The notes beneath the pieces were generated by a model. The model did not search any database. It was not told where the DNA came from and worked only from the letters and a program-made list of their open reading frames with translations. From contig JAFUNF010000012.1 in NCBI GenBank assembly GCA_017473085.1, positions 29,415 to 93,414 on the forward strand: 64,000 nt of DNA, read 5' to 3'. Position 1 is the first letter of the stretch. The number at the start of each line of letters is the position of its first letter. Origin of the DNA: Clostridia bacterium. GTDB taxonomy: Bacteria; Bacillota; Clostridia; Oscillospirales; CAG-272. Shown piece by piece: positions 1 through 64,000 of this stretch. The translations under genes and the position numbers were made by a program.

Positions 1-104
1 TGCTTCATATCGGTGTGTGCTCTGTTTGGTACGGCTGGGTCCTGCACCTTACCCTTGTTCACTGTTTTTGCATTTTGCTCTTTTTGATTTTTATTCTTAC
101 TCAT
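1..104 (-). CDS. 5' part of a gene running off the window (MSKNKNQKEQNAKTVNKGKVQDPAVPNRAHTDMK...), product unknown
   Basis: ATG at 104 preceded by AAGGAGA RBS; frame open to the window edge. Confidence 0.6.
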   Translation of the reverse strand, partial: MSKNKNQKEQNAKTVNKGKVQDPAVPNRAHTDMK

Positions 105-216
105 AATTATTCTCCTTTTTTCGTTTGCAATATTAGTTTGCACTTTTTTCTCAAAATCTATTTACAAATAGTAAATTTTGTGCTAAGATATTCAAAAATC
201 ATTTTAGGAGTAATTT

Positions 217-522
217 ATGGAGCTTTTCGACATACTTGAAATTATAATGCTTATTTGCTTTGGCTTTTCTTGGCCACTTAACGTTATTAAGGCTTACAAG
301 GCAAGAACAACTAAGGGCAAGAGCCTTTGGTTTATCTGCTTGATTTTGCTTGGCTACGTGGCTGGAATTACATCAAAATTTGTAAATCCAAATTTTAATA
401 TGCAAGAAAAATGGTACGTGTTATTCTTCTACTTCCTTAACTTCGTTATGGTTAGTGCTGATTTGTTTATGTACTTCAGAAACAGACGTATTGATAAATC
501 AAATAAATCACAAGATGAATAA
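217..522 (+). CDS. PQ-loop/SemiSWEET-like small membrane protein
   Basis: Three hydrophobic segments, SWP..IK...RTTKGKS pattern, AGGAG RBS. Confidence 0.6.
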   Translation: MELFDILEIIMLICFGFSWPLNVIKAYKARTTKGKSLWFICLILLGYVAGITSKFVNPNFNMQEKWYVLFFYFLNFVMVSADLFMYFRNRRIDKSNKSQDE

Positions 523-524
523 AG

Positions 525-560
525 AATAGGAACAGGCTCGTTCGCCTGTTCCTATTTTTT
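525..560. terminator. Hairpin terminator between convergent genes
   Basis: AATAGGAACAGGC...GCCTGTTCCTATT followed by a T-run. Confidence 0.75.
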
Positions 561-1455
561 ATTCTGGCTTATTAACTGTTACTTCCTTACCGAAGAACAA
601 TACTGCAATTGTTCCAGGTCCTGCTGAGGAGCCGATAATTGGTCCTATCTTGCCAAGGTAAATATCAAGCTTTTTGTCAGGAAATCTTGACTCGATAACC
701 CTTTGAAGCTCCTTGCCTGCTTCCTCATCGTCTGCATGGCAAACAACAATCTTTTGATGAGGTACGTCAAGGTATTCCTCCTTCATTCTGTCTGCAATTC
801 TTTCCATTGAAGCACGTCTTCCCTTTACTGTTTCAAGGGCGTGGTTTCTGCCAAGTGCATCAGAAATTATAATTGGCTTTTTGTTAAGCAAGCCACCGAA
901 GAAAGCCTTTGCGGCACTTACTCTGCCTGATTGCTTTAGGTATGTAAGCTTTTCTACTGTACATTCTTGGTTTACTGTTAGCTTGTTTTCCTCAACCCAT
1001 TGAGCAAGCTCCTCGATTGACAAGCCCTCGTCACGCTTATCAGCAGCAGCCATACACAAAATGCCAAGACCGAAGCAAGCATTCAAGCTATCTACACAAA
1101 TAATTTTAGCCTCTGGGTGTCTTTGAAGAACTGCATTTTTAGCTACTATGCTTGCCTTGATTGATGCAGATAAGGTTCCTGAGCAAGAAATATACAAAAC
1201 GTCATAGCCATTTTCAATATATTCCTCGAAGCGAGCTTCAAACTCAAGGGCTGTAACCTGTGCTGTGGTAATTCTTGTACCATTACGCATCATTTCAAAA
1301 AAGTCGTGATATGGAATTTCGTTAAAATCAACGTCTGCCATATATTCCTTTCCATCGATTATAACGTGCATTTGAAGATAATCAATATTATATTTATCTC
1401 TTAAATCCTTAGATAAATCACTACAGGAGTCTGTAACTATTACGTATTTTCTCAT
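559..1455 (-). CDS. fakB: DegV family fatty-acid-binding protein (FakB)
   Basis: IVTDSCSDL, TAQ, SGTLSAS, LKQSGRVS and GPGTIA motifs; adjacent to a DAK2 gene. Confidence 0.9.
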   Translation of the reverse strand: MRKYVIVTDSCSDLSKDLRDKYNIDYLQMHVIIDGKEYMADVDFNEIPYHDFFEMMRNGTRITTAQVTALEFEARFEEYIENGYDVLYISCSGTLSASIKASIVAKNAVLQRHPEAKIICVDSLNACFGLGILCMAAADKRDEGLSIEELAQWVEENKLTVNQECTVEKLTYLKQSGRVSAAKAFFGGLLNKKPIIISDALGRNHALETVKGRRASMERIADRMKEEYLDVPHQKIVVCHADDEEAGKELQRVIESRFPDKKLDIYLGKIGPIIGSSAGPGTIAVLFFGKEVTVNKPE

Positions 1456-1466
1456 TTTTTTACCTC

Positions 1467-3146
1467 TTATTCAAAAATTAAAATAAAATCATAAACCTCT
1501 TGCATACCATCAACCTCATAAAGCTCCATTGTGCCTAAGGACTCAACGTATGCTTGAATTTCCTCTTTTTCCTCATCGGTTGTGGTTTTGCCATAAACCA
1601 TTATCAAAAACTCGTTTTCATGGCTAAATTTTTCAATTAGCTTTTTTGTTGTTTCAAGCTTTGATTTTGTGGAATAAAGCATTGTTTTTCCTGTAAAGCC
1701 CATATAATCGTTTTCTTCAATGCTAACACCATTTGCAACAGTTTTTCTGATTGACCTTGCTACCATAGCTGTGGTTGAGCTTTGCATTGCTTCAGCAAGA
1801 TTTTGTGCGATTATATCAGGGTCATCAGATGAATAGTCAAGCTCAGAAATTGCAGAATAGCCCTGTCCTATGCTCTTAGACTCGATTATGTAGATATTAG
1901 CTTTATCATATAGCTCCTTTGCCTGCTTAGCAGAAAGAATAATATTTGAGTTATTGGGTAATACGAATATATTCTCTGCGTTTGCCTCATCGAATGCCTT
2001 TAAAAAGTCCTCAGCAGAGGGGTTATTGGTTTGACCACCATTTACTACAACGTCAGCACCCATTTCCTCAAATAAGTCAATTAAGCCCTGACCCATAGCT
2101 GTTGTAACTGTGGCAAATTTCTTACGTGGCTTTTTGAAGCTTATTGCATCCTCTTTTTCGCCCTCGTTTTTCTTTTTGCCTACTGTTTCATTGTGCTGAA
2201 GGGTCATATTTTCGATTTTTACAGTTAAATATTCGCCAAAGCGTTGGCAATACTCAAGCACCTTATAGGGTGTCATTGTGTGCACGTGAATTTTTATAAC
2301 TGTTCCCGTTCTAAAGGCTACAATTGAATCTCCACCAATGCTTTCAAGATGCTTTATAAGTGCCTCAACGGAAAAGCTATCAATGTCAGTTTTACTTCTT
2401 TGAAGCTGTAAAAGCATTTCTGTGCAATAGCCATATTCCATTACACTATCCTCGGTAAACTTAGAAAAGTCTAAATCTACGTTTGTCTTGCTCTGTGCAT
2501 TTATATCATCGAGGATAAGCTCCTCGCCACTTAAAGCCTTGCAGAAGCCTTCAATTATATATACAAGACCTGCTCCACCACTATCAATAACACCCGCTTC
2601 CTTTAAAACTGCTAAAAGCTCTGGTGTTCTGTCAAGGGATTCCTTCATTTCCCTTAGGAATAGCTTAAAAAATTCATATACAGAAATATCGTCAGTTATT
2701 TTGTCGGCTGTGTTCTCAGCAGATTCTCTTGCTACTGTAAGGATTGTGCCCTCAACAGGTACTGCAACGGCACCATAAGCACATTTTACACCATTTGCAA
2801 TAGCAAGTCCAAAATCCTTTAGGTCTGCTCTTTCGTGACCCTTTAAGCCCTCAGCTAAGCCGTAGAAAAGCTGAGAAAGAATAACTCCTGAGTTACCTCT
2901 TGCGCCCATTAGCATACCATTTGCAAGAGCGCTTGCCTTTTCAGCCAGACTTTCGTCTTGAGCCTTTTTTAAGCCCTCAACACCACCACGCATTGTGAGA
3001 AACATATTCTCGCCTGTGTCGCCATCAGGAATTGGAAAAACGTTTAAATCGTTTACTGTTTTAACGTGGTCGTGTAGATTAACTGCACCACCCAGTACCA
3101 TTTTTTCAAAAAGCTCGCCATCAATCACATTGCCATTATACTTCAT
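1467..3146 (-). CDS. fakA: DAK2-domain fatty acid kinase subunit (FakA/YloV)
   Basis: LNVFPIPDGDTG, GARGNSGVILSQ, YGYCTE, KIHVHT and GGQTNNPS motifs. Confidence 0.92.
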   Translation of the reverse strand: MKYNGNVIDGELFEKMVLGGAVNLHDHVKTVNDLNVFPIPDGDTGENMFLTMRGGVEGLKKAQDESLAEKASALANGMLMGARGNSGVILSQLFYGLAEGLKGHERADLKDFGLAIANGVKCAYGAVAVPVEGTILTVARESAENTADKITDDISVYEFFKLFLREMKESLDRTPELLAVLKEAGVIDSGGAGLVYIIEGFCKALSGEELILDDINAQSKTNVDLDFSKFTEDSVMEYGYCTEMLLQLQRSKTDIDSFSVEALIKHLESIGGDSIVAFRTGTVIKIHVHTMTPYKVLEYCQRFGEYLTVKIENMTLQHNETVGKKKNEGEKEDAISFKKPRKKFATVTTAMGQGLIDLFEEMGADVVVNGGQTNNPSAEDFLKAFDEANAENIFVLPNNSNIILSAKQAKELYDKANIYIIESKSIGQGYSAISELDYSSDDPDIIAQNLAEAMQSSTTAMVARSIRKTVANGVSIEENDYMGFTGKTMLYSTKSKLETTKKLIEKFSHENEFLIMVYGKTTTDEEKEEIQAYVESLGTMELYEVDGMQEVYDFILIFE

Positions 3147-3255
3147 AAATCCTCCTGCTTAGTGAATTGTCAAACGACATTTTTCTACATTTTTCTGTAT
3201 TATAGCAAGGGTTTATTAACTCAACATTAACTTTTTAATAAAAAATTGCCAAATT

Positions 3256-4320
3256 TTACTTTGGCAATTTTACTGTAAAGGTTGTCCTCTTATTTTCGCT
3301 TTTTGCACTGATTTCACCATTGTGAAGCATTACTATGTGCTTTACAATTGAAAGTCCTATGCCGTTGCCCTCGCTTTTGTGGGCAGATTCTGCCTGATAG
3401 AATTTTGAAAATATCTTTTCCTCGTCCTCTCTTTTGATTTCCTCGCCCTCGTTTGTTATGCTTACTTGAATTAAAGAATCGCTCTCTATAATTTTAACAT
3501 AAAGCTCGCTTCCGTCTCTTGCAAATTTTATTGCATTATCAAGAATATTTATCCATACATGAGTAAGCATTTCCTCGTCTGCTTTAATTTCAACCTCATC
3601 AAAGTCTAAGTTTAGGGAAAGCTGTTTTTTCTCCCATTTCTTTTCAAGCATTACTATGGAATTACGAATTTGCTCAGACAAATTATATCTTACAAGCCTT
3701 TTAATTTCGCTTTCGTTTTCGATTTTTGAAAGCTGTAAAACCTTTGAGGACATCTCAAGAAGTCTTGTTGTTTCCTCTTCAATTATTTCTATATATTCCT
3801 GCCTTTTTTCCTTTGGTAAGTCCTCTCTTTTAAGAAGCTCCAGAAGTCCCTTGATTGATGCTATCGGAGTCTTAAATTCGTGGGAGAAATTATTGACAAA
3901 ATCTACTCTTAGCATTTCTGTTTTTGAAATTTCCTGCGCCATTGTGTTGAAGCCGTTTTCAACCTCGTTCAAGGTTTTATTCTTTCCAAAGCTAAGCCTT
4001 ACGGAATAGTCCCCACGGGAAACCTTAATCATTGCATTTACTAAGGATTTATAGGGAGCTAAAAGTAGCTTACTTGCAAGAGCAGAAAATCCAATACCAA
4101 TAATTATGCTTGATAGAATCATCAAGATAATATAAGGTATGCTTGATGCCTGCCACCACTCCTCCTCTATTACTCCTGTACCTGTTAAAATTGCACCTAA
4201 TCCAAATATAACAGCTATACTAAGTAGCTGTATTATACCTGTGATAAGTATAAAGAATCCATTGATTTTTGCATTTGCAATAGGCTTTTCAAGATTAATT
4301 TTTTTGAAATTCTTTTTCAT
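3256..4320 (-). CDS. HAMP-domain sensor histidine kinase
   Basis: Two TM helices, H-box SHEFKTP, NILDNAIKF, GNGIGL. Confidence 0.93.
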   Translation of the reverse strand: MKKNFKKINLEKPIANAKINGFFILITGIIQLLSIAVIFGLGAILTGTGVIEEEWWQASSIPYIILMILSSIIIGIGFSALASKLLLAPYKSLVNAMIKVSRGDYSVRLSFGKNKTLNEVENGFNTMAQEISKTEMLRVDFVNNFSHEFKTPIASIKGLLELLKREDLPKEKRQEYIEIIEEETTRLLEMSSKVLQLSKIENESEIKRLVRYNLSEQIRNSIVMLEKKWEKKQLSLNLDFDEVEIKADEEMLTHVWINILDNAIKFARDGSELYVKIIESDSLIQVSITNEGEEIKREDEEKIFSKFYQAESAHKSEGNGIGLSIVKHIVMLHNGEISAKSENKRTTFTVKLPK

Positions 4321-4991
4321 ATTTTTATTTCCGCCTTATAGCCAAGTCCCTTTATTGCCTTAAGCTCAAATTCACTCCAGCCCTCGAAGCGCTTTCTTAG
4401 TCTTGATATATGCACTGTTACTGTGTCAGCAGTTGTGTCACAGTCGTAGCCCCATATTTCGTCCATTATCTGTAATCTTGTAAAAATTTGGTTAGGAGAT
4501 GACAAAAGCTTAAACAAAAGCATAAATTCCTTTTGGGGAAGCTCTATTTTCTCTTCCCCACGAATCACCGTTTGCGTGTTGTAATCCAGAGTTATTGTGC
4601 CTATTTGTAGCTTTTGCTCGTTTACCATTTTTGCACGACGCAAAAGTGCCTTAATGTGTAGCAATAGCTCCTCGGAGTCGATGGGCTTGGTCATATAGTC
4701 GTCAATTCCAGAAACAAAGCCTTTTTTTCTATCCTCTGGTAAGTGCTTTGCAGATATCATTAAAACAGGTAAATCTTGATTTACAAGTCTTAATTCCTCA
4801 GTAAACTCATAGCCGTTGATCTTAGGCATCATTATATCAACAATTACAAGATCAACGTGGTTGCTATCAAGGACCTCAAACGCCTCTTCTCCGTCCTTTG
4901 CTGTAATGACGGTGTACTTTTCAAGCTCTAACCTTTCCTTCATTACATATCTTATATTTTTGTCGTCGTCAACTATTAAAATCGTAAACAT
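4317..4991 (-). CDS. OmpR/PhoB-family response regulator
   Basis: IVDDD, VDIMMP, KP and winged helix VHISRLR..GLGY; 4-bp overlap with the kinase. Confidence 0.94.
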   Translation of the reverse strand: MFTILIVDDDKNIRYVMKERLELEKYTVITAKDGEEAFEVLDSNHVDLVIVDIMMPKINGYEFTEELRLVNQDLPVLMISAKHLPEDRKKGFVSGIDDYMTKPIDSEELLLHIKALLRRAKMVNEQKLQIGTITLDYNTQTVIRGEEKIELPQKEFMLLFKLLSSPNQIFTRLQIMDEIWGYDCDTTADTVTVHISRLRKRFEGWSEFELKAIKGLGYKAEIKI

Positions 4992-5086
4992 TTTTTACTC
5001 CTTTTTGACTTGATATTTTTAGTATAGCACACTTATTGCATAATTGCAAATATATGTTTTACCAAATATTTTTTGGCTAATACTAC

Positions 5087-5145
5087 TTGACAAGGACTTC
5101 GATGTGCGATATAATTCAATTGAGTTCAATTTAATTGCACTCAAT
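5087..5145 (+). promoter_or_regulatory. sigmaA promoter of gpx plus OhrR-like operator
   Basis: TTGACA(5087)-17-TATAAT(5110); 27-bp palindrome 5119-5145 with one mismatch, core TTCAATT-T-AATTGCA resembling the B. subtilis OhrR box. Confidence 0.7.
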
Positions 5146-5166
5146 ATATTTAAAGGAGATTATAAT

Positions 5167-5706
5167 ATGAATGCCTACGATTTCAAGGTAACAACGCAAG
5201 ACGGCAAGGAAATTTCTCTTTCAGATTACAAGGGAAAGGTGTTGCTTATTGTAAACACTGCAACAGGCTGTGGCTTCACTCCACAATACGACGAATTACA
5301 GGATATTTACGACGAATACAAGGACAAGGGACTTGAAATTTTAGATTTTCCTTGCAACCAATTCGGCGATCAAGCACCTGGTAGTGACGAGGAAATTCAT
5401 TCCTTTTGCACAGGTAGATACGGAATTACCTTTCCACAATTTTCTAAAATTGACGTAAACGGTGACAATGCTATCCCACTATACAAGTGGCTTACTGAAA
5501 ATACTAAATTTGATGGCTTTAATGGTCCTATGGCGCTTATTCTTAATGGAGTTGTTAAAAAACAAGATAAGGATTTCAAGAAAAATGGCAATATAAAATG
5601 GAATTTTACAAAGTTTCTTATCAATAAGGATGGAGAAATTGTTGCAAGATTTGAGCCTACCCTTCCAATGAAAAAGGTTAAGGAAAAAATCAGGGAGTTA
5701 CTTTAA
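5167..5706 (+). CDS. gpx: Glutathione peroxidase (Cys type)
   Basis: VNTATGCGFTPQY, FPCNQFG and IKWNFTKFL; start moved to ATG 5167 after AAGGAG. Confidence 0.93.
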   Translation: MNAYDFKVTTQDGKEISLSDYKGKVLLIVNTATGCGFTPQYDELQDIYDEYKDKGLEILDFPCNQFGDQAPGSDEEIHSFCTGRYGITFPQFSKIDVNGDNAIPLYKWLTENTKFDGFNGPMALILNGVVKKQDKDFKKNGNIKWNFTKFLINKDGEIVARFEPTLPMKKVKEKIRELL

Positions 5707-5966
5707 TGCGCTACGAATACAAAACTGAAAGTACCTGCTCACAAATAATTAGATTTGATATTAATGATGATATTATTACCAATGTGGAATTTGTAGGTGG
5801 CTGTAATGGAAATTTGAAGGCTATTGCTACTCTGGTTGAGGGTATGAGTGTAGAGGAAATTGAGAAAAAGCTTCTTGGCAACACCTGTGGCAGACGACCA
5901 ACCTCCTGTACAGACCAGCTTGCTATTGCTGTTAGAAAAGCATATAATTCAATAAAAAATTCATAA
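5706..5966 (+). CDS. TSCPD-domain protein (TIGR03905-like)
   Basis: TCS, GGCNGNL and CGRRPTSCTDQL motifs. Confidence 0.85.
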   Translation: MRYEYKTESTCSQIIRFDINDDIITNVEFVGGCNGNLKAIATLVEGMSVEEIEKKLLGNTCGRRPTSCTDQLAIAVRKAYNSIKNS

Positions 5967-6029
5967 AGCTATGGAAATGTCACGCTTTCTGTGGTAAAAT
6001 AAGCTAAACGGATTTTTTAGGGGGACTTT

Positions 6030-6455
6030 ATGAAAAAATACGATGCCTTATTGCTTAAAAATCAGCTTTGCTTTCCCTTGTATGCTACTTCTCGTGAGGT
6101 TATTAAAAAATACAGACCTCACCTTGACAAAATTGGCTTGACCTACACTCAATATTTGACTATGATGGTGCTATGGGAAGCTGATGAAATAAACGTTACT
6201 GAGCTTGGAAAAAGACTTTTTCTTGACTCTGGCACCTTGACTCCTGTATTGAAAAGCCTTGAGCAAAAGGGTTTTATTACTCGTTGTAGATTACTCAAGG
6301 ACGAAAGAGTGCTTATAGTAAGGATTACCGAGCAGGGTAAGGCTTTACGTGATGAGGCTGTTTCTATTCCCTGTGAGTTGAGAAATAACGTCAAGCTAAC
6401 CGAAGAGGAAGCAAAAACTCTGTATACGCTATTGTATAAGCTATTAGATAACTAA
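6030..6455 (+). CDS. ohrR: MarR-family regulator, OhrR type
   Basis: NQLCFPLY (redox Cys), LTYTQYL, LDSGTLTP and DER motifs. Confidence 0.8.
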   Translation: MKKYDALLLKNQLCFPLYATSREVIKKYRPHLDKIGLTYTQYLTMMVLWEADEINVTELGKRLFLDSGTLTPVLKSLEQKGFITRCRLLKDERVLIVRITEQGKALRDEAVSIPCELRNNVKLTEEEAKTLYTLLYKLLDN

Positions 6456-6481
6456 AAAAGGGTGCCGAGGCACCCTTTTTT
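6454..6481. terminator. Bidirectional intrinsic terminator
   Basis: AAAAAAGGGTGCC-GA-GGCACCCTTTTTT. Confidence 0.85.
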
Positions 6482-7145
6482 AGTTATCTAATATTAGCTG
6501 ATAGTTGCCACCCTTTAGAATGCTTACAAGCTGATCCATGCTTGTTACTTCCTCTTCGGTTAGAATGCCTGCGTTTGCAGGGACCTCTTTATAATGAAAG
6601 TCCGTGCCTGAGGTTTTGATTAAGCCAAACTTATCTGCCCATGCGTTTGCGATATCATTTCTTGAATCGTGTCCCTTGTGACCATTGAATACCTCTACCC
6701 CGTCAAGATAGTTAGGGGTTACAACTGTCATGCCATTTCTGAATGGATGAGCTTGCACGAATAGAATACCATTTTCCTTAGCCAACTTATGAAAGCTTTC
6801 GGGATTTAGGTCGAAAATGTTTTCATTTTCCAAAAGGAATTTTTTAGTTACACCAAAAAGCAAATAGTCATTGATATTTTGCTTAAAGCGAAGCTCTGCT
6901 CCAAATAGGATATTTAGCTTGCCCTTTGCACATTCCTTTAGCTTTTCGTATGCTGAATAAAACTTCTCTACAAATTCCTGCCAGCTTGCAGATTTATGAT
7001 ACAGCATTGTGGTATAGTTAAGATGGTTTGTAAGAACCAATGTTGTATAGCCAGCCTCTGTATACTTTTTTACTATATCGTCAACACTTACTTTAGCGCA
7101 CTCGCTGATGTCTAACGAATGACAATGAAGCTCTGTTTTAAACAT
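6480..7145 (-). CDS. PHP-domain phosphoesterase
   Basis: ELHCHS, LTNH, QAHPFR, EVFNG and GTDFH motifs. Confidence 0.85.
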   Translation of the reverse strand: MFKTELHCHSLDISECAKVSVDDIVKKYTEAGYTTLVLTNHLNYTTMLYHKSASWQEFVEKFYSAYEKLKECAKGKLNILFGAELRFKQNINDYLLFGVTKKFLLENENIFDLNPESFHKLAKENGILFVQAHPFRNGMTVVTPNYLDGVEVFNGHKGHDSRNDIANAWADKFGLIKTSGTDFHYKEVPANAGILTEEEVTSMDQLVSILKGGNYQLILDN

Positions 7146-7153
7146 ATTTTACC

Positions 7154-7753
7154 TCACTTTACTTCTTCAATTATTATTGTTTCAATTACTGGTCTTTCGC
7201 TTGTGTAAATTCCGCCATTTCCGTCGTATGGCTGTGCTTTTTCGCAAATTGCGTCAACTACATTCATTCCATCAACCACACAACCAAAGGCTGCGTACAG
7301 ATAATTAAGGTTTGTGTTTGTTTCGTGCATTATAAAGAACTGGCTTGAGCCACTGTCATAGTCATCAGCACGAGCCATTGAAATAACTCCCCTTTGATGA
7401 GAGATAGTATTCATAACTCCATTAGCTAAAAATTCTCCCTTTATGTTGTTAGCCTGTTTGTGGCTTCCATCCTCGTTGAAGCCACCACCCTGTGCCATAA
7501 AGCCCTCTATAATTCTATGGAAGGTTAAGCCGTCATAAAAGCCCTCGTTTGATAGCTTAACAAAATTCTCAACGGTAATAGGTGCCTCATTGCCATAAAG
7601 CTCCACCTTTATTGTTCCGTAATTCTTAACAACAATAGTTGCGTAGTGAGTTGCCTCAAAGCCCTGATATTCAATGCGTGGGTCGTAGCCACAGGATACA
7701 AGACTAAGTGCAAGAATTGTAATAACTACTGCAATTGATACTATTCTCTTCAT
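7154..7753 (-). CDS. Cyclophilin-type peptidyl-prolyl isomerase, lipoprotein
   Basis: Lipobox LVSC; FYDGLTFHRII, QGG, SMARA and SQFFI motifs. Confidence 0.92.
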   Translation of the reverse strand: MKRIVSIAVVITILALSLVSCGYDPRIEYQGFEATHYATIVVKNYGTIKVELYGNEAPITVENFVKLSNEGFYDGLTFHRIIEGFMAQGGGFNEDGSHKQANNIKGEFLANGVMNTISHQRGVISMARADDYDSGSSQFFIMHETNTNLNYLYAAFGCVVDGMNVVDAICEKAQPYDGNGGIYTSERPVIETIIIEEVK

Positions 7754-7878
7754 TTTTACGCTCCTTTGATTTTTTCTTTAATAGTATATCACCCAAGATT
7801 ATTATTTTCAAGATTAAATACGATTTTATTAATATTTTTAAGTAAAATAATTTTTTTACAAAAAAGTGAAAAAAAGAC

Positions 7879-7907
7879 TTGACAAGTAAATACTCCTATG
7901 ATATAAT
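7879..7907 (+). promoter_or_regulatory. Consensus sigmaA promoter of the tRNA pair
   Basis: TTGACA-17-TATAAT with extended TG and an upstream A-tract. Confidence 0.85.
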
Positions 7908-7928
7908 AAGCAAGCACTCAAGTGCGAT

Positions 7929-8004
7929 GGCGGAATAGCTCAGAGGCTAGAGCATCCGGTTCATACCCGGCAGGTCATAGGTTCAAATCCCATTTCCGCC
8001 ACCA
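7929..8004 (+). tRNA. tRNA-Met(CAT), elongator-like
   Basis: GGCGGAA/TTCCGCC acceptor stem, loop TTCATAC, GTTCAAATC, encoded CCA. Confidence 0.93.
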
Positions 8005-8009
8005 TATAC

Positions 8010-8084
8010 GGCCCGTTGGTCAAGCGGTTAAGACACGGCCCTTTCACGGCTGTAACATGGGTTCGATTCCCGTACGGGTCACCA
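8010..8084 (+). tRNA. tRNA-Glu(TTC)
   Basis: GGCCCGT/ACGGGTC acceptor stem, loop CTTTCAC, GTTCGATTC, encoded CCA. Confidence 0.95.
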
Positions 8085-8085
8085 A

Positions 8086-8131
8086 CACAAACAAAAATCG
8101 AACACTTTCGGGTGTTCGATTTTTGTTTGTG
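8086..8131 (+). terminator. Terminator after the tRNAs
   Basis: CACAAACAAAAATCGAACAC...GTGTTCGATTTTTGTTTGTG inverted repeat. Confidence 0.8.
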
Positions 8132-8300
8132 AATGAAGCACACCTACGGTGTATTAAGACGCTTTTGCTAATGAAGTCGGCTTCGCCTAATGAAGTCGCT
8201 TCGCTAATTTGTTTGTGTGCTTCGCTTCATACGAGCAAAGTGAGTGCTTCATTGTTGCGTAGCAACTGCTTCATATTGGCAAAGCCAATACTTCATTAAA
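8131..8300 (+). repeat. Ladder-type structured element: 4 ATGAAG+hairpin units, then 4 CTTCAT units with hairpins
   Basis: ATGAAG at 8133, 8171 and 8190 (ATTAAG at 8153); CTTCAT at 8225, 8247, 8269 and 8291 (22-bp period). Confidence 0.75.
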
Positions 8301-8311
8301 AGGAGTAGATT

Positions 8312-8383
8312 ATGAAAGACGATAAATTATCAGCTCAATCTATGGATTTTGCTGTTTCTATTATTGAAAGCAAAATAAAATGA
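8312..8383 (+). pseudogene. Collapsed four-helix-bundle (TIGR02436/Avd-like) gene remnant, MKDDKLSAQSMDFAVSIIESKIK*
   Basis: AAAAGGAG RBS; the N-terminus matches the S-x-DFAV-x-I start I recognise from four-helix-bundle proteins; stop after 23 codons, then a hairpin. Confidence 0.6.
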
Positions 8384-8483
8384 AGCAAGGCTAATTTTCA
8401 ACCTTGCTTAGCAAAAGACGTGTCATTTCTCTAAGACAACACACCGCCCACTTTCCCCACAAAAATCGGATAAAGGTTGAATA

Positions 8484-9332
8484 ATGAAAAGTAAAAAATC
8501 TAACAAAAGAAAAAGCAAACAACAAACAGATAAAGAATACTCAAAAGCTACTATATTAGCTCTAATTGGTATTGTTTTGCTTTGTATTCCTATAGTTCTC
8601 TTTATTCTATTAAACTATTTATGGTTAGCGGTTCCTGAAAGTGCGTGGATTGTAATTGGATTTGTCGGTTCATTTGTTATAGGAGTAGGACTTTTTAATG
8701 CTATAATGGGGCTTGGTAAAGCTTCACTTGGAATAAAATTTACACTTATTTGCTCACTTTCTGGCATTATTTTGATAGCGATAAGCGAGCTTCTTATGTA
8801 TAATTCTCATTTATTCAATCAGGATTTAGTGTCATATTACTTTCTTACATTGCTGTTCTGCGTTGGCACTTTAATCTCATATCCCATTTTCAGATACGGA
8901 ATCAATACTTATTTGCGTAAAACTAGAGGTCTTAGCCAAACGAACATAAATAAGCATAAAAAAGGCAAAAAAAATTACTGGTGGTATGAAGAAATACATA
9001 AAGAATTTGGCATTGGAAAGCTATATCATTTGAACAAAGCATATACTATTCTCTTTTTAGTTAATTTCTTTTCTAATCTTATTTTTGGTTTTTTCAAATT
9101 TGCATCTATCTTTACTTGTTCGTTCAGTTTAATACTATATGTTTTTACAGCTATAATTGGATTTTATGGTATGAGACAATACCATGTTGACGAACATGGA
9201 AGTACATTCGTGCTATTCGCAAGAAATAGCAGTGGAAAAATAGATTCTTCACTTTTTGATTTGTTTTTCCTTGCATTTCCCTGTGGCATGGCATATGCAC
9301 ACATTACGGCGATCATCGGACTTTGGAATTAA
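8484..9332 (+). CDS. Hypothetical multi-pass membrane protein
   Basis: 282-aa ORF with about 7 hydrophobic segments; no recognised motif. Confidence 0.7.
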   Translation: MKSKKSNKRKSKQQTDKEYSKATILALIGIVLLCIPIVLFILLNYLWLAVPESAWIVIGFVGSFVIGVGLFNAIMGLGKASLGIKFTLICSLSGIILIAISELLMYNSHLFNQDLVSYYFLTLLFCVGTLISYPIFRYGINTYLRKTRGLSQTNINKHKKGKKNYWWYEEIHKEFGIGKLYHLNKAYTILFLVNFFSNLIFGFFKFASIFTCSFSLILYVFTAIIGFYGMRQYHVDEHGSTFVLFARNSSGKIDSSLFDLFFLAFPCGMAYAHITAIIGLWN

Positions 9333-9365
9333 TTAAGCTTTAAACGCTTTTTCGTTTAAGGTTAT

Positions 9366-9456
9366 CAACTGCTTCATATTAACGCAGTTAATGCTTTATT
9401 AAAAGGATTTCTTCCATAAATACATCAAAGCAAGGCTGAAATTCAGCCTTGCTTTT
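9366..9456 (+). repeat. Degenerate copy of the ladder-element 3' end plus its downstream hairpin
   Basis: CAACTGCTTCATATT..TTAAAAGGA matches 8263-8304; AAGCAAGGCT..CCTTGCTT matches 8383-8409. Confidence 0.65.
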
Positions 9457-9485
9457 CTTATATCTCTTGTTTTGTTAATATAAAA

Positions 9486-9514
9486 TGGAGACAAGGAACC
9501 GTCCCCTGTCTCCA
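9486..9514. repeat. REP-like palindrome TGGAGACA-AGGAACCGTCCCC-TGTCTCCA
   Basis: 8-bp perfect stem with a GC-rich loop in AT-rich intergenic DNA. Confidence 0.5.
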
Positions 9515-9533
9515 CACACGTCACAGTGCCATT

Positions 9534-10037
9534 TTAAGAAATTTTCTTTCTTATCACTGCGAATAATACTATGCCACTAATGTACAAAACTTCAGCAATT
9601 GATAAAAAAATAATTCCTGTAACTAACTGTTTAGACTGCTCTTCATTGTAATCAGCCATTGTATAATAAACTTGTGAAGAATCGTAAGCTTCTACTATCC
9701 TAAGATTTTCCCCATATATTGAATACATTTCGTGATATACAATAGTTATCTCTTTGTTTAATAGCGAGTCCGACAAATTTCTTGAATTATAACCTTTTAA
9801 TTGAGAAATTTTAATTTCCCACTCATAACGATTACCATTAGAATAAACATAAAACTCACTATATCTTCCTGCCCCTCCAATGTAATCTGCATTTTCAACC
9901 AATATTGTTTCTGTGTTTGTATTGTATATATCAACACTTTGCCTTTGATAGCAGGTTAATAAGAATAAAGCTATAATTATAAGTTGAATAACACATAGAA
10001 CAACTATTGCTTTAATGCTAATTTTCCTTTTACTCAT
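9534..10037 (-). CDS. Hypothetical membrane protein (N- and C-terminal TM helices)
   Basis: 167-aa ORF, GAGG RBS, own promoter. Confidence 0.7.
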   Translation of the reverse strand: MSKRKISIKAIVVLCVIQLIIIALFLLTCYQRQSVDIYNTNTETILVENADYIGGAGRYSEFYVYSNGNRYEWEIKISQLKGYNSRNLSDSLLNKEITIVYHEMYSIYGENLRIVEAYDSSQVYYTMADYNEEQSKQLVTGIIFLSIAEVLYISGIVLFAVIRKKIS

Positions 10038-10063
10038 TTTTACCTCGAATTACAATAGTTACA

Positions 10064-10107
10064 TTTATTATATCACACCATAATAAGCATTTCAACAAAC
10101 ATTTTTC
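10064..10107 (-). promoter_or_regulatory. Promoter module, copy 1 (shared with 19420-19461)
   Basis: Minus strand TTGAAA..TGGTGTGATATAAT; 16-bp identical core ATTATATCACACCATA. Confidence 0.65.
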
Positions 10108-10246
10108 AATCAAGTTTGGCAATTTATGTTATACTACAAAATTTGGAATATTTCAAGTAGTTTTATATCATTAGATATAAATATCTGTTAATGTGTAAAG
10201 AAATTGCGGTTGATGTTTATCATATTACCATTTTTTGCTTTGAAAA

Positions 10247-10288
10247 AGAAAAAGCCACTACGGGAAATTTTCCGTAATGACTTTTTCT
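10247..10288 (-). terminator. Terminator downstream of the LRR gene
   Basis: AGAAAAAGCCACTACGG..CCGTAATGACTTTTTCT. Confidence 0.65.
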
Positions 10289-10409
10289 TAAACCCATCTG
10301 ATCCGTATCGGTCTTTACCCAGTGTTCACTTTTTGTCCCTATGAGTAAAACCGCTTCTCTATATGGCTTTTTTATTATCTAATGTCCATTATCATTTTAT
10401 GTTGGAGGC

Positions 10410-12680
10410 TTACCCTACAAGGTCTTTATATGAAACAAAGCAATATTTCTCATTTTCTTTTGGTGTGCCTGCTTGAAGATAGGAATATTCTGTTGCTTCA
10501 CCATCTGTTGTTACTACATATGCTCCCATAGCAAGCTCAATTTCCTTATATTCATCTGTAAAGCCTACTATTCTAAGGTCAAACAGGTCGTACTTACAGG
10601 TAAAGTCAACACTGATTACGCCTTCTGACTTATTTCCGTCCTCGTCGAAAACGTCGTTTGTGCCAAGTCTATCCTTAACTACCGCAAAGACACCGTACTC
10701 AATGCTCTTGCCTGTTATGTCCTCGTAGTTCTTAATAGCCTTATCGTTTGCGGCAAAGCCAATGGTCATTCCACCTACTTCGTACTCGGTAGTAGAATAG
10801 CCGAGATTTACAAAAAGGGCGGGTGCAGATTCTTCCTTATTCAAATCCTCGCATCTTTCACACTTGTAGCTGTAGTAGCCGTCTGTTGCGTAGCTTTCGT
10901 AAATCAAGCCAACAAATATGGTGTGGCTATGACCGAGAGCTGTTTCAGCAGTCTCTTCTGCTCCCATAGAGATACCACAGAAGCAATACTTTGTATCAAT
11001 TTTGTTGGTTACACACGTTGCATCCACAGTTGTTACCTTTTCGCAAAGGTGAACTCCCTCTGAGTGAAAATAGAAATTGCGATTTGCGTTGCCTGTAGCT
11101 GTTAACGTGTCAGCAGTTACAGCATCATTTAAGAAATAATAATTAGATTTTGTATTTGAGTTTTGAAGGAATGAGGTTACTACGCCTTTGAATGCAAAGT
11201 TCTTTCCACTAAGATTATAGAATGTATATTGATGCGAAATAGTTGTGACACCCTCTGGGAATACTATTGTATCATTGAGTGCGTAACAGGAGTTAAATGC
11301 CTCGCTAAAGTTTGTAAGTCCACTTGGGAAATAATATATCTCTGGCTTTGCAGGCTTTTGACCACCCCAGTCATCCGTATCAAAGATACCATCGTACCAA
11401 TCTATCGTAAATGGCTTATCTGTAAAGTATAGCTTTTGGCAGCCATTGAAGCTTCCTATTGATGTTAGTTTATCCGGTAACCATAGAACCTCAAGACTTG
11501 AGCAATTAGTAAATACTTGTTTTGCATTTAATGACGTAATACCGCTTGGCAATGAAACAGCTACCATCTTTTTGTTGTCATAATAATCATAATTATTTAA
11601 TGTGCCGGTAATACCACAGTTATTATAGTCAATGTATTCTAAGTTATCGTTGTTTCTTAAAGCCTCTGCACCAAGAGTTTGAAGTGTGCTTGGAAGCTTA
11701 ATATACTTAATTGTATCAACGCCCCAAAGAGTGCTAACGCCAATTGCTTCAATTCCCTCAGGTAAAATTATAGCATACTTAACGGGCGCTTGACCTGCCG
11801 GATATATTGATTCAAGAATATCACAATCCTTAAATGCAGCATTACCTATAGATGTAAGTGATGTAGGAAGCTCAACTGATACAAGGTTAACACATTGATA
11901 AAAGTCAAAATTTCCTATAGATAAAAGGTTGCTTGGAAGCTTAACCTCTTGAAGCTGTTTACATTGATTGAATGTATAACCCGGAAGAGTTGGATCCTTG
12001 CTTTCATTGGAAAAGTGTTCAATTGGAGCCCAATTTTCTGCAAATTCCACCTTTACAAGTCCGGAATATTCAAATGCTGATGTGTCTCTGAAATGTGCAT
12101 TTTGTGGAATGTAAAGCTCCTTTAAATTAGGGCAGTTTGCAAGGCAAAATTTATTAAATGCAAGCTTTCCTGTATGTGCTTTTGGAATATCAAATACTGT
12201 AAGGCTTTGGTTTTTGTTAAATGCACTTCCGTTAATGTATGCAAGTGAGGTGTTGTTGTAAATTGCCTGAATTGGCAAGCTGGACCAGTCGCCACTAAAC
12301 ATATTAATTGAGCTTCCCTGTAGGTTTATAAGTATCATATTAGCTATGCCATATGTTACGCTTTCGTCGGCAAATTTTACAGGTGTGTTCTGGGTAAAAT
12401 CATTACCTGCCGGTAACGGTGTTACGCCATCAGCCTGCGTAAAAATAACCTCTGTTCCTACTCTAAAGCTCTCATATTTAGCGTTTTCGCTATCATAGAA
12501 CCAAGCAAGTGGATAAAATGTGTCGCCCTCCTTTTCGTAAAGTGATAGCTCAACATTGTCAGCAGTTACATATGTCTTATCGTAATATGAAGCGTATGGG
12601 TCTTCTGCTGAAGCAGAAATTGCAAAAAGACATACAAGCATAGCTACTGCCAATGCGACTAAAAGAATTTTCTTTTTCAT
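10410..12680 (-). CDS. BspA-type (LRR_5) leucine-rich-repeat surface protein
   Basis: Signal peptide ending ASA; repeats L.SIG..AF..C..L..V.LP; Cys/His linker and C-terminal domain. Confidence 0.85.
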   Translation of the reverse strand: MKKKILLVALAVAMLVCLFAISASAEDPYASYYDKTYVTADNVELSLYEKEGDTFYPLAWFYDSENAKYESFRVGTEVIFTQADGVTPLPAGNDFTQNTPVKFADESVTYGIANMILINLQGSSINMFSGDWSSLPIQAIYNNTSLAYINGSAFNKNQSLTVFDIPKAHTGKLAFNKFCLANCPNLKELYIPQNAHFRDTSAFEYSGLVKVEFAENWAPIEHFSNESKDPTLPGYTFNQCKQLQEVKLPSNLLSIGNFDFYQCVNLVSVELPTSLTSIGNAAFKDCDILESIYPAGQAPVKYAIILPEGIEAIGVSTLWGVDTIKYIKLPSTLQTLGAEALRNNDNLEYIDYNNCGITGTLNNYDYYDNKKMVAVSLPSGITSLNAKQVFTNCSSLEVLWLPDKLTSIGSFNGCQKLYFTDKPFTIDWYDGIFDTDDWGGQKPAKPEIYYFPSGLTNFSEAFNSCYALNDTIVFPEGVTTISHQYTFYNLSGKNFAFKGVVTSFLQNSNTKSNYYFLNDAVTADTLTATGNANRNFYFHSEGVHLCEKVTTVDATCVTNKIDTKYCFCGISMGAEETAETALGHSHTIFVGLIYESYATDGYYSYKCERCEDLNKEESAPALFVNLGYSTTEYEVGGMTIGFAANDKAIKNYEDITGKSIEYGVFAVVKDRLGTNDVFDEDGNKSEGVISVDFTCKYDLFDLRIVGFTDEYKEIELAMGAYVVTTDGEATEYSYLQAGTPKENEKYCFVSYKDLVG

Positions 12681-12754
12681 TTTCTTTTCTCCTTTATAAA
12701 AAATTATTTAATTACTTGAATATAAAAATAGTGCATTTTGTTATGATTGATTAT

Positions 12755-13903
12755 TTACACTCTATTTTGTGTGTTCCAAGAAAGTGGCAGTGGTAAATTG
12801 GCTTTTGCGAACAAATTTGGCTCGATTACAGTCTCGGAGGGATGCATTCCAAAGATAAATCTTGTTGCGTCCGATTTCAAAAGCTCAAAATCACACTCGC
12901 CGTCATAGCTGACACAGCCACAACCATTTTCGTTTGCAAAAATTTTGATTTTACCATATTCTTTTATGGAAATAGTTACACTTCCCTGTACCAAAGGGGT
13001 GTAGCTCGCTTTCAATTTGATATAAGCATCAACCACTTTTTCAAAGTTTACTATATTAAAGTTTGATGGGATTTGTATGCTCATATACTCGGCACATTTA
13101 TTCATTTCTCTTACCAAAGCTATATCGTGCTGAGGCAGGGTTATTGAAAAATCGTCGTTTAAATAATTCGAAATTGCCACAACTGTGTCTAAATATGATT
13201 TCTTATCAATTGCATATGCCTCCGAAACTGTTTTCTTGTCAGGAGTCAAGGTAAAATAACCAATAGGTACATCATTTTTAGATACTAAATAGGGAGTATT
13301 TTTCCACGCTGTCATTACTCTGTACATTACGTCGTTATCATTTCTCAGCGTGCTTACCTTGTTTTGATGATATACTTTTCTTGAAAAGGTTAAAGACTTT
13401 TCATCATTTGGCAAAATCTCGGCAATCCTTGTATTTTGACCATAGCTTGAAAGCAGTGATTTTTTTGCATTATTTGGCGTTATGTAATAAGAGTAATTCT
13501 TGCCACAAAGCTCAAAGCCAAATCGCAAATATCTTGCTCTATTACCACCAAGCCGACAAGCATCATATTTCTCTTCTTTTACAATTTCCATAGCCTTGTT
13601 AAGCAAAAGGCTCATATAACCACGTCCCTCATAATCGGGATGTGTAGCAACGTTTCCAACAGTGCAGAATTTAATTTCACTATCCAAAACCTTAGTGGGT
13701 AACGGATAAACCCCTACAACAGAAACAAGCTTATTATCAACAAATAGTCCAACATGCTTTTTCATATGTGCATCATCTCTTACGCACATATTGGGCAGTT
13801 CCCTTTCAAAATCCATTATGCACTTATTCTGCTTTGAGAAAACAAGGTTTAAAAGTGAAATTAATTCATCATAATTTTCTTTTTTTAATCGTTTAATTTC
13901 CAT
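12755..13903 (-). CDS. Eis-like GNAT N-acetyltransferase
   Basis: VGNVATHPDYEGRGYMS acetyl-CoA motif, RYLRFGFE; 382 aa. Confidence 0.85.
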   Translation of the reverse strand: MEIKRLKKENYDELISLLNLVFSKQNKCIMDFERELPNMCVRDDAHMKKHVGLFVDNKLVSVVGVYPLPTKVLDSEIKFCTVGNVATHPDYEGRGYMSLLLNKAMEIVKEEKYDACRLGGNRARYLRFGFELCGKNYSYYITPNNAKKSLLSSYGQNTRIAEILPNDEKSLTFSRKVYHQNKVSTLRNDNDVMYRVMTAWKNTPYLVSKNDVPIGYFTLTPDKKTVSEAYAIDKKSYLDTVVAISNYLNDDFSITLPQHDIALVREMNKCAEYMSIQIPSNFNIVNFEKVVDAYIKLKASYTPLVQGSVTISIKEYGKIKIFANENGCGCVSYDGECDFELLKSDATRFIFGMHPSETVIEPNLFAKANLPLPLSWNTQNRV

Positions 13904-13913
13904 TTTTTCTACC

Positions 13914-16778
13914 TTAGTCTTTTCTCTTTATAATTGCAATAGCACTTTCGGAATTAATTGTGATATTGATTTTCGAATTGACAACAGGCGACACCTTGCC
14001 TTGTCCGTAATATTTAACCTCATCATAGCTGTCAAACGGGGCATCGTACGTTAAGGTGTATTCCTTTTTGTCGCAATTAGTAATAAGCATAACTATATTT
14101 TCATCATTTTCCCAACAGGATGAAAGGATCAAGGGGGCTTTATGTACGTCGGAAAAGCCGATTGCACTGTCTGTGATAAACGTTGGAATGAAATCACTTG
14201 TTTTTGGTGGACGAAGCATTTTTCCGTAGTTGAAATAATCCTTGAAATCATATCTCATTTGGCACATACGGGATAAATACACCATTTTTTCATCGTCATC
14301 AACAATATCGGCATTAATCCAACCGATTTGTTGACCAAACATAACGCTTTGACCCACGTGAAATCTGAAATATTCCTTGTCTGCTTTTTTGTATCCGTTG
14401 GTGCTTCTGCCAAACATAACCACATGACCTGCATAAATTTTTGAAAAGAATGGCACGTAGTTTGTTGCAACCCACGCCCAGGTTAGAAATCCGTCAAATT
14501 GGTCGGCATAAGGCTCGGCATTACATTCGCTTGTGAAAATGCAATTGTTATAGCATTCTTCCTTGAGTCGTGACATAATGCTCTTGTAGGAGCGTACCCA
14601 CCAAGAGCCACCTCCTCCCTCGTGATTGTGATGAGGAGCACAGCATAAATTTGCATCAGATGCACTAACCTGATCAAGATAAACGCCATCAACATGACAT
14701 TCCTTTGACAATTTTCTAATGATTTCTGCAAGTGCTTTGCGCCATATATGACTTGAAGGACACATTGCAGCAAGCTGACAAAGCGAACCATCTGGCTCGT
14801 GTGAGGCATAGGTTTCAATACATAAGTTTCCATCTACGTCAAGTGTTGCACCCTCTAAAAATTCTCTTTCAAATTTTTCGGTTGAAAGGTCGCTTGTTCT
14901 TGTATCAACAAGTCGAGCATTGATATATGGCATTACATAAATGTTGTTTTTGTGAAAACCCTCTATGCTTTCCATAAATCCCTCTTTTACAGGGAAATAG
15001 TATGGATAGTCATTGTTAAATGGAATTTTGTGCCAATTGTAAATATGATAACCGACAGGGAGTCCAAGCTTTTTGGCAAATTCAATAGGCTTGTTTTTCC
15101 AATCGTCTGGCTTTGGTGGAATTAGGCTCCTTAAAGAAATTGGAACAGGCTCTGCCTCGGGATTGTCGTTAGGCATCCAGTCCATAAGCCAAACAGGAAT
15201 GTCCTTAAACCAGCTTGGAGTATCGTATCTACCGATTGGAGCATACCATTCTGCGTGATTTTTAACATATTCCTCGTATATACACGCCATATCGTACCAG
15301 TCACCATCTAAAGCTCGCATAACAACCTTGCCCACCGGCTCGTAAGAGTTGTATGCTTTTCCCATTGAGGTACTTGGATATTCAAACAAAAAGCTTCCCT
15401 CTCCACGTCTGAACATATCGCATCTCATATCACATCTTTCAGCGACAGGAGAATGAACAGCTACGTAAAGTCCATTTGCCTTCTCTTTTGTTGGCTCGTA
15501 AATTCCAAGCACTGGAGAAACACAACCGAAGCCGTTAGGATAATGTGAGTTCCAATGCACCTCTTTTTCGTAGGCACTTGCGAAAATTTGTCCACTTGCT
15601 TGTGGTATAAACAGATGTGGCTTTTCATATCCAACAAAGGAAATTGACGGAACGGATGCTGATAATACTGTGTAATCAGGCGAATCGTTTATAACCTGTA
15701 AACCAAAGGTGATTTCATCCTTTCTGTAAGCCCTAATGGTAATAATCACACGAATTGGTATCGAATGAGGAAATTCAAAAACCACACGAAGCTCGTTTTT
15801 GCCACTCCAAGCATTAACGTTATCCCAGCCACGCTCAGAGGAAAAGCTTTCAACCTCTCCTGTTTTAAGATTCTTTATTTTAAGAGTAGTCATAGGGTTT
15901 ACACAAGGCTCATCTGTGGGCTTATAGTCTAAAAGTGAGGTTTTGGCAAGTGAAGCACCGTCTTGTCTAACATAAATTGCACTTGTAAGGCGACCACTTG
16001 TAATTTCGTATCTATCGCCGATTATTTTTGTAACCCTTTCAAACGTCTCGTTTGTGACGGTTGGTAATACAGGCTTCCCCTCTCCAAAGGAAATAACAGA
16101 TGATAAAGCATAGGACTCACTTAGCATATTTAAAAAGAAATCTATTTTTGTACCTACATTGCTTTTTAGTGAGCAAAATTCAACCTCGTTGTCCCCTGAA
16201 AGATATGGAACGACTGTATTAACGCTTTTTGGTGCAAAGGATGTACAGCCTGCGTTTGATAGCATAACATAGCCGTAATCATCACACAAAGCACCGTTTG
16301 AAAGTGTAATTTGGTGAGTTATATCATTAACACCAACCGAAAAATCAGGCTCAAAGCCTTGACAGGTGTTAAACTTATTTCTCTCAAATTTTAAATCCAT
16401 CCAAGACATCATATGAATAGGTAGCCTAATGGTTGACGTAAAATATGTACGGACACGAAGAGCGTTGTCACCACATATTTCAAAGCTATAGTGAGCCATA
16501 ACGGGACCTATTGGTGTTTCTTTTTCATCTGTTGGACAGGTGTGAACTATTAAAGAATTCTCCCCCTCTTCAAGCTCCATTAAAGAGCCAAGCGTATTGT
16601 AATATCCAACAGTTTTTAAGGTGTCCTTTGAGAAAAATCTGTATTCGTGTTCTCCGTTTGTTATGGTGTAATATAAATTGCCATTTTCAAAATCAAGGTT
16701 TAGCATAAAGCCGTTTTTGAATTTGAAGGTTTTTAAAAATCGCATAATAAATCTCTTTTCTAAATCGTTAAATGTCAA
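13914..16778 (-). CDS. Large protein with a C-terminal DUF6259-like putative glycoside hydrolase domain
   Basis: YNWHKIPFNNDYPYYFP, MPYINARL, DGVYLDQV and SECNAEPY motifs; TTG start overlaps the murQ stop. Confidence 0.6.
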   Translation of the reverse strand: MTFNDLEKRFIMRFLKTFKFKNGFMLNLDFENGNLYYTITNGEHEYRFFSKDTLKTVGYYNTLGSLMELEEGENSLIVHTCPTDEKETPIGPVMAHYSFEICGDNALRVRTYFTSTIRLPIHMMSWMDLKFERNKFNTCQGFEPDFSVGVNDITHQITLSNGALCDDYGYVMLSNAGCTSFAPKSVNTVVPYLSGDNEVEFCSLKSNVGTKIDFFLNMLSESYALSSVISFGEGKPVLPTVTNETFERVTKIIGDRYEITSGRLTSAIYVRQDGASLAKTSLLDYKPTDEPCVNPMTTLKIKNLKTGEVESFSSERGWDNVNAWSGKNELRVVFEFPHSIPIRVIITIRAYRKDEITFGLQVINDSPDYTVLSASVPSISFVGYEKPHLFIPQASGQIFASAYEKEVHWNSHYPNGFGCVSPVLGIYEPTKEKANGLYVAVHSPVAERCDMRCDMFRRGEGSFLFEYPSTSMGKAYNSYEPVGKVVMRALDGDWYDMACIYEEYVKNHAEWYAPIGRYDTPSWFKDIPVWLMDWMPNDNPEAEPVPISLRSLIPPKPDDWKNKPIEFAKKLGLPVGYHIYNWHKIPFNNDYPYYFPVKEGFMESIEGFHKNNIYVMPYINARLVDTRTSDLSTEKFEREFLEGATLDVDGNLCIETYASHEPDGSLCQLAAMCPSSHIWRKALAEIIRKLSKECHVDGVYLDQVSASDANLCCAPHHNHEGGGGSWWVRSYKSIMSRLKEECYNNCIFTSECNAEPYADQFDGFLTWAWVATNYVPFFSKIYAGHVVMFGRSTNGYKKADKEYFRFHVGQSVMFGQQIGWINADIVDDDEKMVYLSRMCQMRYDFKDYFNYGKMLRPPKTSDFIPTFITDSAIGFSDVHKAPLILSSCWENDENIVMLITNCDKKEYTLTYDAPFDSYDEVKYYGQGKVSPVVNSKINITINSESAIAIIKRKD

Positions 16779-17605
16779 TTACAAGCTTTGTGCTTTTGAA
16801 CAGCCTTCCTTATATTCCAACCGGATTCGTCAAGTAATTTTCTTGCCTCGGTTTCGTTTACTCCAATGATTTCAGTAACAATTCTTATCATACGTGACGT
16901 GAGCTTTGCGTTGGTAGGGCGTAAATTTATCATCATATTTTCATAGACGTTACCAAGCTTTATCATAGCTACGGTGGAAAGCATATTCAAGATTATTTTT
17001 TGTGCAGTACCTGCCTTCATACGTGTAGAGCCTGTGATAACCTCTGCTCCAGTGTCTGCAACGATTGAAGTCTTTGCACACTTGGTTATAAGAGTGTTTT
17101 CATTAGAGGTAATCCCTATTGTTTCACAGCCTAACTCGTTAGCATAATCAAGCGCTCCTACTATGTACTGTGCATTTCCAGATGCAGATATTCCAACTAC
17201 AACGTCAACCTTTGTAAGATGCTTGTCCTTTAAATCCTTAATGCCACATTCATAATTGTCTTCTTCTGCCTCGGCAGCTTGAAACATACATTTTTCTCCA
17301 CCTGCAATAATACCGATTACCATATCTCTTGGTACTCCAAAGGTTGGTGGACACTCGGCGGCATCTAAAACACCAAGTCTGCCTGAGGTTCCTGCTCCAA
17401 TATAGATGAGTCTGCCACCACATAATAGCTTTTCTGCGATTATATCACAGGCAATTTCAATTTTGTCAAGCACCCTACTTACCGCAAGCACTGCATTTTC
17501 ATTTTCCCTTTGAATGCATTCAAGCATACCAGCAGTTGTCATACGGTCAATATTTGTGGTGTTAGAATTACGCATCTCTGTTTTTAATATTTTTTGTTCA
17601 CTCAT
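16775..17605 (-). CDS. murQ: N-acetylmuramic acid 6-phosphate etherase
   Basis: GAGTSGRLGVLDAAECPPTFG and GSTRMKAGTAQK; start moved to ATG 17605. Confidence 0.95.
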   Translation of the reverse strand: MSEQKILKTEMRNSNTTNIDRMTTAGMLECIQRENENAVLAVSRVLDKIEIACDIIAEKLLCGGRLIYIGAGTSGRLGVLDAAECPPTFGVPRDMVIGIIAGGEKCMFQAAEAEEDNYECGIKDLKDKHLTKVDVVVGISASGNAQYIVGALDYANELGCETIGITSNENTLITKCAKTSIVADTGAEVITGSTRMKAGTAQKIILNMLSTVAMIKLGNVYENMMINLRPTNAKLTSRMIRIVTEIIGVNETEARKLLDESGWNIRKAVQKHKACN

Positions 17606-18731
17606 TTCTATTTCTTTCCTTCCAAAGAGCTTTTGCAAGCTCCAAAGCCCCCTGAACGGGTGGTACGGATAAAATTTGAATATTACATTTTTTTGCATCA
17701 TCTCCAAGAGCCTCAAAAAGATATGGTAGCAAAAGCTCTTGGTTAGTCAAGCCACCACCAAGTATAACAGGAATTTTCTCATTATAGGTTGAAAAATGAG
17801 AAAGGGATACACGAATAAGTCGGGCAATTTCGGCTATATTTTTCTTAAGTATAGCAACAGATACTTGGTCTCCCTTTTCGGCTTCCTCAAAAACGCACAT
17901 TGCATATGAAGACACCACTTTATTTCCACCATTATACAAATACTTAATAAAATCTGCGTTTGAATAGTTAAAGGTTTGTTTAATCCTTTGTACTAAGGTT
18001 GTTTCCTCACCAGAGCCATCATATGCGGAAAAATACGCATTTATGGCATCTCTGCCAATATGAAAGGAGCTTCCACCATTGTCAAATAAATATCCCCAGC
18101 CTGCAATTCTTTTTGTTTCTTCCTTTTTAACTACGTAAGAACAAATCCCCGTACCAAGAATCATTGTAATTCCCTCGGTATCGCCAAGACCTGCAGAAAC
18201 TATATTGTTATTATCGCTACCTACATCACAGGAGGCAAAGGACATTTTTTCCAGCATAGATTTAATTTCATCTGCATAATTACCTGATGCACAGCCTGCA
18301 ATTCCTGCATATACCACGACAGACGAAAGTGGAACATCCTTGCATACCTGAAGAATACCATCCTTAATTATGCGTTTTGTTTGCTCTATACCAACAGAAT
18401 TAGGATTGCAACCATCCATAAAAAGTCGACAAACAATCTTGTCTTCAATATCTTGCAGTGCAAACTCTGTCTTAGTTCCGCCTCCATCAATTCCGAGATA
18501 ATATATATTCTCGTCACATCTAAACAACTCCACTATACTCACGTGAAATATGTTAGCTACTCTAAAAAGTGCCTCAATAGATGGAACACTTCCCTCGGTT
18601 TCCCATTTGCTTACTGTTTTTTCTGAATATCCCATAGCATCTGCTAATTCTTTTTGTGTCATTCCCAGCTTTTTACGAAATTTACGCACATTTATTGAAA
18701 AAGCTTTTTCATAATTGAAATTGTTTGGCAT
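17598..18731 (-). CDS. XRE HTH fused to a BadF/BadG-type GlcNAc/MurNAc kinase (MurK-like)
   Basis: N-terminal TQKELA..YSEKTVSKWE; then LGIDGGGTKT, ILGTG, GWGYLFDNGGS and GGGL. Confidence 0.85.
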   Translation of the reverse strand: MPNNFNYEKAFSINVRKFRKKLGMTQKELADAMGYSEKTVSKWETEGSVPSIEALFRVANIFHVSIVELFRCDENIYYLGIDGGGTKTEFALQDIEDKIVCRLFMDGCNPNSVGIEQTKRIIKDGILQVCKDVPLSSVVVYAGIAGCASGNYADEIKSMLEKMSFASCDVGSDNNNIVSAGLGDTEGITMILGTGICSYVVKKEETKRIAGWGYLFDNGGSSFHIGRDAINAYFSAYDGSGEETTLVQRIKQTFNYSNADFIKYLYNGGNKVVSSYAMCVFEEAEKGDQVSVAILKKNIAEIARLIRVSLSHFSTYNEKIPVILGGGLTNQELLLPYLFEALGDDAKKCNIQILSVPPVQGALELAKALWKERNRNE

Positions 18732-18761
18732 ATCTTCTCCTTATTTGCTTAGCTTAATTTT

Positions 18762-18836
18762 ATTATATTTTATTTATAATGAGTTGTCAACCGATTATTA
18801 CGAGTATCAATTTCAGAAATATCTACCACCAGTAGA
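18762..18836 (-). promoter_or_regulatory. sigmaA promoter and upstream TCTAC-N5-GTAGA palindrome
   Basis: TTGACA(18790)-17-TATAAT(18767); palindrome at 18822-18836. Confidence 0.65.
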
Positions 18837-18887
18837 GTTTTTGAAAATATGGCTAAGCAAAGCTAAACACATTCAACACGAATAAGG

Positions 18888-18915
18888 AAAAGGACACCAA
18901 GCTTGGTGTCCTTTT
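18888..18915 (-). terminator. Intrinsic terminator
   Basis: AAAAGGACACCAAGCTTGGTGTCCTTTT perfect palindrome. Confidence 0.8.
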
Positions 18916-18944
18916 GTTATGATGACCTCGTGGGAGAAATCATT

Positions 18945-19391
18945 TTATTTTTTCAATATAGAGTCTAATAACGCAATAGTCTTTTTTGCCGGCTTATAAA
19001 ATGCAAATAAAATCAATAGTGTTAAAAAGGTAGCAAATACTAATGACGCTAAAAGAAAAACAGGCTCAACAATTCCTATAATAGCTGGTACGACAATTGC
19101 TCCTAAGAACCATATAAGAAAGAAGGTTGCTGTAAATAAATTAAGTCTTGCAGTTATATTTATATCGCAACCTTCCATTTTGTCTTCTATTTTTCCTACT
19201 AAAATGGGAGCAAAAGAATTTCTTACATATTCTTTAGGCTTTTTGTGTATTCTAAACTCGCTATCGCTTATTTGCCCAATAAAAATATCATTGGCTTTAT
19301 CTGTTGTGTTTGTAATTTCACTTAATCTTTGCACAACCTCTTTTTTGGTTAATGATGATTCTATTTTGCTTCGTACCTTTATAAAAAACAT
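18945..19391 (-). CDS. Hypothetical membrane protein
   Basis: 148 aa, C-terminal TM hairpin, GAGG RBS. Confidence 0.7.
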   Translation of the reverse strand: MFFIKVRSKIESSLTKKEVVQRLSEITNTTDKANDIFIGQISDSEFRIHKKPKEYVRNSFAPILVGKIEDKMEGCDINITARLNLFTATFFLIWFLGAIVVPAIIGIVEPVFLLASLVFATFLTLLILFAFYKPAKKTIALLDSILKK

Positions 19392-19419
19392 ATCAGTTCC
19401 TCTTTACTTAGATTTACAG

Positions 19420-19461
19420 TTTAATTATATCACACCATACAAAGCATTTTAAACATTTTTC
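19420..19461 (-). promoter_or_regulatory. Promoter module, copy 2 (shared with 10064-10107)
   Basis: ATTATATCACACCATA..AAGCATTT..AAACATTTTTC. Confidence 0.6.
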
Positions 19462-19532
19462 GTTTGGTTGTGATTTCGTACGCACATCGAAACCAAATCA
19501 AAATGTCCCTTGAGTGTCCCTTTTGTTCGCAA

Positions 19533-20222
19533 TTAAATTTGATGATTATCTATGCCCAAGGCACGCAGAGCCTCGGTAAGACAAGTCTTATACCTGTGGC
19601 TTACGCTTGTGTTCAAAAAATATAGCTTTCCTTGTGAAATAATCAAGGGGCAAAAGAATTTATTATCAAAAATCTTATCAGAGATAGCCGTATCAACAAT
19701 GTAGTTCTTTAGGTTTTTTAGGTTTTCCTCCAAATTATTTTGAATAAAAATCACGCAAAAATAATAGCGATACGATTTTTCGGCAAATTTCATTCCCTCA
19801 TTGACGTCGAAGATACCCTGTTCTTCAAATGATGTTTCGTGATAGTATTCAGTACACGTTGTTTTGCCCTTGTGAACAACACGCTCATAGGTAAGTGCAA
19901 ATCTGTAATCCTCGTAATATCCACGCTCCAAAAGTATTTGCTTTATCTCCATAGGGCTTTTTAAAGGATAATTTACAGACGTGAAGTCTACATTTGCCAG
20001 CTCTTCTTTTTTTCGTTGTGTCTGAAAAGCAATAAGCTTTTTGTAATTGAAGGCAATTAGTATAAAAGCACCTACGCTACTACACAAGGAAGCTACAATA
20101 AGTAAGCTAAGGGCAACTGTTGAAAACGGCTCTAAAAATATGCCTATACCCAAAAATGCACACGCGAAAGCAATTAGAATAAAGGAGATAACAATTAGCA
20201 AAATAAACCTTTTTTGTGTCAC
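19533..20222 (-). CDS. Hypothetical protein with two N-terminal TM helices
   Basis: 229-aa ORF, GTG start after AAGGAG. Confidence 0.7.
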   Translation of the reverse strand: MTQKRFILLIVISFILIAFACAFLGIGIFLEPFSTVALSLLIVASLCSSVGAFILIAFNYKKLIAFQTQRKKEELANVDFTSVNYPLKSPMEIKQILLERGYYEDYRFALTYERVVHKGKTTCTEYYHETSFEEQGIFDVNEGMKFAEKSYRYYFCVIFIQNNLEENLKNLKNYIVDTAISDKIFDNKFFCPLIISQGKLYFLNTSVSHRYKTCLTEALRALGIDNHQI

Positions 20223-20237
20223 ATTGGCTCCTTTTTC

Positions 20238-21590
20238 TTAAATTACTATTCTTACGTTATTCTCTTTTCCTTGGGCTAAGTGGGTGGTTTGGGTAGTGGA
20301 TTTTCCGTTTACGGTAACCTTTATTTCGTATTCGCCATAGAAGCCACGAAGGTGTGCTTCTCCGTTTGTGGCTACGGTGTCAAGATTTGTACGCCACTTT
20401 TTATTTATAAGGTTGTCGAGCATATGATATGCAGGCTTTGGAGTCAAATCAAAGTTAAGAAGTCCACCATAATAAACGTTTTCGCCAATGGTCATATTTC
20501 CTTGAGACTCACGAATTTTTTCCGGTATTTTATCGGGATTATATACATATGTGTAGCCGTCTACCAAATTCCAATAAATAATCTGCTCCATATTTGGATG
20601 AGAGAACCAAAGGGTGTAAAGGTATTCAATAAGCTTTGCTTGAATTTCCTCGTCAAGCTTGTCGTTTGAATAAGCGGGAATTGTTATTTCGGTAATTTGC
20701 AAGGCATCTACAAGATTAGAGTACAAATTCATTTGATTGTACAAGTGAATAGGATTATATAGCTTATTTGACTTTTCCTTTTCCTCTTCTCTGTTGAAGA
20801 ACATATGAAACTGCATTCCCATAGCATCTATACGTGCTCCCTTAAGCTTTGTTGCCTCGGTATACGCATAGTAGGGTGCTACACATTTGCATTCGTAAAG
20901 CCAAGCCTCGGCAGTGCCTTCGTTTATAACAAGCTGATTATTAGGGAAATATTTGTCAGCGGTTTTGAAGCACCATTCAACGTAGGTGGGATGGTTATAG
21001 AATTGTGTTACGCCCTCTCCCCAATACATTTCGTTAGTAACCTCAATAGTACGGATTTTGTCCTTGTACCTTTCGGAAATTTCCTTATATCTGCGTTCAA
21101 GCTCTACCTTTACCTCTTCAACGGGTGCGTTCTTTAGCCAAAGTGGAAAGGTTTGGTCGTAGGCTAAGGCATGCTCACGAGGCTCAATGTTATTTTCCTC
21201 ACAATACTCTATGCACAAATCAATAGGTGGACGGCGGTAAAATTTATAGGAGTCCTTACTATATCTTGGCTGTCCCTTTATCTCCTCAAGGGAGTTCCAA
21301 TAAAATGGCAGAGTTGCCATATTGAAAACGTCCTTAAAGCGACTTTTATAAATTTGGTTCTTTTCTTCTGTTTCAAGCTCGTCAAGCATAAACAAATTAG
21401 CACCAAATCTAAAATCGTGGTTTTTTTGCTTTACCTCTATTTTTGCATTGGGGATTGGATTTCCATTTTCGTCAACGACGGAAACTGTCATATCTCCCTT
21501 ACGATACTTTTCTATGTTCGGATATACTGTATTTTCGAAAAATTCCTTATTTTCTTCAAAATATTTTAGAACTTCTTTTCTGTTGCTCAT
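20238..21590 (-). CDS. GH10-family glycoside hydrolase, no signal peptide
   Basis: FNMATLPFYW, EVTNE (acid/base), INE, GMQFH, ITE (nucleophile), GL....PKPAY. Confidence 0.8.
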   Translation of the reverse strand: MSNRKEVLKYFEENKEFFENTVYPNIEKYRKGDMTVSVVDENGNPIPNAKIEVKQKNHDFRFGANLFMLDELETEEKNQIYKSRFKDVFNMATLPFYWNSLEEIKGQPRYSKDSYKFYRRPPIDLCIEYCEENNIEPREHALAYDQTFPLWLKNAPVEEVKVELERRYKEISERYKDKIRTIEVTNEMYWGEGVTQFYNHPTYVEWCFKTADKYFPNNQLVINEGTAEAWLYECKCVAPYYAYTEATKLKGARIDAMGMQFHMFFNREEEKEKSNKLYNPIHLYNQMNLYSNLVDALQITEITIPAYSNDKLDEEIQAKLIEYLYTLWFSHPNMEQIIYWNLVDGYTYVYNPDKIPEKIRESQGNMTIGENVYYGGLLNFDLTPKPAYHMLDNLINKKWRTNLDTVATNGEAHLRGFYGEYEIKVTVNGKSTTQTTHLAQGKENNVRIVI

Positions 21591-21748
21591 TTTTAACTCC
21601 TTGGGGTTTATTATCTATAAGAATTGTATCACAAAAACAATCATTTGACAATAGTTAATGTGGTTGTTTTTGCTAAAATACTGTGGTATAATAAAAAAAG
21701 ACAGTTTTCTTAACGTTTCTAAATATAACACAAAAAGGACACTCCAAC

Positions 21749-21820
21749 TGATATCCCCCTTAGTGTAGTCTTGAAAAACTTTTGTTTTTTTCAAGTGTCT
21801 ACTCTAAAGGGATTATATCA
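21749..21820. mobile_element. 72-bp MITE with IS3-family-like ends, inserted in a terminator loop
   Basis: TG...CA ends, imperfect inverted repeats TGATAT..CCCTT(T)AG.GTAG, 3-bp direct repeat AAC on both sides, host stem AAAAAGGACACT/AGTGTCCTTTTT. Confidence 0.7.
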
Positions 21821-21840
21821 AACCCGAAGTGTCCTTTTTT

Positions 21841-23175
21841 CTATTGCTTTATAGTAATTGAGCCGTCATCGTTATAGATGATTTTGTCGCCTTGAGAGTT
21901 CAAGCCCTCAATGTAGCTGAAATATTCCTCCTTTGAGGCGAATTGGCTCTTATAGTTAGCCTTGATTTTCTTTGCTCGTTCTCCGCCGTTTTCAAGCAAA
22001 AGAATTATCATAGCAAGCTGCCATTTTGCACTGACAACGCAAGCAGTATATGGGTCGCTTATACAAAAATCATCACCGTGTACCTTACCACTGGCTCCTG
22101 CCACGTAGGGATGAACAACAGGCATAAGTCCACAAAGCTCTCCCATATCGGTGCTTCCTCTGCCAACGTCGTTTCCAATAGGATAATTAATCTCTGGCAT
22201 AGCTATCCTTGCTGCATCACTCGAAAGCTCTAACATGCCCTTATCGTTTTTAAGAGGTGCGTATCCAGGAAAATCCTCTATCTCCACGTTTGCACCCATT
22301 GATACTGCTGCACCACATAGGGCACGATTGATTTTCTTGTTTTCACGCATTATAGCCTCAAAGGTAGCACCTCTGACAAAGCTTTCAATAGTAACAGTCT
22401 CAGGGATTGCATTAACCACCTCTCCACCATGTGTGATTATAGGGTGGAAGCGAATAAGGTCAGTCTCCTTGAAGGTTTCACGCAGGGCGTTTGCTGCACT
22501 CAAACCTTGTGTCGCAGCATAAAGAGCGTTTATTCCTAACTCAGGGCTTCCTCCTGCGTGGGCAGACACTCCCTTATACTTAATCTTTTTAGCAACACAA
22601 CCGATAGCACCCTGTCCTACTCCTGTGCCTGTGGACGTGTGTACCATAAATGCAAGGTCAACTCCGTCAAAATATCCACGATACAAAAACTCGCCCTTAC
22701 CACCAAAATATTTGATTATTCCTTGCTTTTTAAGCTCATTTCTGTACTCAATTTCAATCAATTCCTCAGCAGGCACTACACAAAGACGAACCCTGCCACA
22801 AAGCCTTGACAGAACCTTCTCTTCCTTGAGAGATGCGGCAATTCCAAGCATAGCGGCACATTGAGCGTGATGTCCACAGGCGTGAACGTATCCTGTTTTA
22901 GGGTCACATTCCTTGTGGTTTGGGCATACAAGAGAATCCATTTCTGCAAGGACTAAAACCTCAGGTCCCTCTCTGCCTGTATCTACAACAGTATAAAAGC
23001 CTGGAATATTTCCTGCCATTACAAGATTTTCGTAGCCAAGCTCTCTAAATCTTTCAGCCATATAGGCAGATGTATTTACCTCACGATAGCCTGTTTCTGG
23101 ATGCTTCCAAATATATCGCTCGGCTTCAAGAATCATATTTTTGTACTTTTCTATACAATCAAGTAATTCTTTCAT
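21841..23175 (-). CDS. M20 family amidohydrolase
   Basis: HPETGYRE, AEMD, HACGH, PAEE, AHAG and GSTDMG motifs. Confidence 0.9.
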   Translation of the reverse strand: MKELLDCIEKYKNMILEAERYIWKHPETGYREVNTSAYMAERFRELGYENLVMAGNIPGFYTVVDTGREGPEVLVLAEMDSLVCPNHKECDPKTGYVHACGHHAQCAAMLGIAASLKEEKVLSRLCGRVRLCVVPAEELIEIEYRNELKKQGIIKYFGGKGEFLYRGYFDGVDLAFMVHTSTGTGVGQGAIGCVAKKIKYKGVSAHAGGSPELGINALYAATQGLSAANALRETFKETDLIRFHPIITHGGEVVNAIPETVTIESFVRGATFEAIMRENKKINRALCGAAVSMGANVEIEDFPGYAPLKNDKGMLELSSDAARIAMPEINYPIGNDVGRGSTDMGELCGLMPVVHPYVAGASGKVHGDDFCISDPYTACVVSAKWQLAMIILLLENGGERAKKIKANYKSQFASKEEYFSYIEGLNSQGDKIIYNDDGSITIKQ

Positions 23176-23235
23176 TTTTTCGCTCCTTTAATTCCTTACA
23201 ATATTGTCCCCTTATTTTTGCTATTAAAATCATTA

Positions 23236-25662
23236 TTAAATTAAAAGCTCATAGGATTCCGAAAGGGTATTATTTTCGTAGACTATGGTTTTAACCTCGT
23301 ATTTGCCAAAGGCTAAGGGGAGCTTGTTGCCGTTTACCTCTATGTAGGAATCCACCTTATTTGGTGTGTTGTTTAGTAATCTGAATATAATGGCATTTTT
23401 ACCATAAGCCTTTTTAACTGTTGGCATAGATATTATATCGCCACCGACAGAAACGTCTAAGTCACTTACTTTATTTTCGTTTGGAATTGGGAAAATATTA
23501 AGGGCAAAGGGCTTTTGTGTAAATTCCATTGTCTTGCGCTCAAGATTTTCTCTTGGTGCGACAGTAAGCCTGAAGGAATAGTTATTCTCTCCTTGGTCGA
23601 TTTTTTTGGTATATCTATCCGACGGAATTAGCTGTCTTTGTCCTATTGGGTGGGCACAGTAGGTTACTCCACGAGCTAAGGACATATAAAGACAATTGTT
23701 CTCAAAATGGCTACCATAAACGTCCTTATTAAGCAAGGCAAGGCACTTGTCAGCAGTCTCAACTGCTACAAATCTATGGGCTACGTTTTCTCTTGCATCC
23801 ATAAAGAGTGTGTCGGTGCCAAAGGCAGTTTGTCCTATAAGAGTGCCCTCCTTCGCTATTGGAAGCTTAAGCTTAATTATCTTGTTTATGTCGTTCATAT
23901 ACAAGGTAACGTCTATATCCATATCGTCGTTGTTTTTGTATATTTTATAAAGTATTCTTGCACGAGTGTTATCACATTCAAAAAAGGCTTCAATACCAAG
24001 ATAAATATCACCGTTTTCGATAAGCTGTATGCTTTGCATATTCTTAAAGGGTCCCTCTGGCTTTTGGGAAAGTGTAAAGGATTTTTCGTTTGTGCCAACT
24101 CTTTTAAGCTGTTCTCCACTCATACCCCAAGGGTCCTCGTTGTCATCAAAGCTACATAGACCAAAGCCTTCCTTGACGTACTCAACTCCGTCTATTTTAT
24201 ATGAGGAAAGCAAGCCTGTTTTTTCATCAATTTTTACATACTTGTGTCCGTTGTCAAAGACAAACGTCTGCTCCTTTTGTGTATCCTTTGCCTCAACAAA
24301 ATCTATATAAGTGCTGAAGCGTGCAAGGGACATTGGCTTTAGCTTAGCCTCAAAAATAATGCGTTTTCTCCAGTCAAGGCTTAGGTTTGAGTCTTCCTTT
24401 ATTACTTGATATGGCACACTATTTCCGTTCTCATCTACAACTGTTATGTGAGAGGAAATATCCTGTTGCCAATTTTGGTCGGCAAGTGAAAATTCACACT
24501 CTACGTTTTCACAAATTTCATAAGGATGTGGGTTGAATACCACTATTGGAAATTCTCCAGTCTTTGCTGGCTTTTGACTGGTTGAAAGTGCAAAATAAGC
24601 CTTGATTTTTGCCCTTTCTGCTTCAAGCATACCATGATTTAAAAATCTTAATCCTGCATCCTCTCCACATTGTATTGAGGTGCCAGGCAAAACATCGTGA
24701 AACTCTGCGTTTAAAAGGTCCTTTACTGCTTCTTGGATTTCCTTTTCAGGGTAGGTGTCAAGGGCACCCTTCATATATGCAACAGATGAGATTTTTTCTG
24801 CCATTGATATTTCATTTTCAAGCTGTGCGTGGAGCTTTTTTACACGATACATTGAGGTATAACAGCCTGGCATTGAAATGCGAAGCGATTTGTCAAAAAC
24901 GTTTACTGGTGCAACCTTAGAAAAGAATTTTTCGGGGGTTGAGTGTATGTAATTTATCTCTTTATCTGTTAAAAGCTCGTTTTTAATGTCGGTTAAGTCC
25001 TTGTGTGAGGGTCCACCACCATGGTTGCCAACTCCCCACAAAACTGCACCAACTGGTACATTTTGATAATTTGCTCGGTTTCTGATTGAATTTACGCTTT
25101 TACCGAGTGCTGTACCATAGCTACCCGGAATACGCATTGCCTTTATTTCGCTACTGTCAAGTCCTTTCCAAATAAATTGCTCGCTTGGTAGTTGACATTC
25201 ACTTTCATAAGGACGCATAAACATATAGCTGTCCTGACCACATTTTTTAATTATTTGAACAAGTCCAACAGTATGTCCAAAGGGGTCAAGATTCATTGCA
25301 GTTGTTGGCTTAACACCGAATTTTTCCTCAAAATATCTCTGTCCCTCTCGAATTTGTCTTACAAAGCTCTCGCCACAGGGCATATTGCAGTCAGGCTGAA
25401 GATACCAGCCACCCATTATATGCCATTTTCCATCTTTAACAAGCTTCTTGATTTTTTCAAAAAGCTCGGGAGCATACTCCTCAACGTATTTATAAACCGT
25501 CACCTCGTTGTGACAAAAAATATAATCAAATTCCTCGCATAGCTTAACGGCTGAATAAAAGGTCGAAAGCGTAGCACTAACTCCCTCAGGCCAGTCCCAT
25601 TGCCAAATAGGGTCAATATGTGCATTACATATTAGGTGTATTTCCTTCTTTGAGTTTTCCAT
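23236..25662 (-). CDS. GH38 alpha-mannosidase
   Basis: HIDPIWQW, DPFGH, GVGNHGGGP and FHDVLPGT motifs. Confidence 0.9.
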   Translation of the reverse strand: MENSKKEIHLICNAHIDPIWQWDWPEGVSATLSTFYSAVKLCEEFDYIFCHNEVTVYKYVEEYAPELFEKIKKLVKDGKWHIMGGWYLQPDCNMPCGESFVRQIREGQRYFEEKFGVKPTTAMNLDPFGHTVGLVQIIKKCGQDSYMFMRPYESECQLPSEQFIWKGLDSSEIKAMRIPGSYGTALGKSVNSIRNRANYQNVPVGAVLWGVGNHGGGPSHKDLTDIKNELLTDKEINYIHSTPEKFFSKVAPVNVFDKSLRISMPGCYTSMYRVKKLHAQLENEISMAEKISSVAYMKGALDTYPEKEIQEAVKDLLNAEFHDVLPGTSIQCGEDAGLRFLNHGMLEAERAKIKAYFALSTSQKPAKTGEFPIVVFNPHPYEICENVECEFSLADQNWQQDISSHITVVDENGNSVPYQVIKEDSNLSLDWRKRIIFEAKLKPMSLARFSTYIDFVEAKDTQKEQTFVFDNGHKYVKIDEKTGLLSSYKIDGVEYVKEGFGLCSFDDNEDPWGMSGEQLKRVGTNEKSFTLSQKPEGPFKNMQSIQLIENGDIYLGIEAFFECDNTRARILYKIYKNNDDMDIDVTLYMNDINKIIKLKLPIAKEGTLIGQTAFGTDTLFMDARENVAHRFVAVETADKCLALLNKDVYGSHFENNCLYMSLARGVTYCAHPIGQRQLIPSDRYTKKIDQGENNYSFRLTVAPRENLERKTMEFTQKPFALNIFPIPNENKVSDLDVSVGGDIISMPTVKKAYGKNAIIFRLLNNTPNKVDSYIEVNGNKLPLAFGKYEVKTIVYENNTLSESYELLI

Positions 25663-25732
25663 ATCGTTTACTCCTGTGCTTCGTTTTAATTATTATAGCA
25701 CAGCAAATTGGGCAATTCAATATAGAGACATC

Positions 25733-25762
25733 AAAAACGAGTGCAGAAATGCACTCGTTTTT
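25733..25762 (-). terminator. Intrinsic terminator
   Basis: AAAAACGAGTGCA-GAAA-TGCACTCGTTTTT. Confidence 0.8.
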
Positions 25763-25797
25763 GTGTGTTTAATTCTATTAAACTTCAATTTTACTCT

Positions 25798-26823
25798 TTA
25801 GTTACCATCTAATTCAATCCACAATGCAGGAACAACTCCGTTGCAAGTTTCACTAAAAAAGTAAGAGGTTTCATAAAGAGTCCCTTTTATTGTTACTGAT
25901 TTTACAAATTCTGAGTCGTATGGCGAAGGGGAACGCAACCACCAGTTTCCATTACCAAAGTATTCCGTTACCTTGTTCATATAAACCCCGTTTGCTCTTG
26001 TGTAATCACTTGTGACTTTTTTTCTTGTATTTGCTTCCGTTAATGTACTGTGTGTGAAACCGTAATCTCCCTCACATACTTCTGTATATGCAAGTAAAAA
26101 AATTTTGTCATCAGTTGCTTTTGAACTATTTCCAATGTCCCCACTTGTGCTACTAGAGTTATCCACATGTGTTGTTATGATTATTTCCCTTTGGTACTTT
26201 TCAAAAGCAGTTTCATAAAATTGCTCATTTAGCCATTGCCTAATGGTACTATCTATGTATTTATTTGAGCCTTCGAAAAAATCGTTGTGATATGCTTGAT
26301 TGTCTATTATACTGTCGCAAAGAAGGAATGCATTGCCATCTTTCTCTGATAAAATTCTCCATTTTATAGGCTCAACCTTAAAGTAATAGACATTATCCTT
26401 TACTACAGCTTCTCTTGTTGAAAAAACATAGCCCTCTTCTTCGAAGGGATCGGCGATTACCTTGGCATAATATTTGCCATCGCTTCCAAGAAAATATCCC
26501 TTTTCGTTCTGAGTTTCAGTTATTTCTACGTCCTCAGACTTTATGGTTTGTGGATATGAACCGAAGTAAATATAGTCACCTTCTCGTCTGTAATAAGGCA
26601 AATTATTAGGGTTGCTATTTTCTTCTTCATCCTCTTCTAAGTCGGAGTCTGGATTTGTTTCGGTTCCCGTTTGGGTTTCCGTTTCAATTACTGTTTGTTT
26701 ATCGGTATTCAGTTCATTTTCTATATCTTTAAGTGCATCAAATAATGCACTGCATGATGTAGTGGAAAATAAACAAGCAATTACCAATATGATCGAAATT
26801 GTTTTGATACCTTTTTTTATCAT
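25798..26823 (-). CDS. DUF6273-like putative lipoprotein
   Basis: FGSYPQT, FKVEPIKWRIL, STIRQWLN, DKIFLL, WWLRSP and GVVPAL motifs; signal peptide with Cys. Confidence 0.75.
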   Translation of the reverse strand: MIKKGIKTISIILVIACLFSTTSCSALFDALKDIENELNTDKQTVIETETQTGTETNPDSDLEEDEEENSNPNNLPYYRREGDYIYFGSYPQTIKSEDVEITETQNEKGYFLGSDGKYYAKVIADPFEEEGYVFSTREAVVKDNVYYFKVEPIKWRILSEKDGNAFLLCDSIIDNQAYHNDFFEGSNKYIDSTIRQWLNEQFYETAFEKYQREIIITTHVDNSSSTSGDIGNSSKATDDKIFLLAYTEVCEGDYGFTHSTLTEANTRKKVTSDYTRANGVYMNKVTEYFGNGNWWLRSPSPYDSEFVKSVTIKGTLYETSYFFSETCNGVVPALWIELDGN

Positions 26824-26879
26824 TATTCAATGTTTCCTCTATTTTTCGAATAGAGTCTCCTATTCTCTTTTTATGCAGA

Positions 26880-27626
26880 TTAGTCTACGAATTCAAACGT
26901 GATTTTTATATTTTTAATTGCATAATGATCGTCATATCCGTAGCTTTTTGAGAGTTTTCCGCACACCTTACCTTCTTTTAAAAACTTACGTGCAGTAGTT
27001 GTAGTTTCACCAGAAAAGTGCGTATAATTTGTTGCAGAGCTAGAATCCCAAACCTTTGAATAAACGTTCTCCTTGCCACTGCTGTGACTATTTGCTAAAG
27101 TAAAGCTCATATCTGTTCTACTATAACGAGATGCATCCTTAAGATCGAAGGAATATGTAATTTTTACATTTTTATCAAGATTTCCCTTTATAGCATTTTT
27201 GATTTCGGGAGTTAACGTAAATGTAAACGATACAGATCCGTAACCAGACCACGTTACCGGGTCTTCTATATTGATCTCTTCTTCAAAATTAAGTTCAGAT
27301 ATAGGGTTCCACTGAGCGTAAAATACCGAAGGAAGTCCTTCTAGCCAAATTGTTGAGGATTTGCCTGTTATGTCAAAATACTTATCTCCACCCTCTTCAG
27401 ATGAATAAAATCCATCGAAATAATATCCTGGTTTGGCAGGCACATCAACTGTTGCTTCTTTTCCATATTGTACAGTATAATCCGTTTTTACCGTACCATT
27501 ATATGTACTGATTGTTGTTTGCTTTGCACCCCCACCCACTGAGGAACCTGAGAACATTCCACAGCCTGCAAAACAAAGTAAAGTTGCAATTGCCAATACA
27601 AATGCTAAAATTTTTGTTGTTTTCAT
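26880..27626 (-). CDS. Lipoprotein with one InlB B-repeat-like domain
   Basis: Lipobox FAGC; P.KPGYYFDGFY...FYAQW; start moved to ATG 27626. Confidence 0.7.
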   Translation of the reverse strand: MKTTKILAFVLAIATLLCFAGCGMFSGSSVGGGAKQTTISTYNGTVKTDYTVQYGKEATVDVPAKPGYYFDGFYSSEEGGDKYFDITGKSSTIWLEGLPSVFYAQWNPISELNFEEEINIEDPVTWSGYGSVSFTFTLTPEIKNAIKGNLDKNVKITYSFDLKDASRYSRTDMSFTLANSHSSGKENVYSKVWDSSSATNYTHFSGETTTTARKFLKEGKVCGKLSKSYGYDDHYAIKNIKITFEFVD

Positions 27627-27729
27627 TTTTATATCCTTCCTCAAAATAACTATAGCTTAATGATATCAAATATGCATTAAGTTTAATACGATTATAACGC
27701 AATTCGGTTGTTGCTTTATTTGCCTATAC

Positions 27730-29634
27730 TTAGTCCTTCCAAGTATAGTTTATTATAGCTTCGCCACTTGAATTGTTTGTCCATATATTGTTTTTGAATG
27801 ATGAATGATAGCCTTTTTGCTCATAACAATTTGAAACTGTATCGTTGTGTTTTGGGCAAAATGCATTCTTTCCTGCATTCTGGTTCCAAACATAAAGTCC
27901 TTTTGCTGAAGACGTTATCTGATTTTTGTAAACTATCGAATCGAACAAACGTCCACTAGACTTTAAGTTACCAACCAAGCCTCCCACATAGGAATATGCA
28001 TCTCCCCACTTGTTAAATACTTCAGTTTTAATATTTGCCAAAGCATACGTGCTTATTGTATTTTGTCTGCTATAGCAATCGGATATTTCGCAAAAAGCTT
28101 GTCCAACAATTCCACCAGCATACGCAACTGAATCCTTACCCTTAGAAACAACTTTCAAATTGAGGGCTCCATTCTCTACTCCGCAACGTTCTACCTTTGA
28201 ATTTTCCAACGATTGACCACAGATATAACCTGCATATCCACTATTAACCACCATCGATGTTTTGCTTCCAAACTCAATCTTTTCAAAACTGCAATTATTA
28301 ACCAACACGTTATGAATTGTACCTTCGTTTATTCCACACACAACTCCTACATTTAACGTATTAGAAGCCGTATTTGTAATCTCGCTGAATGTGCAATTTT
28401 CAAATTTGACGTTTTCTATTCTAGCAGATGCACAAACTCTTCCAAAGAATCCTGCGTTTTCAGAATTTATGTTTGTGTTCTTGTAATTCTTTATAGAATA
28501 CCCATCACCAACCAAAATTCCTTTAAATTCTTCTATATAGTTGTTTCTGTAATTTTCTCCTGCAAAATCAATATTATTAACAAGTTTAAACCAAACATTT
28601 TCGTTATTTTTGCTCATACAACTTTCAAAATCTTCAACCGTTCTAATAATGTATGGATTTTCTTTCGTTCCATTTCCTTGTGGAAGATTTACTTGACCTT
28701 CGTCAGGCTCAGGAAGTATGTCATCAACGTTTACAGATCCATAATATGTTTCTGGTTTGCTAAAATCCAACTCATCTAACGGTAATTCAAGCTTGCTATT
28801 TTCTGTTAGATCCACTGAAAATTCATCTACAGAATATACCATTTCATCATACAAAAACACCCAGTTAGAGAATGATGTTATTGTTGCCTCGGCTTTATCT
28901 GGATTAAAAATTACTAATCCAAAAACATCGGCTACACCAAGTGTAACATAATTATAATATCCAGATGGTGTAATATCTGGTGCAAATGTGAATGACATAG
29001 TTTTTTCGGTAACCAATGTGGTAGCTTTGCTGGATTCGTTTAGTTGGGATAATGTACTTCCTTTGGAAGAATTAATCCCAAATTTTTCCTCTAATCCAAA
29101 TTCTAATGTTTGCTCGACAGATACTCCTGTGCTTGCCTCTACTCCTGCGCTCGCAAATCCAGCATCTACAGAAGCTGAAGCTTTAACTTCAGCACTTACA
29201 GTATTGGACAAACCAGTCTTTGCGGAACCCGTTAATTCCTTTGTCCAAGAATCTGTTAAACTATTAGATTCTTCGAAGGATTTCGACACAGTTTCAGTAG
29301 TCATTTCTGAAATTGTAAATACCTGAGTTGACTCAATTTTGCCATCATACTTATACCAGTTTGCTGTAATATTACCGATCGGTACACCAGAAACTCTTCC
29401 CAAATAGTACACATAGTACCAAAGATTGTCATCTCTAAATGACTCTTGTAAATTATAGTTTTTTTTGTTTTGCTCAGAAGATAGTGCTACTGAGTAAAGT
29501 TCGTCAGAAGTTGATACATTTTCCAACGAAACAGTTGGTAATGTTGGCTCGTTATTAGTTGAACTTGTTTGGCAACCAGCCAATATTCCAACCAAAATAC
29601 AACACAGCACCATTATTGCGATTGTTTTTTTCAT
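27730..29634 (-). CDS. Lipoprotein: Ser/Thr-rich beta region plus GLUG-like C-terminal domain
   Basis: Lipobox LAGC; GNGTKENPYII, AGFFG, VGVVCG, AGGIVG and VGGLVG motifs. Confidence 0.7.
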   Translation of the reverse strand: MKKTIAIMVLCCILVGILAGCQTSSTNNEPTLPTVSLENVSTSDELYSVALSSEQNKKNYNLQESFRDDNLWYYVYYLGRVSGVPIGNITANWYKYDGKIESTQVFTISEMTTETVSKSFEESNSLTDSWTKELTGSAKTGLSNTVSAEVKASASVDAGFASAGVEASTGVSVEQTLEFGLEEKFGINSSKGSTLSQLNESSKATTLVTEKTMSFTFAPDITPSGYYNYVTLGVADVFGLVIFNPDKAEATITSFSNWVFLYDEMVYSVDEFSVDLTENSKLELPLDELDFSKPETYYGSVNVDDILPEPDEGQVNLPQGNGTKENPYIIRTVEDFESCMSKNNENVWFKLVNNIDFAGENYRNNYIEEFKGILVGDGYSIKNYKNTNINSENAGFFGRVCASARIENVKFENCTFSEITNTASNTLNVGVVCGINEGTIHNVLVNNCSFEKIEFGSKTSMVVNSGYAGYICGQSLENSKVERCGVENGALNLKVVSKGKDSVAYAGGIVGQAFCEISDCYSRQNTISTYALANIKTEVFNKWGDAYSYVGGLVGNLKSSGRLFDSIVYKNQITSSAKGLYVWNQNAGKNAFCPKHNDTVSNCYEQKGYHSSFKNNIWTNNSSGEAIINYTWKD

Positions 29635-29691
29635 AGTTTTTCTCTCCTTTTATTTTTGGATTTTTTTAGTTCGTTGAACAAATCCAATTTT

Positions 29692-29761
29692 ATTATAACG
29701 CATTTGCGTTTTATTGTCAAGGATTTTGCGTTTTATATTTTACGCAATTGCGTATTATAAT
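29692..29761. promoter_or_regulatory. Divergent promoters with ACGCA(A/T)TTGCGT operators
   Basis: Minus strand TTGACA(29720)-17-TATAAT(29697); palindromes at 29697-29710 and 29741-29754. Confidence 0.7.
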
Positions 29762-29791
29762 GAAGAAAAGATGCTTTGAAAGGGGATAATT

Positions 29792-30091
29792 ATGGACATT
29801 AATAAAAAAATTGTTAATTTGTGCAATGAACGTGGTTGGTCTATTTATGAGCTTTCTTTACAGTCAGGCATTACGCAATCGTCTTTAAATTCCATGTTGC
29901 ACAGGGGTAATCCACCTAAAATCGAAAATTTACAATGCATTTGCGAAGCATTTGGAATTACTCTATCTCAATTCTTTCTTGAGGACGAACAGCTTGAAAT
30001 TTTGAGTCAAAGAGAAAAGGAGCTTGTCTCCTTGTTTAGAAGACTTCCTGAAAACAAGCAACAGGCACTAATAGATTTAATCAATAGATAA
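29792..30091 (+). CDS. XRE-family HTH regulator
   Basis: RGWSIYELS..SGITQS.L, ICEAFGITLSQFF. Confidence 0.88.
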   Translation: MDINKKIVNLCNERGWSIYELSLQSGITQSSLNSMLHRGNPPKIENLQCICEAFGITLSQFFLEDEQLEILSQREKELVSLFRRLPENKQQALIDLINR

Positions 30092-30127
30092 GATAAAAGG
30101 TCTCCAAATTGGAGACCTTTTATCTTA
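30089..30127. terminator. Bidirectional terminator
   Basis: TAAGATAAAAGGTCTCCA-AAT-TGGAGACCTTTTATCTTA. Confidence 0.8.
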
Positions 30128-30605
30128 GTCTTATGATTTTACCACAGGCGATTTTAGTGCCTGAATTTCCAGAGGGTTGGGTTTTGAAATCGTCTGGATT
30201 TTTGTGTATTACAATGGTTTTGCCTGCAATTTCTTCAATTGTGTAGCTATTTGTTAGGTATGCTGAAAGGGCGTTTCCATTTGTAGCAAACAATGGTGGC
30301 ATATCTCCTGCGTGGTAAGGATGTGGGCAATTATTTGGGTTATAGTGCGATTTTGTATTGAAAAATGGGTCTTTTTCGTTTCCTGTGCATTCCTCTCCCT
30401 CGTGAATATGAATGGCGAAAATATTATTTGCACAATTCTGTGCTTGCTCTGGTAGTCCAGATACACTGGTAATAACTATTATTCCAAATTGTGTTCTATA
30501 AAAGACGGCTTTTCCTAATATGGAATTATACTCTTGACTTCCCTTTATTATTGCATAGGCATCTGGTTGCTTTCTTAACAAGCTATATAAGCCTTGATTT
30601 CTCAT
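30120..30605 (-). CDS. sodC: Cu/Zn superoxide dismutase family protein
   Basis: HIHE, HYNP, HPYHAGDMP and IVIH..PDDF..QPSGNSG.KIACG motifs. Confidence 0.85.
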   Translation of the reverse strand: MRNQGLYSLLRKQPDAYAIIKGSQEYNSILGKAVFYRTQFGIIVITSVSGLPEQAQNCANNIFAIHIHEGEECTGNEKDPFFNTKSHYNPNNCPHPYHAGDMPPLFATNGNALSAYLTNSYTIEEIAGKTIVIHKNPDDFKTQPSGNSGTKIACGKIIRLR

Positions 30606-30758
30606 AACTGCTCCTTAGTTAAATTAATATTTATTACAATATATGCTTTTAAGCTAAATTGAGCTATAACTATACTTGCAAATATTCCTTATTCGTGGTA
30701 AAATATTGTAACTATTTCAATACAAAAGTCGTCTTTATAGTTGAAGGGTGGTGTTAAA

Positions 30759-31256
30759 ATGAAATTTTCAAAAATTGTTGCTTCATTTATAGCTGTATTA
30801 ATGCTTATATTCCTTTTTTCCAACTGTAACAAGGAAATGGAATACAATGGAAAAGACATAGTATCTTTGGAATATATCACTGTTGACTTTATGGGTGGAG
30901 CTATGTCTTATAGAAAAATGAACCTTGACAGTGGGGAAATTTACAAAAAGGATTATTACCCCTACGATGAAGGCAATAGCACAGAATATCAGCTAATTCA
31001 TAGGTTTGATGCTTCGAAAAAGCAAGAAATTGTAAATAAGTTTTACAATATTGGCATTTTTGAGCTTGACGAAAAGTACCGTGACGATAGCGTTATGGAC
31101 GGTGGTAGTTGGCAATTGATAATACGATATGCCGACGGTACAGAAAAAAGCTCTAAGGGCATTAATGCAGGTCCCTCTCATTTGTTTACCGATTGCGACT
31201 ATGCCTTTTATGACATCACAGGTGTTGCTTTTTGGGGAAAAGTTCGAGATAGATAA
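30759..31256 (+). CDS. Hypothetical putative lipoprotein
   Basis: Signal peptide ending FSNC; VMDGGSWQL motif. Confidence 0.65.
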   Translation: MKFSKIVASFIAVLMLIFLFSNCNKEMEYNGKDIVSLEYITVDFMGGAMSYRKMNLDSGEIYKKDYYPYDEGNSTEYQLIHRFDASKKQEIVNKFYNIGIFELDEKYRDDSVMDGGSWQLIIRYADGTEKSSKGINAGPSHLFTDCDYAFYDITGVAFWGKVRDR

Positions 31257-31257
31257 T

Positions 31258-31293
31258 ATGAAAAGACTCCGTTTTCAAACGGAGTCTTTTCAT
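31258..31293 (+). terminator. Intrinsic terminator
   Basis: ATGAAAAGACTCCGTTT-TC-AAACGGAGTCTTTTCAT. Confidence 0.75.
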
Positions 31294-31362
31294 ATTAATC
31301 ATTGCAAGTTATATAATTTTGTGTTACACTTGTTTTAGTAAAATTTTTAAGGAGATTTAACT

Positions 31363-32736
31363 TTGAAAAAGGATTTAGCTTGCTTAAGCATGGAAAATAT
31401 TGAAAATTTATTAGAAAACGTAAAAAAGGAAAATCAAAGACTCTCGGCTTCCCTTTGTGACAAGTGCTATTTGACCGATTATTCTCCCTGTGGCGATATT
31501 TGGACAAGTGCCTTGCAAAATGCACTAAACGAGCATGAGATTATTATAATTCCAAAGGGAGAAAAGCCTTATATTATTGACAATTCTATTTTAGTTCCGT
31601 CAAACAGACATATTATTGCAGAGTGTGGTGCTACTATTGAGTTAGCAACGGGCGTGCGTGTGCTTATGGTAAGAAACACAAACACCGAGGACGGCACCCA
31701 CTACCCTATTACCTCCCCAAGAAATGAAAATATTACTATTGAGGGTGGTATTTGGCAGGAATGGTGTCAGCATAGAATGGGCTATGGTTCAAGTGGTATG
31801 TATGACGAAAATCGTAGCTTTTTTGGTGTTTCCACCTGTATGCTACTTGAAAACGTTGAAAACCTTACTCTTAAGAATATGACCTTTAAAAATTGTGGTG
31901 GCTTTGGTGTTCAGTTAGGTGAGGCAAAAAACGTTGTTATTGAGAGCATTACCTTTGAAAAATGCTTTGCCGATGGTATTCACGTAAACGGTAACGTTGA
32001 AAATCTTTACATTAGCGACATAAAGGGGTATGTGGGCGACGATTTAGTTGCTCTTAATATGTTTGACTGGCAAAACTCCTCTATAAATTTTGGCCTTTGC
32101 AAAAATGTAATTGTTCAGGATTTGGAGCTTTCCCTTGATAGTCACTACAAGGCACTAAGAATTGAGCCTGGACTTTACACCTTTAAAAACGGAAAGGTGG
32201 TTGACTGCTCTCTTACAAATGCGATTTTCAGAAGAATCAAGAATATAAAAACCTTTAAGCTATATTGCCAAACTCCTATATATGCACCTAACGAGGAGCC
32301 AGAGCCAACTGATGTTGGTAGTGGTGACAATATCTACTTTGAGGACATAAAAATCGACCTTGACGAGCCCATTGACAAATTTAATGAATACTTAAATGGC
32401 GATAAAACAATTGGCACCTTTGCAGGCTTTGAGCTTGGCTTGAATGTTGGAAATATTTATTTTAAGAATATTGACATTACTCTGCACAGAGATATTTTCC
32501 CTGAGTCCTATCTTATGTGTATTGGACCTAAGTCTATTCGCTTAGAGGACGGATGTGAGGTTTTTGACCCTTATTTTTCCTCGGTGGCTGAAAACGTTTA
32601 TTTTGAAAACGTTACAGTAAATGGAAAAAAGCCTGATGACATATCTCCTTACGTAAAGGAAATTGTCTTTGACAGGCTTTATTCAGATATTGCTTCAAGT
32701 GGAAGTGGAAAAATAAAGAATATTATTTATCGCTAA
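31363..32736 (+). CDS. Right-handed beta-helix (pectin-lyase-like fold) protein, possible CAZyme
   Basis: ALQNAL, NITIEGG.W, ADGIHV and GDDLVALN motifs; repeating N/I pattern. Confidence 0.65.
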   Translation: MKKDLACLSMENIENLLENVKKENQRLSASLCDKCYLTDYSPCGDIWTSALQNALNEHEIIIIPKGEKPYIIDNSILVPSNRHIIAECGATIELATGVRVLMVRNTNTEDGTHYPITSPRNENITIEGGIWQEWCQHRMGYGSSGMYDENRSFFGVSTCMLLENVENLTLKNMTFKNCGGFGVQLGEAKNVVIESITFEKCFADGIHVNGNVENLYISDIKGYVGDDLVALNMFDWQNSSINFGLCKNVIVQDLELSLDSHYKALRIEPGLYTFKNGKVVDCSLTNAIFRRIKNIKTFKLYCQTPIYAPNEEPEPTDVGSGDNIYFEDIKIDLDEPIDKFNEYLNGDKTIGTFAGFELGLNVGNIYFKNIDITLHRDIFPESYLMCIGPKSIRLEDGCEVFDPYFSSVAENVYFENVTVNGKKPDDISPYVKEIVFDRLYSDIASSGSGKIKNIIYR

Positions 32737-33802
32737 ATTTGTGCTTTTCAATAAAATCAATGAAATTGCACCAGCCGTGGCGAGATAGCAAATGTCTTGA
32801 TTGTAAAAGGAAAAATGCAACGTGGCCATCAAGCAGGCGTTGTCCCACAGTAAGCTCGCTCTCTCCACCGATAAGTCCACTAAGTCCCATTCTTTCCCAA
32901 GCTTCTGATGAAGCTAAGGCGCATAGCTGTTGAGATTTTGGGTCTGCCCAGAAATCAAGGCTACAAGCACCTATTATTACGTATCTTGGTGCTATGCTTC
33001 CTATCAAAAAGTGTTGGTCGAAGGTGTCGGGAATATTAGTTTTAGTATATTTTTCATAATTTTTGCAAAACCAATAAGGAAATACTCTGTATATGTCCTC
33101 GATTAGCTCTCCTGTTAGTCGAGGATTTTCTTTTTTGTAAAAGCCACTATTGCCACGATACAAGGCATCTCCTGAACAGCCTGTTGCGTTGGAATAAACG
33201 AACCTTATTCTTTCGTCAAGCATAGCTGTATATAGTGCAGTTTTTCCAAGTCGGGAGTGACCTGCTATTCCTATATTGTTGGGGTCAGTGCCCTCTAAGG
33301 TAAGGGCGTAATCTAAAACACGCATATTTGCCCAAGCCCACATAGCAATTTTGCCACAGTCAGTTTCCTTTTGTTGTCCGTTAGGCAAAAGGAGTGGTGC
33401 TATACCATTTGAAAAATCTCCATTGTCGCTTGTTATGTCCTCATAGCAATAGCAAAGGAAATTTACGTCCTTCTCTGTCATTTCCTCTAATGCAAAATAT
33501 CTTGATGCGTACATTGGGTGGAAATTATTAAAAAGAATAAGTGGACGCTTTTTGTTATCGGTATGTAGGAGTCGGTCAACTCTTATGCTATGGCTTTTTT
33601 CTCCTACTGTTATTGTAAGAGTAACATAGGAATGCTCAACTGTGCCACAGGCAAATTCGCCATAAACAGAAATAGGCTCTGATACTGAAATCGAATATTC
33701 AACATTTGGTAAATAGCCGTATTCCTCTCTTTGTAAAATTTCTATCATTTCCTCTCTTGTTGGAAGAGGTGGTAAATTTCTTTTTTTAAGCTCGTTTTTC
33801 AT
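32723..33802 (-). CDS. CE15/glucuronoyl-esterase-like alpha/beta hydrolase
   Basis: AMWAW, GHSRLGK, YWF, DQHFL..IAPR and WADP motifs; start moved to ATG 33802. Confidence 0.75.
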   Translation of the reverse strand: MKNELKKRNLPPLPTREEMIEILQREEYGYLPNVEYSISVSEPISVYGEFACGTVEHSYVTLTITVGEKSHSIRVDRLLHTDNKKRPLILFNNFHPMYASRYFALEEMTEKDVNFLCYCYEDITSDNGDFSNGIAPLLLPNGQQKETDCGKIAMWAWANMRVLDYALTLEGTDPNNIGIAGHSRLGKTALYTAMLDERIRFVYSNATGCSGDALYRGNSGFYKKENPRLTGELIEDIYRVFPYWFCKNYEKYTKTNIPDTFDQHFLIGSIAPRYVIIGACSLDFWADPKSQQLCALASSEAWERMGLSGLIGGESELTVGQRLLDGHVAFFLLQSRHLLSRHGWCNFIDFIEKHKFSDK

Positions 33803-33932
33803 TTTGTCCTCTCGTTTCCTTTGATGAAAATATTGTAGCACTTATTTTCATAATTGTCAATTTATAATTGCGCTATTGATATTCATAATTGAATGTGGTA
33901 TAATTTGGGTAGATTTTTTTTGCGAGGTGCTT

Positions 33933-35288
33933 ATGGTTAATTACGAAAAATATGGGCTTGCGCCCTTTGGACCTGTGCCAAATTACAGACAAATTGAATG
34001 GCTGGAAAGAGAAAGAACAGTATTCTTTCATTTCGGTATGAATACCTTTACAGATAAGGAATGGGGCGACGGCACTGAAAGTCCATTGGATTTCAACCCT
34101 ACTGAATTAGACGTTGAGCAATGGATTAGGGCTATTAAGGATGGTGGCTTTAGGTGTGCTATTCTAACGGCTAAGCACCACGATGGCTTTTGCCTATGGC
34201 CCACAAAATATACGGAGCATTCTATTAAAAATTCTCCTTACAAGAATGGCAAGGGCGATATTGTAAGAGAGTTTGTAGATGCTTGCAAAAAATACGGAAT
34301 TAAGGCAGGCTTGTACCTTTCCCCTTGGGACAGACACGAGCGTACCTGGGGTAGTGACTCCTACAACGATTTTTACGTAGGACAGCTTACCGAGCTTATG
34401 ACAGGCTATGGGGAGCTTTGGGAGCTTTGGTGGGACGGCGCAGGTAGCACAGAGGCGGTTTATGATTGGGAAAGATGGGCTAAGGTTGTTAGCACCTATC
34501 AGCCTAATGCAGTAGTTTTCGGCTCACTTGGTGCAACCCCTTGGGTTGACGTCCGTTGGGTTGGCAATGAAAGTGGCTTTGCAGGTAAGCCCTGCTATTC
34601 TACAATAGACCCCTCTTCTCTAATTTACGAATACACAAACGAGCTCAACTCGGGTAAAATCGGTGGAGAAAGATTTATTCCTGCCGAGGTTGACGTTTCT
34701 ATTCGTCCAGGTTGGTTTTATCACGAAAGCGAGGACGATAAGGTACGCACTCCTGAAAATTTGCTTGACATTTGGTTTAAATCAAACGGTAGCAACGCAG
34801 GACTTTTGCTCAATTTACCACCTGATAGGCGTGGCTTAATTCACGAAAACGACGTTTTGTCCCTAAAGGAGTTTAACAAGCGACTTTCTCACGCACTTGA
34901 AAACAATCTTGCAAGGGGTACTGTGTATGCAAGTAGCGAAAGATTAGGCTGTGAGGCTAAGAATCTTATAAGCGAGGACAAAAGCCTTGTATATGCTCCA
35001 CTTGATACGGATTTAACTCCTGAAATTACAATTGAGCTTGATAAGGAAATTAAGCTAAACGCATTTATGCTTCGTGAGGAAATAGCACTTGGTCAAAGGG
35101 TTACAGGCTATGAGCTTAGTGCCCTGATAAACGGAGAATTTCAGACACTTGCCAAGGGAAAATGCATTGGTAATCGCCTTTGCGAAAGAGTCGAGCCTGT
35201 ATCCACAAGCGTTGTTAAAATTAAGATTACCTCTGCCCTTCAGGTACCAATTTTGAAGGAGCTGGGATTATACTATTTTGAGGATTGA
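33933..35288 (+). CDS. GH29 alpha-L-fucosidase
   Basis: FHFGMNTF, TAKHHDGFCLWPT, YLSPWD, WDGA, RWVGNESG and IRPGWFYH motifs. Confidence 0.92.
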   Translation: MVNYEKYGLAPFGPVPNYRQIEWLERERTVFFHFGMNTFTDKEWGDGTESPLDFNPTELDVEQWIRAIKDGGFRCAILTAKHHDGFCLWPTKYTEHSIKNSPYKNGKGDIVREFVDACKKYGIKAGLYLSPWDRHERTWGSDSYNDFYVGQLTELMTGYGELWELWWDGAGSTEAVYDWERWAKVVSTYQPNAVVFGSLGATPWVDVRWVGNESGFAGKPCYSTIDPSSLIYEYTNELNSGKIGGERFIPAEVDVSIRPGWFYHESEDDKVRTPENLLDIWFKSNGSNAGLLLNLPPDRRGLIHENDVLSLKEFNKRLSHALENNLARGTVYASSERLGCEAKNLISEDKSLVYAPLDTDLTPEITIELDKEIKLNAFMLREEIALGQRVTGYELSALINGEFQTLAKGKCIGNRLCERVEPVSTSVVKIKITSALQVPILKELGLYYFED

Positions 35289-35295
35289 TAGAATT

Positions 35296-35922
35296 ATGAA
35301 CAAGAGATATAAATATCCAAGAACCTGTCATTTGCCCTTTTCACAGGGTGCAACTGACGACGATAAAATACTTACCTCTACCCAGCATTTTTACGGTAAA
35401 GAGGTTGTAGTAACCGAAAAAATGGACGGAGAAAATACTACTATTTACAATGACCATTGCCACGCAAGAAGCACAGACAGTAAGCACAAGGGCTACCACT
35501 CCTGGCTCCTTAGCACCATTCCTATGTTTCAGCATCAAATTCCCGACGGCTGGAGAATTTGTGGGGAATACCTTTATGCAAAGCACTCTATCGGCTATGA
35601 TAATTTACCATCTTACTTTATGGTTTTCTCTATTTGGACCGAGGAAAATGAGTGTCTTAGCTGGGACGATATGACCGATATTTGCAAGGATATGGGGCTT
35701 GAGGTTGTTCCCTTTATTTACAGAGGAATTTACGACGATGCTACAATTAAAAGGTTAGCCGAGGAAACTGTAAAAAGAGGTGGCGAGGGAATTGTCGTTC
35801 GCTTAGCCGATGGCTTTAAATATGAGGACTTCCCTGTTTCTATTGCAAAATACGTAAGAAAAAATCACGTTCAAACAGACTCCAATTGGGGCGCTGTTAT
35901 CGAAAAAAATGGATTGAAATAA
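35296..35922 (+). CDS. RNA ligase family protein
   Basis: KYPRTCHLP, motif I TEKMDGEN, HARS, CGEYLYAKHSI, EGIVVR, KYVR. Confidence 0.85.
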   Translation: MNKRYKYPRTCHLPFSQGATDDDKILTSTQHFYGKEVVVTEKMDGENTTIYNDHCHARSTDSKHKGYHSWLLSTIPMFQHQIPDGWRICGEYLYAKHSIGYDNLPSYFMVFSIWTEENECLSWDDMTDICKDMGLEVVPFIYRGIYDDATIKRLAEETVKRGGEGIVVRLADGFKYEDFPVSIAKYVRKNHVQTDSNWGAVIEKNGLK

Positions 35923-35952
35923 AAAGCTCGGCAGACAAGCCGAGCATTTTTT
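35921..35952. terminator. Bidirectional terminator
   Basis: AAAAAGCTCGGC..GCCGAGCATTTTTT. Confidence 0.75.
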
Positions 35953-36338
35953 TATTTTAGCTTTGAGTAGGTTTTTTGTGTGAATTTTTCGTTGAAAACT
36001 ACAAATCTTTGGTGGTTGGCTTCGCCGATTAGACCGCATTCGTCGTATGCCTTGATTTCAAAGGCAATGCATCTGCCATCTACCTTAGTAACAACGGATT
36101 CTGCCCAAGCCTTCATACCAACTGGGGTTGCACTTAAGTGCTTTACCTCTATAAGTGTGCCAACTGTTCCACTGCCCTGTTCAAGATAAGGAGTTAGGGA
36201 TTTATAGGCACACTCCTCCATTAGTGCTACCATACGGGGAGTTGCAAGCACCTCTAATTCTCCACTACCAAAGACCTTGGCTGTGTCGTTTTGGGTAACT
36301 GTTATTTCAATTTTATTTGTTAAGCCTTCAGTTATCAT
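35952..36338 (-). CDS. Hotdog thioesterase, fluoroacetyl-CoA thioesterase (FlK)-like
   Basis: GSG.LEVLATP..VALME, TVGT..H..ATPVG, IG...H.R. Confidence 0.85.
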   Translation of the reverse strand: MITEGLTNKIEITVTQNDTAKVFGSGELEVLATPRMVALMEECAYKSLTPYLEQGSGTVGTLIEVKHLSATPVGMKAWAESVVTKVDGRCIAFEIKAYDECGLIGEANHQRFVVFNEKFTQKTYSKLK

Positions 36339-36999
36339 CCTGACCCTCCTCGTCCAAAATTTGTTTAATTAGCCTTCTTGTCCTTACGTGTCTATACTTC
36401 AAAAGCTTGTGTGCCAAGAAAAGAATTGCTTGAACAGGCACACCTATAAAGAAGATTGGCCAGAAGGTATATGCGTTTGGTATAGATGTAAAGAAAACTA
36501 AATTCAGGTAGATACTACCAAGAAGCGTCCATGCAACAACTGACGATATAACAAAGTTAGCAATCCAATGGAAAATGGGTCTGCCAAATAGCAAAACTAC
36601 AATACAGGAAACGGGTATTGCCCACACAAAAATAATCCAAAGTGGGTTTGTACCGTTTGTTACTGTTTCGTGTATAAAGTATAGCACAGTAGCAATAAGC
36701 CATACTGACACGCCTGCAATTGCACATAGCCAGGCATTATATGCCTTAGCATCCTTTTCTGTAATGTGGTCCTCTTTAACCTTTGCTTCCTCTTCACCAA
36801 TCAGGTCATTCATAGTAATGCCGTAAAATTGGCAAAGCTCATAGAGTACGTTTAAATCAGGCAAGGTATCACCCTTTTCCCAACGGGAAATAGCCTTATC
36901 GGAATAATTTAATTTTTCTGCCAAATCTGCTTGAGTAAGTCCCTTTTGCTTACGAAGGGAGCCAAGATTTTTGGCAACCTGTGATTTTATATCTTTCAT
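36328..36999 (-). CDS. XRE HTH regulator with four C-terminal TM helices
   Basis: LTQADLAEKLNYSDKAISRWEKG; start moved to ATG 36999. Confidence 0.85.
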   Translation of the reverse strand: MKDIKSQVAKNLGSLRKQKGLTQADLAEKLNYSDKAISRWEKGDTLPDLNVLYELCQFYGITMNDLIGEEEAKVKEDHITEKDAKAYNAWLCAIAGVSVWLIATVLYFIHETVTNGTNPLWIIFVWAIPVSCIVVLLFGRPIFHWIANFVISSVVAWTLLGSIYLNLVFFTSIPNAYTFWPIFFIGVPVQAILFLAHKLLKYRHVRTRRLIKQILDEEGQDDN

Positions 37000-37152
37000 A
37001 ATTATCTGTCCTTTATTAGTCTTAGCTCCCTTTTTTCGACAAATTTGCGAGGGAGTGTCTGTTTTTTTAGGGTGTATTTGAAAAATTTGAAAATCCATAC
37101 TTTTTCTATATTTTAGCATATATATTATAAAAAGTCAAGGTTTTTCTGTAAT

Positions 37153-37167
37153 TCTACAATTTGTAGA
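37153..37167. promoter_or_regulatory. TCTAC-N5-GTAGA palindrome, candidate operator
   Basis: TCTACAATTTGTAGA between divergent genes; same arms as 18822-18836. Confidence 0.45.
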
Positions 37168-37315
37168 GTGGTTTTTCTACTTTTTTGGGGGCTGAGAATT
37201 TTTTCTTTAGACTCTAAAAACAGTTCTGTCCTTTACTTTTTGTGTCTCCTTTGCTAAAATATGGGTGTCATTATGGCACGAAATGGTGCCTACCTACACT
37301 AACAAGGAGGAAATC

Positions 37316-38101
37316 GTGGACAAGAGAAAGGTTATCTATTACGAGGACGAATTAAACGACGAATTTTCTGTTACGCAAATTACGCCTAAGAAGATTGACG
37401 AGAATTACGTTTACTACAATCCCTCAATATGGAAAAGAATTACTCACTTCTTTTGGTATAGAGTTGTCTTTACTCCTATTGCCTTCTTCCATACTAAGCT
37501 TGTGCTACACCACAAGATAGTAAACAAGAAGCTACTTAAGAAGTTCAAGAATACAGGCTACTTTATTTATGGCAATCACACAAATGATATTGGCGATGCC
37601 TTTATGCCTAATATGTTGAACATTCCTAAGGACAATTATATGATTGTTCATCCTAACAACGTATCTATGCCCTTCCTTGGAAGAATTACTCCATCCTTGG
37701 GTGCTATTCCCTTGCCTGAGGGTAAAACCGCTTACAAAAACTTCACTGCTTGTATTGAAAAAAGAATTAAGGAAAAATGCTGTATTGTTATTTATCCTGA
37801 GGCTCATATCTGGCCCTACTACACTAAGATAAGACCCTTTACAGACGTTTCCTTTGCTTATCCATTAAAGTTAGACGTTCCGACCTTCTGCTTTACTAAC
37901 ACCTATCAAAAGAGGCGTTTTTCCAAAAAGCCTAAGATTGTAACATATATTGACGGTCCATTTTATCCAAACACCGACCTTAATCCCAAGGAGCAAAGAA
38001 AGCACCTTCGTGAGCAGGTTTATGAGTGTATGTGTGACAGAGCGAAAAACTCAAATGTTGAGGTTATTAAGTATGTAAAAAAGGAAATTAGAGATGATTA
38101 A
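37316..38101 (+). CDS. PlsC-like lysophospholipid acyltransferase
   Basis: NHT...D and IYPEAHIWPY motifs; GTG start after AAGGAGG. Confidence 0.82.
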   Translation: MDKRKVIYYEDELNDEFSVTQITPKKIDENYVYYNPSIWKRITHFFWYRVVFTPIAFFHTKLVLHHKIVNKKLLKKFKNTGYFIYGNHTNDIGDAFMPNMLNIPKDNYMIVHPNNVSMPFLGRITPSLGAIPLPEGKTAYKNFTACIEKRIKEKCCIVIYPEAHIWPYYTKIRPFTDVSFAYPLKLDVPTFCFTNTYQKRRFSKKPKIVTYIDGPFYPNTDLNPKEQRKHLREQVYECMCDRAKNSNVEVIKYVKKEIRDD

Positions 38102-38924
38102 TATTTTATATTGCGGAAACTACAAGGTTTTTGATGGCATGCTGACCGCTTCCTTGTCTATTCTCAAAAGAAGCGCGTGTGACGAGCCGATTACCTTCCA
38201 CATTTTCACAATGGACGTGTCCCACTTGAAGGAGGACTATTTACCAGTTAATGAAAATCAGCTTAAATTCTTTAATGACGTTATCAAGGAATACAATCCT
38301 GAAAACAATGCTGTTTTAGTTGACGTAACTCCGTATTACAAGGAATACTTTGCAGGTTGTCCAAACGAGAATGCCTACTGCTCTCCTTACACGTTAATAA
38401 GACTATTTGCAGACCTTGTTGATATGCCAGATAAGGTGCTTTACCTTGATTGTGACCTTTTGTTTAACAAGGATATTCACTTGCTTTATGATAAGGACTT
38501 AGAGGACTATGAATACTTTGCCTCAAGAGACCATTATGGTAAATTTCTTATTTATCCCAACTACATTAATGCAGGCGTTATTTTATTTAATATGAAGAAA
38601 TGCAAGGAAACAGGTCTTTTCCAAAAGGCACGCGAGTGGATACAGAAAAAGAAGCTTGTTTTCGCAGACCAAAGTGCTATAATTCGTTCCACAACGAAGA
38701 GACGAGTGCTTTCACAACGCTTTAACGACCAGAAATTCTTATACAAAAATACGGTTATTCGTCATTTTTCAAAGAGACTTTTCTGGCTTCCATACCCACA
38801 CACAGAAAACATTAAGCAATGGCACGTAAGTCGCGTGCATAAGGTTTTCAAGTATTATAATTTTGACGATATTCTTTTTGAATATATATATTTGAAGGAA
38901 AAATTTTTGAGGGAGTTCAAATAA
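38094..38924 (+). CDS. GT8 glycosyltransferase
   Basis: RLF, LYLDCD, YINAGV and DQS motifs. Confidence 0.85.
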   Translation: MINILYCGNYKVFDGMLTASLSILKRSACDEPITFHIFTMDVSHLKEDYLPVNENQLKFFNDVIKEYNPENNAVLVDVTPYYKEYFAGCPNENAYCSPYTLIRLFADLVDMPDKVLYLDCDLLFNKDIHLLYDKDLEDYEYFASRDHYGKFLIYPNYINAGVILFNMKKCKETGLFQKAREWIQKKKLVFADQSAIIRSTTKRRVLSQRFNDQKFLYKNTVIRHFSKRLFWLPYPHTENIKQWHVSRVHKVFKYYNFDDILFEYIYLKEKFLREFK

Positions 38925-40726
38925 TGAAGACAATTCCAATTTTCTATGCTTGTGATGATGCTTTTGTAAAATATACAATAGTTTCACTCAGCTCAATGAT
39001 TAAAAATGCGTCCTTGGAATACAAGTACAAGGTTCATGTATTAAGCACCAACATTTCTGACGATATGAAGAGCAGATTAAGCGCTCTTCAAAATGATAAT
39101 TTTGAGGTTGTGTTTGCAGACGTTAACGAGTATTTAGACTCAGTTGAAAAGGAGCTTCCTCTAAGACACTACTACTCTGTTACTACCTATTACAGACTTT
39201 TCATTTCTGAAATGTATCCCGAATACGACAAGGCTATTTATATTGATAGTGACACTATCGTTTTAGGAGATATTAGTGAGCTTTACAATACTGATATTGG
39301 CGATTTCTATATGGCAGGCTGTCGCGAGCAAGCTATGGAGCAGGTTGACGTTTATGGCACCTATTGTGAAAAAGTTGTTGGTGTTAGCAGACACGAATTT
39401 TTCAATGCAGGTATGATGCTTATTAACTGCCGTCAATTCCGTGAAAAGCAAATTTTAAAGAATTTCGTTAAAACCCTTGACGAGTATAACTTTATCGTTA
39501 CACAGGACGAGGACTACCTAAACTATCTTTGCAAGGACCACGTTTATTGGCTCGACCAAAAATGGAACACCGAGCTTACCGATGGACTTGAATACCCTTA
39601 CGATTACAGAGGGGCTAATATTCTCCACTACATTATGGTAAACAAGCCTTGGCACTATCACGATTGCCGGGGTGCTGACATTTTCTGGTCCTATGCAGAA
39701 AAGACCTCTGTTTACGATATGCTAAAGGCAGAGCTTGAAGCATACACAGATGAGCAAAGAATAAGAGATGCAGAGTCTGCAAAAAATCTTTATCAAATGG
39801 CTATTGACGAAACAAATCGTGAGGATAATTTCTTAAATCGATTAAAAAAAAACAAAACCCCATACAGAGTTGAGCTTGAGGAAAAAATAGCACAATACGA
39901 GCGCGAGGGCAGATTCGACGAGGACGTTGAGGATGACCCACCCTCAAGACAAATTATGCCTGACGAAATTGACTATCTCAGGAGAAGTCCAATTGCCAAG
40001 CTAAAAACAAAGGTTGCTCACGAAAAGGCTAAGGTTTTCTTGAAAACCATTCTTGATAAAAAAATTATGATTATCAAGGATATAAAGGGCGTTGAAAATT
40101 GGCAAAATTTAAAGAGTGGTGCAATAATTACCTGTAATCACTTCAATGCCTTTGATAGCTTTGCTATTCAAGAGGCTTATCACGCATCAAAAAAGTGGCC
40201 AAAGCAAAAGTTTTACAGAGTTATTAAGGAAGGCAATTACACCTCGTTCCCAGGCTTTTTTGGAGAGCTTATGCGTCACTTCTACACACTTCCCTTGTCC
40301 TCAAATTTAAAGACAATGGTTAAGTTTACAGAGGCTACGAATACACTTCTACAAAAGGGCAACTACATTCTCTTCTACCCCGAGCAGGCTATGTGGTGGA
40401 ATTACAGAAAGCCAAGACCTGTAAAGCCAGGTGCTTACAAGTTTGCAGTTAAAAACAACGTGCCTGTGCTCCCTTGCTTCATTACAATGAGGGACTCAGG
40501 TATTCTTGGTGAGGATTTAAGAAAATCTATTAAGGACTTTGACGTTGATGAAAACTTTATTCCAAATGGTTATTTCGTTCAAGAATACACTATCCATATA
40601 GGCGAGCCTATTTATCCTAAGTCAGAGCTTAGCTACAAGGAAAATATGGAATATATGGCAAGCGAAAACTTCCGTGCTTGGAAGGAGATTTACGAAAAGG
40701 AATATCAAACAACACTTAAATACTAA
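38924..40726 (+). CDS. GT8 glycosyltransferase fused to a PlsC-like acyltransferase
   Basis: N-terminal YIDSD, FNAG, QDEDYLN, HY...KPW; C-terminal CNHFNAFD and FYPEQAMWWNY. Confidence 0.85.
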   Translation: MKTIPIFYACDDAFVKYTIVSLSSMIKNASLEYKYKVHVLSTNISDDMKSRLSALQNDNFEVVFADVNEYLDSVEKELPLRHYYSVTTYYRLFISEMYPEYDKAIYIDSDTIVLGDISELYNTDIGDFYMAGCREQAMEQVDVYGTYCEKVVGVSRHEFFNAGMMLINCRQFREKQILKNFVKTLDEYNFIVTQDEDYLNYLCKDHVYWLDQKWNTELTDGLEYPYDYRGANILHYIMVNKPWHYHDCRGADIFWSYAEKTSVYDMLKAELEAYTDEQRIRDAESAKNLYQMAIDETNREDNFLNRLKKNKTPYRVELEEKIAQYEREGRFDEDVEDDPPSRQIMPDEIDYLRRSPIAKLKTKVAHEKAKVFLKTILDKKIMIIKDIKGVENWQNLKSGAIITCNHFNAFDSFAIQEAYHASKKWPKQKFYRVIKEGNYTSFPGFFGELMRHFYTLPLSSNLKTMVKFTEATNTLLQKGNYILFYPEQAMWWNYRKPRPVKPGAYKFAVKNNVPVLPCFITMRDSGILGEDLRKSIKDFDVDENFIPNGYFVQEYTIHIGEPIYPKSELSYKENMEYMASENFRAWKEIYEKEYQTTLKY

Positions 40727-40778
40727 CAAAAAAGCTTGACGGACTTAGCGTGTTATCCTTAACGGAGAACACGCTAAA

Positions 40779-40997
40779 ACTAAGTTTGCCCTCGGGGCAA
40801 GTGAAGTTATCTGCGATAGTGAAGTTCACTTTGTGAGTGAAGTTTCGCCTGCGGCGAAGTAGGGGTTCCCCGAGACGAATGAAATGAGGCTTGGGGGTTC
40901 CCGAAGTGGTGGGTAAACTTAACTTCACTGCAAGCGTAAGCTACGCAACTTCACTGTGCATAGCACAACTTCACTTTTGCGATAGCAAAAACTTCAC
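40779..40997 (+). repeat. Ladder-type structured element (GTGAAGT+hairpin units, then AACTTCAC+hairpin units) with a nested 41-bp insert
   Basis: GTGAAG at 40801, 40819 and 40837; CTTCAC at 40923, 40949, 40969 and 40992. Confidence 0.75.
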
Positions 40998-41060
40998 AAA
41001 CAGAAAAAGAGAGAACATTTCGGTTACTACGAACCGAAATGTTCTCTCTTTTTTTGTTTG
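40997..41060. terminator. Long bidirectional terminator
   Basis: AAAAAGAGAGAACATTTCGGTT...AACCGAAATGTTCTCTCTTTTT. Confidence 0.85.
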
Positions 41061-41063
41061 ATG

Positions 41064-42695
41064 TTATTCCTTAGGATTTAAAATTGCACTAACCTGTGTA
41101 TAGGTTATTGTTGATGCACTTGTGCTTACGGTTTCGTTTTCTATGTAGTAAACGCTCTCTCCTCCGATTACAAAGCCACAGAAGTAAAGGGCTGTGTCCT
41201 CGTAGCCGTCAATGCCACCAATCTTAATTGCAATTTCGTCGTAGGATTTTTCTGTATAGTCAACCATTGCAATCTTTTCGTGTGCCTTGTTGCCCTGTGT
41301 GTCGATTAGGTTACCATTGAATGGTGAGCTTGCATTTTCGCCAACGGCTAAAACGCCAAGCTTAAGGTTCTCGAAGTGTACCTTGTAATCATCAACGAGG
41401 TCCTTATCTACTACAAAGCTATGCATCATAGCCTTGCTACCTGGAATTTCACTATTTGAATAGCCTCTTGCGTGGATTAGCTTGTCAAGTGTTTCGATTA
41501 CATTTTCCTCGCCACACTCACGACTACACTCGGTATAAACCTTGTATTCACTCATAAATGCTTGACCTACAAACGTCTTTTTGATTTCATCGCTTGGTGC
41601 GTGCTGATCGTTATAGAATGCCTTACATTTATTGTAGCCATATACAATGTAGTAGCCTGTTGCAATTTCGCCAACCTTTTTACCTGTTAGCTCCTCGTAC
41701 TCTGCCTCGGTGCATACAATCGCATCGTAAATTCTGTTAAGACCAACACAATTTTCGCCTGTTGCCTCGTCAGCAGCCTTAAATCTTGCTTGAAGAGCAA
41801 GTGCTTGCTCCTTTGTACCTGTGTAAACAAAGGTTATATTTTTTGGGTTATTGTTAGTTCCACTAACGCCGTTAGTTTTAGCTCCCTCCCAGTGGAACAT
41901 ATTTGATGGTGGCTCACTTGTTACGCTTGATCCATAGAAGGTTTCAGGTAAATACCAAACAGAGCCACTTGTAGCACAGTCGGACATTGAACCAGCCATT
42001 GTTTGAAGATTTGCACCAAAAACAATTGTTTTTAGCTTCGAGCAGGAGGCAAACGCTCCACCCTTAATCTCTGTTACGCAGTTAGGAAATACTATTGTTT
42101 CAAGTGATGTACATTTTTGAAAAAAGTTTAATGGAATATAGCTAATGTTATATCCTTCTCCAAACGTAACTTCTTTGAGTGAAGTGCAGCTTGCAAAATG
42201 ATTTTGTCCATTGTAGGTTGTCAATGTGCCTGGAATAACAATACTTTCAAGCTTTGAGCACGCCTCAAAGCATCCCCACTCGAACGTTGTAACCGCGGTA
42301 TTCTCTGGAAAAACAACCTCAACAAGAGCCTGACCATAGTTCTCATTTTTGCCACCATTCAATTGAGCGGTGATTTTGATAACATTTAACGGAATCTCAA
42401 TTCTTATGATACTGTTCTTTCCGTATTCCTTAGTAAATGCAGTATTTACTCGAGTAAAATCCAAGCTAAAGCTTGTAGAGCTTTTAACAATATAACGTGC
42501 AGGATATGTGTGATATTCTGTGCCATCATAAAGTACAACTCTTGCCGTTTCATCTGTTGACATATCGGTTAGGTCAATTGTATCGCTTGTTTCAACTGTA
42601 CCAAATTCGTTTGTCGAAGCAGCACTTACCGAAAATGAAAGCACACATACAAGTGACACAACCATTATAGCTATTAATAAAAGCTTTCTTTTCAT
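41064..42695 (-). CDS. BspA-type LRR surface protein
   Basis: Start moved to ATG 42695 (AGGAGA RBS); signal peptide ending VSA; F..C..L..I.FP repeats. Confidence 0.85.
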   Translation of the reverse strand: MKRKLLLIAIMVVSLVCVLSFSVSAASTNEFGTVETSDTIDLTDMSTDETARVVLYDGTEYHTYPARYIVKSSTSFSLDFTRVNTAFTKEYGKNSIIRIEIPLNVIKITAQLNGGKNENYGQALVEVVFPENTAVTTFEWGCFEACSKLESIVIPGTLTTYNGQNHFASCTSLKEVTFGEGYNISYIPLNFFQKCTSLETIVFPNCVTEIKGGAFASCSKLKTIVFGANLQTMAGSMSDCATSGSVWYLPETFYGSSVTSEPPSNMFHWEGAKTNGVSGTNNNPKNITFVYTGTKEQALALQARFKAADEATGENCVGLNRIYDAIVCTEAEYEELTGKKVGEIATGYYIVYGYNKCKAFYNDQHAPSDEIKKTFVGQAFMSEYKVYTECSRECGEENVIETLDKLIHARGYSNSEIPGSKAMMHSFVVDKDLVDDYKVHFENLKLGVLAVGENASSPFNGNLIDTQGNKAHEKIAMVDYTEKSYDEIAIKIGGIDGYEDTALYFCGFVIGGESVYYIENETVSTSASTITYTQVSAILNPKE

Positions 42696-42715
42696 AAAAT
42701 TCTCCTTATACTGTT

Positions 42716-42746
42716 GCAAGGGCACATTTTGTATTAGTGCCCTTGC
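42716..42746 (-). terminator. Hairpin after the last peptide-gene 3' copy
   Basis: GCAAGGGCAC...GTGCCCTTGC; no strong U-tract. Confidence 0.5.
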
Positions 42747-42799
42747 CAATTGTTATTTTAGAACAATAAGTCCTTAATATCTGCAGTAGAAGTTCACAC

Positions 42800-42880
42800 G
42801 CCTTCCCCTTGAGGGGAAGGGGGACCACGTCCACAAAATTAAAAATACGCAAATGCTACAATTAGTGGTGGATGAGGTGT
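42800..42880 (+). repeat. REP-like element A
   Basis: GCCTTCCCCTTGAGGGGAAGGGGGACC...GGTGGATGAGGTGT. Confidence 0.8.
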
Positions 42881-42962
42881 TGAATTTCTCTACATTAGAA
42901 CAATAAGTCCTTAATATCTGCCGTTGAAGTACCCTTTGTTACCTCTACCTCGCCCTCGTAAT

Positions 42963-43019
42963 AGCCTTCCCCTTTGTTCGGAGGGGAAGGTGTCTGCATA
43001 GCAGACGGATGAGGTGTAG
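42963..43019 (+). repeat. REP-like element B
   Basis: AGCCTTCCCCT..GAGGGGAAGGTGTCTGCATAGCAGACGGATGAGGTGTAG. Confidence 0.8.
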
Positions 43020-43024
43020 TCCTA

Positions 43025-43192
43025 TTAGAACAATAAGTCCTTAATATCTGCTGTTGAAGTACCCTTTGTTACCTCTACCTCGCCCTCGCCGAAGTCAAAT
43101 GTCTCCGTTGAGGTTGCAATATCATTAGGAGAAAACTCCATTATGTCCTCGCTTGAGATTATTTCAAGCTTATATTCTGGTTTAATATACAT
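43025..43192 (-). CDS. Unannotated 55-aa acidic peptide MYIKPEYKLEIISSEDIMEFSPNDIATSTETFDFGEGEVEVTKGTSTADIKDLLF
   Basis: AAGGAGGAG RBS 6 nt upstream of ATG; duplicated 3' ends differ only at synonymous sites. Confidence 0.75.
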   Translation of the reverse strand: MYIKPEYKLEIISSEDIMEFSPNDIATSTETFDFGEGEVEVTKGTSTADIKDLLF

Positions 43193-43261
43193 CTTTTACT
43201 CCTCCTTACTTGGATTTAAAATATAAATTTTTTATTGTGGAGATTTCACGCTACTTTGTAG

Positions 43262-43345
43262 CTACACCTCATCCACCGCTGATGTTTGCTTCTGCTTACA
43301 TTTAGCTTAGTGGTTGCGGTCCCCCTTCCCCTCAAGGGGAAGGCT
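43262..43345 (-). repeat. REP-like element C (inverted relative to A and B)
   Basis: CTACACCTCATCCACCGC...GCGGTCCCCCTTCCCCTCAAGGGGAAGGCT. Confidence 0.8.
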
Positions 43346-43346
43346 G

Positions 43347-45617
43347 TTACTCCTCCTTGTTTCCTGATAAAATTGCGCTAACCTGTGTATAGGTTATAGT
43401 TGATGCACTTGTGCTTACGGTTTCGTTTTCTATGTAGTAAACGCTCTCTCCACCAATTACAAAGCCACAGAAGTAAAGGGCTGTGTCCTCGTAGCCATCA
43501 ATGCCACCAATCTTAATTGCAATTTCGTCGTATGACTTTTCGGTAAAGTCAACCATTGCAATCTTTTCGTGTGCCTTGTTGCCCTGTGTGTCGATTAGGT
43601 TACCATTAAATGGTGACTCTGCGTTTTCGCCAACGGCTAAAACTCCAAGCTTAAGATTCTCGAAGTGTACCTTGTAATCATCAACAAGGTCCTTATCTAC
43701 TACAAAGCTATGCATCATAGCCTTACTACCTGGAATTTCACTATTTGAATAGCCTCTTGCGTGAATCAGCTTGTCAAGTGTTTCGATTACATTTTCCTCG
43801 CCACACGCACGACCACACTCGGTATAAACCTTGTATTCACTCATAAACTCTTGACCAACAAAGGATTTCTTAATTTCCGCACTTGCAGAATGTACACCCT
43901 CGTAGAATGCCTCGCACTTGTTGTAGCCGTAAACCAAATATCTTGCAGGTGTACCACTAACACCTGTTACAAGTGTTCCATCTGCTACGGCTTTAGCATA
44001 GTCCTCTGCACTGATAAGTGTCATTGTTGCAATATAGGTATTTACTCCTTGTGCAGATTCAAGAATTGCCTCTGCTTGTGATTTAGTTCCTGTGTAGAAG
44101 AATGTCAAGTTGAGATATTGATTATTATATTCATTTGCATTGTTGTCATTCCAAGAGAAGATGTTATTTCTTACACCATTAAAGGTATCAGAAAGATAAA
44201 CGTACTTTAGAGTTGAACCATTTGCAAATGGTGGTTGAGTTGCGTTGTTTGCGTCAAAGTCAACGAAGGAAGCACCAAGATTTACGCTTTCAAGATTTGT
44301 ACAGCCATTAAATGTGCTCTGGCCAATTCTTAAAAGGCTGTTAGGGAATACAATTTCCTTAATTGCAGTCTTTTGGAAGCCGTGTGCTCCAACCTTTTCA
44401 AGTAGTGCACCCTCCATTTCAAAGGTAACTGTTGAAAGAGATGTGCAAGAATCAAAGCAGTTGTTTCCAATGTACGTTACACTTGCAGGAATATGAATTG
44501 AGGTAAGAGATGAACAGCCACTAAAGGTAGATGGCCAAAGTCCTGTAAGACCACTTGGCAAATTAATGGATGCAAGACTTGTGCATCCAGAAAATACAGA
44601 TGAGCCATTAGCATCTCTTCCCAATTTGGTTAGTGTGCTTGGAAGCTTAACAGATGTAATTTGTGTGTTTGTGAAAGCACTGTAATCAATTTGAGTAACT
44701 CCTTCAGGGATTACGATATCTCCAACCAAGCCAGAATTTTGGAATGTTCTGTGAGCAATAAAGGTTAATTTGCTATTTGGAGCAAAGGTAAGACTTGTAA
44801 AGCTTTTCACGTCCTCTACTACCTGATAACCAATCTTAGTTACTGATGCTGGCACGTAAAGTGATGTAAGACCACTGCCGTAAAACGCCATTGCTCCAAT
44901 TTCAGTTGCTCCCTCTGGGATTGTGATTTCAGTCAAGCTCGCACAACCATAGAACATACTACTACCGATAAGCTTTGGACTAACAAGATTTACGTCTGTC
45001 AATGAAGTACAATTTTGGAATACACCACCACCGAAGTTTGCATTACCTTCAACTGTTAGCTTTTGAAGACTTGCACAGCCTTTGAATGCACCATTGTTAA
45101 ATTGTACGATTTGTGATGGTACTGTAAACTCTGTAAAGGTGCAATTTTCAAACGCATTGTCGCCAATTGCGGTTGCAGTACCAAAATCAACAGTTCTTAA
45201 AGAAACCCAGTCCTTACAGGTACTACCAGAAATCGCTGTAAAATTGCCAGAATATACTGGGAACTTTATTTCTGTTACGTTTGCAAATTGTGTTGCGTCG
45301 GTTGGTGCCCCCACCTGCTTTACGGTTTTATTGTTAGTACCGTAAGGGGTTGCACCCGACATATCAATTTTTACGATTTTTGTTTTGTCAACCAAATTTG
45401 TTTGCTCAGGCTCAAGATAAAAATCCCTTGCGAGCGAAATTTTTGGTGTCCAAGTGTCGAAGTCGTTTGTTGAATAAACCTTTGTATATTCGGTATCTCC
45501 ATCAAACAAAACCTCGAACTCAATGTACATCGCTGGTGTTTCTGCGCTTACAGCTATTGCAAGCACGCTAAACAACATAACAACGAGTGTGAAAACGAGT
45601 AAAAGCTTCTTTTTCAT
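43347..45617 (-). CDS. BspA-type LRR surface protein
   Basis: Signal peptide ending VSA; more than 10 LRR_5 repeats; C-terminus nearly identical to 41064-42695. Confidence 0.9.
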   Translation of the reverse strand: MKKKLLLVFTLVVMLFSVLAIAVSAETPAMYIEFEVLFDGDTEYTKVYSTNDFDTWTPKISLARDFYLEPEQTNLVDKTKIVKIDMSGATPYGTNNKTVKQVGAPTDATQFANVTEIKFPVYSGNFTAISGSTCKDWVSLRTVDFGTATAIGDNAFENCTFTEFTVPSQIVQFNNGAFKGCASLQKLTVEGNANFGGGVFQNCTSLTDVNLVSPKLIGSSMFYGCASLTEITIPEGATEIGAMAFYGSGLTSLYVPASVTKIGYQVVEDVKSFTSLTFAPNSKLTFIAHRTFQNSGLVGDIVIPEGVTQIDYSAFTNTQITSVKLPSTLTKLGRDANGSSVFSGCTSLASINLPSGLTGLWPSTFSGCSSLTSIHIPASVTYIGNNCFDSCTSLSTVTFEMEGALLEKVGAHGFQKTAIKEIVFPNSLLRIGQSTFNGCTNLESVNLGASFVDFDANNATQPPFANGSTLKYVYLSDTFNGVRNNIFSWNDNNANEYNNQYLNLTFFYTGTKSQAEAILESAQGVNTYIATMTLISAEDYAKAVADGTLVTGVSGTPARYLVYGYNKCEAFYEGVHSASAEIKKSFVGQEFMSEYKVYTECGRACGEENVIETLDKLIHARGYSNSEIPGSKAMMHSFVVDKDLVDDYKVHFENLKLGVLAVGENAESPFNGNLIDTQGNKAHEKIAMVDFTEKSYDEIAIKIGGIDGYEDTALYFCGFVIGGESVYYIENETVSTSASTITYTQVSAILSGNKEE

Positions 45618-45649
45618 AGTTCTCTCCTATATTATAAAATTATATTCAA

Positions 45650-45678
45650 ATTGTAGCACACGCGTGTAAGATTGTCAA
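45650..45678 (-). promoter_or_regulatory. sigmaA promoter of the LRR-peptide-LRR unit
   Basis: TTGACA-17-TACAAT with TG; ACACGCGTGT palindrome in the spacer. Confidence 0.6.
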
Positions 45679-45889
45679 GTAAGCTAAAATCGCTTCTACA
45701 CTACAAAATATCGCTTTCATTGAAATAGTTTTGTTTATTTTTACAAGTGCTAACAAAAATGTCAAGAAGAGTGTTTGATTTTTTTGTTTCCTTGTTATTT
45801 ATTTTATGTAGCTTTTGTTGATTTTTAACAAAATTTAGTCATTTCAAAAAAATTTGTAAACATTTTGTGAATTTGTATTTTTTAACTAT

Positions 45890-45928
45890 AAAAAGCCACT
45901 TGATTAAATGTCAAGTGGCTTGCTTTTT
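45890..45928 (-). terminator. his operon terminator
   Basis: AAGCCACTTGA..TCAAGTGGCTT with A/T tails. Confidence 0.75.
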
Positions 45929-46718
45929 ATAAGATTTGTGATAGCGAGGTTATATAGGAATAGCCCTTTTGCTTTAGTCTTTCCTTTTCTTTTTCAAGAT
46001 TAAAGTCAATTGTTTCCGTGGAGTGAGTGTCCGAGCAAATAACAAAGGGCTTGCCCTGCTTTGCTATTATGTCAATCATTTCGTCACTTGGGTACGGACT
46101 CGTGCGATAGCCACGAGAAATTGCACCTGTGTTTATTTCGTAGATTACAGGAGTGTCCTTTAGCTTTTTTAGTGCCCCTGTGTATGCTTTTATGTATCTT
46201 GGGTGAGTTGTATCTATAAGTGGCTCTATTTCGTTAAACTTTGTAATCAGATCAAAGTGTCCTATTATATGGCACTTAGTTTTGTTATACAAATCCCCCA
46301 CTAACTCGTAATAATCCTCGCAATATGCCAGTGCGTCGCCGTTGTAGTATTTGTCGATATTTTCCTTTGTTTTATCGACACTTGCATCAAGAGGCAAATA
46401 TACTCCGTTTTTCTGTATATAGTGTACAGAGCCGATTATATATTCATAGTCTTGGGCAGGGACTGAATAATAGTCCTGCTCAATGCCTAAATATACCTTA
46501 ATTTCGTCCTTGTATTTTTCCTTCAGGTCAAGAACCACTCTTTTGTAGGACTCAATTGTCCTAACCTTCGTGTCCCACTCGCAAGAAAAAATCATAGGTG
46601 CGTGGTCGGAAAAGCCATATTCCCTCATACCTAAGGAAATTGCCTTTTTGAGCATTTCCTCAGGAGTGTTTTTTCCATCACTATAACAAGTATGGGTATG
46701 GTAGGTTGATACTTCCAT
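45927..46718 (-). CDS. hisJ: PHP-family histidinol-phosphatase
   Basis: HTHT..SDG, SDH, GSVH, GHFD, EINT and SDTH motifs; last gene of the his operon. Confidence 0.8.
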   Translation of the reverse strand: MEVSTYHTHTCYSDGKNTPEEMLKKAISLGMREYGFSDHAPMIFSCEWDTKVRTIESYKRVVLDLKEKYKDEIKVYLGIEQDYYSVPAQDYEYIIGSVHYIQKNGVYLPLDASVDKTKENIDKYYNGDALAYCEDYYELVGDLYNKTKCHIIGHFDLITKFNEIEPLIDTTHPRYIKAYTGALKKLKDTPVIYEINTGAISRGYRTSPYPSDEMIDIIAKQGKPFVICSDTHSTETIDFNLEKEKERLKQKGYSYITSLSQIL

Positions 46719-47365
46719 TATTTCATTTTCTCTTGCTTAACCTTGTGGTCAATAATATGACGGGAAGCAAGCTCCTTTTGTACATCCTCAACGGAAATTC
46801 CCATTTGTACCATAAGCACCATTACGTGATATGCAAGGTCAGCAATTTCGTAAACTGTTTCAGCCTTATCTCCTGCCTTACCACCGATAATGACCTCAGT
46901 ACATTCCTCTCCAACCTTTTTAAGAATTTTGTCAATTCCCTTTTGGAAAAGATAGGTAGTATATGAGCCCTCAGGCATTTTTTCCTTTCTATCAAGTAAA
47001 AGCTCGTATAAGCCCTCCATTGAAAACTCTTGTCTTTCAGAGCTTTGATATACAGGATTTGTAAAGCAGGTGTCTGTGCCTGTGTGACAAGCAGGTCCGT
47101 CCTTTTCAACCACTACTGTTAGTGCATCGTTATCGCAATCGGCAGTTATAGAAACAATGTGCTGATAGTTGCCACTTGTTTCGCCCTTTAGCCAAAGCTC
47201 CTGTCTTGAACGACTATAAAAGCAGGTAAGCCCCTTCTCCATTGAAATTTTAAGGCTTTCCTTGTTCATATAAGCAACGGTTAAAACCTTTTTGGAATAT
47301 GCATCTACAACTACGGCAGGAATTAAGCCGTTTTCATCAAATTTAAGCTTTTCTATATCTAACAT
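46718..47365 (-). CDS. hisIE: Bifunctional PR-AMP cyclohydrolase / PR-ATP pyrophosphatase
   Basis: SRSRQELWLKGETSG, DCDND, CHTG..CF and KKVGEE motifs. Confidence 0.96.
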   Translation of the reverse strand: MLDIEKLKFDENGLIPAVVVDAYSKKVLTVAYMNKESLKISMEKGLTCFYSRSRQELWLKGETSGNYQHIVSITADCDNDALTVVVEKDGPACHTGTDTCFTNPVYQSSERQEFSMEGLYELLLDRKEKMPEGSYTTYLFQKGIDKILKKVGEECTEVIIGGKAGDKAETVYEIADLAYHVMVLMVQMGISVEDVQKELASRHIIDHKVKQEKMK

Positions 47366-47378
47366 TTTTTGTACCTCG

Positions 47379-48137
47379 CTATATTCTTACTCTTATGTTA
47401 TTTTCCTTAAGCTGTTTTTTTAGCTCCTTAATCTCTACCTCGCCAAAATGGAAGATAGATGCGGCAAGTCCTGCGTCTATGTCGGGAATTTCATTAAACA
47501 GCTCTATAAAATGGTCTATTGACCCAGCTCCTCCTGATGCAATAACAGGCACGCTTACAGCCTCGCAAACAAGCTTTAGAAGTTCAATATCAAAGCCGTT
47601 TTTCACGCCGTCAGTATCAATGGAATTTACAACGATTTCGCCTGCACCAAGCTCCACGCCCTGCTTTATCCAAGAGATTGCCTCAATGCCTGTATTCTCT
47701 CGTCCCCCCTTAGAGAAAACGAGAAACTCGCCATCAACTCGCTTAACATCAACGGACAAAACAACGCATTGGCTTCCGTATTTAAGCGATGCCTCCTTTA
47801 TCAATTGAGGATTTTTAATAGCTCCTGAGTTTACGCTAACCTTGTCAGCGCCACATTTCAAAACTCTGTCAAAGTCGTCAAGGGTATTTATTCCACCACC
47901 AACTGTTAGTGGTATAAATACGTTTTGTGCAACTCTTGTTAAAATGTCGGTAAATAGCCTTCTTTCCTCAAAGGATGCAGTTATATCGTAAAATACAAGC
48001 TCGTCAGCGCCACAGCTTGAATAATACTTAGCCAGCTCCACAGGACAGGAAACGTCGCTAAGTCCTTCAAAATTTACACCCTTAACTACTCTTCCGTTTT
48101 TAACGTCTAAGCAAGGGATTATTCTTTTTGTTATCAT
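47379..48137 (-). CDS. hisF: Imidazole glycerol phosphate synthase cyclase subunit
   Basis: [21 protein letters not shown] and ASGGAG motifs. Confidence 0.97.
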
Positions 48138-48847
48138 TTTGCTACCTCAATAGCTTCCTTTAGATTTATTGCACCTGTGTAGTATGCTTTGCCGATAATA
48201 GCACCATACATATTCATTTTAGTAAGTGCCAAAACGTCGTCAATTGTAGAAACACCACCTGATGCGATAATATCAAGGGAATATTTTTCGTTTAATGTCT
48301 TATAAAGCTCAAGGTTTGTACCCTTCATAGCTCCGTCCTTGGAAATGTCGGTGCAAATTACTGTTTTAACACCCAAGGTCTCAACCTTGGAAAGAAACTC
48401 CTCAAGGGTATATTGGCTTTTTTCAACCCAGCCCTTAATGGCAATATAGCCATCCTTAACGTCAGCACCTACTGCGATTTTTTCGCCATATTTTGAAATT
48501 GCCTCGGTTAAGAATTTTTCATCGGTTACAGCACTTGTGCCTAAAATCACACGACTTGCACCATTTGACAGGTATTTTTCGATAACCTCAAGAGAACGAA
48601 TACCTCCACCAATTTCAAGGAAAAGGCTTGTTTCCTCAGCTATTCTTTTTACCACATCTATATTAGGGGTGTTACCGTTTTTTGCACCCTCAAGGTCAAC
48701 CACGTGTATGAATTCAGCACCCTGAGCTTCAAAATCCTTAGCGATTTCCCAAGGCTTGTCGCTATAAACAGTAAGCTGATTGTAGTCGCCTTTATAAAGC
48801 CTTACTGCCTTTTTTTCGTATAAATCTATTGCAGGGAAAATTTTCAT
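48134..48847 (-). CDS. hisA: ProFAR isomerase
   Basis: [20 protein letters not shown] and TDISKDG motifs; start ATG 48847. Confidence 0.96.
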
Positions 48848-48864
48848 ATTTTGCTTTATGCTCC

Positions 48865-49473
48865 TTACATTTCGCAAAAGGCTTTCAGAATATTAAGTCC
48901 AATTTCTCCACTTTTTTCAGGGTGGAATTGACAGCCCATTACGTTATCCTTGCCTACTATTGCAGTAAGCTCCTTATCGTATTCCGTTGTTGCAAGAAGG
49001 CTATCCTCACAATCCTTGGCATAAAAGGAGTGAACGAAATACACATAATCACCATCCTTTATGTATTTGAAAAGGGGATGATTTTTCTTAAAAATCAAAG
49101 CGTTGTAGCCTATGTGAGGAATTTTTAAATCCTCTTTTATTACGCCCTTCATTGGCACAACGGAGCCTGAAAGAAGCCCTAAGCCCTCATGCTCTCCAAA
49201 CTCATAGCTTTTTTCAAAAAGCAACTGCATACCAAGGCAAATACCCATAATCGGCTTGCCATTTTTTGCTTCTTCAATAATTACCTTATCAAGTCCTGTG
49301 CTTCTTAGCTTTGCAATTGCATCCTCAAAGGCACCAACACCTGGTAAAAGTATTTTGTCGGCTTTTCTTATTTCCTCTGCATTGCCTGTTACAATTACCT
49401 CGGCACCTATGTAGTTAAAGGAGGATTTTACAGAAAAAAGATTACCAACGCCATAGTCAACTATTGCTATCAT
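48865..49473 (-). CDS. hisH: Imidazole glycerol phosphate synthase glutaminase subunit
   Basis: DYGVGNL, LPGVGAF, GICLGMQ and QFHPEKS motifs. Confidence 0.97.
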   Translation of the reverse strand: MIAIVDYGVGNLFSVKSSFNYIGAEVIVTGNAEEIRKADKILLPGVGAFEDAIAKLRSTGLDKVIIEEAKNGKPIMGICLGMQLLFEKSYEFGEHEGLGLLSGSVVPMKGVIKEDLKIPHIGYNALIFKKNHPLFKYIKDGDYVYFVHSFYAKDCEDSLLATTEYDKELTAIVGKDNVMGCQFHPEKSGEIGLNILKAFCEM

Positions 49474-50060
49474 CAGATTACCCCTTTAGTAGATGGGATT
49501 TCGTCCTTATACTGTGGGTCAATAGCAACAGCCTCTTTCATTACTCTTGCAAATGCCTTAAATGCACCCTCAATAATGTGGTGTGAATTTACGCCTGCAA
49601 GCTGTTTTAGGTGCAAGGTAATGCCTGCCTCTCTTGCTACTGCTACAAAAAATTCCTGTGTAAGCTCTGTATCAAAATCGCCTACTCTGTCGCTTGGAAT
49701 ATCAAGAGAATAGTAAAGTCCACCTCTGCCTGAAATATCAACTGCACAAAGAATAAGGCTTTCGTCCATTGGCAAAATTATATCGCCATAGCGACAAATA
49801 CCCTTTTTGTCGCCCAGAGCATTTTTAATAGCTTGTCCTAAGCTAATGCCGATATCCTCGGTGGTGTGGTGGTAATCGACGTTTACGTCGCCTACGCACT
49901 TTACTGTTAAATCAATTCTGCTATGCTTGGAAAAAAGTGTAAGCATGTGGTCAAGAAAGCCACAGCCTGTATCAATTTGTGACACTCCCTTGCCATCAAG
50001 ACACAGGCTTAGGGAAATATCAGTTTCAGCAGTTTTTCTTTCGATTGTCGCTTTTCTCAT
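49473..50060 (-). CDS. hisB: Imidazoleglycerol-phosphate dehydratase
   Basis: FLDHML, HHTTED, NSHHIIE and PSTKG motifs. Confidence 0.97.
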   Translation of the reverse strand: MRKATIERKTAETDISLSLCLDGKGVSQIDTGCGFLDHMLTLFSKHSRIDLTVKCVGDVNVDYHHTTEDIGISLGQAIKNALGDKKGICRYGDIILPMDESLILCAVDISGRGGLYYSLDIPSDRVGDFDTELTQEFFVAVAREAGITLHLKQLAGVNSHHIIEGAFKAFARVMKEAVAIDPQYKDEIPSTKGVI

Positions 50061-51121
50061 TTTTCTTCCTCCAAAATGCAGATTATTTTCTCTATAAGAA
50101 TATCCATTTGCTCTTTTGTACCTATGGTTATTCTGTTAAAGTCCTTTATTTTTTCCTTTGTGAAGTGACGGACTAAAACTCCTTTTTGCTTTAGCCTTAG
50201 GTAAAGCTCCTCGCCACTTATCTTATCGTTTTTTGCAAATAGGAAATTTGCACTTGAGTTAAGCACCTCAAAGCCTAACTCCTCAAGTCTTTTTTTGGTG
50301 TATTCTCTGTTTTTTGCAATTTCCCTTGCATTGCTCATATAGTATTCGTCGTTGTCAATTGCACACGCACCTGCTACCTGACTAATTCTGTTTACGTTAT
50401 ATGGGTTAGTTGAATACTTGATTGTATTAAGGTCGCTAATAAGCTCAGGGGAGCCTATACCAAAGCCTATTCTTCCACCTGCCATCGAACGAGATTTTGA
50501 AAAGGTCATTGTAACTAATACATTATCGTATTTTTTAACTAACTCAACACAGCTTTCTCCACCAAAATCCACATAAGCCTCGTCAATTATAACTACTCTT
50601 TCGGGGTTTTTCTTAACAAGCTCTTCAATTTCAGCTCTTGAAAGTGCTATGCCTGTTGGTGCGTTAGGGTTTGCAATTACTATGTTTTCTTCAAGGTCAT
50701 AGTAGTCCCTTAGGTCAATTGTAAAATCGTCCTTTAGGGGAACTATTTTGTATGGAATACCATTTAGCTCGGCAAAAACGGAATAAAAGCCATAGGTAAT
50801 ATCTGCAAAGGCTATTCCCCTTTTACTATCACAAAATGCCATAAAGGCAAAGTTTAATATTTCATCGCTTCCGTTAGTAACAAGGACCATATCCTTGCTA
50901 ACACCATATCTGTCTGCGATTTTTTGGGTCAACACGCTACACTCAGGATCAGAATATAGATGTAGCCTTTTCGCCTCTTCCATAACTGCCTCATAAACCT
51001 CTTTTGAGGGTGGGTAGGGGGATTCGTTTGTATTCAGCTTTATATATTTCATATCCTTTGGCTGTTCGCCTGGTGTGTAGGGTGTTAGCCTTGAATATTT
51101 TTGTGAGAAAAATCTACTCAT
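50057..51121 (-). CDS. hisC: Histidinol-phosphate aminotransferase
   Basis: KLNTNE, NGSDE, NPNAPTG, DEAY and TFSKS..AG.R motifs. Confidence 0.96.
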   Translation of the reverse strand: MSRFFSQKYSRLTPYTPGEQPKDMKYIKLNTNESPYPPSKEVYEAVMEEAKRLHLYSDPECSVLTQKIADRYGVSKDMVLVTNGSDEILNFAFMAFCDSKRGIAFADITYGFYSVFAELNGIPYKIVPLKDDFTIDLRDYYDLEENIVIANPNAPTGIALSRAEIEELVKKNPERVVIIDEAYVDFGGESCVELVKKYDNVLVTMTFSKSRSMAGGRIGFGIGSPELISDLNTIKYSTNPYNVNRISQVAGACAIDNDEYYMSNAREIAKNREYTKKRLEELGFEVLNSSANFLFAKNDKISGEELYLRLKQKGVLVRHFTKEKIKDFNRITIGTKEQMDILIEKIICILEEEK

Positions 51122-51150
51122 ATTCCTCTCCTTTCGTAGATTTGCCTTAG

Positions 51151-52434
51151 TTAATTTTCTTCGCCAAAGCGAATTGTTGCACTCTTTGCGTGAGCATGGA
51201 GTCCTTCCTTGTCTGCAAAGGTAGCAATCTTGTTATAAACCTTAGATAGTGCGTCCCTTGTGTAGTAGGTAAATTGAGATTTCTTTACAAAATCATCAAC
51301 GGACAAGGGGGATGAAAACCTTGCACTGCCACTTGTTGGTAATGTATGGTTTGGTCCTGCAAAGTAATCGCCTAATGCCTCAGGACAATACTTACCCATA
51401 AAAATTGAGCCTGCGTGCTTGATTTTGTCTAAATAATCAAAGGGGTTATCTACACAAATTTCAAGATGCTCTGGGGCTATTTCGTTTGCAATATCAATAG
51501 CTAACATTAAATTATTTTCTGCTACTATGATTTTACCATTTTTATCAATAGAATACCTTGCAATCTCTGCTCTTGGTAAAAGTGGAATTTGCTTTTCCAA
51601 TTCCTCTGATACCTTATTTGCAAAATCAAGTGTGTCGGTTACTAAAACTGCACTTGCCATTTTGTCGTGCTCTGCCTGTGAAAGAAGGTCTGCTGCAACA
51701 AAGGCAGGGTTACAGGTTGAATCTGCCACTACCAAAATTTCGCTTGGTCCTGCAATCATATCAATAGATACCTTGCCAAAAACCTGCTTTTTAGCCTCAG
51801 CAACAAAGGCGTTGCCAGGTCCTACAATTTTGTCAACACAAGGGATGCTTTCAGTACCATAAGCAAGAGCGCCAATTGCCTGTGCACCACCAACCTTGAA
51901 AATTCTGTCAACTCCTGCTATTTTAGCAGAGGCAAGAATTGCAGGGTTTACACGACCATCCTTTGATGGAGGGGTTACCATTACAATCTCCTGACAGCCT
52001 GCAATTTTAGCTGGTACGCTATCCATTAAAACTGTTGATGGGTATGCGGCTGTGCCACCTGGCACGTAAAGACCTACCTTTTCAATAGGAGTTACCTTTT
52101 GTCCTGTGATGACACCCTCTTTTTCACTTATGATAAAGCTGTTTCTTACCTGTTTTTTGTGGAATGCTTCGATGTTTTCTTTAGCTTCCTTAACAATTTC
52201 GATAAATTCCTTGTCAACAAGGTTAAATGCCTCGTCGATTTCCTCTTTTGTTACCTCAAGGCTTGTAAGAGTTACCTTATCAAATTTTTCTGCATATTCG
52301 TAAAGTGCCTTGTCGCCATTTTTTCTTACGTTGTAGATAATATCGGCAACGATGTCCTCAACGCCTGCATCAATATTCTCTCGCGCAAAGATTTCACTAT
52401 TTGAAACCTCGCCATACTTATAAATCTTAATCAT
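51151..52434 (-). CDS. hisD: Histidinol dehydrogenase
   Basis: YVPGG, GPGN, AGPSE, QAEHD, APEHL and GDY.AGPNH motifs. Confidence 0.97.
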   Translation of the reverse strand: MIKIYKYGEVSNSEIFARENIDAGVEDIVADIIYNVRKNGDKALYEYAEKFDKVTLTSLEVTKEEIDEAFNLVDKEFIEIVKEAKENIEAFHKKQVRNSFIISEKEGVITGQKVTPIEKVGLYVPGGTAAYPSTVLMDSVPAKIAGCQEIVMVTPPSKDGRVNPAILASAKIAGVDRIFKVGGAQAIGALAYGTESIPCVDKIVGPGNAFVAEAKKQVFGKVSIDMIAGPSEILVVADSTCNPAFVAADLLSQAEHDKMASAVLVTDTLDFANKVSEELEKQIPLLPRAEIARYSIDKNGKIIVAENNLMLAIDIANEIAPEHLEICVDNPFDYLDKIKHAGSIFMGKYCPEALGDYFAGPNHTLPTSGSARFSSPLSVDDFVKKSQFTYYTRDALSKVYNKIATFADKEGLHAHAKSATIRFGEEN

Positions 52435-53056
52435 TTGCTTCTACCTGTGCTTTTAGCTCTTTTGCTATATTTTCAATTTGCTCTGTTTTAAATTTAAAGC
52501 TTGATTTATTAACTATCAGTCTTGCTGAAATTGGCACTATTGTTTCAACAACCTCAAGGTCGTTTTCCTTAAGGGTTGTGCCCGTTTCTACAATATCGAC
52601 AATAACATCGGACAAGTCAAGAATTGGCGCTAACTCAATTGAGCCGTTTAGCTTAATTATATCAATGTCACGACATTTGCCTGCATAATATTTTTTTGCT
52701 ATGTTAGAAAACTTTGTTGCTACACGAAGGGTTGCTACATTATTATCGTGGAAGCCTTTTTTTCCAGCAACTGCCATTCTGCACTTGCCTATATTTAAAT
52801 CAAGCATTTCATAAACGTCAGGCTCATATTCCAAAAGAATATCCTTTCCACACACTCCAATGTCGGCAGCGCCCCTTTCAACGTATATGGAAACGTCAGA
52901 GGGCTTTACCCAGAAAAAGCTAATGCCCTTTTCCTCGTTTTCAAAAATTAGCTTTCTACTATTTTCAAGAATTGAAGGACATTCGTAGCCACTATTTGCA
53001 AACATTTTATAAACCTTTTCACCAAGTCTGCCCTTGGGAAGTGCTACATTTATCAT
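52427..53056 (-). CDS. hisG: ATP phosphoribosyltransferase, short form
   Basis: ALPKGRL, GSIELAP and DIVETGTTL motifs. Confidence 0.97.
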   Translation of the reverse strand: MINVALPKGRLGEKVYKMFANSGYECPSILENSRKLIFENEEKGISFFWVKPSDVSIYVERGAADIGVCGKDILLEYEPDVYEMLDLNIGKCRMAVAGKKGFHDNNVATLRVATKFSNIAKKYYAGKCRDIDIIKLNGSIELAPILDLSDVIVDIVETGTTLKENDLEVVETIVPISARLIVNKSSFKFKTEQIENIAKELKAQVEAND

Positions 53057-53058
53057 TT

Positions 53059-54153
53059 TTAGTCCTCCATTTCCTTTAATTCCTTGTATCTTAGGCTTTT
53101 TGGGATTGACATTTGTACACTTACGGATTTGCCCTGTGCAACTAAGTCCTCAACTGCCCTTTGAATACTTGTTACAGATGTTTTCGGCTTGTGGATAAGC
53201 AACACGTCAACGTCGTATTCCCTACATTCCTTATCAAATGAGGCTAAAAGGTCTGTATAGATAGCAAAGCCTACGCCACCACCTCTTTTGCCCATTTTGG
53301 AAATTAGCTTGTCGTATCTGCCACCAAAAAGAACACACTCACAAACGCCGTTTATATAGCCTGCTAAAACTATACCATTGTAGTAATTCATATCACTTAC
53401 AATTGAAAAATCAAGACGAATATTTTTGTATTCCTTAGTATCCTTCAAAAGCTGACATAGCTGACAAAGCTCCTCTGTTGCGTTTTCGAACTCCTTACTA
53501 ACCTTCATTGCCTTTAGCTTTTCGCAAACGTCACTTGGTGCACCATAAAGCTTTATTAGGTTAGTTAGCATCTTTGTAGCTTCACTGGAAGCTTCATATT
53601 TTTCACAGCACTCCAAAAGCTCATGCTCACTTTTTTTCCTAATACAATCAACCACAAGACTCTTAAACTCACTATCAGTAGTTACAGTATCAAGAAGTGC
53701 TGATAAAATACCCATATGGGAAATTTCCAAAACATAGTCATCTGAAATTAAGCCAAGGCTTTTTGCAGATAGGGACACAACCTCATACATATCGTAAAGG
53801 TCCAGGTCGCCTATGCACTCAAGTCCTGCTTGCATAATTTCCTTGTATTCCCTTGAGCTACCTGATACACGATAAACGTTTTCGTTGTAATAAACCTTGT
53901 TTTTAGTATTCTTTTCCTCGGTTGCATTTTTGATAATAGACAAAGTAACATCAGGCTTTAGGGCAAGTAGCTTTCCGTGAGTATCGGTAAAGGTAATTAC
54001 ACTGTCACTTACCAAAAACTCCTTGTTTCTTGCGTAAAAATCGTATTCCTCAAACTTACTCATTTTAAAGGGCTGATAGCCATATTGAGTATACAGATAG
54101 CGAAGTTTAAAAAGAATTTTTTCTTCATTCTTTAAGCGTTGTTCAAAAATCAC
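53059..54153 (-). CDS. hisZ: ATP phosphoribosyltransferase regulatory subunit
   Basis: LKPDVT, QAGLE, YYNG and GGRYD motifs; precedes short hisG. Confidence 0.9.
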   Translation of the reverse strand: MIFEQRLKNEEKILFKLRYLYTQYGYQPFKMSKFEEYDFYARNKEFLVSDSVITFTDTHGKLLALKPDVTLSIIKNATEEKNTKNKVYYNENVYRVSGSSREYKEIMQAGLECIGDLDLYDMYEVVSLSAKSLGLISDDYVLEISHMGILSALLDTVTTDSEFKSLVVDCIRKKSEHELLECCEKYEASSEATKMLTNLIKLYGAPSDVCEKLKAMKVSKEFENATEELCQLCQLLKDTKEYKNIRLDFSIVSDMNYYNGIVLAGYINGVCECVLFGGRYDKLISKMGKRGGGVGFAIYTDLLASFDKECREYDVDVLLIHKPKTSVTSIQRAVEDLVAQGKSVSVQMSIPKSLRYKELKEMED

Positions 54154-54446
54154 TTTGAGTCCTTCTTTCCTATACGGTCAAGCACCATAGAATATCCACC
54201 CTCGCCATATTCAAGACATCTGTTTACACGACTTATGGTAGCTGTGCTCATACCTGTTTCTTTAGTTATTTCTGCGTAATTTACACCATCTCTTAGCATT
54301 TTAGCTGCCTTCAATCTTTGGGCAATTTCTAAAACCTCCTTGATTGTACAAGCGTCTTCAAAAAATTTATAACACTCTTCAACTGTATTAAGGCTAAGAA
54401 TCGCTTCAAAAAGCTCATCAACCTCTGGTCTGTGCATTTTGCTCAT
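54150..54446 (-). CDS. yerC: YerC/YecD TrpR-like regulator (HisR candidate)
   Basis: EECYKFFED.CT..E...QR and STATISRVNRCL.YG motifs; first gene of the his operon. Confidence 0.88.
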   Translation of the reverse strand: MSKMHRPEVDELFEAILSLNTVEECYKFFEDACTIKEVLEIAQRLKAAKMLRDGVNYAEITKETGMSTATISRVNRCLEYGEGGYSMVLDRIGKKDSK

Positions 54447-54470
54447 TATTCAGTCTCCTTCTAATTCGCG

Positions 54471-54526
54471 CATTTTAGCGCTTTAGTGTACTAAAGTATT
54501 ATAATACTTTTATTTTTAAATGTCAA
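54471..54526 (-). promoter_or_regulatory. his operon promoter with HisR-type operator
   Basis: TTGACA(54526)-17-TATAAT(54503); palindrome CTTTAG-TGTA-CTAAAG at 54481-54496. Confidence 0.75.
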
Positions 54527-54569
54527 TAGTATTTATATAATTAGGGCAATTTTATAAGCGTTATCGCAC

Positions 54570-54598
54570 TTGACAGGTCAAAATGTATGCTCTATAAT
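54570..54598 (+). promoter_or_regulatory. Consensus sigmaA promoter divergent from his
   Basis: TTGACA-17-TATAAT. Confidence 0.65.
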
Positions 54599-54627
54599 TG
54601 AATTAGAAAACGTGAAAGGAGCTAAAT

Positions 54628-54727
54628 ATGAAGCCTAAATAATGAGGTAATTAAAAACGGAAATTTTCTTAACGAGAAAACGATTGCTAAGGAGCTTCTT
54701 GACAAGCTTGAAAATGGTGATATGTAG
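54628..54727 (+). pseudogene. Minigene MKPK* or frameshifted remnant
   Basis: AAAGGAG RBS, ATG AAG CCT AAA TAA; the +1 frame continues NEVIKNGNFLNEKTIAKELLDKLENGDM*. Confidence 0.4.
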
Positions 54728-54762
54728 CACAAAAAAAACAGACACTCTCCCCAATAAAACAG

Positions 54763-54797
54763 AAAAAAACGAGGTTCAAAGTGAACCTCGTTTTTTT
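54763..54797. terminator. Bidirectional terminator
   Basis: AAAAAAACGAGGTTCA-AAG-TGAACCTCGTTTTTTT. Confidence 0.85.
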
Positions 54798-54802
54798 ACG
54801 TT

Positions 54803-55180
54803 TTAGCCTATTTTTGCGATAACCTCAACCTCAACCAAAACGTTTTTTGGAAGAGTCTTTACTGCTACACAGCTTCTTGCTGGCTTTGAGGTAAAGTATT
54901 TACCATAAACCTCGTTAAAGGCAGAAAAGTCGTTCATATCATAAAGAAAGCAAGTAGTTTTTACTGCATTTTCAAAGCTTGTGCCTGCTTCCTCTAATAC
55001 TGCGCCTAAGTTTTTCATAATCTGCTCTGTTTGAGCAACAATGCCCTGTGCATCTACGTTTCCCGTTTCGGGGTTGATTGCAATTTGACCAGAGGTGTAA
55101 ACCATATCGCCACAAACAATTGCTTGGGAGTATGGTCCAATTGCACCTGGTGCTTTATTTGTTGAAATTTTCTTTAACAT
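54803..55180 (-). CDS. ridA: RidA enamine/imine deaminase
   Basis: APGAIGPYSQA, SGQI, KPARS and LP...VEVE motifs; start ATG 55180. Confidence 0.93.
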   Translation of the reverse strand: MLKKISTNKAPGAIGPYSQAIVCGDMVYTSGQIAINPETGNVDAQGIVAQTEQIMKNLGAVLEEAGTSFENAVKTTCFLYDMNDFSAFNEVYGKYFTSKPARSCVAVKTLPKNVLVEVEVIAKIG

Positions 55181-55190
55181 AATATCCTCC

Positions 55191-56384
55191 TTATAATAGC
55201 TTAAAGCCAAAATCGGTAAGTGCCTTTTTAATATCAGCTATATGCTCGAAGTTTCTTGTTTCCAAAACTATTCTTAGATAGCATCCGTTTACATCAGATC
55301 CCTCGTTTGCTCTTTCGTGGTGTACGGAAATTACGTTACCACCCATATCAGCAATAATTCTTGATACATTCTTTAGCTGACCAGGCTTGTCAACAAGCTC
55401 AATCATAAGCTGAGCAGTTCTGCCCGACATCAAAAGGCCACGCTTGATAACTCTTGAAAGAATTGTTACATCAATGTTACCACCAGAAAGCAAGCATACT
55501 ACTTTTTTGCCCTTTATGTCAAGCTTTCCAAACATTGCGGCAGCAACGGAAATTGCACCTGCGCCCTCGGTAACTAACTTGTGTTGCTCCATAAGAGCAA
55601 GAATTGCGGCAGAAATTTCATCGTCGGATACAGTAACTATATCGTCAACATATTTGCTACAAAGCTCGTATGTAAGGTTGCCAGGTGTCTTAACTGCGAT
55701 ACCATCTGCAATTGTAGAAACAGATTGAAGCTGTTCGATTTTACCATTTTTAATTGATTTATACATTGATGGGGCGCCACTTGCCTGTACACCATAAACC
55801 TTAACTCTTGGGTTAAGAGCCTTGATAGTGTAAGCAATTCCTGAAATAAGTCCTCCACCACCAACAGGTACTATCACTGCATCTACATTAGGTAGCTGTT
55901 CAATAATTTCGAGGGCAATTGTGCCTTGACCTGCGATTACGTCCTCATCGTTAAATGGATGGATAAAGGTATAGCCCTCCTTATCACGAAGCTCGAGTGC
56001 TTTGTTATATGCATCATCATATACACCCTCAACAAGACACACCTCTGCTCCGTAGCTTTTTGTTGCCTCAATTTTTGAAATTGGTGCACCATCTGGTAAG
56101 CAGATTACTGCCTTAATACCATTCTTTTGAGCAGAAAGAGCCACACCCTGTGCGTGATTTCCCGCAGAGCAAGCGATTACTCCCTTTGCCTTCTCCTCAG
56201 GAGACAGGGTTGACATTTTGTAATATGAGCCTCTTACCTTAAAGGAGCCTGTTATTTGAAGATTTTCGGTTTTCAAATAAATCTCAGCATCACTTTTTAG
56301 CTTTGGTGCGTAAATTATGTCAGTTTTGCGAATTATGTCCTTAAGGGCATAGCTTGCACGATATACATTGTCAAGCGTCATCAT
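55191..56384 (-). CDS. ilvA: Threonine ammonia-lyase with C-terminal ACT domain
   Basis: ENLQ.TGSFK.RG, SAGNHAQG, GGGGL and SGGNID motifs. Confidence 0.92.
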   Translation of the reverse strand: MMTLDNVYRASYALKDIIRKTDIIYAPKLKSDAEIYLKTENLQITGSFKVRGSYYKMSTLSPEEKAKGVIACSAGNHAQGVALSAQKNGIKAVICLPDGAPISKIEATKSYGAEVCLVEGVYDDAYNKALELRDKEGYTFIHPFNDEDVIAGQGTIALEIIEQLPNVDAVIVPVGGGGLISGIAYTIKALNPRVKVYGVQASGAPSMYKSIKNGKIEQLQSVSTIADGIAVKTPGNLTYELCSKYVDDIVTVSDDEISAAILALMEQHKLVTEGAGAISVAAAMFGKLDIKGKKVVCLLSGGNIDVTILSRVIKRGLLMSGRTAQLMIELVDKPGQLKNVSRIIADMGGNVISVHHERANEGSDVNGCYLRIVLETRNFEHIADIKKALTDFGFKLL

Positions 56385-56400
56385 TTGATATTCCTCTTTT

Positions 56401-57576
56401 CTAAATTAAGCTGTCAATAAATTGCTCAGCACATCTTGGAGAGCGATAGCCACGGCTAAGGGCAAATGCCTCTGCCTTAGTTTCAAGCTCCGTCTTATCC
56501 ATTTTTATGTTATGCTTTTGTGCTAATTGATTTACTATTTCCAAGTAAAGTGCCTTAGGTGGCTTAGCGAATAAAACAGTTAAGCCAAAGCGCTCAGACA
56601 AGGAAATGGTTTCCTGCACTGTGTCGTTTCTATGAACCTCAGTACCTTCTCTGTCGGCAAAGCTTTCCTTCACAATGTGACGGCGATTACTTGTTGCATA
56701 GATAATTGCATTTTTTGCTCTTACAGAGGCAGAGCCCTCAAGGGTTGCCTTTAGCATACTGAAGCAATCATCATTTTGATTAAAGGACAAGTCGTCAATA
56801 AAAATAATAAACTTTAATGGATTTTTGCTTATTTCTCCCATTACCTTAGGCAATAAAAGAAGCTGATTTTTTCTTATTTCAAGAAGCCTTAAGCCACTAT
56901 CAAAGAAATGGTTTGCAATAGCCTTAACTGTTGAGGATTTACCTGTACCTGCATCACCATAAAGAAGCACGTTAGCACCTGGTCTTCCCTCAATAAAGGC
57001 AAGAGTGTTATCTATTACCCTTTGTCTTTCGGCTTGATAACCAACAAAGCTATCAAGGTCGGTTTTATCTGCCGAGGTAACAGGAATTATATTGCTATTT
57101 CCGTCAACTGAAAACATGCAGTTAGAGGCAAATATTCCGTAACCATATTTCTCAATGTTTTCAATACGATTTTCATATTCTCTTTTGAGATTTAGCCTGG
57201 TTGTGTCAAATTCTGGTAGATTATGATTTACCCTTAAATCAAGCTGAAAGGCTTTATTGTTAAGGGTTATAAAATCTGTTAAGGTATTAAGCTCAGAGGA
57301 AAAGGCATTTTTGATGCTTTGTGGCACCTTTTCTCCCTTTGCCTTAGAAACTACGTAAACGTTTTCGTCCTCAAATAGCATTTTTTGGACACAGTGTGCC
57401 AAATTTCCACCATTTTTGTTGATTTCAAAAACAAATTCTCCGTATAGCTTTAGCTTTTCGCTTGTCTTTTCCGCCTCTGCAAACGCCATAAAATCTGCAA
57501 AAAGCTTTTTAGATAAAAGATTTCTAAAAACACAAAATAGGCTAAGGTTTGTATAAAGGTCAGTAATTCTTGACAT
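56401..57576 (-). CDS. DUF815-family AAA+ ATPase
   Basis: GDAGTGKSS, IFIDDLSF, YATSNRRH and SLSERFG motifs. Confidence 0.85.
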   Translation of the reverse strand: MSRITDLYTNLSLFCVFRNLLSKKLFADFMAFAEAEKTSEKLKLYGEFVFEINKNGGNLAHCVQKMLFEDENVYVVSKAKGEKVPQSIKNAFSSELNTLTDFITLNNKAFQLDLRVNHNLPEFDTTRLNLKREYENRIENIEKYGYGIFASNCMFSVDGNSNIIPVTSADKTDLDSFVGYQAERQRVIDNTLAFIEGRPGANVLLYGDAGTGKSSTVKAIANHFFDSGLRLLEIRKNQLLLLPKVMGEISKNPLKFIIFIDDLSFNQNDDCFSMLKATLEGSASVRAKNAIIYATSNRRHIVKESFADREGTEVHRNDTVQETISLSERFGLTVLFAKPPKALYLEIVNQLAQKHNIKMDKTELETKAEAFALSRGYRSPRCAEQFIDSLI

Positions 57577-57585
57577 ATAGCTCCC

Positions 57586-58653
57586 TTAGATATTTTCTAT
57601 AATCTTGTCTGTAATTTCGGTAGTTGTTAGGTACTCGCCACCGTGTGCTAAATCCTTTGTTCTAAAGCCTGCCTCAAGCACCTTGTCAACTGCGTTGACA
57701 ATTGCCTCGCTTTCCTCCTTTAGATTGAAGGAGTATAAAAGCATCATAGCACCAGATAGAATTGTAGCAATTGGGTTTGCAATATTCATGCCTGCAATGT
57801 CAGGAGCAGAGCCGTGAATTGGCTCATACAAGCCTCTTGTGTTGTCGCCTAAGCTGGCAGATGGTAGCATACCTATTGAGCCTGTGATTTGTGATGCCTC
57901 ATCAGAAAGAATATCTCCAAACATATTTGAGGTTACAATTACGTCAAATTGTGCAGGATTGCGTACTAATTGCATTGCTGCATTATCAACAAGCATATCT
58001 ACGCACTCAACGTTTGGATAGCTTGCTTCAAGCTCGTGAACAACCTTTCTCCAAAGTCTTGAGCTTTCAAGCACGTTTGCCTTATCTATGCTTGTTAGCT
58101 TTCCGTTTCTTTTTTGAGCTGTTTCGTAAGCAACCTTAGCAATTCTTTCAATTTCCATACGAGAATAGCATTCTGTATCGTATGCCTCTTCTCCGTATTT
58201 GCCCTGTCGCATACCTCTTTCGCCAAAGTAAATGCCACCTGTAAGCTCACGTACAATCATAATATCAAAGCCATTTGCAACAATATCCTCACGAAGTGGG
58301 CAATCTCCCTTTAGTGCAGGGTAAAGCTTCGCAGGACGAAGATTTGTGAAAAGTCCCATAGCACTTCTAATTCCTAAAAGTGCCTTTTCGGGTCTTTGGT
58401 TGCCTGGCAGAGTGTCCCACTTAGGTCCTCCAACTGCACCAAGAAGCACACTATCAGATGCTAAGCATCCCTCAACAGTAGCCTTGGGAAGTGGCTCTCC
58501 ACAGCTATCAATTGCAATACCACCTATTAAATAAGGTGTAAAATTAAACACGTGTCCGTACTTTTCGCCTATTTTTTCAAGAACTCTTACGGCACTATCT
58601 ACAATTTCAGGACCGATTCCATCGCCCTTTAATAATGCTATATTATAATTCAT
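57586..58653 (-). CDS. leuB: 3-isopropylmalate dehydrogenase
   Basis: [26 protein letters not shown] and [12 protein letters not shown] motifs. Confidence 0.97.
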
Positions 58654-58666
58654 TTTAATACCTCGA

Positions 58667-59161
58667 TTAGTTTAAGTCGCCCTTTTTGATGGTTTCGATA
58701 AGTCCACCATTTTGAATAATCTTTTGAATAAATTCTGGGAATGGTTGAGTTTTAAAGCTTTTACCTGTGGTGCGATTATAAATCACACCATTGTCAAGGT
58801 CTGCCTCAACAACGTCTCCATCATTGATATTTGCAACTGCCTCAGGACACTCCAAAATAGCAAGTCCGATGTTGATTGAGTTACGATAGAAAATTCTTGC
58901 AAAGGTATTTGCAATTACCAAGGAAATGCCACTTGCCTTAATTGCAATTGGTGCATGCTCTCTTGAAGAGCCACAACCAAAGTTGTCCCCTGCTACCATA
59001 ATGTCGCCTGCCTGTACTCTTTTTGTAAAGTCCTTATCTAAGTCCTCCATGCAGTGAGATGCAAGCTCCTTATGGTCACTTGTGTTCAAGTATCTTGCAG
59101 GGATAATTACGTCTGTATCAACGTTGTCGCCATATTTAATTACTTTTCCTGTAAAATTCAT
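58667..59161 (-). CDS. leuD: 3-isopropylmalate dehydratase small subunit
   Basis: [11 protein letters not shown] and [11 protein letters not shown] motifs. Confidence 0.95.
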
Positions 59162-59172
59162 AGCTTGCCTCC

Positions 59173-60432
59173 TTATATGCTTAGTGGGTCTGCGATTTTG
59201 CCTGCAATTGCAGATGCAGCAGCAACTGCTGGGCTTGCTAAGTAAACCTCACTTGTAACGTCGCCCATACGACCTACAAAGTTTCTATTCGTTGTGGCAA
59301 CTGCTCTTTCGCCTGCTGCCAAAATACCCATATAACCACCAAGACAGGGTCCACAGGTTGGTGTAGAAACGATACAGCCTGCCTCGATAAATATCTTAAC
59401 AAGTCCGTTTTCAACTGCCTTTAGGTAAATATCCTGTGTTGCAGGAATAATAATTGCACGAACGTTTTTAGCAACCTGTCTGCCCTTTAAAATCATGGCA
59501 GCCTCTTCAATATCCTTATATTGTCCGTTAGTACAGGAGCCGATAACTACCTGATCAATTTTTATGTCAGGAATTTGGTCAAAGGTTCTTGTATTTTCAG
59601 GTAGGTGTGGGAATGCAACTGTTGATTTAATTGTAGATAGGTCTATTTCATAAACCTCGTCATATTTTGCATCCTCGTCTGCCTTGAAGGAAACAATTTC
59701 TCTGTCGCTTCTTTCCTTTATGTAAGCAATAGTTTGCTCATCAACCTCGAAAATACCATTTTTAGCGCCTGCCTCAATTGCCATATTGCAGATTGTAAGA
59801 CGGTCGTAAATGGTAAGTGAGGAAACACCCTCGCCAACGAATTCCATTGACTTGTAAAGTGCTCCGTCAACGCCAATTTTGCCTATAATATGAAGAATTA
59901 CGTCCTTACCAGACACATACTTATTAAGCTTGCCCTTAAGCACAAACTTAATAGCAGATGGCACCTTAAACCAAGCCTTGCCTGTTGCCATACCACAAGC
60001 CATATCAGTTGAGCCTACACCTGTTGAAAATGCACCCAATGCACCATAGGTACAGGTATGAGAGTCAGCACCGATTACTACGTCGCCAGATACAACAAGA
60101 CCCTTTTCGGGAAGAAGTGCGTGCTCAATGCCCATTTTACCAACATCGTAAAAGTGGGTAATTTCCTTTTCGTTGCAGAAATCTCTGCACATTTTACATT
60201 GAACTGCTGCCTTGATGTCCTTATTAGGTGCAAAATGGTCCATAACCATTGTTACCTTGTCCTTATCGTAAACAGAGTCAACGCCTATTTTATTAAACTC
60301 CTTGATTGCCACAGGAGAGGTAATATCATTACCTAAAACTCTATCAAGCTTAACAAGAACGAGCTGTCCTGCCTCAACGCTTTCAAGTCCTGCATGGGAA
60401 GCAAGAATTTTTTGAGTCATTGTCATTGACAT
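59173..60432 (-). CDS. leuC: 3-isopropylmalate dehydratase large subunit
   Basis: DSHTCT.GA, IGSCTNG, CGPCLG and NRNF.GRMG motifs. Confidence 0.95.
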
Positions 60433-60560
60433 AATCTATATTTCCTTTCTTAAAGTTCTTTTTTTTCAAGCCAAAATGCACTAAAGATAGTGCACTTTGG
60501 CTTGCCCACAACCCATTTTTATTAGGTTGTGGGACAATTTCGCCAAGGGCTATTGCCTAT

Positions 60561-60722
60561 GGCTGTAAAAAACTAATCATTTAACGCAGGTAAGCTCAAC
60601 CTTACGTTAGGCTTGAGAGCCAAGTAAGACTAGGCGCACCGTAAGTCCCACAGACGAAGGCTATCCTTTGATAGTCGAGGTTGTGGGCGCGGAGCAACGA
60701 CGTATTGCGACGGCTATCGAGA
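60561..60722. repeat. GC-rich multi-hairpin intergenic element between ilvD and leuC
   Basis: Hairpins CTCAA-CCT..AGG-CTTGAG, CCCACA..TGTGGG and CTATC..GATAG; GGCTGTAAAAAA end. Confidence 0.45.
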
Positions 60723-62384
60723 CTAACGATTTATTATTGCGCCCTTATCGGCAGAAGAAACCTGCTGAGCATAGCGTTTTAGGTAGCCCGTGATGTTTTC
60801 TTTTCTCTTAATTGGCATTTCTTGTCTTCTCTTTGCCAATTCCTCGTCGGACACCTTTAGCTCGATTTTATATTCAGGAATATTAATGGAGATTATATCT
60901 CCGTCCTTTACGTAGGCGATTGGTCCACCACTTACAGCCTCAGGGGATACGTGACCGATTGAAGCACCTCTTGTAGCACCTGAGAAGCGACCATCTGTAA
61001 TAAGAGCAACGTCCTTATCAAGTCCCATGCCTGCAATTGCAGAGGTTGGGGAAAGCATTTCTCTCATACCTGGTCCACCACTTGGTCCCTCATAACGAAT
61101 AACAACAACGTCACCCTTTTGGATTTTGCCTGCGTAGATTGCAGATATACAATCCTCTTCACTTTCATAAACCCTTGCAGGTCCCTCGTGAACGAGCATT
61201 TCCTTTGCTACTGCGCTTCTCTTTACAACACAGCCATCGGGAGCTAAGTTGCCCTTAAGCACTGCAATACCACCTGTTTTTGTAAAGGGGTTGTCGATTG
61301 GTCTTATAGTTTCCTCATCCTTATTTACGGAGTTTTCAATATTTTCGCCAAGAGTTTTGCCTGTAACTGTCATAACGTTAGTGTTAAGTAGGTTAAGCTT
61401 TGTAAGCTCCTTCAAAACTGCATAAACTCCACCTGCCTCGTTTAAGTCCTCCATATAGGTTGGACCTGCAGGAGCTAAGTGACAAAGATTAGGTGTCCTT
61501 TCGCTGATTGTGTTTACGTAGTCAAGGTCAAACTCTACCTCGCACTCATTTGCAATTGCTGGTAGATGAAGCATACTGTTTGTTGAGCAACCAAGCGCCA
61601 TATCGGCAGTAATTGCATTTTCAATAGCTTCCTTAGTCATTATATCTCTTGGTCTTATGTTCTTTCTTACAAGCTCCATAATCTGCATACCTGCATGCTT
61701 AGCAAGCTCAATTCTTGCAGAATATACAGCAGGAATTGTACCATTACCCTGAAGTCCCATACCTAAAACCTCAGTTAGACAGTTCATTGAGTTAGCAGTG
61801 TACATACCTGAGCAGGAGCCACAGGTTGGACAAGCCTTGTCCTCATATTCACAAAGCTTACAATCGTCGATTGTGCCTGCCTTGTATGAGCCAACTGCCT
61901 CAAACATAGCAGAAAGACTTCTCTTTTTACCATCAACTCTTCCTGCAAGCATTGGTCCACCACTTACGAATATGGTTGGAATATTTAGTCTTGCAGAAGC
62001 CATTAGAAGTCCTGGCACGTTTTTGTCACAGTTAGGTATCATAACAAGTCCGTCAAAGCCGTGTGCCATTACCATAGCCTCGGTTGAGTCGGCAATTAAA
62101 TCTCTTGTTACAAGAGAATATTTCATACCCACGTGACCCATAGCAATACCATCACATACGGCAATTGCAGGGAACATAATAGGAGTTCCTCCTGCCATAG
62201 CTACACCAAGCTTTACAGCCTGTGTAATCTTGTCAAGATTCATATGTCCTGGCACTATTTCATTATATGAGCTAACAATACCGATAAGTGGTCTTTCCAG
62301 CTCCTCTCTTGTCAAGCCGAGAGCCTTATAAAGAGAACGGTGTGGTGCATTATGAGCACCATTTACAATAGTATCCTTAATCAT
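60723..62384 (-). CDS. ilvD: Dihydroxy-acid dehydratase
   Basis: [24 protein letters not shown] and TDGRFSG motifs; ATG 62384 after GGAG preferred as start. Confidence 0.96.
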
Positions 62385-62449
62385 TTTAAGCTCCAATTCT
62401 TAAAAGTCCAAGCCCTCTCGCTAAAAGAGGGCTGGATTTGCTTTAATAA

Positions 62450-63493
<1,044 letters not shown>

Positions 63494-64000
63494 TTATCTT
63501 GATTTGTGAACACCTGTTTTGGTGTTTTTAGAAAGAAGTGTACCACTTCCTCTTTCCAGAGCAACTATACCTGTACGACACATTTCGATTATTTCGTAGG
63601 GCTTCATATACTCTATAAAAGCATTAATTTTACTTGGCTCGCCTGTAATTTCTATACACATTTCGCTTGCGGTAAAATCAATTACCTTTGCTCTATATAC
63701 CTCAACTGCAGAAAGCACATCTGCTCTTGTTTGAGAGTTGTTTTTAACCTTGATAAGTGCAAGCTCACGCTTAACACTCATTGAGTCATCAATAACCTCA
63801 ACCTTTTTAACATTGATAAGCTTTCTAAGCTGATTTATAAGCTGTTCCTTTGCGTATCCGTCTCCACTGAGGCAGATAGTTATTCTTGAATACTCGGGGC
63901 TCTCTGTTTCGCCAACAGTTAAGGCATCAATATTGAAGCCACGACGAGTAAACATGCTTGTTACTCTTGTAAGTACACCAAATTTGTTATCTACGTAAAC
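63494..64000 (-). CDS. ilvN: Acetolactate synthase small subunit (5' end outside the window)
   Basis: GVLTRV.SMFTRRGFNI, RELALIKV and RTG.VAL.RG motifs. Confidence 0.92.
   Translation of the reverse strand, partial: VYVDNKFGVLTRVTSMFTRRGFNIDALTVGETESPEYSRITICLSGDGYAKEQLINQLRKLINVKKVEVIDDSMSVKRELALIKVKNNSQTRADVLSAVEVYRAKVIDFTASEMCIEITGEPSKINAFIEYMKPYEIIEMCRTGIVALERGSGTLLSKNTKTGVHKSR

Follow-up and report, generated by a model that had tools for sequence, protein, structure and literature searches.

On contig JAFUNF010000012.1 of a Clostridia bacterium, a ladder-like array of short motifs and mini-hairpins lies between a tRNA pair and the ribosome-binding site (RBS) of a very short open reading frame (ORF), which raises the question of what this array is and whether it belongs with the gene that it precedes. 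The window is the whole stretch of DNA that was analysed, 64,000 nucleotides in length, and coordinates refer to it unless another sequence is named. The locus comprises the following features.

7879–7907 (+): promoter-like site of the tRNA pair (TTGACA-17-TATAAT, with TG; 12/12 matches)
7929–8084 (+): tRNA-Met (7929–8004) and tRNA-Glu (8010–8084)
8086–8131 (unstranded): terminator-type hairpin between tRNA-Glu and the ladder, with an A-run before it and a T-run after it
8132–8209 (+): left arm, with ATGAAG at 8133, ATTAAG at 8154 and ATGAAG at 8171 and 8190, and a short hairpin after each
8210–8224 (+): centre, in which GTGTGCTTC (8215–8223) is complementary to GAAGCACAC (8135–8143)
8225–8296 (+): right arm, with CTTCAT at 8225, 8247, 8269 and 8291, and hairpin spacers
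8300–8383 (+): RBS AAGGAG (8300–8305) and 23-aa remnant ORF (8312–8383; MKDDKLSAQSMDFAVSIIESKIK, then a stop)
8383–8409 (+): 3' end and terminator hairpin of the deleted four-helix-bundle (4HB) gene (96% identity to positions 2299–2326 of L135, the syntenic locus of a relative)

Firstly, we inspected the layout of the element between positions 7700 and 8800. A preliminary description of this DNA had reported four ATGAAG-type motifs followed by four CTTCAT motifs at 22-bp spacing, separated by hairpin-like spacers; we confirmed this arrangement, except that only three of the left motifs are exact, the one at 8154 being a variant. The start-to-start distances of the CTTCAT motifs are 22, 22 and 22 nt, and four CTTCAT at this spacing occur once in the 64-kb window and in none of 100 dinucleotide-preserving shuffles. 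The spacer hairpins ACACC-TAC-GGTGT, GGC-TTC-GCC, GTTGC-GTA-GCAAC and ATTGGC-AAA-GCCAAT are present, and the last CTTCAT of the right arm leads into the RBS. Folded as RNA, 8128–8300 reaches −60.8 kcal/mol (z = −4.77; 0/200 shuffles as good). The best extended complementary segments do not nest as successive rungs: 8132–8141 matches 8244–8253, and 8135–8143 matches 8215–8223. The terminator-type hairpin that precedes the ladder is a perfect 20-bp inverted repeat (8086–8105/8112–8131), identical in the intact paralogue described below; the same kind of hairpin stands 3' of 15 tRNA kinds in orthologous modules, and it is part of the conserved module.

Secondly, we established that the 23-aa ORF is, as judged from its homology, an internally deleted PF05635/TIGR02436 gene. 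Its codons 1–19 correspond to the 5' end of such a gene, and some 265–280 coding nucleotides have been lost between 8367 and 8383. An intact paralogue (G000:C11) matches the window at 96% over 360 nt, from tRNA-Glu to codon 19, and encodes 117 aa that score 108.5 bits against TIGR02436 and 99.1 bits against PF05635 and match PDB 2RLD, an entry with 5 chains, at E = 1.1e-32. At the syntenic site in L135 we found an intact 115-aa gene with 91% identity to the remnant ORF, which keeps the 3' end of the gene. The earlier proposal of a collapsed 4HB gene is thus borne out by a paralogue and by a syntenic orthologue. It had been expected to show in a profile search of the peptide, which matched no family of NCBIfam or Pfam at E ≤ 10, the 23 residues being too short for a profile; the link to bona fide members came from nucleotide homology instead. 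The conserved helix motif of PF05635/TIGR02436 proteins, RxxxSxxxNxxE (PMC3936711), is present in the paralogue (RSGTSIGANIRE) and absent from ORF 8312–8383, where it falls in the deleted part, and the window ORF is therefore a pseudogene remnant. A reading of 8383–8409 as an inverted terminator copy, which came from the comparison with the paralogue, was rejected because the syntenic orthologue shows the gene-sense orientation. A PADLOC search gave no defence-system match for the 4HB protein. About one kilobase further on lies another remnant of the same cassette type.

9363–9470 (+): last 1.5 ladder units, gene 3' end and terminator

It consists of CTTCAT at 9372, a hairpin and CTTTAT at 9394, followed by the fused gene end; 9363–9407 matches L135 1911–1955, and 9407–9468 matches L135 2278–2340.

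Thirdly, we assessed the association of ladder and gene. In Oscillospirales (Acutalibacteraceae-type gut MAGs) we repeatedly find a compact cassette, of which the segment 8086–8409 is a decayed copy; the cassette runs in the order terminator-type hairpin, two-armed ladder, promoter and/or RBS, PF05635/TIGR02436 4HB gene, terminator. Each ladder arm is made of 3–5 copies of a family-specific 6–9-nt motif with short covarying hairpins between them, and the two arms are inverted copies facing each other. In the source genome a ladder stands directly upstream of all five intact 4HB genes, each of which has its own motif (ATGAAG, TGAAAT, GTGAAGTT, AACATCGTT and ATATCATCA), and in other Oscillospirales MAGs the same holds for 67 of the 69 orthologous loci whose upstream sequence extends over 250 nt or more, so that the suspected tie between ladders and 4HB genes stands. 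Under a strict rule of 3+3 exact motif copies, a ladder was found upstream at 19/34 loci in relatives, with weaker copies at 6 more. The tRNA or tmRNA genes that the cassette follows are of 15 kinds, and 49 of the 67 ladder loci lie within 120 nt 3' of such a gene (median 67). The motif GTGAAG is common to very different 4HB proteins, and protein and motif may therefore simply be co-inherited. A k-mer scan of the genome yielded 23 clusters, to which 2 were added by eye and from which 4 were set aside as non-ladders, one (C17:2641) being another repeat type and three (C3:207865, C6:4996 and C9:84021) looking like chance.

The arms of the ladder share the architecture of the Gut-1 RNA motif (Rfam RF01706), described by Weinberg et al. 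2010 and catalogued in that year (PMC2864571). The window element has the short hairpins and, between them, the repeated 6–8-nt linker that define this architecture, and the variants GUGAUAU and AGUUAUAU, which resemble the ladder motifs here, are already represented in the Gut-1 seed alignment. The Rfam comparison foreseen for the element thus recovered a known architecture at low scores: the window ladder reaches 12.8 bits (E = 9.3), below the gathering cut-off of 50 bits. Other copies in the genome score 30–60 bits, and among 55 RF01706 matches at E ≤ 0.05 four exceed the gathering score (59.8, 56.3, 51.2 and 50.1 bits). Arrays without a gene are far commoner than gene-linked ones; they stand singly or in pairs of arms, for the most part shortly 3' of a gene in the same orientation, and 39 Gut-1-type arms in the source genome have no inverted partner. 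One gene-less pair, given as 40779–40997 in the preliminary description, lies in the window.

40745–41060 (unstranded): gene-less two-armed ladder of the GTGAAGTT family, with flank hairpin 40747–40775, left arm from 40777, inserted module 40862–40906, right-arm motifs at 40921, 40947, 40967 and 40990, and terminator hairpin 41002–41058

Its arms score 41.2 bits (40777–40848, +) and 30.3 bits (40943–41025, −), both again below the cut-off. This array is absent from the syntenic site in 17/17 related genomes, and another species holds copies 95–96% identical to its left arm, the flanking gene being only 72% identical.

The two components also go together across genomes. Among 151 genomes of the order, 55 hold both Gut-1 and 4HB, 10 Gut-1 only, 14 4HB only and 72 neither (odds ratio 28), whereas a control pairing of Gut-1 with the Y1 transposase gave an odds ratio of 1.6 (p = 0.21); kin are not independent, and p-values therefore overstate the evidence. 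The exceptions are 10/65 Gut-1-positive genomes without a 4HB match and 14/69 4HB-positive genomes without a Gut-1 match. In 16 genomes, one per family, the copy numbers of Gut-1 and 4HB are correlated (rho 0.91). The literature, searched without Additional file 1 of PMC2864571, which discusses Gut-1, gave no prior link between Gut-1 and 4HB. The suggestion that the module is undescribed does not wholly hold, since the Gut-1 architecture was known and so were heptamer repeats in Coxiella (PMC4990558, passages on intervening sequences).

Our best reading, to which we give an even chance, is that the window holds a decayed copy of a selfish cassette of the intervening-sequence (IVS) protein type, with the array as the cis partner of a pentameric 4HB protein. 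The mechanism is more tentative, and we put its probability somewhat below even. The array would be the cis-acting nucleic-acid partner of a toroidal homopentamer, the form reported for the Xanthomonas homologue (PMC4990558, passages on the IVS protein), and several identical single-stranded motifs spaced by hairpins would offer a multivalent site for the protein ring. On this view the system would be a selfish one, like RAYT with REPINs: its 'master' copy would be the ladder linked to the gene, the gene-less arrays would be its non-autonomous copies, and the window copy would be a dead master in which the array was kept and the protein lost. Both binding by the 4HB protein and mobility of the cassette are what we infer here. 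Against the partner reading counts that we know of no catalytic or sequence-specific activity in the 4HB family. Against mobility counts that a target-site duplication or tRNA-3' direct repeat was seen at no more than 1/56 loci: an integrase-type tRNA-3' direct repeat downstream of the cassette was found at 0/56 loci, barring one 14-nt match that is probably due to chance.

An unlikely but serious contender is that the arrays are host-level, REP-like extragenic repeats acting as RNA at transcript 3' ends to protect them from exonucleases, to terminate transcription or to serve as insulators, between convergent genes as well as behind tRNAs, while the 4HB gene shares their niche or hitch-hikes and its protein makes no contact with them. 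In Gut-1 orientation, the 5' neighbouring ORF of the gene-less arrays is co-oriented in 45 cases versus 9 (32 versus 7 for single arms), which a host-level RNA role would suffice to explain, with no protein partner needed. Replication-strand bias was not supported as the cause of this orientation, which tracks the upstream gene (83%) and not the GC-skew leading strand (70%, for a gene background of 71%). When arms are paired, the facing arrangement (13 cases) outnumbers the divergent one (3 cases), and each facing arm thus lies 3' of one of two convergent genes. The arrays are, moreover, flanked by terminator hairpins, and Gut-1 is ranked among the likely non-coding RNAs by Weinberg et al. 2010 (PMC2864571). 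However, a host-level role accounts neither for the two-armed array directly upstream of the 4HB genes examined in the clade, nor for an odds ratio so far above that of the transposase control, nor for the presence of the same family-specific motif always in both arms of a ladder; and the right arm before the 4HB gene is not 3' of any co-oriented gene.

We analysed the structure of the ladders by covariation. Contiguous spacer stems of at least 5 bp were found in 162/269 cases versus 14 after shuffling. Pairing in the local hairpins amounts to 91.4%; compensatory changes occur in 13/16 pairs, and there are 93 double-change cells against 30.3 ± 4.4 in shuffled data (0/500 shuffles reach 93); hairpins H1 of the left arm and H6 and H7 of the right arm covary. 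In 27 ladders, a helix between the left end and the centre reaches 95.9% pairing and shows compensatory changes (35 double-change cells versus 14.4 ± 3.8 shuffled). These results bear on the earlier proposal of one long coaxial helix, in which the motifs of the two arms pair one rung after another and the four-way junctions are stacked, as a single structured RNA or ssDNA, which we now regard as improbable. Minimum-free-energy folds do use motif-to-motif pairs (z = −4.8 and −5.7), RNAalifold keeps L1:R4 and L3:R1, and left and right motifs are always complementary, in at least 12 motif families; but such complementarity is also expected if a single protein reads both arms or if the arms arose by inverted duplication. 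The covariation that had been expected of the ladder was found in the spacer hairpins and not in the rungs, which are invariant within a family and therefore cannot covary. In addition, degenerate motifs (ATTAAG left, CATCAT right) are not compensated on the other arm, the covarying long-range helix joins the first left motif to the centre, excluding L1:R4, and the 39 unpartnered arms of the source genome have nothing to pair with. We also looked for the strand on which the hairpins might act. Wobble counts are small and mixed (AC 9 versus GT 3 in H1; GT 8 versus AC 2 in the right arm; GT 9 versus AC 3 in the left-to-centre helix). A strand test by spacer fold energy was discarded because the difference came from dangling ends and not from pairs. 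A loop census gave C(GNA)G or GNRA on the CTTCAY strand, the right-arm loops of the window reading GNA/AAA on the + strand, and C(TNC)G on the opposite strand. This recalls the very stable d(GCGAAGC) DNA mini-hairpins, a likeness that conflicts with the gene-sense orientation of single arms.

At most loci a promoter lies downstream of the ladder, which is therefore outside the 4HB mRNA there. In this majority class the last motif abuts the −35 hexamer (TTTACA-17-TATATT from the ladder end in L051, TTGAAA-17-TATAAT in L114), and a TGnTAnnnT motif occurs at 43/56 long-spacer loci. This placement would suit a ladder that serves as a dsDNA operator array, used by the 4HB protein or by a host factor to regulate the neighbouring promoter. 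We find such a role very improbable, however: in duplex DNA there would be nothing for covarying hairpins to do, other copies have motif spacings anywhere from 20 to 26 nt, the gene-less arrays lie 3' of genes and not at promoters, and the ladder-plus-RBS subfamily of the window copy has no promoter between the two, so that any expression would have needed read-through from the tRNA operon. That the ladder is an IVS-type stem, cut by RNase III from a stable-RNA precursor and here reached by such read-through, is scarcely credible: 4HB ORFs do lie between inverted arrays in 23S rRNA and RNase P RNA genes of other families, and RNase III excision is shown for the Coxiella IVS (PMC4990558, passages on IVSs), but here the ORF is outside the inverted pair, the helices are only 6–9 bp and hairpin-interrupted, and a strong terminator separates tRNA and ladder.

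Among loci of the phylum that belong to other families, 20/26 have the 4HB ORF enclosed by inverted arrays of short repeats (heptamers), which is the classical IVS layout; an Rfam scan of 20 phylum loci placed 4 in 23S rRNA genes and 1 in an RNase P RNA gene. Returning to the reading of the array as a cis partner of the 4HB protein, a broader version, speculative and quite unlikely, is that PF05635 'IVS proteins' in general are the element-encoded factor of intervening sequences. The pentamer would read 4–5 tandem 6–9-nt motifs specific to the family, set as bare heptamers in rRNA IVSs or spaced by hairpins in Gut-1 arrays, and its binding would propagate or maintain its own cassette and the large gene-less array population. 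To our knowledge, Gut-1 has stood in Rfam since 2010 without organism, context or function, and the PF05635 pentamer, with its solved structures and its presence in rRNA intervening sequences and cas loci, has no known activity. The association described here joins these two orphans. With cognate and non-cognate sequences now defined, the function of IVS proteins and the spread of IVSs become questions that a binding experiment can address directly. For annotation, a further point is that dozens of arrays are present per genome, most of which score slightly below the Rfam threshold and can be taken for repeats of another type.

Compared with known systems, one ladder arm equals the Gut-1 motif, with three or four short hairpins and GUGAAAU-type linker repeats. 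PMC2864571 (passages of the main text, seed alignment) presents Gut-1 as one motif in reads from the human gut and gives it no genomic context; the arrays here, in contrast, are multi-copy, often paired in inverted orientation, placed 3' of tRNAs and genes, and tied to PF05635 genes. The 23S rRNA IVSs that carry an S23p/IVS-protein ORF in Leptospira and Coxiella have a protein of the same family (PF05635), short tandem repeats before the ORF, and inverted repeats. In its passages on IVSs, PMC4990558 places heptamer repeats in front of the Coxiella IVS-protein ORF, regards IVSs as selfish and reports ORF decay by internal deletion. The present cassette differs in that it follows tRNA-Glu and a terminator and is not inserted in an rRNA helix, that both arms are upstream of the ORF and do not enclose it, and that its repeats are hairpin-interrupted and have many dispersed ORF-less copies.

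The Avd protein of diversity-generating retroelements (DGRs) is likewise a four-helix-bundle pentamer working with structured RNA. The 4HB protein here differs in matching PF05635 and 2RLD directly; no reverse transcriptase (PF00078) match was obtained in the 87%-complete genome, and the setting is therefore not that of a DGR Avd; no template or variable repeats of a DGR were seen. Another parallel is with REP/REPIN sequences, dispersed extragenic hairpin repeats, often in inverted doublets, whose gene-linked copy flanks a RAYT gene, whose families are gene-specific, and which co-occur with that gene in genomes. The ladder arrays share all of these traits. They differ in the linked protein, a PF05635 4HB pentamer and not an HUH Y1 enzyme; Y1_Tnp matches lie elsewhere in the genome (C17:2217–2549 and C28), with a Y1_Tnp gene beside a different hairpin repeat. 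If the broader reading of PF05635 proteins given above is true, the partnership would be RAYT/REPIN-like but rest on a non-HUH protein, and it would favour stable-RNA genes, at their 3' flank or in their interior.

The element consists of a ladder, a two-armed array of short motifs and mini-hairpins whose left and right arms are inverted copies facing each other (8132-8296), and of a short ORF (8312-8383). Its surroundings are as follows.

7929-8004: tRNA-Met gene, upstream of the ladder
8010-8084: tRNA-Glu gene, upstream of the ladder
8086-8131: terminator-type hairpin with a perfect 20-bp stem, between tRNA-Glu and the ladder
8133, 8171, 8190 (ATGAAG) and 8154 (variant ATTAAG): left-arm motifs, each followed by a short hairpin
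8225, 8247, 8269, 8291 (CTTCAT): right-arm motifs at exact 22-nt spacing, with palindromic spacers
8484-9332: multi-pass membrane ORF of 282 aa without a Pfam match, between the two cassette remnants
9363-9470: another cassette remnant of this type, with the final 1.5 ladder units joined to the 3' end of a four-helix-bundle (4HB) gene and its terminator

This is the layout that the preliminary description had claimed, with one variant among the left-arm motifs. The final CTTCAT leads into AAGGAG and then into a 23-codon ORF. The 64-kb window contains a single instance of the four-fold CTTCAT pattern, which 0/100 shuffles reproduce, and the ladder stretch folds well beyond its shuffles (z = -4.77, 0/200). 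No promoter-like site was predicted on the + strand within 8131-8311.

Profile searches with the 23-residue peptide found no family, and the HMM search against TIGR02436/PF05635 that had been proposed gave no match; DNA comparison decided instead. A paralogous locus on contig C11 of the same genome shares 96% identity with the window across 360 nt, a stretch reaching from tRNA-Glu past the ladder to codon 19; its ORF runs on to 117 aa (TIGR02436, 108.5 bits; PF05635, 99.1 bits; PDB 2RLD, E = 1.1e-32). At the syntenic site of a related species (L135), which has the same promoter, tRNA-Met, tRNA-Glu, terminator and ladder in the same order, the 4HB gene is intact, and positions 8383-8409 of the window correspond to the 3' end and terminator of that gene (96% identity). 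From these two matches it follows that ∼265–280 nt of coding sequence were lost internally from the window ORF, as suspected when it was called an internally deleted 4HB gene. The deletion removes the family's conserved RxxxSxxxNxxE helix, and the comparison shows the gene of this cassette to be dead. The second remnant is followed by a flank resembling that of the intact C11 copy. The two remnants bracket the membrane ORF, whose relatives in other genomes do not adjoin the tRNA pair.

The proposed tie between ladders and 4HB genes held in the own genome and beyond it. A k-mer scan of the 1.7-Mb own genome gave 23 clusters, 19 of them accepted as ladders, and 2 more were found by eye; the motif families are GTGAAGTT, (A)TGAAAT(C/G), ATATCATCA, ATGAAG and AACATCGTT. 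A ladder immediately precedes each of the five intact TIGR02436 genes, and no two of these ladders use the same motif. At one of these genes (L004, G000 C20:56304-56830) the arms point apart (AACATCGTT, then AAYGATGTT) and the ladder lies ∼90 nt from the ATG, both traits unlike the other four. Among the 41 genomes searched (40 relatives and the own genome), 28 contain a 4HB gene; 34 loci were fetched, and a strict 3+3 rule finds a ladder before the gene in 19 of them, with weaker copies in 6 more and hairpin-less heptamer arrays in 4. Orthologues from named Oscillospirales MAGs (Acutalibacteraceae, 'Clostridia bacterium', ruminant and other guts) provided 80 loci, and ladders were parsed in 67 of the 69 with at least 250 nt of upstream sequence. 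The last motif lies 15–17 nt from the ATG in 11 loci, which form the subfamily of the window's element, and leaves no room for a promoter there; in 56 loci the distance is at least 38 nt, and 43 of these carry a TGnTAnnnT motif. In L051 and L114, promoter-like sites begin right at the ladder end.

Ladder arms match Gut-1 (Rfam RF01706) over the full model length. The text on Gut-1 in Weinberg et al. 2010 (PMC2864571) gives it as a likely non-coding RNA, 'human gut only'; the model consensus reads UGAAAU-hairpin-GUGAAAU-hairpin-GUGAAAU-hairpin-UGAAAU, and its seed alignment includes GUGAUAU and AGUUAUAU variants. Against a gathering score of 50, positions 40777-40848 reach 41.2 bits and 40943-41025 (minus strand) 30.3 bits, and a scan of 18 ladder stretches of the own genome gave 30–50 bits for eleven arms in 10 of them. 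The whole genome has 55 matches at E ≤ 0.05, 4 of them above the cut-off. The ladders are not wholly undescribed, although the copy behind tRNA-Glu has itself diverged beyond recognition by the model (12.8 bits, E = 9.3). At G000 C18:5359-5807 and C16:670-3877, several Gut-1-type arrays stand in tandem, with other repeat modules between them, as long mosaics.

Spacers form contiguous stems of at least 5 bp in 162 of 269 cases (14 after shuffling) and comprise 191 distinct sequences. In an alignment of 27 ATGAAG ladders, tested with shuffled and slid controls, the three hairpins are 91.4% paired (slid controls, 30–49%), with compensatory changes in 13 of 16 pairs and 93 double-change cells versus 30.3 ± 4.4 in shuffles, none of 500 of which reaches that number. 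One long-range helix also covaries: the first left motif and the 5' strand of its hairpin pair with the centre (95.9% paired; 35 double-change cells versus 14.4 ± 3.8), a helix also examined by an alignment-free check. This helix cannot form together with the outermost rung and is in competition with the first hairpin. RNAalifold predicts rungs that are invariant across the alignment, and degenerate motifs lack compensation. For these reasons the stacked-junction ladder drawn earlier from the two arms was not accepted; the expected covariation is found in the spacer hairpins and the left-to-centre helix, the rungs never varying.

In the own genome, where 23 tRNA/tmRNA genes were found, 5 of the 21 ladders lie 49–64 nt 3' of one. 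A co-oriented tRNA/tmRNA gene, of 15 kinds in all, ends no more than 120 nt (median 67) upstream of 49 of the 67 orthologous cassettes; 13 others lack such a gene nearby, and in 5 the available sequence is too short for a decision. The bidirectional terminator hairpin between tRNA and ladder (loci L035-L114) often keeps its apex, TTTGTC-tacc-GACAAA, behind different tRNA species and its outer stems covary, which suggests that it travels with the cassette. No tRNA-3' direct repeat was found downstream of the orthologous cassettes. None of the 17 related genomes examined has the gene-less ladder of 40745-41060 at the syntenic site; one of these species has several copies 95–96% identical to its left arm, the flanking gene being only 72% identical. 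Six GTGAAGTT copies in the own genome share a unit of ∼430 nt, and the five gene-less ones examined lie between convergent, unrelated genes.

Two other repeats occur alongside. A ∼45-nt module of the GGGGTTCC...GGGGGTTC type (40862-40906; G000 C24:4624, C25:43123, C20:30003) is inserted at differing places within otherwise homologous ladders, also adjoins single arrays, and is a small repeat of its own, apparently nesting in these arrays. The hairpin repeat GGAGACAAGGAACCGTCCCCTGTCTCC (9487-9513) recurs in the own genome; related AAGACA/TGTCTT units cluster beside a Y1_Tnp (PF01797) ORF (G000 C17:2217-2549, region C17:2217-2850), an arrangement resembling a classical REP/RAYT pair and separate from the Gut-1 arrays.

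Across 151 genomes of the order, 55 have both Gut-1 and a 4HB gene, 10 Gut-1 only, 14 the gene only and 72 neither (odds ratio 28), versus 22/21/43/65 for a Y1-transposase control (odds ratio 1.6, p = 0.21); since kin are not independent, the contrast of odds ratios and not the p-values is taken as evidence. Copy numbers correlate (rho 0.81 in 41 genomes; 0.91 in 16 genomes, one per family). The gene also occurs in 36 of 200 further genomes of the phylum. In 20 of 26 loci from other families, the two flanks of the ORF are reverse complements of each other (score at least 30; non-cognate mean 16.3, 95th percentile 25), mostly as runs of 7–8-nt tandem repeats. An Rfam scan placed 4 of 20 phylum loci inside 23S rRNA genes and 1 inside an RNase P RNA gene. 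The former (L172, L179, L181, L182) are classical 23S rRNA intervening sequences (IVSs) with a 4HB ORF and stems of 7–8-nt tandem repeats, e.g. GGTTAGA TGTTAGA GGTTAGA. In the latter (L189, G108:C1:402326-405649, positions 1247-2021), the PF05635 ORF is flanked by inverted heptamer arrays, and the 367-position RNase P RNA model spreads over 775 nt. Passages of PMC4990558 describe, for the Coxiella IVS, heptamer repeats preceding the ORF, decay of the ORF through deletion and excision by RNase III, and, for the Xanthomonas homologue, a toroidal homopentamer; they call IVS function and origin unclear and cite an old idea that the ORF serves mobility.

These comparisons show a compact cassette (terminator hairpin, two-armed array, gene, terminator) settled behind many stable-RNA genes and accompanied by a much larger population of gene-less arrays with matching motif families. 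We tentatively propose, as possible if short of probable, that the array is a cis partner of the 4HB protein. A protein ring made of five identical subunits would be well matched by four or five identical motifs with hairpins between them, and the heptamers that follow one another without hairpins in rRNA IVSs would represent a simpler form of the same putative site. That the pair also propagates in a RAYT/REPIN-like manner, a part of this proposal, seems unlikely.

The main rival holds that the arrays act as RNA at the host level, at the 3' ends of transcripts, and that the 4HB gene only shares their niche; it is rather doubtful as the explanation and compatible with a cis-partner array. Gut-1 matches in the own genome are co-oriented with the 5' neighbouring ORF in 45 cases versus 9 (32 versus 7 for arms without an inverted partner), paired arms facing each other in 13 cases and pointing apart in 3. 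Array orientation tracks the gene (83%) and not the GC-skew leading strand, whose 70% equals the gene background. This gene-sense orientation points to RNA as the active form; against that reading, the loops read GNA/GNRA on the opposite strand.

The link between Gut-1 and IVS-protein genes appears to be new, being absent from the papers found by literature search (Additional file 1 of Weinberg et al. 2010, which discusses Gut-1, lay outside its coverage); so are the two-armed form, the site 3' of tRNA genes and the genome-wide co-occurrence, likewise absent from those papers. Taken singly, the Gut-1 motif, the IVS-protein element and the REP-like repeat each belong to a kind already known.

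Follow-up and report, generated by a model that had tools for sequence, protein, structure and literature searches.

The window, as the whole stretch of 64,000 nucleotides that was analysed is called here, contains two minus-strand genes for BspA-type surface proteins with nearly identical C-terminal parts. Between them lie a short gene for an acidic peptide and three copies of a hairpin-bearing repeat, designated REP A, REP B and REP C (Table 1). The upstream BspA gene also gave LRR adhesin-like matches in NCBIfam, all of them under the cut-off. Read along the minus strand, the peptide gene is followed by REP B, a copy of the 3' end of the gene, REP A, a further copy and a hairpin, in the very order that the first-pass annotation had described, and its codon readings ACT TCA ACA GCA, ACT TCA ACG GCA and ACT TCT ACT GCA were the same as ours. 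Copy 3 is 34/36 identical to copy 2 and likewise to copy 1 (TCT ACT). REP C is a third repeat of the locus, which had been overlooked in the first reading; it is situated after the stop of the upstream BspA-type gene and before the peptide gene, in the opposite orientation, and is 80% complementary to REP A.

Table 1. Features of the window locus, and copies of the repeat in related loci (positions of the latter are those of the respective locus)
Feature	Position	Strand	Description	Basis
Upstream BspA-type LRR surface-protein gene	43347..45617	-	756 aa, ends ...AILSGNKEE*	ORF list; Pfam LRR_5 3.9e-81
Working 3' end of BspA	43344..43373	-	with RBS-like AAGGAGGAG and TAACAG; repeat copy touching the hairpin end of REP C	local alignment, 30 nt, 73%
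REP C	43264..43343	+	80 nt, ACACCTCATCC ... CCTTCCCCTCAAGGGGAAGG	motif and hairpin searches
Spacer, REP C to old BspA end	43223..43263	-	41 nt	weak alignment with BspA 3' coding sequence
Remnant of BspA 3' end	43193..43222	-	ATTTTAAATCCAAGTAAGGAGGAGTAA, reads ILNPSKEE*	alignment and comparison with paralog
Peptide gene	43025..43192	-	55 aa, acidic, strong RBS AAGGAGGAG	ORF list and protein family
Copy 1	43024..43088	-	working peptide-gene 3' end (20 codons, stop, 1 nt)	direct repeat
REP B	42965..43017	-	53 nt, short subtype, first hairpin GTCTGC..GCAGAC	motif search
Copy 2	42894..42958	-	displaced 65-nt 3' end, 64/65 identical to copy 1 (ACA to ACG)	
REP A	42801..42880	-	80 nt, long subtype	motif search
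Copy 3	42758..42793	-	displaced 36-nt 3' end (11 codons and stop)	
Hairpin after copy 3	42716..42746	-	10-bp stem	RNA fold -20.1 kcal/mol, z = -4.3
Downstream gene, second BspA-type surface protein	41064..42695	-		ORF list, Pfam
Repeat copy, L012	7634-7711			
Repeat copy, L012	12068-12123			
Repeat copy, L005	10401-10531			

The last 27 nt of the peptide gene occur exactly three times in the 64,000 nt, and 100 shuffles yielded no match at all. The hairpin pattern CCTTCCCC-N(2-12)-GGGGAAGG was found three times in the window, always at this locus (shuffle mean 0), and GGATGAGGTG is present exactly three times in the 64,000 nt, each time adjoining one CCTTCCCC/GGGGAAGG hairpin. The hairpin behind copy 3 has no T-run and was not called by the terminator scan; it is probably the original end of the transcription unit.

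The peptide belongs to a family of 22 protein clusters from uncultured Clostridia, 50-66 aa long and 64-100% identical along their whole length, the C-terminus (KGTSTADIKDLLF) being nearly invariant; the peptide has no match in Pfam, NCBIfam or any named atlas cluster. As judged from this family, the peptide gene is real. Species-representative genomes were scanned with the family alignment, which gave 13 loci in three ruminant-gut MAGs; the genome of the window is not among them, and the best match is 93% identical. Since the MAGs hold nine, three and one of these loci, the peptide family is multi-copy. In the relatives the peptide gene usually stands directly behind a surface-protein gene, the last codons of which (..KEEE*) double as the ribosome-binding site of the peptide, and in L006, L004, L011 and L007 the surface-protein gene leads into this site with no intervening repeat. 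L001 and L008 carry two peptide genes each, 2.6-3.2 kb apart with another gene between them. The 13 related loci contain 15 peptide-gene ends, all of them without a second copy downstream.

In the window the BspA remnant now constitutes the ribosome-binding region of the peptide gene, and the promoter scan gave a weak promoter-like site (43249..43220, 9/12 matches) in the spacer of REP C. That the BspA end has been duplicated around REP C is suggested by the remnant itself, by a paralogous BspA gene that ends AILNPKE* (compare ILNPSKEE*), by the undisturbed relatives and by the weak alignment of the 41-nt spacer, which may be a decayed piece of the same duplication.

A repeat family with flanking direct repeats

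In order to find further copies, the window and the 13 related loci (213,901 nt) were searched with two end motifs, mismatches being allowed; since these loci had been fetched for carrying the peptide gene, they are not a random sample. Six copies were found, 53-131 nt long, in four clusters and two genomes. Three are in the window, all inside 550 nt of its 64 kb, and the other three are in about 150 kb of the metagenome-assembled related loci, two in L012 and one in L005.

The 5' part of the repeat consists of a conserved single-stranded motif, CTACACCTCATCC, and a first hairpin of variable sequence. The 3' part consists of a conserved GC hairpin (CCTTCCCC / GGGGAAGG), which in two of the six copies holds a nested insert, and of about six further bases usually starting with CT (CTATTA, CTTGAT, CGTGTG and similar). 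In the alignment of the six copies two short end motifs are the sole common parts, with the invariant columns C.ACACCTCAT.C at one end and AGGGGAAGGC at the other; the two ends are unrelated to each other, so the alignment shows no terminal inverted repeats. The two hairpins are unrelated in sequence as well. The copies fold into two hairpins; z was -5.7 and -5.9 in the short ones and -4.8 in the long one of L005, with weaker values, from -1.3 to -2.7, in the rest. The repeat represents a small family of non-coding, asymmetric and probably mobile elements.

One could suppose that the window array arose by local tandem duplication of the gene end together with its repeat, through slippage or unequal crossing-over, with internal deletions afterwards that would make REP B a shortened REP A. 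The similar spacing of the units (130 and 137 nt) and the identity of the last 27 nt in all three gene-end copies would agree with this. Since REP B shares its subtype with the L012 copy adjoining the PFOR gene (92-97% identity in two segments, in another genome) and its first hairpin differs from that of REP A, it is not a shortened REP A, and this largely refutes the tandem duplication with deletion that the first-pass annotation had named as the alternative to its own view. The array also ends in a gene-end copy and not in a repeat, and the single elements with diverged flanking repeats at other genes would be left unexplained. We regard such an origin as very unlikely.

For each copy of the repeat the two 200-nt flanks were compared by local alignment, with 3000 random positions as control. 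Direct repeats of the flanking DNA, 27-102 nt long, were present at all six copies, and no copy lacking them was among those found; five of the six exceeded the control, the exception being REP C (Table 2). Five different flanks are involved: the peptide-gene end (twice), the BspA end, the end of a PFOR gene, the end of a YbaK-like gene and an intergenic site.

Table 2. Direct repeats flanking the six copies, with the random positions reaching the same alignment score
Copy	Direct repeat	Random positions
REP A	36 nt, 34/36 identical	4/3000
REP B	65 nt, 64/65 identical	1/3000
REP C	30 nt, 73%, score 28	267/3000, not significant alone
L012, PFOR end	75/84 nt, with indels	3/3000
L012, YbaK-like end	102 nt, 81%	0/3000
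L005, intergenic	33/31 nt	8/3000

The arrangement is the same throughout: copy 1, a spacer of 0-14 nt (41 nt in REP C), the element, 4-7 and usually 6 nt (0 in REP C), and copy 2. The right joint is thus found 4-7 nt past the hairpin in five of the six copies; in L012_1 and REP C the direct repeats reach both ends of the element. The left flank shows a loose preference for ..AC before T (4/6 copies). No microhomology was visible by eye at the six junctions, therefore simple microhomology-mediated joining is not favoured. An independent scan of 1227 stop-to-stop frames for tails recurring within 400 nt downstream gave 15 with a score of at least 40. The real genes with a repeat running to the stop codon were exactly those adjoining the repeat family, and the other matches were spurious frames, mostly of another repeated module.

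The expectation that the duplication accompanies the repeat in general was thus confirmed for every copy in the window and the 13 loci, and the flanking repeats together with the two allele-like pairs described below bear out that these are not ordinary short target-site duplications. The supposed tie to gene ends as such did not hold, as the L005 copy is in intergenic DNA and REP C lies antisense to the genes. A second, unrelated small element of the same genomes, 'M', has a 24-nt flanking repeat, and both a filled and an empty site of it are visible.

Strain variants of one 3' end, wrongly strung together by the assembler, could in principle simulate such arrays. The related loci are MAG contigs, and at 6 of the 13 a contig end is no more than about 360 nt away from the peptide gene, therefore the region does break assemblies. 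At five flanks and in at least two genomes the parts stand in the same order and the element has the same ends, and an artefact would need a k-mer common to the element end and the gene interior, of which there is none in the sequence. We consider an artefact hardly credible.

Searches for a known counterpart gave nothing related. Rfam, applied to the whole window at gathering thresholds, reported two tRNAs elsewhere only, and under permissive settings the locus and the L005 copy gave nothing but chance-level matches (E at least 0.88). A weak match to CRISPR-DR57 (17.4 bits, threshold 39) reflects the palindrome. No match to plasmids or phages was obtained with blastn for 42740-43360, and a protein search with the spurious ORF spanning the long L005 copy brought no further candidate for the repeat. 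In a literature search extending little into subscription journals, the motifs, the hairpin and the family were described nowhere, and a search on palindromic elements with duplications in Clostridia gave no account of the family. Genes for a transposase, an integrase, a reverse transcriptase, an HUH enzyme or a RAYT (Y1 transposase) were absent from the 51 scanned ORFs among the 54 of at least 150 aa in the window; of the other three, two lie antisense inside longer genes and one is an open-ended duplicate.

Several established classes were compared with the repeat. REP/BIME sequences with RAYT are likewise GC-rich extragenic palindromes right after genes. A REP/RAYT palindrome is headed by a conserved GTAG-type tetranucleotide; no conserved GTAG stands next to the palindrome here, a conserved non-palindromic 5' motif and long flanking repeats are present, and the copies are few and clustered (3 in 64 kb and 3 in about 150 kb), which does not fit a REPIN. 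The miniature elements of IS200/IS605 (PATE) have subterminal hairpins at both ends and insert 3' of a fixed tetra- or pentanucleotide with no target duplication; in our repeat the hairpins are unrelated in sequence, the AC before T is found in only 4/6 left flanks, and flanking repeats accompany 6/6 copies. A DDE-type MITE is contradicted by the unrelated ends and by flanking repeats that vary from 27 to 102 nt and are not short and fixed. Five different flanks in place of one target, and the absence of an integrase from the scanned ORFs, do not fit an integrative element with att duplication. In such an element the flanking repeats are the shared att segment, half of it supplied by the element, so that the two copies may differ as alleles do; of the six pairs here two are allele-like and three nearly identical. 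In integron attC sites an imperfect palindrome is bracketed by the cores RYYYAAC ... GTTRRRY; the ends of the repeat have no such cores. The conserved hairpin lacks a T-run and the terminator scan called nothing at the repeats, which does not fit an intrinsic terminator. A diversity-generating retroelement was rejected: the three changes at A in the gene copy are synonymous, the repeats measure 36-65 nt, and the scanned window ORFs include no reverse transcriptase.

Divergence of the repeat copies and the origin of the array

The first-pass annotation had inferred that each event supplied a new allele of the gene end and pushed the old one downstream. The strongest support for this comes from the related loci rather than from the window. 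At the YbaK-like gene (identified by Pfam tRNA_edit) the 102-nt copies differ at 18 positions, 17 of them synonymous and one non-synonymous (R/K in 33 residues), with pS 0.745, pN 0.013 and P = 2e-10 for random placement. Since a dead copy is expected to acquire about three non-synonymous changes per synonymous one, both ends were working until recently. On this substitution pattern the two copies must have evolved in different genomes or in different paralogs. The direct repeat at the PFOR gene takes in the last codons together with the complete terminator. Indels distinguish the two terminators, one of which has an extra matched T/A pair in the stem, and both fold perfectly (-20.3 and -24.3 kcal/mol). 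In-place decay of a target-site duplication explains neither pair. Both of these allele-like cases come from one MAG contig, L012.

In the window the gene-end copies show three changes at two codons, at two fourfold-degenerate sites, all of them synonymous as the first-pass annotation had stressed. The pairwise P for synonymous-only change is 0.23 between copies 1 and 2, and 0.05 between either of them and copy 3; because there are just three changes at two codons, this pattern is weak alone. The codon variants TCA ACA, TCA ACG (in L006) and TCT ACT (in L005) all occur in working peptide genes of relatives. Because the copies are 92-98% identical, a new allele and a young duplication are inseparable inside the window, and the claim of a new allele is carried by the YbaK-like and PFOR pairs. 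Thus allele-like pairs are present at two of the six copies and near-identical ones at three.

Two of the spacers on the left look like the flanks of paralogs. In L005 the few bases separating the left copy from the element are similar to what follows at the unfilled paralogous sites of L010 and L002, and the DNA after the right copy is not. The six bases from copy 1 to REP B resemble the native downstream sequence of other peptide paralogs.

The synonymous-only divergence would also be accounted for if the short copies were remains of tandem paralogs, whose 5' parts were deleted from the inserted element onwards and whose differences date from the time when they were working genes. Peptide and BspA genes are indeed multi-copy, and L001 and L008 hold two peptide genes each. 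Those pairs are not tandem, being 2.6-3.2 kb apart with a gene between them, and the explanation requires that PFOR (1210 aa) and the YbaK-like gene also had tandem paralogs, each trimmed to its last 8-33 codons. It also leaves the intergenic L005 repeat and the narrow unit length unexplained, and is in our opinion improbable.

The unit length was determined for all copies. Measured between the starts of copy 1 and copy 2, the distances are 137, 130, 151, 161, 167 and 180 nt, so that the unit of repeat, spacers and element measures 130-180 nt. The length of the element and that of the rest are anticorrelated (Spearman -0.81, p = 0.05, n = 6), and a spread of unit length this narrow was reached in 20 of 720 permutations. 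This is suggestive of a size limit on the unit, which is expected for a single size-limited piece and not for a staggered cut.

The reading to which we give an even chance is that of a non-autonomous element which moves as a unit together with the adjoining end of the donor flank, finds its place by homology and is joined a few nt beyond its conserved hairpin. Having no coding capacity, the element would depend for its movement on a factor encoded elsewhere. The travelling piece, about 130-180 nt, would comprise the last stretch of the donor's left DNA and the element, the donor being a paralog or the same gene of another strain or species. Homology of the flank would place the piece at the matching locus, and the second joint would be made 4-7 (usually 6) bases past the conserved hairpin. 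The outcome would be an incoming copy of the flank, then the element, then the copy of this flank that was already resident. At a gene, the last codons and the stop would come from the incoming copy, so that the gene stays intact and its former end is left downstream as a dead remnant. The array of the window would then reflect two events at the peptide gene, REP A first and REP B second, and a third, older event would have split the BspA gene from the peptide gene. The presence of three repeats within 550 nt fits targeting by homology or locus better than random insertion.

The fixed distance of the joint and the lack of visible microhomology suggest that an enzyme recognising the hairpin acts in trans, and since no mobility enzyme was found in the scanned window ORFs, such action in trans is plausible. 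The factor might be a hairpin-recognising single-strand nuclease or an HUH-type enzyme; alternatively, a stable end might be created at the hairpin. A more far-reaching version, which we put forward only tentatively, is a new kind of enzyme-less 'homing' element, passing from one allele or paralog to another in pieces of about 130-180 nt, overwriting gene ends without breaking them and leaving fossils behind. Such a piece might consist of single-stranded DNA, or be copied from a stable 3' RNA fragment whose end is a few bases past the hairpin.

Part of the evidence counts against co-transfer of the flank. The direct repeats adjoin the element on both sides, which is the geometry of a target-site duplication, and three of the six pairs (REP A, REP B and L005, 92-98% identical) would be explained just as well by a young duplication in place. 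REP C is oriented against the genes, and its history is not unambiguously readable. A donor locus carrying flank and element was not seen in the window or the 13 loci, nor was a copy free of flanking repeats that might represent a primary insertion. Recombination between sequences of 81% identity is inefficient, which counts against homology anchoring.

The geometry, the near-identical pairs and REP C are accommodated by a transposase with very long, variable staggered cuts (27-102 nt), followed in some cases by later allele replacement of the working copy; there is a real, though lesser, possibility that this is the right explanation. Insertions near gene ends would survive only where the duplication spans the stop codon, and the working copy would have been overwritten by DNA of a diverged relative, with a tract ending at the element. 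REP C fits well, its remnant having decayed except where it serves as ribosome-binding site. Element M, with its filled and empty site, is a local example, and IS1549/IS1634 (PMC2266710) and YPAL/RU-2 (PMC2229807) are precedents in the passages of these papers on duplications. At two of the six copies this explanation needs a second rare event, with a donor about 19% diverged and a tract ending exactly at the element. It must also allow the YbaK-like fossil almost no neutral decay (one non-synonymous change in 102 nt), and an anticorrelation of element and repeat length does not follow from it. The bases of the left spacers in L005 and REP B look like the native flank of paralogs and are not repeated on the right, and the terminal inverted repeats typical of DDE-type elements are missing from the element.

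Relation to known systems

YPAL/RU-2 of Yersinia, although not similar in sequence, is of the same build as the repeat: small, non-coding, not AT-rich and structured, with internal inverted repeats. The passages in PMC2229807, which cite De Gregorio et al. 2006, give variable target duplications of 3-26 bp at or beside dyad symmetry. Our repeat likewise inserts at or beside dyad symmetry with duplications of variable length, which differ in being 27-102 nt long; the same passages describe no allele-like divergence. For IS1549/IS1634, variable direct repeats of 8-514 bp upon insertion, with no accepted mechanism, are reported in the relevant part of PMC2266710. Those elements, of the IS1634 family, are 1.5-2 kb long, of DDE type, with terminal inverted repeats and their own transposase, whereas ours measure 53-131 nt and are asymmetric and non-coding. 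The long variable flanking repeats of this family recur here (27-102 nt, 6/6 copies); terminal inverted repeats do not, nor was a transposase found in the scanned window ORFs.

The displacement of gene ends has a parallel in the rhs/CDI/T6SS loci, where orphan 3' ends arise through homology-facilitated illegitimate recombination, according to the section of PMC5361080 that treats them (Jackson et al. 2009 being the reference given there). There too, in the features outlined, a new 3' part is anchored by 5' homology, the old end is pushed downstream and arrays of orphans result. The incoming ends of those loci are described as different toxins with immunity genes, which is adaptive, whereas at our repeat they encode the same amino acids over tens of nucleotides and the heterologous joint is always at a specific hairpin repeat.

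A further parallel comes from fungal mitochondria. Paquin, Laforest and Lang are said to have described, in 1994, a C-terminal duplication of atp6 in Allomyces. Duplicated C-termini of atp6 and cob beside homing-endonuclease ORFs are treated in the corresponding part of PMC6279837. The order given there, a gene, mobile DNA and then a partial copy of the gene's own C-terminus, is the one seen here; those elements bring their own endonuclease and measure hundreds to thousands of bases, whereas nothing is encoded here.

HUH elements (IS200/IS605 and its miniatures, IS91, Helitrons, Replitron-1) resemble the repeat in their asymmetric ends, a hairpin near one end and an orientation-specific structure. 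Canonical HUH transposons are not known to make a target duplication. They differ in this from our repeat, which has flanking repeats at 6/6 copies, and no Y1/Y2 enzyme was found in the scanned window ORFs. For Replitron-1, an HUH element, the passages in PMC10288648 describe one end as 'fuzzy', with parental flank attached, and target duplications that vary in length; it shows that single-strand enzymes can produce such signatures.

As a whole the feature combines a small palindromic element with long variable flanking repeats and 3'-end displacement, both of known kinds. The first-pass annotation, the inference of which is supported in part, had suggested an undescribed mechanism acting in trans; the lack of an enzyme in 51 of the 54 ORFs makes action in trans plausible, staggered-cut duplication fits the geometry too, and there is a fair, though not an even, chance that the mechanism is new.

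In practice, such arrays break metagenome assemblies and create spurious small ORFs. If the reading is true, mobile DNA would sit cost-free beside essential genes, such as those of PFOR and of a tRNA-editing protein, since a spare gene end would come with the insertion or be made by it. The fossil ends would then be a dated local record of gene flow between strains and paralogs in an uncultured gut lineage. If the flank does travel with the element, non-coding elements would be able to spread by homology without an enzyme of their own, and small palindromic repeats would be linked to the 'C-terminal displacement' of toxin loci.

The BspA-type genes and the spacer before the peptide gene

The translations of the two BspA-type genes of the window were compared, and their C-terminal parts of about 190 amino acids were almost identical while the N-terminal parts were different. 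Since the C-termini are nearly the same in proteins whose N-termini differ, the sequences suggest a recent gene conversion between the BspA paralogs. In the spacer separating the hairpin repeat REP C from the gene of the 55-residue acidic peptide, a promoter scan detected a promoter-like site (GTGAAA, 18 nt, TATATT; 9 of 12 matches). The peptide gene, which is now split off from the BspA gene, might be driven by this site.

A run of short modules was observed downstream of the second BspA-type gene. GTGAAGTT occurs approx. four times, with a small hairpin beside each copy, and is followed by the inverse AACTTCAC, approx. three times. Comparable "ATGAAxT + hairpin" modules were found after the loci in L004, L007 and L010, which belong to the 13 related loci from ruminant-gut metagenome-assembled genomes.

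Coordinates of the features in the window and in the related loci (L numbers)
Feature	Sequence	Position	Flanking repeats
Near-identical BspA C-terminal stretch	window	41064-41650 and 43347-43930	
Promoter-like site (minus strand)	window	43220-43249	
Short modules	window	40780-41010	
Conserved ~33-nt stretch after the peptide-gene stop	L001	10169-10215	
Conserved ~33-nt stretch	L002	6620-6665	
Conserved ~33-nt stretch	L005	10169-10205	
Conserved ~33-nt stretch	L006, L007, L008, L010, L011		
Element M	L010	176-368	152-175 and 369-392

Contig ends and a deviating database entry

In 6 of the 13 loci (L001, L003, L007, L009, L010 and L013) the peptide gene lies within approx. 360 nt of a contig end; evidently, metagenome assemblies tend to break in this region, which is present in several copies. 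The C-terminus of the family protein P0021, DRKSTRLNSSHVF, deviates from the rest of the peptide family. Since it looks like a translated sequencing adapter, the entry for P0021 in the database is probably artefactual.

The stretch after the stop codon and element M

Directly 3' of the stop codon, many peptide genes carry GACGGATACATGCTGGTAAAACCATAACCAC, a conserved sequence of approx. 33 nt that is absent at the peptide-gene locus of the window. In L005 it continues in frame past the TAG stop, and read-through would append ETDTCW*, a form matched exactly by the 62-residue protein P0004. The stretch may extend the peptide by read-through, form a second, very small ORF, or act as a site in DNA or RNA.

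The same stretch is the target of element M, a small, structured element of about 193 nt, unrelated to the REP family, which was observed directly 3' of peptide genes. The arrangement in L010 is repeated in L002, and the flanking direct repeat of 24 nt, ACATGCTGGTAAAACCATAACCAC, is identical at 23 of 24 positions in the former and at all 24 in the latter. Alignment A5 reveals the empty site in L007 against the filled L010 and L002. M-like units stand in tandem in L011 and L008, each unit accompanied by a target copy, and among them an exact 84-nt repeat occurs in copies 450 nt apart. Since element M, too, is enclosed by such repeats, it seems that long flanking repeats around small elements are habitual in this lineage.
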